Assembly: GCA_964016885.1 (NCBI GenBank)
Contig: OZ024747.1
Coordinates: 24,924,001-24,988,000, forward strand
Direction of reading: 5' to 3'
DNA: 64,000 bases
Source of the DNA: Eledone cirrhosa
Lineage: Eukaryota
Below, one piece after another: positions 1 through 64,000 of the stretch (position 1 is its first letter; the number at the start of each line of letters is the position of its first letter). The translations under genes were made by a program, and so were the position numbers. Under the pieces are notes generated by a model that was given only the letters and a program-made list of their open reading frames with translations, was not told the origin of the DNA and did not search any database.

Positions 1-80
1 GGAAGAGATGCAGTTGTTTTTCTGTGAACATCTGCTGGTACTATATATATATAATGCTAAAAAATTTCTGTTGCTAATCT

Positions 81-132
<52 letters not shown>

Positions 133-669
133 GTATGTGTGTGTGTTTAAAACAACTACAGTTAAACCAGTTAAAATGTTAATCCTGTTTATCTTTCATT
201 CAAAAAGATGCTTATACATACACACTCACGTGTATATACATATATATATATACACACACACATGTATATATACATATATATACACACACACACACGTATA
301 TATACATATATATACACACACACACGTATATATATATATATATACACACACAAGTATATATGCATATATATACACACACACACGTATATATACATATATA
401 TATACACACACACATACATATATACACACAAACACACATATATATATATATATATACATACACACACATGAGAGAGAGAGAGAGAGAGAGAGAGTTTAAA
501 GCCACCACAGTTAATCCAGTTTATCTCTCACTCAACAAGATGATAATTTCAACAACGAAAATTAAATCGGATTTTTTTTCTCTCCAATGTAAGATTAACA
601 TCATTTACACTTTCTCATCATGTTTTCTGAAATGATATTAATTATCAACTCTGAAATAGTATTTTATTC

Positions 670-844
670 TTTATCATTATCATTGCTCCCACCATCACCA
701 TCAACACCATCATCATCACCATCACAACCACAATCATTGCCATGGTCATTATTACCACCACTACCACCATCATCACCATCATCACTGTCATAATATCTAA
801 AATCATCACTATCACCTCTGTTGAAACCATCCCCACCCACCACT

Positions 845-875
<31 letters not shown>

Positions 876-1150
876 CCATTATCAACAACAACATAACCAT
901 CACCATCGGAACAAACACCAACACTGCCATCATCATCACTCTCATAATCCCCATCAACACAACCGCCACCATCATTACCAACACCATTGTAAACAACATA
1001 ACTACTATCATCACTACCAACACAACCACTACCATCATCATAATCAACACAAACAGCACCATCACTACTAAGACTGCCATCATCATCATCATCAGCACAC
1101 CTCACCCACCCATATCAACACACCCCACCCACCCACATCACCACCACCAT
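670..1150. repeat. Degenerate (CAT/CAC/CAA)n trinucleotide low-complexity tract
   Basis: Visible triplet repeats; explains the His-, Ile/Thr- and Met/Val-rich ORFs. Confidence 0.9.
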
Positions 1151-1389
1151 CTACAACAGCAGCCTAAAATGGAGTGAAATGGGTTTGCCATGCCAATACT
1201 GAAGTGTATATAAGCGAGGCATGACCCTGCCCATCTGGAAGAACAGTAATTCCAAGTAAGCATTAATTTGGTCTGTAATGACCCAGCATACAAAAGTGCA
1301 TGTAAAATAATGATATATTTGCTTTACAAGTTTGGAATCCGACAGCCGTGTCCACTAGATGCTTTCTTTATTGTTGGCTTTGTTTTCTG

Positions 1390-1617
1390 AGTCCCGCCGA
1401 GGTTGACTTTGCCTTTCAACCTTACGGAGTCGATAAAATAAAGTACCAGTAATGCACTGGATAATTGCTGGCCTTGTGCCTAAAGTAGAAACAATTATTT
1501 ACATAAATCCTGCTGAGGTTAGCTTTGCTCTTTATCCTTACGGGGTTGATAAAATATAGCACCAGTAATGTACTGGGGTAATTGCTGGCCTTGTGCCAAA
1601 AGTAGAAACAATTATTT
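1390..1617 (+). mobile_element. Two tandem 5'-truncated copies of the tRNA-derived SINE (Nin/Deu-domain-like)
   Basis: Two copies of TTTGCCTTTCA..CTTACGG.GTCGATAAAATAAAGTACCAG...GGCCTTGTGCC.AAAGTAGAAACAATTATT, matching the full copy at 1931-2120. Confidence 0.85.
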
Positions 1618-1930
1618 ACATATAAGTATATATATAGTGTATATATGTGTATGTAAATTTAGGGTAGGTATTGCTGGTGAATAGACTGGTTGGAGCAATA
1701 ATAAACTTACACATCATAAGAAACAACTAAAAGGGTTGGTGTCAAGAAGGGCATCCAGCAGTAAAACATTGCCTCAAATAGTCCCATCTGCCCATGCCAT
1801 CAGGGAAAAGTTGCCATAAAAACGTGGCATGGTTTCTTCTTACTACCAGCCACTTTACATTGTGTACTGTGTGTATTTTATCACGTCACTGCCACTATCA
1901 ATACATTTAACATCATTATTGTTTAACAAG

Positions 1931-2120
1931 GGCGGTGGATTGGCAGTATCGGTAGAGGGTCGGACGCCATGCTTTCCAGCATAGTTACGTCCCTTTACGA
2001 TCTGAGTTCAAATCCCGCCGAGGTTGACTTTGCCTTTCATCCTTACGGGGTCGATAAAATAAAGTACCAGTAATGCACTGGGTATTTGCTGGCCTTGTGC
2101 CTAAAGTAGAAACAATTATT
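1931..2120 (+). mobile_element. Full-length tRNA-derived SINE with Nin/Deu-like core
   Basis: A-box-like TGGCAGTATCGG, B-box GAGTTCAAATCC, core GCCTTTCATCCTTACGGGGTCGATAAAATAAAGTACCAG and ATT tail; about 18 related copies in the window. Confidence 0.88.
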
Positions 2121-2129
2121 GTTTAACTT

Positions 2130-2390
2130 CTTTTTTACCTGAAAGAAAGGGTTGTACATGTCATCACAGACTAGTCAGTACTTAAGCAGAACCACTGATC
2201 ACCATGTGGGCCAGGGGGTCCAGTATAAAATCCTGTTCTCTGCCAAGTGCATTTAATCATGGCACCAACATTAGAGAAGTTGTTATGCCATTGATAAACA
2301 GAAGTGAGCTGATGGCTGAGCCCTGGTGGACACCTACCTGTACTTCAAACAATTCAAATTCATCCTGCACTTACTGCCAATCCTCACCTT
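2130..2390 (-). mobile_element. Degenerate RTE-clade RT fragment
   Basis: Minus strand reads FEVQVGVHQGSAIS, matching VKVGVHQGSVLS of the RT at 37301-37965. Confidence 0.65.
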
Positions 2391-2396
2391 ATATAT

Positions 2397-2461
<65 letters not shown>

Positions 2462-2672
2462 ATAAGGTAGTTTTCATTTTTTGATGATAAAATCAAGCTT
2501 ATGGAGTGATTATGTAACTATTAATGAAGAAGCAGCTTACCAAATAGTTTTCTCAACATGTATAATCAAGTCCTGCAATATAATATTTCATTTTCTGAGA
2601 AATCATTGAGTAAGGAAGTAATACAAGGGAGTGATTGGAGCAGTTAATATCTCTAAACAGCTCTCGTAGACC

Positions 2673-2704
2673 CTCTGACAAATCTCAATGATGAAACGTG
2701 TTAG
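2673..2704 (+). ncRNA. Degenerate minimal hammerhead ribozyme motif
   Basis: CT-CTGACAA-ATC tcaat GAT-GAA-AC gt GT-T-AG; C3/A8 mismatch and only 2-bp stem I. Confidence 0.35.
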
Positions 2705-2991
2705 AATGTACAATTAAATAATTTTTTCTAATCACGCCTTGTCTGTTTTTCCTAACATATTGATTTATATATATATTCTCACACTCACACACTGTGTTAG
2801 GAATAGGTACACCATATTCATGCATATTGTAAAAGGCAACTGGTAGGGTTGGTACCAGAAAGGGTTTTAGGTCATGAAACATTGCCTTAAAAAGGACCCC
2901 TAATAGTTATGAAGTTTGTCATAGGCCTGCATGGCTAACCCCTGGCTTGGTAAAGAAAATGACCTTAAAAACTTGTTGATTATTCTGTGTA

Positions 2992-3045
<54 letters not shown>

Positions 3046-3088
3046 GCAACATCTTTATATATATACATGAATACACAGACTCCAACAT

Positions 3089-3139
<51 letters not shown>

Positions 3140-3389
3140 TGTGTGTGAAGGTGAATATCTGAGGAGAATTAATATTTTGTTAAGTGACAAAGGAAATAAA
3201 CTTCTTAAGTGTTCGTATTTATAACATGTGAAGGTGACATAGAAAAATGAAGAATATATAATTAGTTCTGTATGACACACACTCATATATATATATATAT
3301 ACATAGCTATAGATAAATATATGTATATAAATGTATGTATTAATGTATATATATGCGCACACATGTACACATATTCATATATATGTACT

Positions 3390-3459
<70 letters not shown>

Positions 3460-3859
3460 TACATACATGCACACACACATACATATATAGAGAGAGAGGG
3501 AGAGAGAGTGTGAGTGAGTAGTGTCGCCATAGCAATTGAAAGAGGCTGTATTTTAAAGGACCAATTTCTTTAGCCCAAGAACTGTCTCCTGTCTTCACAC
3601 AAGTCTTTCTCTCTGAAAGTCTATTTACCTCTTCAACAAACTACTTTCCTTTCTAGACTGTTTCCTTAGGGACCAATTAACTCACGAAACTATTTTCTTA
3701 TAGAACTATTTTCATGGGCGCAATACTACAACTGTTCACTGACTAAAATTACTACTTTCTTATGTATGTGACTATTTAGTAAAGATTAATACTGATGAGT
3801 AATTTGATATCAAATTGCCTGAAACAACCCCTGATTCTACAATACAAAACTCATCTCCA

Positions 3860-4380
3860 TTTCTATGACTTATCTCTATTTCTATATGACTTACCACTGC
3901 TTCGATGATTCATCTCTTGTTCTATGACCTATCTCTTCTATTACTTATCTCTTGTTCTATGACCTATCTCTTCGATGACTCATCTCTTGTTCTATGACCT
4001 ATCTCTTCGATGACTCATCTCTTGTTCTATGACCTATCTCTTCGATGACTCATCTCTTGTTCTATGACCTATCTCTTCTATTACTTATCTCTTGTTCTAT
4101 GACATTTCTCATTCTATGATTCATCTCTTGTTCTGTGATTTATCTCTCTTTCTAAGACGTATCCCTCTGTATATGGCTCATCTCTGCTTGTATGCCCATC
4201 TCTGCTTCTATGACATATATCTCTTTATATGATATCTTTTGTGCCATGATTTATCTCTCCTTCTATGACTTATTTCTGCTTCTATGACTCATCTCTTGTT
4301 CTGTGACTTATCTCTCCTTCTATGACTCATCTCTCTTTCTATCACTCATGAAATAGCTGCTTCGATGATTTACCTCTTGT
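3860..4380. repeat. Degenerate minisatellite, about 16-19 bp subunits and 35-bp dimer (CTATGACCTATCTCTTCGATGACTCATCTCTTGTT)
   Basis: Near-perfect 35-bp units at about 3920-4100, decaying on both sides. Confidence 0.85.
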
Positions 4381-4799
4381 TCACATAATAATACAAGCTT
4401 TCATTTTATCAAAGTCCCAAACATCTAGGGAATGTTTATAATCGAATGAACCCCAGTAAATGCCTGGTACATATTTTATTGACTCCTGAGAGAAGAAACC
4501 TAGGGTCAATACCAGTGGGAATTGAATTCAAAACAATTATGTAAGTTCAACTAAATTGATTTTAATGTTTAGCTTCAAATCTTGGTTTCAGCCCTCTGAG
4601 GGAATAAAAGAAGTACCAGGGTGAATTTAATTAGCTTTATTCCTCCATTACAAATATATCAGATAGTACCAATGGGAAATAATCATTATTATTAACTTTC
4701 TTAAGGCACAGAGGACTTGGTCTTTGAAATTTTTCATGTTGCATTCCTGCCAATAACACGTAAATTAATTTCCTGGGCCTTCTAGTTAACATCTCATTT

Positions 4800-4940
4800 T
4801 ATTCTTTTACTGATTTCATTCATTAGAGTGCAGTTATGCTGGGGCACCACCTTAAAATCGATCATATAGACCCCCATGTCTGGTACTTTTTATATTGATC
4901 TGTTTCTGTCAAACCACTTGATGACAGTACATAGACACAG
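4800..4940 (-). mobile_element. 3' end of a second SINE family (TAAAAGA tail)
   Basis: Reverse complement GGTGGTGCCCCAGCATAAC...GTAAAAGAATAAAA resembles 63719-63786. Confidence 0.6.
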
Positions 4941-5169
4941 ACATAGAATACATACACACACGTAAATATATATATTCAAAACACTGGGTGGGGTGGGGCA
5001 CAGGACAAAGACAATTGCAAAATGGACAGTCCCATCTCCTTAGTTGCCCTCTGGAAATCACTACAGTTTTGGTGCATTAAGTTTGAGGCTGTTCATTCCT
5101 GTGCACATTGGGACATAACAAAATAGATAGAGACAAGGCAGGACAAGTTTATATATATGTATATTATTC

Positions 5170-5738
5170 AGACAACATGCTTTGCAGCATAGAGTTCTGG
5201 CCCTTTACGTTCTGGGTTCAAATTCCGTGATGGTTGGCTTTGCCTTTCATCCTTACAGGGTCGATAAAATAAAGCACCAGTAATGCACTGGAGTAATTGC
5301 TGGCCTTGTGCCAAAAGTAGAAACAATTATTATTATTATCATTGAGGGCGATGGATTGTTAGTATCAGTAGAGCATCAGACAATATGCTTTGTGGCATAG
5401 AGTTACGGCCCTTTACATTCCGAGATCGAATCTTACCGAAGTTAGCTTTGCCTTTCATCCTTATGGGGTTGATAAATAAAGCACCAGTAATGCACTGGGG
5501 TCGATTTAATTGACTTTCCCCTCACCCCAAATCGCTGGCCTTGTGCCTATAGTAGAAATCATTATTATTATTATTGCTTTGACGCATAGAGTTATGGCCC
5601 TTGCCACTCTGAGTTCAAATCCCGCCGAGGTTAACTTTGCCTTTCATCCTTACGGGGTCGATAAAATAAAGTACCAGTAATGTACTGGGTAATTGCTGGA
5701 CTTGTGCCAATAGTAGAAACAATTATTATTATTATTAT
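5170..5738 (+). mobile_element. Three tandem Nin/Deu-like SINE copies
   Basis: Three successive core plus AGTAGAAAC/(ATT)n tail units ending near 5335, 5570 and 5735. Confidence 0.88.
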
Positions 5739-5779
5739 TCTCATCCCTGTCACTATTGACAATGGTGACTCTCATTATG

Positions 5780-6660
5780 ATGTCTCTTCGGTGCCTTTCC
5801 ACTCACTGGGCAGGTTACGATTCTAAAAGAGTGCAGCCATTCTTTGTTTGCTTCCTCCAATCACTTTAGTCTGCTGTCATGTTGACTGGTTGAAGTGGAA
5901 GGTGTTCAGATCCTCTCTGATGCAGTCCTTCCAGTGCTTCTGTAGGTGGCTTCTGATTCTCTTGCCATTTGCTAATTCACCAAACAGGAGCTAGTTTCGA
6001 ATGTGACTATCTTCCATTTGGCATATTTGGCCAAGTCATCTGAGACAGTTGTTCTGGATCATTGTTTCAGCCATAGCTGTCCTTGCATGACATAGAATCA
6101 TCTTATCTGAAGTATCTGCCACAAAGAAAGTTGATGGAAAGCTTCTAATTTGCATAGGTGGTGATCAAGCATGTGCCACATCTCACTGCAAACAACAGTG
6201 ATGGGAGAACGATGGCTTTGTACACTGTGAGTTTTGTTGAAACTGATAGGCCTTTGTAATTCCATACTGTGGCATTAAGAGAGTGGAAAGCAGCAGTACC
6301 ACAAGATATTCTGCACGTAATCTCTGAATTCATGGACAAATCATCAGACATATCTCCTCCAAGGTGAAATTAAGAGTGAAATCGTCAATCTTGGTTGGTT
6401 GTGGATTCACACAGCCAGCATACATGACCTCGGTTTTTGGCTTGCTAATTGTCAGCCCCTATTCTTTACAGGAATAATTCAAAGCAGTGGCTGTGTTTTG
6501 AAAAGAGCGTGCACTTGATTTAGCCATGTCTGTGTCATCTGCATAAAAGAAGTTACCCTGTCTTTACTTTGACTTAATGCAAATTGAAGAGGTTGCCATC
6601 AAGTTTGTAGCACACACCAATGATTAGGTGAGACCCGCTGATGAAGTCACATGGATTGAT
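5780..6660 (-). mobile_element. Degenerate RTE (BovB-like) RT 3' half
   Basis: Minus strand YADD near 6535-6546; ORF 6145-6351 contains GLSVSTKLTVYKAIVLPSLLF, typical of the RTE thumb region; several stops and frameshifts. Confidence 0.8.
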
Positions 6661-6934
6661 TGTGCATTATTGCATAATAAATGCAGACAATTGATGCTAT
6701 ACGCTCTCTTGCTATATTAAGTGTGACCGAAATTCAAGTACGGATATGAATTTATGGTACCCATTTACGTGTGTTGTATTGAAACATATAACCTTGCGTC
6801 TACTCTAGGATTTTTACATAACCTCACCTATTGAGTAGGCTGAGATGCAACTGGTACTAGCAGGGAAACCCTATGCTAGTCCCGTCAACTTATTATATAA
6901 ATAACAAAATAAGATGTTGAAGTTAATCGTTTAA

Positions 6935-6998
6935 TCATTATAATTATTTCCACGGTTCTCCATGCATTTGTTGTTATGAGAACGGTATCCTCAGATGA
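6935..6998 (-). ncRNA. Type I hammerhead ribozyme (long stem II, palindromic stem III)
   Basis: Minus strand TCAT-CTGAGGA-TACcGTTCTC...GAGAACcGTG-GAA-ATAATTAT-A-ATGA; stems I and II pair and the core is intact; AUA site. Confidence 0.7.
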
Positions 6999-7959
6999 AA
7001 TCTGATTTATTTGATATGCCGCCGGCAGGAATAAGCACACGTCCTTTAGCTCGTATTATACGGTTGTCCGTTTGATGGGACTGAACTTGAAACCATGTAG
7101 TTGCGAAGTGAACTCCTTAACCCATGTCTGTGCTTACAGTTACACTTCATTGGTAAATATTTTGAATCATCACAGCCGAAAGTACTAGGTGTGAAAAGGT
7201 TGAACTTAAAATTATTATAACTATCGACTATATCTCCACAAATAAAATAAATTTAAGGGAGATAACTTTCTCTTTCTTAATAGCTTCCCTTTGATTCATT
7301 AACTCATATTTTCAGTCATAAACACTCGTTTCATCTACAGCTTACTCAACTTTAGCAGTGATGCGCATATGTACCCATATACAATATAATATTGGTTTCT
7401 GATTTAGGCGCGAGGCCAACAATTTGGGGGGAAGGGAAAGTTGATCAAATCGACCCCAGTAAGTTACTGGTACTTTATTTTATCGACCTTGTAAGGATAA
7501 ATATAATAATAATAATACATTTAATCTTGGCGTATTTTAAGCTGCGATCAGAATAAACCCATATACGTATAATAAACATAGCGGCGAATTGGCAGAGTCA
7601 TTAGAACGTCAGATAGAATGTTTTATGATATTCATTCAAATCTCGCCGATGTCAACTATTTCTTTCATCCTTTCGAGGTCGATAAAAAGTACCAGTCTAG
7701 TACTGGGTGAATTCTTCCTCTATATCTCTTTCTCTCACTTCTATCTTTCTCTGGAAGAAATCTGCTGTACTCAGGTCTGGAGAGGCTTAAAATACCCTAG
7801 AAACGCCGTATGTCAATACAGCGCCCCTACGACTCTATCAGAAGTTACAGGACACATAATAAACATATAGTAAATGAACCTATATATATACGTTTATGAA
7901 TATTAAACTTATATTTAGTCTTGATTTTAGTAGCTTAATACTCGTGGGCCAGTGTCGTC

Positions 7960-8135
7960 AATAATTGTTTCTACTTTTGGCACTAGGCCAGCACTTTCCC
8001 CAGTGCATTACTGGTGCTTTATAGTCCCGTAAGGATGAAAGGCAAAGTTAACCTTGGCGGGATTTGAACTCAGAACGTAAGGGACCATAACTCTATGCTG
8101 CAAAGCATGGTGTCTGACGCACTATCGATAATGCC
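7960..8135 (-). mobile_element. Nin/Deu-like SINE copy
   Basis: Reverse complement of the 1931-2120 family; more decayed copies at about 7395-7500 (-) and 7580-7710 (+). Confidence 0.85.
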
Positions 8136-8609
8136 ACAAGGCTGATGTTATATGAACAATCATATAAACTGGAATATTTGAGTTTTGATAAATTAATGGT
8201 TTGCAGAAGAGAAACCCTATAGTATATGTTGATTATTGACATGTGCATATAATGTTCAGCAGATATGTAAATATGACGTGCTGAATAAATTGGAGAAATA
8301 GCTATCTATAGGGACAAATGAAGGGTTATAGCCAGGGACGTTATGATTGTAGCAACATGACTGATATAGGAAATACAGTGAGTGTAAATTTAAAAAAAAT
8401 AGACAGACGAACTGAGTTATTTCCCTTGAATTAGCAAACTTAGAATGTCTGTATATTTGTATGTGTATGTATTTTGTCATTCTTTAGTCCTAATCAGCCG
8501 CATTCTAACTCGAAAACATCCCATTTTCTTTAAATATACCTAGGACTACATTATCTAATGTGCCGTTCAATTTTTCAGATAGCAAGTGTAATTTAGCTGC
8601 TCTGCTTAA

Positions 8610-8845
8610 CCGTTCTAACTATTTTTCTAGCCTGCGTTGTTCGAGACGTTTGGAGGAGCTAGGTTGCTAACAGCGGAGTTCTTGTCATCGTTAGCGGCTC
8701 GCCTTACCTATGTGTCAAGTGATGCACGTGAGGGTGCCTGATTGTTTCAGCGCCTTAGCCTCACTGTCACTTGCGGTAGTGTTACGTGTGTTGGCTTGCC
8801 TCAAACATTTCCCTTATGGCGTGTGGCTGATTGACGCACATATAT
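8610..8845 (+). mobile_element. 3' fragment of a restriction-like-endonuclease (CRE-type) non-LTR retrotransposon
   Basis: Translates FETFGGARLLTAEFLSSLAARLTYVSSDAREGA*LFQRLSLTV, matching the ETxG...RE..WL.QRLS C-terminus of these elements; paralog at 14635-14810. Confidence 0.7.
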
Positions 8846-9431
8846 TATGATTTATAAATGAAATATGTTATTCATACAATGTTATATACTAAATAGTATG
8901 TGTACTATATCAGCTTTATATAAAACATACTATATATATAGAGAGAGAGAGGAGGGGGGACATATGTCTTATCAGAAACACAGCATTTTGTACATATGTT
9001 GCGAGGAAAAATTCCCACGGTGATTTTCCGCAGGCGACATAACTTAAGCATATAGAAGAACCACATCGCCAAAATTAAACAGCTAAGTAGGAAATGATTG
9101 CAAGAAAGATAGCTGGGATATTTCGGCCTGGTCATTCTATGCTACATCGCCTGTACGACAAAAAAAAAGCCTGCCACATAACTGTTTACTACTATCTTTG
9201 CTGGCAACATAACTATCTGACTATAAACATGTCACTTTTTTTAAGGGAACATCCCATGGTAAATAAAGAAACTCCTTGTACAACACAATATTTATTTGTG
9301 AACACTATAATCGACGATTGTATTTACAACTCGAAGTAGTCATATATTTCCTTTTTGTGGGTGAAGTAAAGCAAAATTGTTGGTTCTGGTCGTGTTCGTC
9401 ATTTCTTCCACAACAAATAGGTTTCGTTTCG

Positions 9432-9472
<41 letters not shown>

Positions 9473-10129
9473 GTGGTTACACAAAGAGTTAGTTCACCAT
9501 ACCGAGAACAATTGTTTTACCATATATATATAGAGAGAGAGAGGGGGGAGGGGCAATATGTAGGAGAATATACATACTTTAAGGTGGTACTAAATTTTAG
9601 TATTCCCTTAAAGTATGTATACTTTCATCTTATTTGCTCTATATATATGTACAAATTGCTATGTTTCTCAAAAGATATATGCCTTTTTTCCTCTCGCAAT
9701 CTCACCATTTAGATCTAAATCATTTTAAGGTCATGTGCCGAGTGACCAGAAGACCCGAATGGTTAAAAATTTTGTAACATCCTATCAGCCTTCGTCCTCC
9801 CCCGCTCATACTAGGGGAGCTAACTCGTACCCCCCTATCTCTCCCTCTATTGTCGGATTCAGTCGAAATTAGCTTTGTTCGTCCCCTTATTCACCCCAGC
9901 ACTCCCTAACAGCTAGCTTGTCTCCAACGTCACCTACCCCCTATTCGAGCCGAGTTAATGCTGTTCACTCGGTTTTCTGCTTTCTCTATCACTAACATAC
10001 CCCCACCGTCTTTTTCTCCCTGCCTGAATCCTAATTCTAATGTTGACCCCCTCTGATGCTGCCAATTCACTAGAAGTCGATATTTGAAGACCATCAAATG
10101 TGTGCGTGTGTGTGTGTGTATAGTAATAT

Positions 10130-10346
10130 TGGTTTCTTATATAGGCACAAGGCCAGTAATTTGAGGAGAAGGGAAAGTCGATTAAATCGACCTCAGTGCG
10201 TGACTGGTACTTTATTTTATCGACCCCATAAGGATGAAAGGCAAAGTTAACCTCGGCGAGATTTGAGCTCAGATCATAAAGAGCCGTAACTCTATGCTGC
10301 AAAGCACGGCGTCCGACCCTCTACCGATACTGCCAATCCACCGCCC
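10130..10346 (-). mobile_element. Full-length Nin/Deu-like SINE
   Basis: Reverse complement begins GGGCGGTGGATTGGCAGTATCGGTAGAGGG, same head as 1931. Confidence 0.9.
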
Positions 10347-11251
10347 TCCGTGCAATATTTCGCGGTCATCGGCCGTCGAAATGAACGAACATAGTTTAGA
10401 CCCCTACCCACAGTACTGTTGGTCCATTCGGAGTCAAAAATAGTCAAAGGCTGCTCTTAGAGTATTAAAACGAAAACAAAACAAAACTTACGTGTTAAGA
10501 ATTAAATGTTCGTCATTTAAGTCGTAATCTACGTGATGAAATGAGGCAGTTAGACCTGTTGACAGAGACGCACGGAGAATGTGACGCTCGAAGTAGAAAA
10601 TAATTTTTGGCTGTTTTGTGGAAGACAACAAAACGAATGAACGCGGCAATAATCAGCTGATAGGAAAGGAGATATGTTGTGGTAAAATAGGCAACTTAAC
10701 AAAAAAAAGAAGAGGGGAGCCACGTGCATCATTGGTGATATTGTAATATTAGCAACACGTAAAAAATACTCCATGGTCATCAGCCGTCGAAATAGATGTA
10801 CACAATTTGACACCTACCAGCGATACTGCTGTTCTATCTGGGGTCACAGCGTGTGACAAAATAGTCAAACATTTTCCTTAGAGTATTAAGACCAAAACAA
10901 AATAAAACTTGCATTTATAGAATTAAATGTACGATGTTTAAGTCGTACAATACTCAACGAAGAGGGCCTTTTTTCAGTAAAATATAGTTTAAAAAGCTGT
11001 TACCACTTTTGATACCAAACCATCTGAAAATGGATCGACAATACAGTTTGTTTTCCATTGTAATTTTATGAAATAATCTTGATGTTGTTATGTTTCATAA
11101 GTCAGCTTCATAATGAGAAAGTTAGTTCCAGTTACGTGTATTAAATGGACTTTGATATGTAAATTTGGTAATTTGCTGTGCTTTTAAGTTGTGTGTATGA
11201 GGGGTTCACTGAACCTAAAGTGCTCCCCACCCCAAAATCTAAATCCGTCCT

Positions 11252-11282
<31 letters not shown>

Positions 11283-11391
11283 ACGGCAGACTTCTGGTCA
11301 GTATCCGTGTACGAATTTTCGTTCACATAGCATTGATTCACTCATACATATGCGCACAAGCCGACGAGTAAACTCTAATGTTAACATGTAC

Positions 11392-12245
11392 TATACGAAG
11401 GAGTGATGCTAAAGCTGTGAAATCTTGCATGCCTTGACTTTAACTCTTCTTATTAATAACTAGATTGTTTCTTTCCAGGTAAACTGACACCTGACTGTTC
11501 AAAAAAGACTTCAGAAGTAACTAGTAGCGACTTCTCTTGAAAATGAATAAAATTTGGCATCGTGGTTTAGCCCCCAGGGACATTCATGCTGACATGGTTC
11601 CTACATTAATGGATGACGGTGCAGCTTTATCAAGTGTGCAAAAGCGAGCAGCTGAATTTAGGAGGGAAAGGGAAAATCTTGAAGATGACCCAAGGTCTGA
11701 ACGTCCTGTAACTGCCGCCACCGAGGAAAACATTGATCGTCTTCACTACATGGTCACCACAATGTTATCGTGGATTGGCAGTATCGGTAGAGGGTCGGAT
11801 GCCATACTTTCCAGCATAGTTACGTCCCTTAACGATCTGAGTTCAAATCCCGTCGGGGTTGACTTTGCCTTTCATCCTTACGGGGTCGATAAAATAAAGT
11901 ACCAGTAATGCACTGGGTAATTGCTGGCCTTGTGCCAAAAGTAGAAACAATTATTAACATATCCCATGAGAGAATTGAGAATATATCTGCACAGTGAACT
12001 TGGCATGACGAATGTTTCTGCACTGTAGGTGCCACGTCTTCTGATACCTAATCAAAAGCGCATGGGGCTGATCACATCACGGGAAAAATCTGCCATTGTT
12101 TGAAGCAAATCCAGCTGGTTTCCTTGAACGTTTTCTAACCCAGGATGTGTTGGGTTCATTATTTTTAGCCAGAGACAAAGACAACCCATGCAGTAGAAAC
12201 ACCCCTTTCGTCTGCTCCAAAGAAAGCTAAGGTTATTTCATACAA
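11392..12245 (+). mobile_element. Mariner transposase remnant interrupted by a SINE
   Basis: ORF 11537 has the mariner HTH segment VQKRAAEFRRERENLEDDPRSERPVTA; after the SINE the frameshifted sequence resumes with the (W)VPRLL-like motif (TAGGTGCCACGTCTTCTG) and PKKAKV. Confidence 0.8.
11768..11955 (+). mobile_element. Nin/Deu-like SINE inserted in the mariner remnant
   Basis: Near-identical to 1935-2120. Confidence 0.9.
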
Positions 12246-12407
12246 GTGCGAATAGATAAGTTTCGATGCTATTATACAAGAATACCATCATTTAATATAA
12301 TGTTAAAATCGTTTAATGTAAATACAATGTGTGTATGTGTTGCATAAACAAAAAATGATGGATTGGTGGAATGGTTACGTTTCGTCGTTTCTATTTAGTT
12401 TTTGTCA

Positions 12408-12630
12408 TAATTATTTAGGCACAAGGCCAGTAATTTCTTGGGGGGGGGGGTTAAATCAACCCCAGTGCATTACTGGTACTTTACTTTATCGACCTTGAAA
12501 AGATGAAAGGCAAAGCTAACCTCGGCTGGATTTGAACTTACGTTCTGAGTTCAGTTAGCTTTGCCTTTCATCCTTACGGCGTCGATAAAATAAAGTACCA
12601 GTAACGAACTGGAGTCGATTTAATCGACCT
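12408..12630. mobile_element. Two partial Nin/Deu-like SINEs in opposite orientation
   Basis: Minus copy about 12408-12538 abuts a plus copy about 12538-12630. Confidence 0.75.
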
Positions 12631-13039
12631 GGTCGTTTTCTCTTCTGATAGATGACTCAAACGATGCATCGCAACTGGTCCCAATTGTAGCAAGGTAGAA
12701 ATAATATATGCAGTATGCACTGTGTTGGCATTAACATAGGATGACATAATTTAGTCATGTCTAGAATTCATTATGTAAGCTAACTAGAAACAATTATGTA
12801 AGCTGTTTTTTGTTGTTGTTGTTTTTTTATGGGATGTCTTTGTAATCTCTTACGTAACATTGCTTCCTTTTCATCAATCAGATTTAAAGATGCACGTGAT
12901 TTCCACCTTGAAGATTTTGCATTGATTTATTTTACTTTTTTATAAGAGTACAAAATGAAAGAGGCAGTAAGATTAGCAAGGTGGTTAAGCCTAGAAATTG
13001 CAATTAATAGGTTTTGCACTGCAGAGTTTTTTCCAACTC

Positions 13040-13300
13040 TGTCACTTCGGCCACAAACCTGGGCACCACCGCCCGCAACGCAAAGGAAGAGGAAGATAAC
13101 TAAATACCGGGGCTTGACCAACCGCTTCTTTTTCGTACCGATCGCCGTCGAGACCTCAGGTGTTCTCTGTTCCCGCACTGCTGATTTCCTCCGTAAAATC
13201 GGAAAGATAGAGGAAGGAGTCCCATGAGGTGAAATGGCTGTTGCTGGTCATTCTCCGTAACAATACCTTTGCCGTTTTATCCGTGGGGCGCAGCTGAAAC
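13040..13300 (+). mobile_element. 3' fragment of a CRE-type RLE retrotransposon (second subfamily)
   Basis: ORF 12955 contains KITKYRGLTNRFFFVPIAVETSGVLCSRTADFLRKIG, the K..KY...F.P.AVET.G motif of the RLE C-terminus. Confidence 0.75.
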
Positions 13301-13552
13301 ACCGCATAGACTGGGGTGTAGAGCTTGTTGTCCCCCCCCCCTCTTCCTTTGCTTAATTCCCCCTTTTTTTCTGACTCTTCTTTTCTTATTTTCCTCTCTC
13401 TCTCTATCTATCTATCCTTATTGCTATGTATATTGTACAGATTTTGTATTGCAATAAATCTTTTTAACATGTTTCTAAGTATTTTCATGTCCTTTGACAA
13501 GTGTACCAGCTGCATCCCTTTGAACGCAACCCTTTCAAACGTATGTTTTAAA

Positions 13553-13648
13553 TACAGGGTGTCCCAAATACACACTTCAACAGCATTCTGATAAATATTG
13601 CCTGTCCATGTAATCAAAGTGTGTATACATTTTTGAGGACATCCTGTA
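13553..13648. mobile_element. Tc1/mariner-type MITE (about 92 bp)
   Basis: TA-CAGGGTGTCCCAAATACACACTT ... AAGTGTGTATACATTTTTGAGGACATCCTG-TA: imperfect TIRs with TA on both sides. Confidence 0.7.
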
Positions 13649-14634
13649 TCTACCAGATAACAATTTCCCACAATGTTTGGGGTGAAATTTTAGTTTCACC
13701 CCAAATGATTATGAAGGATTATGACGCAAAGTTTTATAGAATTATTTATAATCTTTGTCACTGAATAATGGTAGGAAAAGATTTAAGTATCTGTCTAGAC
13801 CCGAAGAGATTTTACTTATCATTTCATACTCTAACGCTACCGAAGAAATCTTGGAGAAATAGAAGGAAAATGTGTATTATATACACGCCGATATATACGG
13901 TAATAAAATAGGTATTATAATTCATGCTGAATTTGTTTTCAGCATTTCTGCAAGTTAGCTGACAACTCTGCACACATGGAATATGGACAAAAAAAAAATT
14001 AATTAAACAAATCCAAATATATATATATTTTTAATGAAATGTAATTTACCTGATAAAGAATAAACTAAAATTATAGATTTAAATTCTGTATATTTTATTT
14101 ACTATGTGGGGGATGTTGTCATGGAACCTATACGTATACAGTGAACTGTATACTTTACTAAAGAGTATTTAAGAAAATAAACGAAATAAATTTTCTACAG
14201 CCGGGTGAAAGTTAAATCGCAGTCAATTAGCCGGTTGTATTATCTGTCATTGTGTTCTCGAATATGTATAATACATATAGTTATTTAACTATGTGGTGTT
14301 AATGACAGTTGAAAAACCCTTGTTTAGTAGCATACTTTTAATCTGATGCCGTGCGTGTCTTGGCTAGCTTCAAAACGTTTAGAGGACAACACCACCATTC
14401 CCTGTCGTGGCGTATATGCCTTCTCCCGGCTGTTTTTTTTTCTTTTTTATATTTCTTTTTATTTTCTCTAATTAACTTATATTGATTTGTTTCTTTTGTA
14501 AATCATATTCATTATAAAAATTGTGTTTATATATAAATAAAAGTATAACTTAATCGTTGTCTAAATCTAGATTGGAGATGGTTCGAATCACATGTTGACA
14601 CGAGAGACACCTGCTCGTATAATGCACAACATGG

Positions 14635-14810
14635 GCCGCTGACAGCGAAGTTCTTGTCATCGCTGGCGGCTCGCCTTACTGAGGTATCATGTGATGTCCC
14701 TGAGGGTGCCGAGCCTCGCCACCCCCCGTTTAAATGCTGCGAGCGTATTGGCTTACCTCAAAATATCCTGTTTATCCTCATGATGTGCGACTGATTGTCG
14801 CACTTGGTGA
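14635..14810 (+). mobile_element. CRE-type RLE 3' fragment, paralog of 8610-8845
   Basis: Translates LTAKFLSSLAARLTEVSCDVPEGA; shares the terminal GTG(C/T)G.CTGATTG.CGCAC hairpin-like end. Confidence 0.7.
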
Positions 14811-16564
14811 TGAAATATACATTTGATAGTTGTTTTTATTTTTTATTCCCATTTTTTTCTTTCGCTCGCTCTGGTCGTATATTTTAGTTAATTGTATTTG
14901 TTATATGTGGTTGTATTTTTATTCTGAAGGAATTGTGAGCAACTTGTAATGTTATTTATATAACTGTGAACTTCGGAAAATAAAATCACTGGTAGTTACT
15001 TTTTTCTCTCTGTTATGCGTTTATATTTGTGTTTATCAACGACATTATATTTGTAATGTTCTTCTTCTGAAAGAACTGTGAGCAATTTATAAAGTTATTT
15101 ACGCATTTGTAATGTTATCTATACAACTGTGAATAAATTTTTTTAGTTGATAATTCAAGTTCCACGATAAAAAAAAAATATAAATACTCAATCTTTATGT
15201 ACAGTGCCCTAAGATATTGCTACAAATACAGAGGGGACCTCGTACGAATACTGAGTCATGTTGCTACTTTATATGTAACGATGTAAATGAAGTGAATTAT
15301 CTACAATAATCCTTATCTGAATGTATATACCAAGGTTCGAGAGACACCTGCTTATATATGTTTAGTGCTTTGTGCCGAATTAACCAAGTAGCAAGAGTAA
15401 CATTTGGTATGGGCCTAACATTTTTAAGGGGACAGTGCATTATACTACAGTGCTATACTGCCTTTAAACTTTGTTAGATTTTTTTGAAAATTTAAACTCC
15501 TTTATAGTATATGCTACAGGCCCCGCACTAACCTAATCTGTCACTGATAAAGCACCTCTGACATATTATGCTCCTGCCTATGTATAATAACGGTTGAAAA
15601 CTACATATTTAATAATATAATCCTTATCTAAATTCCCTGGATCAGATCTGAGATGTTCACAAAAGAAACACCTGCTAATATATATATATATATATAATAT
15701 ATATATATATATATAAGTGCACGAATATCTATGTAATGCGTTTGTCACTATGACTGTCTTCCTCTCTCCACTTTAGCGGTAGCTAAACTATATCTCTCTC
15801 ATTCTACTGTGTATCTTTCTTTTCATTGTGTGTGTTACTCTCTCTCTCTAACTCAATCTCTCTATTTCTCCCTTCACCGTCTCTCTATCTCTCCCTCTCT
15901 GCTTCTACTGTGTCATATGATCGACGTATTTCTACACATAATGTCTACTACTCAACATCAACTGTTTCTATCACAGACGGCTGGTTTTTATAGCAGCATT
16001 TACTCCACGGTAAGTAATATATTAGACTGTCTTTACCCAAACTATAATTATTCTTTAATTACTCATTAATAACTTGAGCTAACTTTTAATCTGTAATCTC
16101 ACTTTAAAATACCCCAATTTCACCAAAACATTTTTTTATTCTGCTAGAAGACATGTATGCCTATAGAGACACATGCATGGAAAGAAACATTAAGTTTTAT
16201 GTCGAATTATCGTAAAATAAATTGCTATATCTCGTTCAAGTCGTTCTTTATATATATATTATAGGTTAGTAAATTTAATCGATAGATCAACAAAAACCTG
16301 ATGTTTGTATAAAAGTATATATTTCACCGAGGAACTTGGTTAAGATATTAACACTGACTATGGTCACAAAATCGGAGATCTTTTTTTTATTTCGTTGTTG
16401 ATATAAAAACCCTTTCTACGTCTACGTGAGAGAAAGTTGCCTGGTGATGGTTACTTCTGGACCTTATATATGAACATGTAGGTGTATAAATATATATATA
16501 TATTCTCTCACTTTCCTCAATTTTACTGTTTCTCTACCTTTGCTTAGTACCAAAATTATATGTT

Positions 16565-16985
16565 TTCAAATTTCGCCGAGGTCAAGTTTGCCTTTCGATC
16601 TTTCTGGGTACCCACAAAAAGAGTACCAGTCAAGTACTGGAGTCGATTTAATCGACGTTGCCCTCTCCCCCAAATTGCTGCCCTTGTGCCTAAATTATAA
16701 ACCATTATTATCATTACTATACAATATTCGCACTTATTCTCTCTGACTCACTTTAACCCCCACCCGGCCCTTTTCTATCGTGTTTTCTGTATTCAGTAAG
16801 TAAACCACCAAACACCTTCGTGCCAGAAAACTAGAGTACCCTGTATAATGTTTAGAGTACGCGACACCACCACCTTGTGTAGAGAGGAAGTGATAAATAT
16901 AAGGATAATTGTTTCTACTTTTGGCACAAGGCCAGCAAATACCCAGTGCATTACTGGTACTTTATTTTATCGACCATAAGGATAA
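16565..16985. mobile_element. Two partial Nin/Deu-like SINEs (about 16565-16710 +, 16905-16985 -)
   Basis: Core and tail similarity to 1931-2120. Confidence 0.7.
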
Positions 16986-17269
16986 TGTGCTCGCCCTTTC
17001 TAGATAGTTTTAAAGCAATGTAGCTGAAGAAAAGTGGTTACAGTTATCTATAGAAACAGGGTCATAGTCTTGAATTGGTTAACCTGATATCGGAAAAGAT
17101 AGAAGTGCCATCCGACAGAAGTTTTCTTGGCTTTCGGACAGAATCATTGAAATGTGGAGAATGCGACTACAGAACTAACATCATATATATTAAAATGTAT
17201 ACACGCGCACGCTCGCACAGAGAGAGAGAGGTGATGCTCTAGAAAGGAGCAACTACTTGGGAACAAAAC

Positions 17270-18140
17270 TATCAGATCAAGTTATGAAAGTGACAAAGAA
17301 TCAAATTAGATAAGATGCAATTTGGTTTCATGCCAAGGAGGAGCATCACAGATGCCCTTTTTTAGTAAGACAGCTACAAGAGAAGTTCTTAGCTAAGAGT
17401 AAGCCTCTATATCTAGCCTTTGTTGATCTAGAGAAAGTCTTTGACAGAATACGCTGATCTGTCATCTGGTGGTCCTTAGGAAACTAGGTGTAGAAGAGTG
17501 GCTTGTAAGAGCCTATTCTCACTTTCCTTACACAACCTGTAAGTAAAGTGAGAATAGGAAGGGATTCCAGATACAGGTGGGAGTGAATCAGAGTTCAGTT
17601 CTTAGCCTACTAATGTTTATCCTAGTCTTCCAGGCCATAACAGAGGAGTTTAAGACTGTTTCCCTACATCAGAACTTCTGTATGCCGATGATCTTGTCTT
17701 TATAGCTGAATCTATGGAAGAAGTAGAGAATAAATTCTGGCTGTCGAACCAGAATTTAGAATCAAAAGGGCTTAAAGTAAATTTAGTAAAAACCAAAATA
17801 AAATGTTAATATGTAAGAAAGAAGATGGGACACCAATCTCATCAGGAAAGTGGCCTTGCTCTATATGGAGAAAATAAATAGGCATAAACTCTTTAAACAC
17901 TGAAAATCTTGGGTCCACAGGAGGCAGACTAACAGGAAAGGAAGACTTTGTATGTAGTAGGTATTCAGGGCCAATTGATAGTAAGAGTGCTGATATTAAA
18001 TAATATAAACCTTTTCCAATCCCAGGAAGGATCCATAGAAGTCGTTGATAGTTTCTGCTACCTTGGTGATATAATTAGCAGTGGAAGAAGGCGCTTGGAG
18101 AGCATAGTAGCTAGAATAAGGACATGATGGAATAAGTTTA
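17270..18140 (+). mobile_element. Degenerate RTE RT fragment
   Basis: Collinear with the 37301-37965 RT: DQVMKVT, MQFGFM, LYLAFVDLEK, LLYADDL (about 17675-17695), GLKVNL; many indels. Confidence 0.88.
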
Positions 18141-18341
18141 GGGAACAGGTACATTCTGTAAAGTTTGGGAAGCTGAGAAGTGTGGCCCAAGGGGTCAGTA
18201 GCTCAGATTAACTACTTACTTGGTCTGTGGTGGCACATCCAACCCTTGCTAACAAGGAAAATAAACATTAAATGATAATGATATATATGTATATATATCT
18301 GTCGGATAGGAGTGATGCGTGTCTTCCGCTGTTCGTTGTTT

Positions 18342-18380
<39 letters not shown>

Positions 18381-18387
<7 letters not shown>

Positions 18388-19262
18388 CTTCACTGTTTAA
18401 CATCCATTTTTCCTACAGTGTGGACTGGGCGGTTTTGTCATGGCACCAAAACAATCACTTTACATAGTGGACTTGGCGCTAGGGTGGAGGTGGTACATGT
18501 ATGTAGGGTGGGGATTGGAGTGGTAGGTCTCGGGTGGGGTACTTAGTTGGTGAAGAGTGGAGTGTTAGGACATGGGAGGTGTATGGAAGGGGGAGAAGTG
18601 GTGCATACTAGAGACCGCTTGATGTTTGCTTCAACCTGTGTACATAGGAGGGTGAGTATTCTGCAATACTGCATTATGCTAGAGATCTCGATCCTTTATC
18701 ATCACCTTTGAGACGTGCAATTGTGCAAGGTCAGCTTTTATAACCTCATCCCAAGCCTTCCTATGTCTTTCTCTTCCATAGCTTCCAATCAACTTTGAGC
18801 ACCCTGCAATTTTTTATACAGCTGTCATCCTTCATACATATATTTCCATACCACTGCAATCTTCTCTCCTGCACACTGCATCTGATCCCTCTTATGTGCA
18901 GTTTCTTTCTCAGTTCATTTATGCTTTGCCATTCATGTATATTACTATTACACATCCATCAGAGCATGCAAGCTTCATTTCTTTCCAATCTTCATATGCC
19001 CCCTGTACAAAGCGCCCAGGTCTCATTATCCTGTAGCATTGCCTTTTGTATACTTGCATCATACAATCTGCCCTTTTGTTTAAAAAACATGTAGCTAGCA
19101 GCAGTGCAGTAGTATCTCCCTGAATTTTTTCTATCTCATTCTCATTTTTGCTACTATACTTTTGACACTCACCTCCACTGCTAATTTGGTCACCCAGGTG
19201 ACAGAAGCTGTCAACTGCTCTACAGAACCCTCTCAGAATTTGATAGAGCTTGTTTCCTGTGA
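18381..19262 (-). mobile_element. RTE 3' part: ORF end, 3' UTR and (GAT)n tail
   Basis: Minus ORFs give VDSFCHLGDQISSGG and IRGIRCSVQERRLQWYG; they are followed by the GGTGCCATGACAAAA..CC / GGAAAAATGGATGTTAAAC..GATGATG tail module. Confidence 0.8.
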
Positions 19263-19274
19263 GCATTTGCTGTA

Positions 19275-19425
19275 AACGTGGTTGGTGTTAGGAAGGGCAT
19301 CCAGCCGTAGAAAACCTGCCAGACAGTCCTATACGAGCGAGACGACCAATCTTGCCTCAAGTGGGACAATTCCCGTCTAAACCCATGCTAGCGTGGAAGA
19401 TAGACGTTAAGCGATGATGATGATG
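19275..19425 (+). mobile_element. RTE-type 3' tail module
   Basis: GTGGTTGGTGTTAGGAAGGGCATCCAGCCGTAGAAAA...CCATGCTAGCGTGGAAGATAGACGTTAAGCGATGATGATGATG; further copies at about 1730-1825 and 30590-30672. Confidence 0.8.
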
Positions 19426-19719
19426 CTCCTGTGCAATGACCATATGTAAAACCTACCTTCTTAGCTATCCTACCTGAGATCCTGCTATATCTCTTGTGTA
19501 CCCATAGTTTGCATTTGGGACAGAGGATGGAATTTGTACCTACCCCTTTCATACACACTGAGCAGGGCCATTTCTATGAAGGAATCAGGATATATACATA
19601 TATCAAAATGACAAACAAACAAACATAGTAGTCAATAGTACAAAGTGTTACTAGCTTCATGCTTATATATATACATATATACTGGCACCAACTCTTGGGA
19701 GGTCACCTTCTTCCAAGGC

Positions 19720-20770
19720 AAACATTTGAAGGTGAGAATAGAAGTGGTAGGAGTTAAGGAGTACAGAGACGTATGACAATCGTGGTGGGGAATGATAGTG
19801 AAGTGATGGTAAGGGAGAGAGTGAATTGAGGCTACATGGTTGGTGTGTCCAAAGCAAGAACGATGGATGGATATCAACACGGATGGGTAATAGTGAGTGA
19901 TAGATGTCATCCAAGAGCTATATGGGGAAGAGAGAATGGCACTATGGTTTATCAGTGAAAGATGATGGTCAGGGAACCAAATGTCAGCAGGACAGACACT
20001 CACCCTTGTGGTATTGCTGTTAGGTGATAGATAAGTGAGTGCTATGTAGAGAGTTTGAGTGATAGTGATAATGGAGGGATTAAGTATGGATGGACCAAAT
20101 GTCGCACCTCACTACAAGGCAGTGATACACAGAGGATATAATAGCTGGTTGTAAGGGTGTAGCAGATAGAATGGTAGATGGAGAAGAGATGGAATCAATA
20201 GGAGCATATATACCAATGGGCAGCCTATCTTCAGCTTCTTGATGCGACTTCACTACTTTGTTCCATATCTTCCTAGATCTACGATTTCCCTAAATCCCAT
20301 CCACTGTGGGTGCCCTGCACTTCATTTTACAGCTGTCATTTTCTATACACATCACAGTGTAATACAGAAGACACGCCTTCCCTACGTACAAAGTTAAACC
20401 TACAGTCAGTAGGCACCCCAACCCACTATCCCTACTCTGTCCTCCAACTTTCACCCACACCACCCTTTCTCTGTAAAGTTCTGTTGGTACCACAGAACAT
20501 CCAGTCCACACTAAAGTGGTCGTGTAGGTGTCACGACAAAATGCACCTAGTCCACACTGTAAAGTGTTCGTGTAGGTGACACGGTAAAAAGGCTACCAGT
20601 CAACACTGTAAATGTGGTTGGTGTTAGAAAGGGCATCCAGCGGTAGAAAACCTGCCAGGTACAGTCCTATGCGAGCGAGACATGGTCACTCGACCCAACT
20701 TGCCTCGAGTAGGACAATTCCCATCTAGCCCATGCTAGCGTGAAAGATAGACATTAAACGATGATGATCA
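19720..20770. mobile_element. RTE 3' UTR-like sequence ending in the tail module, with 2-3 incipient about 47-bp repeats at 20490-20615
   Basis: CCAGTCCACACT..AAGTG.TCGTGTAGGTG.CACG repeated before GTTGGTGTTAGAAAGGGCATCCAG; the 5' boundary is approximate. Confidence 0.55.
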
Positions 20771-21879
20771 TCATCATCACATGTCCATACTATACCAGTG
20801 AAGTTTTCTCTCTTACATGCTACATCTGATTCCTACTATATTTAGTTTTTCTCTCAGCTCATTTATACATTGTCTTTTATGGACACTACCCATCCACTGG
20901 AGAATATTCATATATTTCTTTCTTGTCTTCACAAATCCCCTGCAGTCAAAACTTATGCAGCATTCCAGTTCAAATACAAGCATCATATAGTCTACCCTTC
21001 ACTTTGTCAGCCGTTAATTGCTCTCTGAACTTTTTCCAACCCTTCTTGCACTTCATGTTCTCTTAGTACTTATTGCCCCTGTGCATACACAGTTTGCCTT
21101 GTCTGTTAATGCATCTATAGTTTACACCACATTTACCACAGGAAATTTCTGCCCACTCCTTTTCAGCATGGCCATTTCCCTCATGATATAAAAGCCCTGT
21201 CTTTTCTCCTAGAAAGGTTCCTCCCAACCTTTTGTTTGGTAAGCTCTCTACAGCTGGATACCCTTTCTATGTTGCTTATGAATAATATGTTATATCTATG
21301 TTATTTATAAATAATTTATTATCCACTTGTAGAGCTGTTCTGTCAATAATGATTTCTAATTTCAGTAGAAGGCTTTCAATTTTGGGAGAGGGCAAAGTTG
21401 ATTATAATGACTCCATTTTTTTTACTGGTACTTTATTTCATTGATGGATGAAAAGCAAAGTTGACCTCAGTAGGATTTGAACTCAGAACAAATTGTGTGG
21501 AACATATCTGAATTTTGGAGCCTAAAATTGGTATGCCATATACACAAGGATTACCGGATATATGAACAATCATAGAAACTGGGAAATTTGCGTTTTGATA
21601 AATGAAAGGCTTACCTACTCTTCCCCCTTATTCATATGATTTTTTTCCCCTTTTCTCTCTGCCACCTTAGTCTTCCTGCCCATTTACATCCCTGATTCCG
21701 CCTTTCCTACCCAACCTATGCCAGTATGGAAAGAAGGGTGCACTTCACAATGTACTGCCGCACACCACCTATCCCTCTCTCTGGCAAGCAGCATTAGCCC
21801 CTTACGCTTGTTCCCCTATGATCCCCAATTAGGGCCTTCTCATGGTGGCCAAGGACACAATGAGTACCATAATGTTGAA

Positions 21880-22845
21880 AATGATAGTGATCGTGCCACA
21901 ATAAATGTACCGGCCCACTCTGTAAAGTGATAGTGCTGATGCCATGATAAATGCACCCAGCCCACTCTATAAAGTGATAGTGCTGATGCCATGATAAATG
22001 CACCCAGCCCACTCTATAAAATGATAGTGCTGATGCCATGATAAATGCACTCAGCCCACTCTATAAAGTGATAGTGCTGATGCCTCGATAAATGCACCCA
22101 GCCCACTCTATAAAATGATAGTGCTGATGCCACTATAAATGTACCCAGTCCACTCTATAAAGTGATAGTGTTGATGCCACTATAAATGTACCCAGCCCAC
22201 TCTATAAAATGATAGTGCTGATGCCTCGATAAATGTACCCAGTCCACTCTATAAAGTGATAGTGTTGATGCCACTATAAATGTACCCAGTCCACTCTATA
22301 AAATGATAGTGTTGATGCCACTATAAATGTACCCAGCCCACTCTATAAAATGATAGTGCTGATGCCTCGATAAATGCACCCAGCCCACTCTATAAAATGA
22401 TAGTATTGATGCCACTATAAATGTACCCAGCCCACTCTATAAAGTGATAGTGATGGTGCCACGATAAATGCACCCAGTCCACTCTATAAAGTGATAGTGC
22501 TCACGCCATGATAAATGCACCCAGCCCACTCTATAAAGTGATAGTGATGGTGCACCCAGTCCACTCTATAAAGTGATAGTGTTGATGCCATGATAAATGC
22601 ACCCAGCCCACTCTATAAAATGATAGTGATGGTGCCACGATAATAGCACCCAGTCCACTCTGTTAGTCGGTAGTGGTGATAACACAATAAAACACATGTG
22701 GTACATACTGTGAAGTTGTTAGTGTCATGAAGGGCATCTAACTATAAAAACTATGCTATGTCATCTGACATGTTTGGCCTTAGAACATGACAACTATCTA
22801 ACCCATGCAAGCATGGAAAATAGACATAAAACGATGATGATGATA
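21880..22845 (+). repeat. 47-bp minisatellite (about 17 copies) ending in the RTE tail module
   Basis: Unit CTATAAAGTGATAGTGCTGATGCCATGATAAATGCACCCAGCCCACT, followed by GAAGGGCATCTAA...CCATGCAAGCATGGAAAATAGACATAAAACGATGATGATGAT. Confidence 0.92.
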
Positions 22846-23086
22846 AGAGTAAACCTATTACTTATGTTGATTACTGACACATGGAAATGATTAAAGATAA
22901 GAACGATATTTTGATAATATATTTCTAGCATATAATTACATAAATGTTCAGCATATATATATGTACAGATGGCATACAGGATTATGTATGAGTGAGGAAC
23001 TATTTTACAGGGACAAATATAGTAGCAGACTGACAAGATAGGGAATATTGTGTTTGTATGTGTAAATTTTAGAGAGTTACAGACAG

Positions 23087-23089
<3 letters not shown>

Positions 23090-23136
<47 letters not shown>

Positions 23137-23324
23137 TGTGTGTATATATGTATATAGTGTGTGTATATATGTATATAGTGTGTGTATATATGTATATAGT
23201 GTGTGTATATATGTATATAGTGTGTGTATATATGTATATAGTGTGTGTATATATGTATATAGTGTGTGTATATATGTATATGTGTGTGTATATATGTGTC
23301 TATATATGTATGTCTATATATGTA

Positions 23325-23355
<31 letters not shown>

Positions 23356-23390
23356 GTGTATATATATATGTATATATATATATATATGTA

Positions 23391-23421
<31 letters not shown>

Positions 23422-23424
23422 GTA

Positions 23425-23513
<89 letters not shown>

Positions 23514-23532
23514 ATATGTGTGTATATATGTA

Positions 23533-23575
<43 letters not shown>

Positions 23576-23678
23576 ATATGTGTGTATATATATATATATG
23601 TATATGTATATATGTGTGTATATATATATATGTATATGTATATATGTGTGTATATATATATATGTATATGTATATATG

Positions 23679-23711
<33 letters not shown>

Positions 23712-23736
23712 GTGTGTATATATATATATATATGTA

Positions 23737-23830
<94 letters not shown>
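23090..23830. repeat. TA/TG compound microsatellite
   Basis: Directly visible. Confidence 0.95.
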
Positions 23831-23861
23831 TATATCTATCCTATTCATAGATTATTTGTTT

Positions 23862-26638
23862 AGTGGTGATGTCAATAAAATGCACTCACTATACTCTGTA
23901 AAGTGGTACTGCTGGTGCCATGATAAAATGCACTCACTATACTCTGTAAATTGGTAATGCTGGTGCCATGATAAAATGCACTCACTATACTCTGTAAAGT
24001 GGTACTGCTGATGCCATGATAAAATGCACTCACTATACTCTGTAAAGTGGTAATGCTGGTGCCATGATAAAATGCACTCACTATACTCTGTAAAGTGGTA
24101 ATGCTGGTGCCATGATAAAATGCACTCACTATACTCTGTAAAGTGGTAATGCTGGTGCCATGATAAAATGCATCCACTATACTCTGTAAAGTGGTAATGC
24201 TGGTGCCATGATAAAATGCACTCACTATACTCTGTAAATTGGTAATGCTGGTGCCATGATAAAATGCACTCACTATACTCTGTAAAGTGGTAATACTGGT
24301 GCCATGATAAAATGCACTCACTATACTCTGTAAAGTGGTAATGCTGGTGCCATGATAAAATGCATCCACTATACTCTGTAAAGTGGTAATGCTGGTGCCA
24401 TGATAAAATGCACTCACTATACTCTGTAAAGTGGTAATGCTGGTGCCGTGATAAAATGCACTCACTATACTCTGTAAACTGGTAATGCTGGTGCCATGAT
24501 AAAATGCACTCACTATACTCTGTAAAGTGGTAATGCTGGTGCCATGATAAAATGCACCCACTATACTCTGTAAAGTGGTAATGCTGGTGCCATGATAAAA
24601 TGCACTCACTATACTCTGTAAAGTGGTAATGCTGGTGCCATGATAAAATGCATCCACTATACTCTGTAAAGTGGTAATGCTGGTGCCATGATAAAATGCA
24701 CTCACTATACTCTGTAAATTGGTAATGCTGGTGCCATGATAAAATGCACTCACTATACTCTGTAAAGTGGTAATACTGGTGCCATGATAAAATGCACTCA
24801 CTATACTCTGTAAAGTGGTAATGCTGGTGCCATGATAAAATGCACTCACTATACTCTGTAAAGTGGTAATGCTGGTGCCATGATAAAATGCACTCACTAT
24901 ACTCTGTAAAGTGGTAATGCTGGTGCCATGATAAAATGCATCCACTATACTCTGTAAAGTGGTAATGCTGGTGCCATGATAAAATGCACTCACTATACTC
25001 TGTAAAGTGGTAATGCTGGTGCCATGATAAAATGCATCCACTATACTCTGTAAAGTGGTAATGCTGGTGCCATGATAAAATGCACTCACTATACTCTGTA
25101 AAGTGGTAATGCTAGTGCCATGATAAAATGCACTCACTATACTCTGTAAAGTGGTAATGCTGGTGCCATGATAAAATGCACTCACTATACTCTGTAAAGT
25201 GGTAATGCTGGTGCCATGATAAAATGCATCCACTATACTCTGTAAAGTGGTAATGCTGGTGCCATGATAAAATGCACTCACTATACTCTGTAAAGCGGTA
25301 ATGCTGGTGCCATGATAAAATGCATCCACTATACTCTGTAAAGCGGTAATGCTGGTGCCATGATAAAATGCACTCACTATACTCTGTAAAGTGGTAATGC
25401 TGGTGCCATGATAAAATGCATCCACTATACTCTGTAAAGTGGTAATGCTGGTGCCATGATAAAATGCATCCACTACATCCTGTAAACTGGTAATGCTGGT
25501 GCCATGATAAAATGCATCCACTATACTCTGTAAAGTGGTAATGTTGGTGCCATGATAAAATGCATCCACTACATCCTGTAAAGTGGTAATGCTGGTGCCA
25601 TGATAAAATGCACTCACTATACTCTGTAAAGTGGTAATGCTGGTGCCATGATAAAATGCACTCACTATACTCTGTAAAGTGGTAATGCTAGTGCCATGAT
25701 AAAATGCACTCACTATACTCTGTAAAGTGGTAATGCTGGTGCCATGATAAAATGCACTCACTATACTCTGTAAAGTGGTAATGCTGGTGCCATGATAAAA
25801 TGCATCCACTATACTCTGTAAAGTGGTAATGCTGGTGCCATGATAAAATGCACTCACTATACTCTGTAAAGCGGTAATGCTGGTGCCATGATAAAATGCA
25901 TCCACTATACTCTGTAAAGCGGTAATGCTGGTGCCATGATAAAATGCACTCACTATACTCTGTAAAGTGGTAATGCTGGTGCCATGATAAAATGCATCCA
26001 CTATACTCTGTAAAGTGGTAATGCTGGTGCCATGATAAAATGCATCCACTACATCCTGTAAACTGGTAATGCTGGTGCCATGATAAAATGCATCCACTAT
26101 ACTCTGTAAAGTGGTAATGTTGGTGCCATGATAAAATGCATCCACTACATCCTGTAAAGTGGTAATGCTGGTGCCATGATAAAATGCACTCACTATACTC
26201 TGTAAAGTGGTAATGCTGGTGCCATGATAAAATGCATCCACTACATCCTGTAAAGTGGTAATGCTGGTGCCATGATAAAATGCACCCACTATACTCTGTA
26301 AAGTGGTAATGCTAGTGCCATGATAAAATGCACTCACTATACTCTGTAAAGTGGTAATGCTGGTGCCATGATAAAATGCACTCACTATACTCTGTAAACT
26401 GGTAATGCTGGTGCCATGATAAAATGCACTCACTATACTCTGTAAAGTGGTAATGCTGGTGCCATGATAAAATGCATCCACTACATCCTGTAAGGTTGTT
26501 GGTGTTAGAAAGGACATCCAGCCATAGACAATATGGTACATATTAGCATGATGAGGTCTCTGTGACCTAACTCATCTTAGACTGTGGCAGCCTGTCCAAA
26601 CCATGCCAGAATAGAAAAATGTACGTAATGATGATGAT
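23862..26638 (+). repeat. 48-bp minisatellite (about 55 copies) ending in the RTE tail module
   Basis: Unit GTAAAGTGGTAATGCTGGTGCCATGATAAAATGCACTCACTATACTCT to about 26495, then GTTGTTGGTGTTAGAAAGGACATCCAGCC...ATGATGAT. Confidence 0.95.
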
Positions 26639-26814
26639 CTCAATAGATGTCAGCTTATGTGTGTAGCTTTCTTTGATTTGCTACATACAAAGTTCCAATA
26701 TTTCACTGTTATTTCTAAACAAACTACTTGGATTCTGTTTTCTTTCATCTGGTACCCAACAGATTTAGCAAAGAAGGAGTATTGTTAAATTATTGTGTGT
26801 GGGGGGGGGGTACA

Positions 26815-26985
26815 AGTGGTGGTATTGGTGATAATGGTGGTAATAGTTGTGATGGTGGTGGTGACGATGATGGTGGTAATGGTGGTAGTAGTGGTGGTGT
26901 TGGTGATAGTGATGGTGGTGGTAGTGTTGGTGGTGATGGCAGTTGTGGTGGTAATGGTGATGGCAGTAGTGGTGGCAGTGGTCGT
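26815..26985. repeat. Degenerate (GGT/GAT/AGT)n tract
   Basis: Directly visible; explains the Gly-rich and His-rich ORFs. Confidence 0.9.
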
Positions 26986-27251
26986 TGTCAGGGCGATAAT
27001 GCAAGGTTACGTACGACAGCATAATTATATATCCATCTTAACATTAAAAAAACCCAGCCTAGTGTTGTAACACACTGGCATATCAGATGATGTCCTGTCG
27101 TCTGCGTAGAAACTTTCACCATTTAATTAGGGCCTGCCACATTTGTTTTAATAATTTTTATCTATCTCATCAAAGTTTAATACTTCTTTATTTCAATTAA
27201 ACTTTCTCGCTCATTTTTATCGTTATTTGTCCATTTGGTTTGCTGATTATG

Positions 27252-27453
27252 TACGAGGGTCAGCTGAAAAGTCCATATGCTGACCAAGATGCTCTCATGG
27301 AATGACCAAATGAGGGCTATTTTTCAACATAGCCCCTGGAAAGAAACAATGCAGTTACTAATAAAAAGAGTTGAAATTAATGCATGCAAGATTTCACAGC
27401 TTTAGCATCACTCCTTTATAGTCAGCCGATGAACTTTTCAGCTCACCCTTCTA
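27252..27453. mobile_element. Mariner-type MITE (about 200 bp)
   Basis: TACGAGGGTCAGCTGAAAAGTCCAT ... ATGAACTTTTCAGCTCACCCTTCTA imperfect TIRs bounded by TA. Confidence 0.8.
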
Positions 27454-27789
27454 TGTTGATATATATTATAAATTCAAAAGGGGGTAGTGTGTGTGTGTGT
27501 GTGTGTGTGTGTGCATACACGCACACATATACAGTAATATGTGCATATAGATTCAGAAATCTAACGCTCATGCAACGGATGCTGAGGTACCTGTGACATT
27601 ATCATAGCGAGACAAAATGTATGTTTATTACACATAAGCATTGTATATGGGTCCACGTTAGCCGCAGTTCAGAACCGTATATTATCATTTAAATTTATAA
27701 CATGTAACACTGTATACTACTCTCTCTCTCTCTCCCTGTGTTAAATAAATCGGTTGTGTGTATATCAGCAAATGCCAACTATATTACTA

Positions 27790-27883
27790 GAGTTCTCGAT
27801 ACTTGGGGTAGTAGAGTGGGTAATATAGAGTTCGGATCTAGCTGTTGAAACGGCCGGAGCTCAGCCGTCGGTGTCCTGAATTT

Positions 27884-27885
<2 letters not shown>
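27790..27885. mobile_element. Short pseudo-LTR remnant related to the PLE at 56.6-60.7 kb
   Basis: ATACTTGGGGTAGTAGAGTGGGT matches 56639-56661; GAAACGGCCGGAGCTCAGCCGTCGG matches 56999-57023; abuts (TA)n. Confidence 0.75.
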
Positions 27886-27933
<48 letters not shown>

Positions 27934-28319
27934 GTGTGTGTATACGCATATATATAAACACATGTATTTACTCTTAACAGTATATATAAAATGTCCTGAC
28001 TCCCTCCATTGATTGAAAATCTGTCCACTAACAGAGAGAGAGGCGGATATAATTATCGAAAATGTCATTATTATATTTTTAATGAAATATACTACTTTTG
28101 ATTCTCAAATAATTTTGTTAATAAAGAATATGAAGGAATTTAATAATCAAATGAACTTTCTCATTAAACCTGTATCTTAGAACATGACTTAAACTTTTTT
28201 ACATAAATATATGCACGAATCTGCATTGCCCAGGGGTGGCTGATGAAGTAAGATGTTTTTTTTTCCATTCGTTCCACATATTTCTTCCATCTCTCTCTCT
28301 CTCTCTCTCCACATATATT

Positions 28320-28560
28320 ATGGTGGTGCGTGGCTTAGTGTTTAAGGTGTTTATTGTATACTTGAACAAGAGTATTTCACTTTGCTCTAACCCACTCGGC
28401 TGGCCAAAATGAGTGGTATCCGTCATTCAAAGACCAGCTTTGTCAGATACTGTATCACGCTAAATCTCTAGGAACTAAGCCAAGGGTGCATGTGTATGTG
28501 GAATGCTCAGCCACTTGCTACGAACAGCCTGTTTCGTTGTTCGAATAGCTGGAACAGTTA
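28320..28560 (+). mobile_element. Degenerate SINE of a further family
   Basis: tRNA-like head TGGCTTAGTGTTTAAGG and CTTGAACAAG...GGCCAAAATGAGT body; family not identified. Confidence 0.45.
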
Positions 28561-28569
28561 AGAATGAAG

Positions 28570-28712
28570 ATAATTGTTTCTACTATTGGCACAAGGCCAG
28601 CAATAACCCAGTACATTACTGGTACTTTATTTTATCGACCCCGTAAGGATGAAAGGCAAAATTAACCTCGGCGGGATTTGAACTCAGATCATAAAGGGAC
28701 GTAACTATGCTG
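28570..28712 (-). mobile_element. Nin/Deu-like SINE
   Basis: Reverse complement of 1975-2120. Confidence 0.88.
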
Positions 28713-28816
28713 GAAAAGATAATGATAATGAAGTTGACAGTAACGAAATTGAAACTGATGATGACGAATTTGAGGGAGAAGCTCTGTATATATGCATACA
28801 TGTAGGCACGCGCACA

Positions 28817-29103
28817 CATATGTATGTGTGTCTATATGTATATATTTATGAATGCATATGTATGTGTGTCTATATGTATATATTTATGAATGCATATGTA
28901 TGTGTGTCTATATGTATATATTTATGAATGCATATGTATGTGTGTCTATATGTATATATTTATGAATGCATATGTATGTGTGTCTATATGTATATATTTA
29001 TGAATGCATATGTATGTGTGTCTATATGTATATATTTATGAATGCATATGTATGTGTGTCTATATGTATATATTTATGAATGCATATGTATGTGTGTCTA
29101 TAT
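28817..29103. repeat. Perfect 38-bp tandem repeat, about 7.5 copies
   Basis: Unit CATATGTATGTGTGTCTATATGTATATATTTATGAATG. Confidence 0.92.
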
Positions 29104-29137
29104 AATAATAATTATTATTAAAGCTAAATATTGAGTC

Positions 29138-29184
29138 TTGTTACTCTGCAAGTCTTGCCTGCTTCTCGCAGGGTCATCAGACAA
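29138..29184 (-). ncRNA. Decayed hammerhead ribozyme
   Basis: Minus strand TTGT-CTGATGA-cCCTGC gagaa GCAGGc-AAG-ACT tgcag AGT-A-ACAA: three stems pair but GAA is replaced by AAG. Confidence 0.5.
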
Positions 29185-29257
29185 AAACAAGGCTCTTGTA
29201 TTTTTAAACTCTACTCCGGTATTGAGTACTCTTTTCTCGGCCATCAGCTACATACGG

Positions 29258-29289
<32 letters not shown>

Positions 29290-30110
29290 CCGTAATAGCA
29301 AATTATGAATTTTTAATACGTCCAGCTGTAAGCAATGGTAGAATAATTGTTACCAAGTCAGACCACCTTTTTACTACAACAATTCTTCCTTCTCTCATTT
29401 TATACTTCTCTTTCATTCCCTTTTCTTTTCAATGCCATACACATATACACATGTATGTGTGTGTGTGTATATATATATGTGTACGCATGTGCGAGTGTAT
29501 ATATATATATATATATGAATGTATATATATATATATAATTGTTCTGCATCCCCTTGCATTGAACCACAAAGTTACTAAGACAAAACCTATATATTTGCTA
29601 GCATAGGTATGCATCTGTATATATATGTTGGTAGATATACTAATTCTTTATATATATATATATGCCCACATATATATATATATATATATATGTGTGTATG
29701 CCCACATATATATATATACATATATGCACGCCCACATATATATATATATATATATACATATATGCACACACATATATATATGTATGCCCACACATATATA
29801 TGTGTATGCCCACACATATATATATATATGCACACACATATATATACGCATACACACACACACACACATACGTAAACATATTTTTTCTCTATCTCCCTCC
29901 CTCGTGTTTTGTTTACCCTCTCACCCTCTCATTATATATCCTTATCTAGCTCTCTTCCAAGCTCTTCATATTATCATATCTATCTATCTCACTTCTGCCT
30001 TACCTCTTCTTTTACATCACACCCTCAATCTCTTTCACTCTATTACTCTTCTCTATCTTTCACTCACTCTCTGTTTCTACATATCTCTTTCTATTTCTGC
30101 CCATTTCCTT

Positions 30111-30144
<34 letters not shown>

Positions 30145-30671
30145 GTATCGTTCTTCCTACTTACCCTATACCCCCTGCTAATCTTGTCCTTGCCCCCCCC
30201 CCCCCTTCCCTCCAATTGCCACAAGTTGTTATAGCTGATGTCTGCCAGAGAAGATACAAGCCACCACAATCGCTGTCACTATAGTCTCTCCTCACTGCTA
30301 TATATTATTATTATTATGTTATTATATATCCATGTAGCGGCGAGCACTTGACAACACACGTCCAGCCAGCCTCTTCACAACATATGGTACAGTAACACTA
30401 CATATCTTAATTTATACATCGATTGTTATCCATTCCATGTATTTTTGTAACCGGATATATATATATATATATATATATCCATGTAACTCATTGTATAACA
30501 CGTGTTATTATATACTTTGATACATACATACATACATACATATATGGTGTGTAGAATAGGTACATCTATCAAGGAGCAAGTAAACGGATTGGCATCAGGA
30601 AGGGCATCCGACTGTAAAACCTTGTTATCAACCATCCTATGCCAGCATGGAAAAATGGACGTAAAAAGATG

Positions 30672-30724
<53 letters not shown>

Positions 30725-30763
30725 GAGTTAATATATATATATATGAGAGAGAGATGGATAGAC

Positions 30764-30801
<38 letters not shown>

Positions 30802-31374
30802 ACACCCACACCCACACACACACACACCCACCCACCCACACACACCCACACACACACACACCCACACACCCAGATTTTCCACAATACATATATTTACATA
30901 TATTATGTTGATATGTGCACACACACACACACACACACATCTCTATTTCTATTATAGCTTTCCTACTGTGACATGTTGACGGCGTAAGTTTTACTAATTC
31001 GGCGGACCGGTTTCGTTTTCTCCCCTCCCCTTCCTGTATTCGTTTCATGTTAGTCATGTTAATAATATAACTTGAGAGTTGCATGAATGTCACATAATCA
31101 CACACCCCGCCTCCTGTGTTTCACTCGCGACATGACTCTATTACGATGATAATTGTACTGGATTATATAATGTGTCCGTCTGTCACACGAATACGACACT
31201 CTCGCGAATACGTGCTACAAATTATTTATTCGTTCAATAAAGAGGAATATCACTGTAAAGGTGGCAGTAGATATTCTAAAATGTGCTTTCTGTCAGTGAT
31301 ATTCTCACTCTCTCTCTCTTTTTCTCTCCCAGCCTCTAGATCTGTGTATCTGTGTACGCGCCTGCTTGTGTGTA

Positions 31375-32538
<1,164 letters not shown>

Positions 32539-33137
32539 TGGTGGCTGCCAACTCGTTTTCGAGTACGGCCACTACTTTATATCCATGTAGGAGAACCCCT
32601 ACCGATGCGCTGAACGTGTGTGACTTTTTAGTCCAGCCAGCGACTTGAAAACTCTGGTACAAACGCTACACTTGTGACAATTATTGACACATAGTGCTGG
32701 GCCCTTGGTACCATGTGACGACAAGTGCAGAGAGATCTCCAGATATAAAGCAATGCCTGTGCCGTGAAGCTTTTATAGTGAGCAAAGGCACTGCACAAAG
32801 CCAGTCCCACTCTCTTAACCAAGATGATATTTACCAAAAAGAAGAACAAGTCAACATCATTGGATACCATCAGAGTTGCAGGTGTTATATCAGAGTTTTC
32901 CTTCTCCTAGAATTCTGCCTTGACAAAGGCTAAGGGGTCATCTCTCCCGGTGATTTTGGATGGCCATTGACTCTTAAGAGCTCCTTTGACAGGTTTTGTT
33001 TTTAGTCCTGCAGGATGTCCAAAGTCACCCTCCTCACCAAGAAACCTTGGTGGGGTTGCCAGTTTAGTCGCCAACGACCCGACCATGAGGCAGGTTGTAC
33101 TGGGATACATGTTACCAGTAGCACCAACTGGTGACCT
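32539..33137. mobile_element. Unclassified GC-richer insert bounded by TA-rich sequence; possibly a retroelement UTR
   Basis: Sharp composition change at both ends, several hairpins, no recognisable ORF. Confidence 0.4.
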
Positions 33138-33241
33138 ATATGCATATATATAATGGAAAAATTTGAACAGGAACAAAACAGAGAGGCAGTACAACGAATG
33201 TTTATTAATTTCATGCTCTGGAGAGTGGGGTGGTGGTGGGG

Positions 33242-33276
33242 AACGACGTTTCGGGCATAAGCCTTTCCTCAGGTGA
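33242..33276 (-). ncRNA. Minimal hammerhead motif of PLE type
   Basis: Minus strand AC-CTGAGGA-aaGGC ttat GCCc-GAA-ACGT-C-GT; loopless ACGT stem III and weak stem I. Confidence 0.6.
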
Positions 33277-33371
33277 GAAGTGTGTGGGAACAGAGTTCAA
33301 AGGGTGTGTAGGGGAGTGGTGGAGAGACATATAGCGAAAGGAAACGGTGCGAATGAAATTAAAAATAAAAA

Positions 33372-37100
<3,729 letters not shown>

Positions 37101-37300
37101 NNNNNNNNNNNNNNNNNNNNNNNNNNNNNNNNNNNNNNNNNNNNNNNNNNNNNNNNNNNNNNNNNNNNNNNNNNNNNNNNNNNNNNNNNNNNNNNNNNNN
37201 NNNNNNNNNNNNNNNNNNNNNNNNNNNNNNNNNNNNNNNNNNNNNNNNNNNNNNNNNNNNNNNNNNNNNNNNNNNNNNNNNNNNNNNNNNNNNNNNNNNN
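37101..37300. other. Assembly gap (200 N)
   Basis: N run. Confidence 1.
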
Positions 37301-37965
37301 CGCCGCCTTGTTTTCTTTCCTACAAACTAGAACTTTGGTCTTAGCCAGGTTAATTTTAAGTCCTTTTGACTCTAGGCCGTGCTTCCATGTTTGGAATTTC
37401 TTCTCTAGCTCGGCCATTGATTCCGCTATGAGTGTCAGGTCGTCTGCGTATAGGAGTTCCCATGGGCAGCCTGTCTTGAACTCCTCTGTTATAGCCTGAA
37501 GGGCAATAATAAATAGTAGGGGGCTGAGAACAGAGCCCTGATGGACGCCAACTTTTACGCTAAACTCTTCACTATATTCGTTGTTAATTCTAACCTTGCT
37601 GACTGTTTCTTTATACATGGCTTGTATAGCCCTCACAAGCCATTCGTCAACGCCTAGTTTTCTAAGAGCCCACCAGATAATGGAGCGGGGGACTCTGTCG
37701 AAGGCTTTCTCCAAGTCGACAAAAGCTAAGTAGAGGGGTTTACCTTTAGCTAGGTACTTCTCCTGTAGTTGTCGTACTATGAAAAGAGCGTCTGTGGTAC
37801 TTTTGCCTGACACAAACCCGAACTGCATTTCATCTAGGTCAATTCTCTCTCTGATTAGTTGCGCTATTACTTTTTCTGTGACCTTCATGACCTGGTCGAT
37901 TAATTTAATGCCTCTATAGTTACTCCTATCTAGGGCGTCTCCTTTACCCTTATAACAGTTAACGA
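37301..37965 (-). mobile_element. 5'-truncated RTE LINE, open RT core
   Basis: Open frame with YRGIKL, QFGF, AFVDLEKAFDRV, GVHQGSVLSPLLF, LLYADD; starts at a (TA)n junction and runs into the gap. Confidence 0.95.
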
Positions 37966-47084
<9,119 letters not shown>

Positions 47085-47187
47085 TATTGAAATTTCCGTT
47101 GGAAACAGAAAAGGTCATAGAAGTGAAGAGTGCTCTATGTAAGTATCAGAGCAAAATTTAATGTATAAAAATCAATACAATATAATT

Positions 47188-47259
47188 ACCTCATTACCAG
47201 AGGTTTCCCGAATGAGGCGAATACGAAAGAAACGTCTTCATTCGTTCGTCAGACGAGGC
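47188..47259 (-). ncRNA. Type I hammerhead ribozyme, 7-bp stem I and long stem II
   Basis: Minus strand GCCTCGT-CTGACGA-aCGAATGA...TCATTCGg-GAA-ACC tct GGT-A-ATGAGGT; GUA site; 10.1/11.1 is an A/G mismatch. Confidence 0.78.
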
Positions 47260-47816
47260 AATATAAAACATGGGTAAATACTTAGAAAAACTCATCAAGA
47301 AAATCAAAAAAAGATATAGACAAATGAATTAGAAATTGAAATATATAAAAATCTATCAAGAAATATAGTTAGGTGTGTGTATATGTATGTATATACGCTC
47401 ACAGATGTGCATATATGTGTATGCACATATGTATACGTATAGTGAAAAAGTGTGTGTAAATCTAAAATTTAGGGCAAATGTATCTGTATATCTGTAATCT
47501 ACAGACAGAACAGTTACATCATAAGTATATGAATATGAAGGCGCGCGCATAAACACACCTACACACACGTACACTTAGATGCGGAAGTAAAAGAAGTAAG
47601 GGAGTGTAATAATTAAAGGAAAGTATCAATCTCGATATATTTATAAAAATGTAACAATAAATTAGAAAGAAAAAATTTTAGAGAGGAAAAAATTAAAGAA
47701 AAGAAGACAAAAAAAGGGTACATACATACACAGACACGCATGTCTCACAAAAGAAACGCAAAAATATACATGCTTATATACACACGCACACTTACACATC
47801 CATACGTTCGATACGT

Positions 47817-47854
<38 letters not shown>

Positions 47855-48029
47855 TTACACTCACGCATATTGACCTGTTTGCATGCACACGCATAAAAAT
47901 GAGTAAGTAAAAAAAGGGGAGGGGGAAGAAAAAAGGAACAAAACATAAAACCGAGATGTCAAGTACACGGATATAAAGACACATACACATAATATATACA
48001 TACACACACACACATACATATATACATAC

Positions 48030-48095
<66 letters not shown>

Positions 48096-48297
48096 GCACG
48101 CGCGCGCACATACGTAGTCACTCATGTACATATATAAAAGTATACACACATTAAGGCGTTCAGCCATATTGATACAGGGTGTAAAAAACTTGTGGATAAG
48201 TAAGTACAAATATAAAATTGTAAGATTGGCTGCGCAAAAATAAAAAATAAAAATAAAAATAAAAATAAAAATGATATTTCTACTTTCAAATCTTCTA

Positions 48298-48388
48298 ATA
48301 ATTGTTTCTACTTTAGGCACAAGGCCAGCAATTACCCAGTGCATTACTGGTACTTTATTTTATCGACCCCGTAAGGATGAAAGGCAAA
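48298..48388 (-). mobile_element. Partial Nin/Deu-like SINE with target-site duplication
   Basis: AAATCTTCTAATAAT occurs on both sides (about 48288-48302 and 48386-48400). Confidence 0.85.
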
Positions 48389-48409
48389 TCTTCTAATAAT
48401 GACAGTATA

Positions 48410-48805
48410 ATATATAGCTCAATGTAATTAAACAGAGCCGAAGAATTATAAAAAAATAAACCAAAGAAGCCTTCAATACATCAAAAGTCTTTATTAGCCA
48501 ACAATGTTTCGTCCTATTAAGGACTCATCAGGGCAAGTAAAACTACAAGAAGCACTATAGTGTGGGGGAAGAGAAGGTGGTTAGCTAGAAAGCGATGTTA
48601 TAGTTACGGGTTCGAATGTTAAGTTATTTTATAGTGAGAGAATTTAGCTTTTAGTTTGTGGTTGCAGTATAATGATCGTTCAATTCTATCGTTAAGTAGT
48701 TTGTTTTTGGATTTTAATATGTAAAAGAGTTCAAGGTTACATAACCTGCAGTACTTCAATCCACTCCGATATGCACTTGCGCCACCTTCTCTTCCCCCAC
48801 ACTAC
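48410..48805 (-). mobile_element. 5'-truncated PLE remnant (GIY-YIG C-terminus, hammerhead, inversion junction)
   Basis: 48780-48640 translates ASAYRSGLKYCRLCNLELFYILKSKNKLLNDRIERSLYCNHKLKAK, aligning with ANSYTGGRRPCNLCSEE...LLNKKDELVTACKH of the large PLE; 48782-48804 is an inverted copy of 48558-48580. Confidence 0.82.
48497..48534 (-). ncRNA. Canonical minimal hammerhead ribozyme of a PLE remnant
   Basis: Minus strand GCC-CTGATGA-GTCCT taat AGGAC-GAA-AC att GT-T-GGC, followed by AATAAA. Confidence 0.85.
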
Positions 48806-49146
48806 AAGACAATACACAGCTTATCACTATAAATGGTAACTCAGTGCAATTCGTAGATTACTACTACAAACCGAAAGTTCACTCACCACATAAACTTCGT
48901 CTGTCCCCTATCTACCTCTCTCTCTATATCCATTACACTCTCTCTCTCTCGCCTTTGGCCTACCTCCCTCTCCACATCTATGAACCTGCCCTCTGGGGCA
49001 ATAAATAATTCTGACCTTAACTATCAACGCATCTCTCCAAAAGTAACCAGTATAACATTTTGATTAAGATATCTACAAACCACTCTCTCCTACTTCTCCA
49101 ACCCCTGCATATCTTTCTCTCTCTCCCCTACTTTTCTCTCTTCCTT

Positions 49147-52660
<3,514 letters not shown>

Positions 52661-52823
52661 AATATATAAGTAAGATGTATGGTAGGTCGTATGTGAATCG
52701 CGATGATCACGTCTGACCTACCAAATATGTGACGGTAGCTAGTTAAGCTCTATGCGTATACGCAGAGCAGAAATATTAGTGAAAAAGAACAAAGGAACTA
52801 TTATGACATTATAACAAGTTTAT

Positions 52824-52870
52824 TGCCGACAGCCGTTTCGTCCGACCCCATGGTGGGACTTTTCAAGGCA
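52824..52870 (-). ncRNA. Minimal hammerhead, U3-A8 core variant
   Basis: Minus strand TGCC-TTGAAAA-GTCC...GGAC-GAA-AC ggct GT-C-GGCA ATAAA. Confidence 0.8.
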
Positions 52871-53797
52871 TATAACATGTGATTTTAAGATCATTATTTA
52901 CATCAACGTATCACTCAAGGCTAGCAGTTTGAAATTGTGGTATACATCAGCAGCTCCGCTTGTATAGTTGGGGTCTATATTCTAAGGGGGCTCTTTTATA
53001 TTAGTTGTCGGGGTCAGGGATTGAAGGTTAAAAATTAGATAATATATAATTTACGCATTAACAGTAAACTAAAAGACTTGGGATCCCGTAGAAGCACCTT
53101 AAAAAATCCCTCAATAAGTGCATAAAGCTTACAGGCTCCAATAAACCTAATAAACTAGAAGAAATTAAGAGGCTAATAAAATAAAAAATAAAAATATAAA
53201 GTTTCCTATGAAATTCCTTCGAGAGGAAAAAAATTTTTTCCGAAAGAAAAAAACTTTCTTTCCCCGAGATCACGTTTACAAATTTCAGAAAACTTACGAA
53301 GTTTTGATATTCCCTACTAAGTTAAAAGAAACTAATCAATTAAAGGTTAATTCAAAGAGCCTTCTATAATTCTCTCAGAAAATGCCCCTTTAATATTTTT
53401 AATAGGAACTTCCTCCGAGAGACCCTTCGAAGAATTAAAATTTTAGAGAGCCTTAAAGGATATATATATAAAAACGAATTGAGGAAAATTATACATTAAA
53501 AGTTAAAAATTACGGTATTTGGGATATCCGAGGAATTTTCAAAGGGCTGCTTCAACAGATACAACTTAGGCATAATAGATACAATAATTTAAGTAATTTA
53601 AGTAATTTAATTAGGGAGCAATTCAAAGAGTTTATCAAGTTGGGCAAGATTAAAGAAAGTGGTAAATAAGAAAATGCATAAGCAAAAAGACAATAATTAT
53701 AAAATGTATTTTTAAGAAGGTATAAGGTAGCTTCAGTAATCTAACAATGTATTATCACAAAAAATTATTATAAAATTATTGATACAGGATTAACAAA

Positions 53798-54035
53798 GAC
53801 ATAATAATATATTCCTGCCTAATTAACAAGTAATCAAACCACTATTAACAGTCAGGCAAAATTAGCTCAGGGATATCCCGCGCTCGGATACTTTACACAC
53901 ATACAGCAACACATAGGATTAGCACAGACATAATGATATATTCCTGCCTAATTAACAAACAATCGATTAACAATTGATGGTTAAGAAAATGTACTCAGAG
54001 ATATCCCGCGCACGGATATTTACATACATACAACA
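53798..54035. repeat. About 128-bp diverged tandem duplication inside family B
   Basis: GACATAAT.ATATATTCCTGCCTAATTAACAA and CTCAG.GATATCCCGCGC.CGGATA each occur twice. Confidence 0.85.
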
Positions 54036-54451
54036 GGATGAACAGTACTGGTGACCGTGTGGGCGCGATATCCATTATGCGTATGTAGTCATCTGCATAG
54101 CTCCAGGCACAGCTGGTCTTGTTTAAAAGTTCATAGTTCACGGATCAACTGGGATTCAGTATCAGCTGCGTGGACTCTCTGGGAGATGTACCTGTGGATC
54201 TAATAGCTAGTGGTTGCTGGGTGTGATCCGTTCGGTCTTTTAGTTTCAGGGGTTGCACGCTTTCGCGATAGACCAGCCTGCCGGTTCTAAGTCCAAGGTC
54301 TCGCTACATAGGATGTATTGGTCTACATGCTATATTGGTAAAAAAAATCAGTGTGGATTTGACTGGGGTGGTATATTACGAACTCCAAGCTCACACGCGA
54401 CTGGTCAAAAGCGACGGGCTGTCCCCTCTTTGTTTGCTGTATGGGTCGGTT

Positions 54452-56584
<2,133 letters not shown>

Positions 56585-56585
<1 letters not shown>

Positions 56586-56778
56586 ACGAAGGAAATGTGG
56601 TAAGGAACCAAGTGGACCATAACGCACCAAAGTACTCAATACTTAGGGTAGTAGAGTGGGTCATAGGAACAAGTAAGACCCCGACGGCTGAGCTCAAGCC
56701 GTTTTGACGGTTAATTCTGGACTGAATAAAAATTTATTCTGGTATTTAAATAGGCGAGCTTGTCAAGGGGCAATTCCA
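56585..56778 (-). repeat. Inverted pseudo-LTR segment with a G12A-mutated hammerhead
   Basis: Reverse complement of 56931-57121; reads GTC-AAAAC instead of GTC-GAAAC. Confidence 0.9.
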
Positions 56779-56933
56779 GCTGTAGCCGGCACTACCAACG
56801 CTTGAATGGGTCTACTCCACCCCCTCTCCTTTTTTCTCCTACCGGCAGGTTTATCTACCCCTTCCCCCACCATTTTGCCATCACAGATTTACTACTAACT
56901 TGTGATGTGACCAATCCTGGTGTTTATCCCTTG

Positions 56934-57025
56934 CCCCTTGACAAGCTCGGCTATTTAAATACCAGAATAAATTTTTATTCAGTCCAGAATTAGCCGTCGA
57001 AACGGCTTGAGCTCAGCCGTCGGGG
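56934..57025 (+). ncRNA. Hammerhead, U3-A8 variant with extended stem II (5' pseudo-LTR)
   Basis: CCCC-TTGACAA-GctCGGCTA...TAGCCGtC-GAA-ACGGC ttgagctca GCCGT-C-GGGG. Confidence 0.78.
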
Positions 57026-57212
57026 GTCTTACTTGTTCCTATGACCCACTCTACTACCCTAAGTATTGAGTACTTTGGTGCGTTATGGTCCACTTGGTTC
57101 CTTACCACATTTCCTTCGTTATCTAGCTCCTATCCCCGTAGTAGAGCACTTTCCGACCTTACCACGCCGTATCCAGACTTTTCCGCTGCGCTCAATTTCT
57201 TTCACCCGCACC

Positions 57213-59359
57213 ATGCGAAAACACAACATCGACTTCTCTACCAAGAACATCCCAATCCCACCGAAAAAACTTTACCTTCGGATGCTCACGCAAAAAATCG
57301 ATCTATTTGCGAAAAGACTTAGATGGAGAACTTTTTTCTACGACAGATTTTGCGACAATCAGGACTTCGGTACCAAGGAGAGATTCGAATTTATTACCTA
57401 CAAATCTCCCCCCTCCCCCCGAACCATTTGCTCTCACCCTTCGAGAATGACCTCTTCCAACTGGTCAAGAACTTTAAATTCAAACCCAGACACAACCGAT
57501 TCCTACTAAAACTCCGTAGCAACTTAACAGAGTATGATAACACCAATGACATCATGGTGCATTCGGATAAAACTGGGAACCTATACTTTGTCAACCCCGA
57601 CAAATACCACACACTGATCAGGAGCAGCCTAAACTCCACCTATAAAAAGGCTAACCACTCATGCATCGGGGACATTAATCGAGATGGACAACAAATTACC
57701 TCCAGCCTCGGGGTCGCCGACCGCACCGAACCCCTAGACCCACGGATACCCTACTTCACACTGAAGGACCACAAATCCGATTTCGACCGTAAACCATCTA
57801 TCAGGCTTATAAACCCAACGAAGTCCGACATAGGGAGAATCAGCCAAAAAATCCTAGACCGCGTGATACCAAAAGTCAAGCAACACGCCCGACTTAGCCT
57901 ATGGATCAACACCCAGGGAGTTATCTCATGGTTCAGCAATATGGAGGATAAACGAGACACTAAATTTATCCAGTTCGACATAGAGAGCTACTATGCTTCT
58001 ATCACCTTACCGCTACCTACCCTCGCCGAAGCACTTGTGCCCATCACCGACCAGGAAAGAAAAATCCCCCTCCACGCCAGGAAGACAGTCTTACTCTTTG
58101 ACAACTCCAAATGGATAAAAAGAGCTCCCGGCTCACCCTTCGACGTCAGCATGGGCGCTACGGATTCGGCGGAGGTCACAGATCTTATAGGATTATTCCT
58201 TATAGCCAAACTCACCGATATGTTTCCTGCTTTCGGTGGTGGATTGTACCGTGATGATGGGCTCCTTACCCTCAAAGGGTACAACCCCAGTAGTACAGAT
58301 CGGGTCCGTAAACAATTAATCAGCTTCTTCCGCGACTGGGGATTTAAAATAACCCTACAAACGTCTCTGACCCGAGTTAATTTCCTGGACGTTACCCTCG
58401 ATCTCAATAATGACCTGTACTACCCATACAGGAAACCCAATGACAACCTGCACTACATCCACCGCCGATCTAACCATCCTAGGAACATCACCAACAACCT
58501 GGTCAAAAACATCTCCCTCCGCATATCCCATTTGTCAGCCAATGAGAAGATATTCGATGAACATGCGCCTTACTACAACCAGGCCCTCAAGCGGAGTGGC
58601 TTCCGGGAGGAAATATCCTACTGTCCAGCTCCCATTAGCGGAACCAGCAGGCGACACCGCCGCTCACGCAATGTAACATGGTTCAATCCTCCCCACAACG
58701 CCGAGGTGACAACTCCCATCAGGAAAATCTTCTTTAGGCTCATTGAAAAACACTTCCCACCACAACACCGCTACCACAACATAATTAACAAAAATACCAT
58801 CAAACTCTCTTACAGCACTACACCTAACTTCGCACAAAACATCGTCTCCTCCAACAACAAAAAACTCAACCCCGATGGAAGAAACAACCTAAATAGCAGT
58901 GGAGAGCCGACCAGGAGGTGCAACTGTCCTGATAGATCCATTTTCCCCCTCGACAACAGATGCAGAGACCGCAATGTGATCTACCAGTGGAACGTGAGCA
59001 CGGACACCTCCAACAAAGCTTATATTGGATTAACCGCATGTGACTTCAAGACCCGGCTATACCAACACAGACATACCTTCCGAAACCCGGCCCGGCGTCA
59101 CGCCACTACACTTTCGGGCCACATATGGGACCTCAAGGACAACAACATCAACTATGATTTCACTTGGAAATTACTGTCCAGAGCCAACTCTTACACGGGA
59201 GGACGCCGTCCGTGCAATTTATGCTCGGAGGAAACTATACAAATGTTGTTTTCGACGGACCAACTCCTAAATAAGAAAGATGAACTGGTTACTGCATGTA
59301 AACACCGATTACGTAGGACTTACCTCGCCCTCAAACCCCATAATGACCCGGGGGGGTAG
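57213..59359 (+). pseudogene. PLE ORF (RT plus GIY-YIG endonuclease) with one frameshift near 57408-57421
   Basis: N-terminus MRKHNIDFSTKNIPIP...KRLRWRTFFY in one frame, then DKTGN, IRLINP, QFDIESYYASI, MGATDSAEV, LYRDD, FLDV, CNC, VIY..YIG, CNLC and CKH in another; the shift lies in a C-rich run. Confidence 0.9.
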
Positions 59360-60545
59360 ACTAGGGCTATAACACCCCACTTGCCTATTTTGTAAGGGGT
59401 AACCCCTGCTTGCCAATGGAGACGTAAGACCTTTTATCGCTTCCTTTATATTTCCTCCTTACCCCCATCCCTCCCTAGCCCTTCTACCCCAGTTCCCTTT
59501 CTTTGTCGTCGTCTTTTTCTCGCCCACCCGAGGTAGCCCCTCGGTCCCTTGTCGCTTCAGCACCCCACCCCTCCCCTACTCTATGATAGATTTGGCTGAC
59601 TCCGCTTTTTATAGCAGAGGTGTTAGACTTCGGATACTTGCCCCCTTCTCCGACCGCTGTCCCTTTTTTCCGTGCCTTCTATATTTCTTAGTGGCATTTT
59701 TGCTTTAATTTTTCGTTTAACCAGTATTTCTTTCCTCTTTTCCATTTTTTTTTTTTGGGGGGGGGGGTTTCTGTATTAATTTTCCGTTCCTTACTTTTAC
59801 CTCGCACGATCTTTCATGTAGCCTGTATAAGACTTTTTGTTTCGTGGCGGTACCCTTAGAGTTAGCACGAGTATTTTTTTGCGGGACCCTGAATTATATT
59901 CTCGTACTAGTTTACCCTCTTGCTCTGGGTGGTTGCTGGCCCCGTGATCGGGGTAGAAACCTTTATTATTTCGTGGTAGTCTCTTTAGTATTTTGCCCCC
60001 CCCCCCCCTTGTCGACCCGTCACCGTACGATACACGCACTTATACCTCGTATAAGGGTCCCTCTATTTCCGTCCCACCTAGTTTATTTTCATTTATTTTT
60101 TATTCTTCATTATATATATATATATTTTTTTTTTTTTTTATTAAATTTATTTATCTATTCTTTTATTCACTTATTTGTTTATTTATTTATTTATGTATTT
60201 CTTTAGCCTAGCAATAGCGAGAGACTTAAGTCTTAGTAACCAGACCTTGCTTATTTTCTCTTTTCTCTCTCTCAGTACTTTTCATAGTTTTACCCTTCAT
60301 TGTTCTTACTTACCGTTTCGACTTCCTCCCCTCCCCCTCCCCTCCCCAGTATCCTCTTTGACCTGACACCCAGCTGTAGCCGGCACTACTAACGCTTGAA
60401 TGGGTCTACTCCACCCCCCTCTCCCTTTTTCTCCTACCGGCAGGTTCAGCTACCCCTTCCCCCACCATTTTGCCATCACAGATTTACTACTAACTTGTGA
60501 TGTGACCAATCCTGGTGTGTATCTCTTTGACCATATATGGAATTG

Positions 60546-60637
60546 CCCCTTGACAAGCTCGGCTATTTAAATACCAGAATAAATTTTTATTCAGTCCAAA
60601 ATTAGCCGTCGAAACGGCTTGAGCTCAGCCGTCGGGG
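60546..60637 (+). ncRNA. Hammerhead, U3-A8 variant (3' pseudo-LTR)
   Basis: Same motif as 56934-57025; predicted cut after GUC at 60633, about 18 nt before the TA tract. Confidence 0.78.
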
Positions 60638-60648
60638 TCTTACTTGTT

Positions 60649-60703
<55 letters not shown>

Positions 60704-60750
60704 TAAGGAAAAAGAACAAAGGAACTTTTATGACATTATAACAAGTTTAT

Positions 60751-60797
60751 TGCCGACAGCCGTTTCGTCCGACCATATGGTGGGACTTTTCAAGGCA
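60751..60797 (-). ncRNA. Minimal hammerhead, U3-A8 variant (left arm)
   Basis: Minus strand TGCC-TTGAAAA-GTCCcACCatatGGTcGGAC-GAA-ACggctGT-C-GGCA. Confidence 0.8.
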
Positions 60798-62602
60798 TAT
60801 AACAGGTAATTGTAAGTTCATCATTTTCATCAACGTTTCACTCAAGCTTAGCAGTTTGAAATCGTGGTATACATCAACAGCTCAGCTTGTTTATCTGGGG
60901 TCTATATTCTAAGGGGGCTCTTTTATAATAGTTGTAGGAGTTGTAAAAGGGATGGGTTAGAGGGAATTAAGAGAATTTGAAAAGGGCCTAAAAGTTAGGG
61001 ATTGAAGGTTAAAAATTAAAGAATTTATAAGTTACGCATTAAAAGTAAAAGACTTGAGATCCCCCAAAAGCACCTTAAAAAACACCTCAATAAGCGCATA
61101 AAGCTTATAAGCCCCAATAAACCTAAAAAAACAGAAGAGATTAAGAGAATAAAAAATAAAAAGTTTCCTAAAAAATTCCTTCAAAAAAGGTTTTCTAAAA
61201 AATTCCCTTAAAAAAATTTAAGAAAGTTTACGAAGATTTAATAATCCCTCCGAAAGTTCTAAACTTAAAAATTAAAAATTAGGGGAAAAAAAAAAAAATA
61301 CTTTCAAAAAGATTTAAGAGGTTAATAAAGTTAATGATTTAGGGAATCCATAATATAAAGATTAAGATTTAAGTTAGGATTTTAAGTTTAAGAGTTCCAA
61401 ACCCAGAAATTAAAAAATTTAATGAATTTAAGAAATCTTATATATCCAAGATTAAAAATTAGAGATTAAGAGGTTGAACATTAAATTTAAAAATTAAGAA
61501 ATAAATAGTTGAAAGAAATTAATCAATTAAAGGTTAATTCAAAAAGCCTTCAAAAAATCCCTCAGAAAAGGCCTCTTTAATATTTTTAATAAAAACCTCT
61601 TCCGAAAGACCCTTCAAAGAATTAAAAATTTAGAGAACCTTTAAATATATATATAAATGAATTGAGGAAAATTACAAATTACAAATTACGGAATTTGAGA
61701 GATCCGAGGAATTTCCAAAGGGTTGCTTCAACAGATACAACAATTTAGGTATAATAAATAAAGTAATTTAAGTAATCTAATTAAGGATCAATTCAAAGAG
61801 CTTATCAAGTTGGGCTCGAAGATTAAAGAAAATGATAAGTAAGAAAATATATAAGTAAAAAGACAATAATTATTGTATAATAATATTTACTTGATAAGCT
61901 CTTTGAATTGATCCTTAATTAGATTACTTAAATTACTTTATTTATTATACCTAAGTTGTTGTATCTGTTGAAGCAACCCTTTGGAAATTCCTCGGATCTC
62001 CCAAATTCCGTAATTTGTAATTTGTAATTTTCCTCAATTCATTTATATATATTTTTAAAGGTTCTCTAAATTTTTAATTCTTTGAAGGGTCTTTCGGAAG
62101 AGGTTTTTATTAAAAATATTAAAGAGGCCTTTTCTGAGGGATTTTTTGAAGGCTTTTTGAATTAACCTTTAATTGATTAATTTTTTCAACTATTTATTTC
62201 TTAATTTTTAAATTTAATGTTCAACCTCTTAATCACTAATTTTTAATCTTAGATATATAAAATTTCTTAATCTTAAATTCATTAAATTTTTAAATTTCTG
62301 GGTTTAGAACTCTTAAACTTCAAATCCTAACTTAAATCTTAATCTTTATATTATGGATTCCCTAAATCATTAACTTTATTAACCTCTTAAATCTTTTTGA
62401 AAGTATTTTTTTTTTTTTTCCTAATTTTTAATTTTTAAGTTTAGAACTTTCGGAGGGATAATTAAATCTTCGTAAATTTTCTTAAATTTTTTTAAGGGAA
62501 TTTTTTAGAAAAATTTTTTTGAAGGAATTTTTTAGGAAACATTTTATTTTTTTTATTCGTGAAACGTTGATGAAAATGATGAACTTACAATTACCTGTTA
62601 TA

Positions 62603-62649
62603 TGCCTTGAAAAGTCACACCATATGGTCGGACGAAACGGCTGTCGGCA
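62603..62649 (+). ncRNA. Minimal hammerhead, U3-A8 variant (right arm)
   Basis: TGCC-TTGAAAA-GTCacACCatatGGTcgGAC-GAA-ACggctGT-C-GGCA ATAAA; one extra stem II mismatch. Confidence 0.75.
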
Positions 62650-62842
62650 ATAAACTTGTAATAATGTCATAAAGTTCCTTTATTCTTTTTCCTTAATGTT
62701 TCTGATCTACAAAGTTCCTTTATTCTTTTTCCTTAATGTTTCTGATCTACTTATACGCATAGAGCTTAACTAGCTACCGTCGCATATTTAGTAGGTCAGG
62801 CGTGATCATCGCGATTTACGTACGACCTACCATACATCTTGC

Positions 62843-63212
62843 TAATATATATATAAATATATAAATATATATATATATGTATAAATATATAAATATATAT
62901 ATATGTATAAATATATATATATATGTATAAATATATAAATATATATATGTATAAATATATAAATATATATATGTATAAATATATATATGTATAAATATAT
63001 ATATATATGTATAAATATATATATGTATCTATAAATATATATATATATATGTATAAATATATATATATATGTATAAATATATATATATATATGTATAAAT
63101 ATATATATATATGTATAAATATATATATATAAATATATATATATATGTATAAATATATATATATATGTATAAATATATATATATGTATAAATATATATAT
63201 ATATGTATAAAT

Positions 63213-63244
<32 letters not shown>

Positions 63245-63337
63245 GTATAAATATATATATATATATGTATAAATATATATATATATATGTATAAATATAT
63301 ATATATATATGTATAAATATATATATATATATGTATA

Positions 63338-63368
<31 letters not shown>

Positions 63369-63393
63369 GTATAAATATATATATATATGTATA

Positions 63394-63427
<34 letters not shown>

Positions 63428-63435
63428 AATATATG

Positions 63436-63486
<51 letters not shown>

Positions 63487-63597
63487 AAATATATATATAT
63501 ATGTATAAATATATAAATATATATATATGTATAAATATATATATATATATATATATAAATATATATATGTGTATAAATATATGTATATATATATATG

Positions 63598-63631
<34 letters not shown>

Positions 63632-64000
63632 TAAATATATATATATGCAGCAGCAACAAACTCCCTCCTACACCAGTGGCCAACCTATACAGGCTGGAGA
63701 TAAAATGTGTAGCAACAAGGGCGGTGCCCCAGCATGGCCTCAGCCGGATGGCTGAAGCAGGTAAAAGAGTAAAAGAGTAAAAGAGTATGTATAAATATAT
63801 ATATATATATGTATGTATAAATATATATATATATATGTATGTATAAATATATATATATATATATATATGTATAAATATATATATATATATATATGTATAA
63901 ATATATATATATATATATATATAGATAAATATATATATATGTATAAATATAAATATATATATATATGTATAAATATATATATATATATATGTATAAATAT
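62843..64000. repeat. (TA)n satellite with TGTATAAA variants, interrupted by a SINE piece
   Basis: Directly visible. Confidence 0.95.
63647..63786 (+). mobile_element. SINE 3' fragment with (GTAAAAGA)n tail
   Basis: GGCGGTGCCCCAGCATGGCC...GTAAAAGAGTAAAAGAGTAAAAGAGT; related to 4800-4940. Confidence 0.7.

Follow-up and report, generated by a model that had tools for sequence, protein, structure and literature searches.

Three motifs in this stretch of Eledone cirrhosa DNA resemble hammerhead ribozymes in all but two letters of the catalytic core, raising the question of whether they are hammerheads at all, which elements carry them, and how they would act. The window analysed is the whole 64-kb stretch (G000:C7:24924001-24988000) of a 3.0-Gb, 1796-contig genome. 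The two letters are those at positions 3 and 8, which form a Watson-Crick pair in the active hammerhead core. Several natural hammerheads covary to U3-A8 at these positions (Perreault et al., 2011; PMC3088659), and minimal U3-A8 hammerheads, proposed to act as dimers, have been described in the pseudo-LTRs (pLTRs) of the Cercyon Penelope-like elements (PLEs) of Schistosoma mansoni, with UUGAAAA and UUGAUAA cores printed in supplementary file 2 (Cervera and de la Peña, 2014; PMC4209133).

On balance, the three sites probably represent 5'-truncated fragments from the 3' part of a PLE, carrying a minimal type-I hammerhead with a U3-A8 core, for which self-cleavage after GUC (C17) is predicted only upon pairing of two motifs via ACGGCUGU. 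The features of the window are collected in Table 1.

Table 1. Hammerhead motifs, PLE fragments and adjoining features, in positions of the window. Motif spans are the pattern match plus the 4-nt stem I strands.
Feature	Position	Strand	Details
Hammerhead copy 1	52824-52870	-	loop ATGG; pattern match 52828-52866; pattern search and direct reading
Copy 1, stem I 5' strand	52870-52867	-	TGCC
Copy 1, core	52866-52860	-	TTGAAAA
Copy 1, C17 of GAAAC-GGCT-GTC	52828	-	
Copy 1, predicted cut	between 52828 and 52827	-	
Copy 1, stem I 3' strand	52827-52824	-	GGCA
Hammerhead copy 2	60751-60797	-	loop ATAT; pattern match 60755-60793
Hammerhead copy 3	62603-62649	+	loop ATAT; stem II GTCA mismatch; pattern match 62607-62645
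5'-truncated PLE fragment with copy 1	52669-54450	-	about 1.8 kb of 3' UTR, starting about 0.9 kb past the ORF stop of the full-length element; long-type 3' end (...CATCTTACT)
(AT)n adjoining copy-1 fragment	52554-52668		
5'-truncated PLE fragment with copy 2	60701-61875	-	left arm of head-to-head inverted pair; short-type 3' end (...CCTTAATA)
(TA)n adjoining copy-2 fragment	60654-60700		
5'-truncated PLE fragment with copy 3	61889-62843	+	right arm of inverted pair; long-type 3' end
AT-rich repeats following copy-3 fragment	from 62844		
Different full-length PLE	56663-60653	+	first family of the first-pass annotation
Different PLE, ORF	57323-59359	+	678 aa
Different PLE, direct pLTRs	56776-57025 and 60370-60637		
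Different PLE, inverted partial copy	56663-78		
Different PLE, hammerhead-like motifs	about 56935-57025 and 60547-60637		in both pLTRs

Hammerhead motifs in the window

A pattern search of the 64-kb window, with up to three mismatches allowed, returned exactly three matches, all with 0 mismatches, where 100 dinucleotide-preserving shuffles of the window gave an expectation of none. This confirms the three copies that a first-pass annotation of the same DNA had placed at 52824 (-), 60751 (-) and 62603 (+). Read on its own strand, the motif and its context are ...TATA-TGCC-TTGAAAA-GTCCCACC-loop-GGTCGGAC-GAAAC-GGCT-GTC-GGCA-ATAAAC.... The copies had been described as alike in the core and in stems I and III, and as sharing GTCC in stem II. 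The core TTGAAAA, stem I (TGCC/GGCA) and GAAAC-GGCT-GTC are indeed invariant in copies 1-3, but the GTCC strand of stem II is not, since copy 3 reads GTCA, a C-to-A change that breaks one pair. The stem II loop does vary in the way described, copy 1 having ATGG and the other two ATAT, and a C/C mismatch lies within stem II in all three copies (GTCC-C-ACC / GGT-C-GGAC).

In a type-I reading, stem I (UGCC/GGCA, 4 bp) is open and leads into the core U3 U4 G5 A6 A7 A8 A9. Stem II is formed by GUCC/GGAC, the C/C mismatch and ACC/GGU (4+3 bp), closed by the 4-nt loop, and is followed by G12 A13 A14, a stem III of 2 bp (A15.1-U16.1, C15.2-G16.2) around GGCU, and the cut site C17. Apart from 3 and 8, every invariant hammerhead position is kept (U4 G5 A6, A9, G10.1-C11.1, G12 A13 A14, A15.1-U16.1, C17), and at positions 3 and 8 the canonical C-G letters are absent and the Watson-Crick pair is kept as U-A. 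Stem I comprises only 4 bp, and loop-loop tertiary contacts are absent. The observation that a 2-bp stem III sits within a near-palindrome, like that of dimer-type PLE hammerheads, agrees with what has been published for such motifs (PMC4209133), with ACGGCTGT being self-complementary only when two G-U wobbles are permitted. The reported overlap of AATAAA with the 3' strand of stem I is also present; it amounts to the last base of that strand, at which AATAAA begins (GGCAATAAA).

Rfam gave zero matches at gathering score over the whole 64-kb window. When searched in E-value mode on 301 nt, Hammerhead_1 (RF00163) aligned end to end (model positions 1-45) and scored 20.1 bits where the cut-off is 34 (E = 0.02), the low score being due to the losses at positions 3 and 8 and to the short stems. 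The three sites are members of a known hammerhead type with an already published core-pair swap.

The PLE family that carries the motifs

A 141-nt query around copy 1 produced 1194 first-look genome candidates, and the 40 that were scored were 98-100% identical. When the family's own exact flanks were searched with a free 7-nt core, at least 765 genome copies were found, with 0 matches to the reversed control pattern. In 30 loci, each 3.1 kb long, the sequence downstream of the motif is common to all and the upstream reach varies, which is the pattern of a 5'-truncated retroelement. The copies end at one of two points, a short 3' end (...CACTAATAT) about 50 nt past the cut site in 16 of the 30 loci, and the long 3' end, about 155 nt past it, in the remaining 14. 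TA/AT repeats lie within a few bases of the 3' end in 29 of the 30, the exception being locus L021, where the 3' end runs straight into a full-length copy at the latter's 5' start. The two discrete 3' ends beside (TA)n fit an internal start of reverse transcription.

With regard to AATAAA, the copies at these 30 loci extend 50-155 nt beyond it and end in (TA)n, without A-tails, so the RNA that was copied had not been polyadenylated at this signal.

The full-length unit is about 5.4 kb long and has the arrangement pLTR-ORF-pLTR (G000:C3; L021-L036-L020). At the G000:C3 locus, two motifs in the same orientation and 5.4 kb apart flank a 700-aa reverse transcriptase (RT) ORF, and a further 200-aa piece lies upstream in a different frame, which suggests a frameshift or a retained intron. 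The hammerhead is located about 2.6 kb past the ORF stop and about 240 nt ahead of the next ORF. For the first 100 genome hits, neighbours no more than 10 kb apart were arranged -/+ in 12 cases and +/- in 0 (p = 0.0005), and five same-strand pairs were spaced 3.6-5.9 kb apart.

The marks of PLEs include 5' truncation, partial tandems (pLTRs), an inverted truncated copy on the 5' side, a tail past the repeat and a bias toward insertion at microsatellites, with hammerheads typically found in the pLTRs (Craig et al., 2021; PMC8557442). The present family shows 5' truncation, pLTRs, an adjacent inverted truncated copy and microsatellite bias, and is a PLE with the canonical EN+ features in part. 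The window copies are single 1-1.8-kb 3' UTR fragments of this coding 5.4-kb element, without short tandem units; AT repeats adjoin all three, and the arms of the inverted pair formed by copies 2 and 3 are unequal in length. The fragment with copy 3 also contains an exact 40-nt tandem duplication (62671-62750).

The family ORF possesses a YRDD motif. An AlphaFold2 model based on 17 homologues has pLDDT values mostly of 84-96 over residues 50-320, with a dip to 58-70 at about 131-160, and is also confident over about 570-680. The predicted fold matches those of DRT9, telomerase, group II intron RT and retron RT, with 47 matches at E <= 0.001, so that the product as modelled is of the reverse transcriptase fold. 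By sequence, Pfam found no RT in either the family ORF or the window's other PLE ORF, and a search of the family ORF against PDB sequence profiles gave no RT and one irrelevant weak match. The C-terminus matches Pfam GIY-YIG weakly (18.4 bits against a cut-off of 22.6, E = 0.0027). A Cys-rich stretch is located ahead of conserved C-terminal Cys/Tyr/Gly/Arg/His columns, and C559, C561, P568, Y580, Y593, G595, R604 and H608 are near-invariant in the 17 homologues.

Core letters and the 3-8 pair across the genome

Had the family consensus been CUGANGA, the window copies would simply be mutants, as the first-pass annotation had recognised. Among the 765 family copies, however, the core is TTGANAA in 742 and CTGAAAA in four, with neither TTGANGA nor CTGANGA occurring at all, so U3-A8 is the consensus of the family and not a mutation of the window copies. 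Three of the four CTGAAAA copies lie within 0.44 Mb of one chromosome, and the remaining 19 of the 765 have other single changes, with TTGGTAA, TTGAACA and TTAAAAA among the matches listed. At N7, some subfamilies have A and another has T. In the unitigs of four read runs, which were short, very deep, DNA-like, and without joints or shared ends, other letters all remained below 10% of depth at both core positions, and the copy-1 loop proved to be a minority variant.

Representing three subfamilies, 27 copies were aligned, 17 of them from 20 newly fetched loci (the other three were left out, the anchor word being absent) and 10 from the 30 loci described above. Within the motif, the subfamilies are told apart solely by N7 and two positions of loop II, all of them unconstrained in the hammerhead model. 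The flanks in this alignment are about equally conserved, making conservation of the motif a weak signal, and with copies this young (98-100% identical) selection does not follow from within-family conservation alone.

The descriptor xTGANxAG-N(10-24)-CGAAAC-N(2-6)-GTC was searched with the four combinations of letters at positions 3 and 8, each with a reversed control, which also supplies the genome-wide count of UUGANAA against CUGANGA hammerheads that had been proposed as a check. Counted as copies, not independent events, U-A gave 4608 matches (reversed control 64) and C-G gave 5083 (16), against 72 for C/A (25) and 62 for U/G (16). The 3-8 pair thus covaries cleanly genome-wide, with U3-A8 accounting for about half of the minimal hammerheads and the single-mismatch intermediates almost absent. 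Among the matches listed, those mismatched at 3/8 are visibly decayed members of the paired families.

At least six U-A families with unrelated stem II are present among the matches listed. These are GAUGGC...CCCAUC with helix III ACCGGU; GCUU...AAGC with helix III ACAAGU or ACAUGU, occurring in 316-bp tandem arrays; GUAC...GUAC with helix III ACAGCGCUGU; GGAG/CUCC or GGGG/CCCC with helix III ACAAUUGU; GCCCG/CGGGC with helix III ACGUACGU; and, as the sixth, the PLE family of the window copies itself. Helix III is palindromic in nearly all of the U-A families listed, and the palindromic segments seen in other families of this genome are ACCGGU, ACAUGU, ACAGCGCUGU, ACAAUUGU, ACGUACGU and ACUAGU.

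Related PLE lineages

The earlier proposal that the U3-A8 core is established in more than one PLE-associated lineage is upheld, in that its use by at least two further PLE-linked families is supported, namely the window's other PLE and the PLE of loci L037/L038/L053; this does not require that the core arose more than once. The ORF of the window's other PLE is 46% identical to the family ORF in the RT core and 36% in the C-terminal part. Its motif reads CCCC-TTGACAA...GAAAC-GGCT-TGAGCTC-AGCC-GTC-GGGG, and of its six exact-flank genome copies five are UUGACAA and one is UUGAGAA. This motif is less certain, because Rfam in E-value mode found no hammerhead in the region (56650-57100) and the minimum-energy fold of the region is a different structure, not a hammerhead. 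The PLE of L037/L038/L053 belongs to a distant clade, is 4.885 kb long, and has UUGAAAA motifs at its flanks and YLDD and GIY-YIG-like motifs.

The nearest relative found is L049 (G000:C1:37710200-37718000), the ORF of which has 61-73% amino-acid identity to that of the family in RT and is immediately preceded by a -/+ pair of pLTR fragments. Its motif reads GCU-CUGAUGA-GUCCUGCA-AUUA-UGCAAGGAC-GAAAC-ACU-GUC-AGC-AAAUAAA; the (-) copy is intact and the (+) copy reads GCAAC. This sister lineage shares with the family stem I GCY/RGC followed by AAUAA, stem II GUCC...GGAC, GAAAC-NNN(N)-GUC, and the element 5' start GCTCCC...GGTAGAG. It differs in having the core CUGAUGA (C3-G8), a U-A rather than C-G pair at 1.1-2.1 of stem I, and an ACU-type helix III loop. 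When six motifs from four families were aligned, 97% of cells were paired, compared with 21-50% when the partners were slid by 1-3 columns, and two-sided changes were seen at pair 1.1-2.1 (C-G in four, U-A in two) and at pair 3-8 (C-G in three, U-A in three).

A phylogeny of the linked RTs, also suggested in the first-pass annotation, was built as a query-anchored tree of 10 ORFs over 686 of 700 columns. The tree excludes L037 and L038, which could not be aligned; tblastn of these two against the family ORF gave no match at E <= 1e-3. The three family copies fall beside (L049, L044) with support 79/92, and the window's other PLE pairs with L039 (support 89/99); no branch is at star level. The tree bears out that cores differ between close lineages, but one state change at 3-8, the fewest possible on these 10 ORFs, is enough to explain it. 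The 3-8 pair has flipped at least once between close PLE lineages, from which neither direction nor recurrence follows. Two or more independent switches are unsupported, as the 10-row tree needs one change and is without a starred branch.

The link between the L044 ORF and its hammerhead is likely, the two being 1.9 kb apart in one copy with no TA run between them. A hammerhead for the L045 ORF was looked for at that locus and not found. At L039, a canonical 469-bp hammerhead unit was considered as part of the adjacent PLE ORF's element and rejected, because an (AT)15 run intervenes and the unit starts inside the hammerhead.

A more far-reaching suggestion, put forward tentatively, is that U3-A8 is a fully equivalent core in Eledone cirrhosa, possibly ancestral for a whole PLE clade, with U-A and C-G flipped between close lineages. 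If this is true, the genome would be a natural record of a catalytic-core pair drifting through a fitness valley.

Folding, the dimer model and alternative explanations

Dimer cleavage of PLE hammerheads was reportedly addressed by Lünse, Weinberg and Breaker in 2017. In the published model, two motifs form a double hammerhead via paired helix III, the monomer being inactive and multimeric or paired RNA cutting itself (PMC4209133). Applied to the present family, two motifs in a read-through or tandem transcript, or on separate transcripts, would be joined by an 8-bp intermolecular helix III, two of its pairs being G-U, and by intermolecular stems I. Such a dimer would have two active sites, each cutting between GUC and GGCA with a 2',3'-cyclic phosphate and a 5'-OH as the resulting ends, and multimeric PLE RNA would be trimmed as a result. 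In the catalytic core, U3-A8 would be an isosteric stand-in for the Watson-Crick pair C3-G8.

The palindrome ACGGCUGU is indeed able to form 8 bp with a second copy of itself, including two G-U pairs. For two copy-1 RNAs, the RNAcofold optimum is the double hammerhead with intermolecular stems I and III (-40.1 kcal/mol), whereas for copies 2 and 3 it is an intermolecular stem II duplex, because the stem II loop of these copies is palindromic. The minimum-energy fold of the monomer is not a hammerhead (-15.1 against -11.6 kcal/mol for the hammerhead). The gain on dimerisation is -9.9, a value equalled in 51 of 200 shuffles, so these energies do not tell the models apart; the copy-1 cofold is weak evidence, as shuffles gain as much and copies 2 and 3 fold otherwise.

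All 30 of the genome copies examined extend 50-155 nt beyond the cut site. The RNA that was reverse transcribed was therefore uncut at its 3' hammerhead, and cleavage does not define the ends of inserted copies. This agrees with the insertion of uncleaved RNA seen with the Anolis PLE, for which uncleaved RNA was the main substrate and reverse transcription began internally, leaving a tail (PMC11167929).

Insertions that always hold an intact motif and a 50-155 nt tail, and were thus copied from uncut RNA, would also be seen if the hammerhead-shaped fold were kept for a job other than cleavage, contributing to the structure or recognition of the PLE RNA, with negligible self-cleavage in vivo. 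Such a fold may, for example, serve in recognition by the RT/EN complex or in folding near the start of reverse transcription. The preference of the monomer for another fold is in keeping with this, as are the poor in vitro cleavage of minimal PLE hammerheads (PMC4209133) and the Anolis PLE, where insertion in vitro had no need of cleavage and no RNA-seq ends were found at the site (PMC11167929). A purely structural role is nevertheless considered unlikely. The 3-8 pair belongs to the catalytic core and not to a helix, yet it covaries strictly (4608 + 5083 against 72 + 62), and the catalytic-core letters are all kept in 742 of 765 copies, which is most simply explained by selection for active-site geometry.

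It is quite improbable that the motif is an inert passenger, that is, a relic hammerhead in a recently amplified element in which U3-A8 represents two fixed inactivating or weakening mutations, conserved only through youth. The high identity of the copies (98-100%) and the conservation of flanks between subfamilies to the same degree as the motif are what such a relic would show, and hammerheads may parasitise PLEs, some clades of which thrive without them (Craig et al., 2021; PMC8557442). Two hits that between them exactly rebuild a Watson-Crick pair are, however, unlikely to arise by drift. The sister lineage has C-G at both positions, and each class with a single mismatch amounts, genome-wide, to about 1% of either paired class. 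At least six unrelated U3-A8 families retain the other core letters and a palindromic helix III, and activity in vitro is on record for ribozymes with covarying positions 3 and 8 (PMC3088659).

That AT-rich repeat DNA should have come to look like a hammerhead by chance is scarcely credible, for although the Rfam score is below threshold and short hammerhead descriptors match randomly in large genomes (PMC3088659), the reversed controls gave 0 against 765 and 64 against 4608, changes between families are compensatory, and the motif is located where PLE hammerheads are known to occur (PMC4209133, PMC8557442).

Comparison with known systems

A minimal type-I U3-A8 hammerhead that would act as a dimer, the reading preferred here, has its closest counterpart in the Cercyon PLEs. 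These share the U3-A8 replacement of C3-G8, the pLTR location, a short or absent palindromic helix III and the proposed dimer action, and their roughly 1,300 copies in S. mansoni are mostly single and often in opposite-strand pairs, as is the case here (PMC4209133). The Eledone cirrhosa family differs in host and in PLE family, has no extra nucleotide between A9 and G10.1, retains a 4-nt helix III loop (GGCU) with two G-U pairs in the dimer helix, and has a stem II starting with the GUCC/GGAC common in animals; U3-A8 is also about as numerous as the canonical core in its genome. The examples of Perreault et al. (2011; PMC3088659) show the same compensatory core swap, but, in the portions available, come from varied genomes, are not tied to PLEs, and are full rather than dimer-type hammerheads.

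The Poseidon PLE PAc of Anolis carolinensis, an EN+ element, shares with this family a pLTR hammerhead, a tail past the motif and uncut insertion RNA (Frangieh et al., 2024; PMC11167929). It differs from the Eledone element, in which the ORF stop precedes the hammerhead by about 2.6 kb and the next ORF begins some 240 nt beyond it. Animal non-LTR retrozymes have in common with the Eledone element a type-I hammerhead, a short palindromic helix III and a link to PLE machinery (Cervera and de la Peña, 2020, PMC7229834; 10.64898/2026.07.22.740005). Retrozymes are short (~170-600 bp) non-coding tandem units, whereas the copies in the window come from the 3' end of a coding 5.4-kb PLE and are truncated. 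A term search of the accessible text of the 2026 retrozyme preprint (10.64898/2026.07.22.740005) found no mention of U3-A8. Retrozyme-like tandem arrays are also present in the same genome, with units of 316 bp (U3-A8) and 469 bp (canonical).

It is already known that U3-A8 occurs in nature (2011, PMC3088659) and in PLE pLTR hammerheads (2014, PMC4209133). What is new is the PLE family, the near parity of both cores in one genome, the clean covariation table and the C3-G8 sister lineage. This makes for a well-documented case of U3-A8, combining hundreds of copies, a genome-wide two-by-two table and a canonical sister. Current understanding is unchanged, and the chief uses of these findings are in annotation and in the choice of constructs for cleavage assays. 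Searches that rely on Rfam thresholds or on CUGANGA descriptors overlook about half of the hammerheads of Eledone cirrhosa. For the biology of PLEs, the copies confirm that insertion RNA passes the hammerhead uncut.

3′ ends and coding sequence of family 2

Thirty genomic loci of family 2 (L001–L030), a Penelope-like element (PLE) with a UUGANAA hammerhead, terminate at two discrete 3′ ends between oriented-locus positions 1643 and 1752, with 16 of the 30 being short and 14 long. Each of the two ends lies in a UA-rich spot next to (TA)n, a pattern that would fit priming by (TA)n target DNA on UA-rich sites within the RNA. Internal initiation, in agreement with priming at such sites, is reported for another PLE (PMC11167929). 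The tail of copy 3 (hammerhead at 62603–62649) carries an exact 40-nt tandem duplication just past the hammerhead, at window positions 62671–62750.

The ORF of the full-length family-2 copy, at locus L036, is split over two frames (L036 5602–6201 and 6132–8231), with the break near the N-terminal quarter. Either that copy carries a frameshift or an intron has been retained, intron retention being known in PLEs (PMC8557442).

Other elements in the window and genome

The window also holds a full-length PLE of another family, the 678-aa ORF of which is without interruption and which is preceded on the 5′ side by an inverted partial copy of 116 nt. In the hammerhead-like motif of this PLE, UUGACAA forms the core and helix III has 6 bp with a GAGCUC loop. 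The motif gave no Rfam match at E ≤ 10, and the minimum-energy fold of the motif region is another structure. Only six exact-flank copies of the motif are present genome-wide.

Further hammerhead-bearing repeats occur elsewhere in the genome (see table). Among the matches listed, the commonest U3-A8 family is the distant-clade PLE, which is flanked by UUGAAAA-GAUGGC...CCCAUC-GAAAC-CG-GUC motifs and has an ORF broken over three frames. Directly downstream of copy 1 (52824–52870) is a LINE with an RVT_1 match (E = 7.6e-31), an (AT)n run lying between the two. Inside the longest (AT)n array, GC content is <1% across 38–46 kb of the window.

Repeats and elements in the window and in the genome assembly (G000)
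Feature	Location	Strand	Details
Retrozyme-like tandem array	G000:C1:6519946-6521556		316-bp units, U3-A8 hammerhead (TTGATAAGCTTCAAC...)
Retrozyme-like tandem array	G000:C1:14044535-14051131		469-bp units, canonical hammerhead (CTGATGAGATGTAATAACATC...)
Distant-clade PLE	L037, L038, L053 (G000:C1)		4.885 kb; YLDD, GIY-YIG-like C-terminus
Full-length PLE, family other than family 2	window 56663-60653	+	678-aa ORF, direct pLTRs (pseudo-LTRs)
LINE, 5′-truncated	window 50051-52549	-	Exo_endo_phos_2 remnant + RVT_1
Near-pure (AT)n array	window 33374-47082		13.7 kb
AT array	window 23093-23825
AT array	window 31376-32539
AT array	window 49149-49945
AT array	window 54453-56586
AT array	window 62844-64000
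48-bp satellite	window 23875-26483		54 copies, 95% matches
47-bp satellite	window 21878-22661		17 copies

Shared landing sites

On a different chromosome, L036 4974–5213, which lies immediately upstream of family 2's full-length copy, is a piece of the window's other PLE family, comprising the hammerhead end and TA repeats; by sequence comparison, it corresponds to window 56560–57125 and 60593–60710. Both families therefore land repeatedly in the same (TA)n tracts.

Follow-up and report, generated by a model that had tools for sequence, protein, structure and literature searches.

A conserved U3-A8 hammerhead motif in a Hydra-type Penelope-like retroelement of Eledone cirrhosa, and a likely transcription start within its stem II insert

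The window analysed here is a 64,000-nucleotide stretch of the Eledone cirrhosa genome. It holds a dead copy of a Penelope-like retroelement (PLE) that carries a type I hammerhead motif in both of its direct pseudo-LTRs (Table 1). An inverted truncated partner, two direct pseudo-LTRs and an optional tail make up the textbook layout of a PLE. In the window copy the reading frame is broken by a frameshift near 57420-57430 and a 4-residue deletion, and one linker Cys has been replaced. We infer that the short and long 3′ ends of the tail are reverse-transcription start sites, by analogy with the two internal start sites reported for an Anolis element (PMC11167929). Other repeats share the window. 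A long open frame at 50051-52717 on the reverse strand has a non-LTR retrotransposon reverse transcriptase (RT) domain and adjoins (TA)n. A long near-perfect inverted repeat at 61151-62552 (within 60700-62700) belongs to another repeat family, and a diverged second copy of it lies about 8 kb upstream, at 52770-53700.

Table 1. Features of the PLE family in the window; offsets such as +18 are counted from the predicted cut
Position	Strand	Feature
27773..27890	.	Head-to-head stub of an older relative; + arm from the start motif (A 27829)
56585..56778	-	5′-truncated partner of the pseudo-LTR in inverted orientation, with (TA)n at its long (tail) end
56679..56770	-	Damaged third hammerhead copy, with A in place of G12 and two changes in stem II
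56776..57121	+	5′ direct pseudo-LTR, tail included; upstream of stem I a deletion of about 17 nt
56934..57025	+	Type I hammerhead, U3 (56938)-A8 (56943) core; predicted cut after C 57021
56966..56971	+	AATAAA, subfamily-specific, not conserved
56977..56984	+	Putative RNA start in TCAGTC, with A 56981 as the main +1 and possibly a minor start near 56977
57042..57121	+	Tail, optional, about 80 nt, from the short 3′ end (+18 to +20) to the long one (+100)
57213..59359	+	Open reading frame for Hydra-type RT with C-terminal GIY-YIG, dead copy
60370..60653	+	3′ direct pseudo-LTR, with (TA)n at its short end
60546..60637	+	Hammerhead of the 3′ direct pseudo-LTR; A 60593 corresponds to the putative start; predicted cut after C 60633

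The protein marks, the pseudo-LTR layout and the (TA)n target together point to the Hydra clade of PLEs. A Pfam search with the two broken pieces of the window frame gave no match. Elsewhere in the genome we found intact open stretches of 784 codons, and the intact protein, to which the window copy is 93% identical, carries RWR, DKT, CNCPDRSIC (CxCx5C), YIG, CNLC and CKH and has no CCHH; its homologues are about 38-53% identical. These are features shared with the C-terminal EN+ PLEs of the Hydra clade (Craig et al. 2021, PMC8557442), namely RW[KR], DKT, the CxCx5C linker, CxxC with CxH and the lack of CCHH, and the (TA)n target, pseudo-LTRs, inverted 5′ partner and optional tail of those elements are all present as well. 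Two traits that are general in the clade, although not diagnostic of it, are absent. The Hydra rows of File S2 in that paper have CUGANGA in 26 of 26 cases with a loop 2 of 3-10 nt, from which the Eledone element differs, and Hydra units are below 3 kb, whereas the unit here measures 3.5-3.6 kb. The only elements listed in the same source with a loop 2 of about 30-35 nt are two PLE-X elements of spike mosses.

The family is probably still active, since near-identical units with intact reading frames occur elsewhere in the genome as tandem arrays with a 3,531-bp period. Arrays of at least three such units have periods of 3,531-3,544 bp, and several contain intact frames. At C3:214.146 Mb there is also a short tandem array of about 274-bp units, each made of the pseudo-LTR 3′ half and the start of the reading frame, which has a retrozyme-like layout but is without the ribozyme 5′ half.

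The hammerhead itself is a real motif. In the first direct copy the stem I strands are CCCC (56934-37) and GGGG, the core TTGACAA (56938-44) is followed by G 56945, which faces C 56998, and stem II pairs CGGCTA (56948-53) with TAGCCG (56991-96) and encloses a 37-nt insert. GAAA follows at 56999-57002, then a palindromic stem III (ACGGC/GCCGT), with C17 at 57021; TATTTAAA is located at 56952-59 in the stem II region. A preliminary description of this DNA had named these stems, the core, the GAAA and the cut site, and all of them are there, as is the repeat that it reported; this lies 3612 nt downstream, where 60543-60637 is 99% identical to the first direct copy. Both direct copies have U3-A8, and the other marks of a type I hammerhead core are in place: a Watson-Crick pair at 3-8, G12-A13-A14, A15.1-U16.1 and H17. 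Beyond CCCC/GGGG, stem I continues with a fifth pair and a distal extension that the upstream deletion has removed from the 56934 copy. In the third, inverted copy stem II is broken. An Rfam scan of the window hammerhead gave no match at the gathering score. With its U3-A8 core the motif would be missed by a CUGANGA search, just as had been anticipated.

Hammerheads of this class in PLEs have already been published and are not new here. U3-A8 was reported as a natural covariation in 2011 (PMC3088659), and U3-A8 hammerheads, about 1,300 hits in number, are described in the Cercyon PLEs of Schistosoma (Cervera and De la Pena 2014, PMC4209133). Cercyon and the Eledone element share a type I hammerhead in both pseudo-LTRs, U3-A8, a long helix II, a palindromic helix III and many single and opposite-strand genomic motifs. 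Set against what the Cercyon paper describes, the Eledone family alone has a 37-39-nt stem II insert, a stem III of 5-6 bp that is able to form in a monomer, subfamilies with C3.A8 and U3.G8, and a putative RNA start within the ribozyme.

The structure is well conserved across the family. Among 11 subfamilies, 5 of 57 structural positions vary, whereas the insert varies at 17 of its 37 positions and the sequence immediately downstream at 12 of 15. The variable positions are 3, 7, 10.2, the loop-closing base of stem III and one G-C to G.U change; a small subfamily additionally carries G8. RNAalifold recovers all three hammerhead stems from 16 copies, and compensatory double changes are seen in none of 16 pairs within this young family. 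When older relatives, which we found through the head-to-head stub at 27829-27890 of the window, are added, double changes appear at 6 of 23 pairs, namely 3-8 and five pairs of stem II; one of these rests on a single sequence and another may be a point mutation. This count is reached by 34 of 500 shuffles and reflects few independent events among kin. Paired combinations fill 87.5% of the alignment cells, against 29-46% in slid controls. The preliminary description had held that a lack of conservation and covariation in the stems would speak against a ribozyme; both are found once the older relatives are included, and they support its type I hammerhead in PLE pseudo-LTRs. That said, the conservation of the stems could partly reflect promoter or protein-binding constraints.

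Folding predictions give a more varied picture. The 92-mer is more stable than its shuffles (z = -2.83). In the window copies, the hammerhead fold is predicted to lie 4.9-6.1 and 3.0 kcal/mol above the minimum, and the best prediction is a rod, with partners exchanged between the arms of stems II and III. Both stems share CGGCU/AGCCG (56948-56953, 56991-56996, 57003-57007 and 57015-57019), so the arms can swap into this inactive rod. In the youngest subfamily, which has an intact reading frame, sequence changes are predicted to abolish the preference for the rod; there the hammerhead has the lowest predicted energy, and a double hammerhead is predicted for the dimer. We also considered a pseudoknot between loop II and an upstream 10-mer and rejected it, because the upstream partner differs or is missing where the loop matches.

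A good illustration of how the core has evolved is the 3-8 pair. A genome search that permitted covariation at these positions, as the preliminary description had proposed, returned thousands of U3-A8 matches (5,282, against 0 for the reversed control of the pattern) together with 1,729 C3.A8 and 106 non-A8 matches. Their sum means that at least 7,117 genomic copies carry the ribozyme 5′ half. Among 100 of the 106 non-A8 matches, classified by eye, 47 were U3.G8, 8 C3-G8 and 1 A3.G8, and 44 had a pyrimidine at position 8. We therefore rejected C3-G8 as a state inside the young family, where these 8 copies are at the level of point mutations. A small subfamily does have a U3.G8 wobble, and an A10.2-U11.2 pair is seen there and again in the youngest subfamily. 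The older relatives differ. One group of 30 loci, read by eye, has C3-G8 in 19, U3.G8 in 3, U3-A8 in 2 and C3.A8 in 2-3, the rest being other combinations; a second group, also read by eye, has U3 with A8 in 19 of 20.

A tree was built from the last 450 nt of the reading frame in 47 copies, with a midpoint root on two older relatives; the core label of one copy is displaced by one base. An earlier rooting with a sister family put the root among the youngest copies, which we judged to be a long-branch artefact, and closer relatives were used in its place. The tree is a ladder that runs from old U3-A8 copies through 11 C3 copies on the trunk to a young U3 clade, which takes in the window copy and the intact copies. 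Support is 98/91 for the entry into C3.A8 and 99/98 for the exit to the young U3 clade, and the C3.A8 stretch of the trunk spans about 0.07 changes per site. We infer that the 3-8 pair of this lineage passed from C-G to U.G, U-A, C.A and back to U-A, the oldest part of this order (C-G, U.G, U-A) resting on decay and intermediates because the C3-G8 copies of the oldest group are absent from the tree. Intermediate insert sequences favour point reversion for the return from C.A to U-A over recombination between the reading frame and the pseudo-LTR. Judged from these copies, the mismatched C3.A8 core did not halt the spread of the element, and the hammerhead fold has been maintained.

The most informative evidence on how the element is copied comes from its 5′ ends. 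An anchor in the tail has 28,572 genome matches, four times the approximately 7,117 copies with a ribozyme 5′ half. For 100 copies around the first 100 tail matches, all within the first 25 Mb of one contig, we mapped 5′ ends by comparison with 12 natural reference copies. In this sample 61 copies begin between -46 and -34 from the cut, with a mode of 14 copies at -41; none begins at -59 to -47, one begins at -60 and 10 lie beyond -133, while 16 start at -30 to -4 and 12-13 at -1 or later. The scatter over -46 to -34 arises partly through microhomology and added bases. Position -41 corresponds to A 56981 in TCAGTC, which reads TTAGTC in most subfamilies. The 9-mer that holds this A, AGTCCAGAA, is invariant across the 11 subfamilies while the rest of the insert is variable, and older relatives have YAGT at the same offset in a different insert. 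We take this motif to resemble an RNA polymerase II initiator. No conserved TATA box is seen near -30 from it, since TATTTAAA, at -29 in the window, varies among subfamilies and does not occur in the older relatives.

The inverted arms halt at the same base as the direct 5′ ends. In 309 head-to-head junctions both arms end at the start A, with a 3-nt spacer. Among the 50 junctions listed, which were read by eye, an untemplated G occurs on both arms in 32, on one arm in 6 and on neither in 12. The genomic base before the start A is T or C; with two non-T bases upstream, G precedes the start A in 847 matches and A or C jointly in 994. An extra untemplated G is the trace left when an RT copies an RNA cap, although a literature search on cap copying as an extra G found no paper. 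The older-relative stub in the window also has a G before its start motif, and its + arm begins at that motif and so holds only the hammerhead 3′ half. Runs of added A or T occur at some loop II boundaries and suggest non-templated addition by the RT at the end of the template. We rejected a 3′ splice site at the YAG of the insert, as the copies retain the AG and share no upstream exon. As judged from these DNA junctions, then, the elements have a sharp 5′ end on a conserved initiator-like motif, and a capped RNA polymerase II start at the equivalent of A 56981 in loop II is likely.

A sister Hydra-type family, with a 713-codon open frame and 6,591 anchor matches, may be mentioned here. Its hammerhead is atypical, having an intact C3-G8 pair, A at position 4 and a short loop 2. 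Copies of this family begin at the A of TTAGTT, which is the first base of its stem I; the extra G is found at the boundary in 6 of 100 rows, and the cut site is mostly intact.

Is the RNA cut? In the 100-copy sample, 87 copies pass through the cut site intact and 4 start at -1 to +1, where neighbouring positions have about one each. A reading in which insertion starts concentrate mainly at the cut site was dropped after this unbiased sample. A targeted cut-site pattern gave 322 matches, five-G variants making up 38 among the 100 listed, and 14 of 30 fetched loci are true junctions that begin exactly at the G after GUC. Control patterns gave 111 matches at +7, 133 at -6 and 104 at +30; 63 among the 100 listed for -6 reflect palindrome microhomology, and 11 of 20 at +30 are true. 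Allowing for the stricter cut-site pattern, this is a rough 2-3-fold excess of cut-site starts over their neighbours. At loci with an inverted arm, judged by eye, the arm halts downstream of the cut in 6 of 6 cases, compared with 1 of 6 in the +30 control. Some cutting by the ribozyme in living cells is thus plausible on the evidence of these junctions. The preliminary description went further and envisaged two cuts that release a 3.6-kb RNA. This does not stand as the main route, given that the dominant 5′ end lies in loop II and most copies cross the cut intact. For the window element such a product is unlikely, because its reading frame is dead and an inverted copy beside the front repeat could pair with that repeat.

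Copies that retain the reading frame behave differently from the rest. Of 46 rows of ends linked to the frame, with duplicates among them, 1 falls on the loop II boundary and 2 fall on the cut site, which suggests that full-length copies come mostly from longer-than-unit templates. We consider that these would be either genomic tandems or circles.

From these observations we propose that the long stem II insert of a conserved hammerhead probably holds a capped transcription start, so that the RNA begins with the 3′ half of the ribozyme. In this model RNA polymerase II would initiate at A 56981, and the element's RT would copy the cap as an extra G. On the sense RNA, the RT would begin either about 18-20 nt or about 100 nt downstream of the cut, and an insertion would often involve two such starts, from opposite target strands. 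On the front copy the RT would run off at +1 and leave head-to-head stubs of about 60-140 bp, and longer insertions would come from copying a downstream repeat. As the front of the RNA would carry only the ribozyme 3′ half, it would be unable to cut itself in cis, and a whole ribozyme would exist only in downstream pseudo-LTR copies, where it is predicted to be slow and dependent on fold or partner. Most RNAs that become insertions would be uncut there. The ribozyme would probably trim or circularise a minority of read-through transcripts, and it may be kept by weak selection while being dispensable for individual transposition.

Parts of this model have precedents. Promoters in pseudo-LTRs and internal RT starts have been published (PMC2377424, PMC8557442, PMC11167929), and the Penelope element of Drosophila virilis and Chlamys-3_cRei likewise have a start in the pseudo-LTR and an initiator-like motif, with a TATA box unnecessary (PMC2377424, PMC8557442). 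Transcription in D. virilis begins upstream of an intron, and the end of this intron maps to helix I (PMC2377424, PMC4209133). The ribozyme there is thus downstream of the start, whereas in the Eledone element the start would split the ribozyme. The Poseidon element PAc of Anolis (Frangieh et al. 2024, PMC11167929) shares two internal RT starts downstream of the ribozyme, which define a tail, and uses uncut RNA as its main template. It differs in its canonical core and in a tail of 30-40 nt compared with about 80, and the available text maps no RNA 5′ end within its ribozyme, unlike the start proposed here. An inverted partner joined head to head at the 5′ end is also known from Penelope junctions of Adineta (Arkhipova et al. 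2013, PMC3846280). Its authors prefer an antisense template and self-priming as the explanation. In Eledone both arms stop at a single base and each bears an extra G, a pattern that argues against this and for a capped sense template that was copied twice. The literature on PLE promoters and hammerheads, in the portions available, places no start site inside a PLE hammerhead.

We have weighed several other readings. In one of them, put forward for PLE hammerheads in PMC4209133, the ribozyme is active in replication. A read-through tandem RNA would be cut at successive pseudo-LTRs and ligated to a unit circle, or the two ends of the RNA would pair into one hybrid hammerhead. The circle would serve as template for full-length and tandem insertions, and the capped linear RNA would yield only stubs and protein. 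The near-identical tandem units, the ORF-linked copies that usually reach past their own start site, the stubs that start exactly after GUC and the inverted arms that stop downstream of the cut all fit this reading, as do the return from C.A to U-A and the gain of A10.2-U11.2 in more than one subfamily. On the other hand, the C3.A8 subfamilies left their 1,729 copies along a trunk stretch of about 0.07 changes per site, few starts in the unbiased sample lie at the cut, and genomic tandems account for longer-than-unit templates without circles. For Anolis, insertion in vitro is unaffected by ribozyme mutants, and the available text shows no RNA ends at the cut (PMC11167929). On balance we hold an active role in replication to be possible but doubtful. 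A related idea, which we offer tentatively and consider rather unlikely, is that the split ribozyme acts as a completeness sensor. The front of the RNA would hold the 3′ half and its far end the 5′ half, so that an active hammerhead would arise at the front only if a full-length RNA brought its ends together; it would then cut and circularise the unit for transposition, and the stubs would be capped sense RNA copied twice.

At the other extreme, the ribozyme could be a dead relic whose sequence is retained only for an overlapping promoter and for RNA structure that binds the RT. The spread of the C.A and U.G states points this way, together with the predicted misfolding of the window copies and the sister family, which keeps uncut 5′ ends with an A at core position 4. 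We nevertheless find this reading unlikely, because U4, G5, A6, A9, G12-A14, A15.1, U16.1 and C17 are constant over 11 subfamilies while N7 is free, the 3-8 pair regains Watson-Crick pairing and cut-site starts are in excess.

The nature of the loop II boundary can also be questioned. It might be a processing end or a strong RT stop, produced by 3′-end cleavage near the hexamer, by a nuclease cut or by a stall at a stem II hairpin, in place of a transcription start. In the window subfamily the boundary falls at a CA that follows AATAAA by about 10 nt, an insert hairpin is possible in all sampled subfamilies and some junctions bear the added A/T runs. However, subfamilies without AATAAA have the same boundary, the RT gets through the stronger stems III and II, the untemplated G on both arms is unexpected from an uncapped end or a stall, and the sister family has its boundary on a similar YAGT motif in an unrelated structure. 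A processing end or RT stop is accordingly improbable in our view, and we retain the transcription start in loop II as the preferred reading.

The hexamer itself is a recent feature of an AT-rich loop, as far as its distribution goes. At the insert, AATAAA has 576 matches against at least 7,117 copies. Among the copies sampled, 30 of 37 from the window's subfamily have it, but 0 of 17 from the youngest subfamily with an intact reading frame and none from most old subfamilies, and the older relatives have a wholly different GC-rich insert of comparable length without it. The GAATAA/TTATTC hairpin over the hexamer, also noted in the preliminary description, is present in all three window copies with 6 bp; it is weak alone (46-mer z = -1.32), and the exact form is confined to the small sub-subfamily of the window. 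GATAAA, a weaker polyadenylation hexamer than AATAAA, occupies the position in some young subfamilies. The proposal that ribozyme folding hides AAUAAA and so competes with polyadenylation, for which this hairpin and the GATAAA copies might speak, is highly improbable given the rarity of the hexamer and its absence from the youngest subfamily and the older relatives, and given the 3′ ends of the copies viewed, which lie at +18/+20 or +100 in (TA)n and not in poly(A) near the hexamer.

What makes this family interesting, in our opinion, is not U3-A8 itself but the natural history of the core and the putative start site within the ribozyme. Searches for CUGANGA miss the hammerhead of the window family and that of the sister family alike. 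The genome offers a natural series of cores, C-G, U.G, U-A and C.A, in which a lineage with a mismatched 3-8 pair kept spreading and then regained the pair. The role of PLE hammerheads and the template strand of head-to-head junctions are open questions in the field (PMC8557442, PMC11167929, PMC3846280). This family supplies tens of thousands of natural insertion records that bear on both. These records locate the likely RNA start to the base, within the ribozyme, and argue for a capped sense template that is copied twice.
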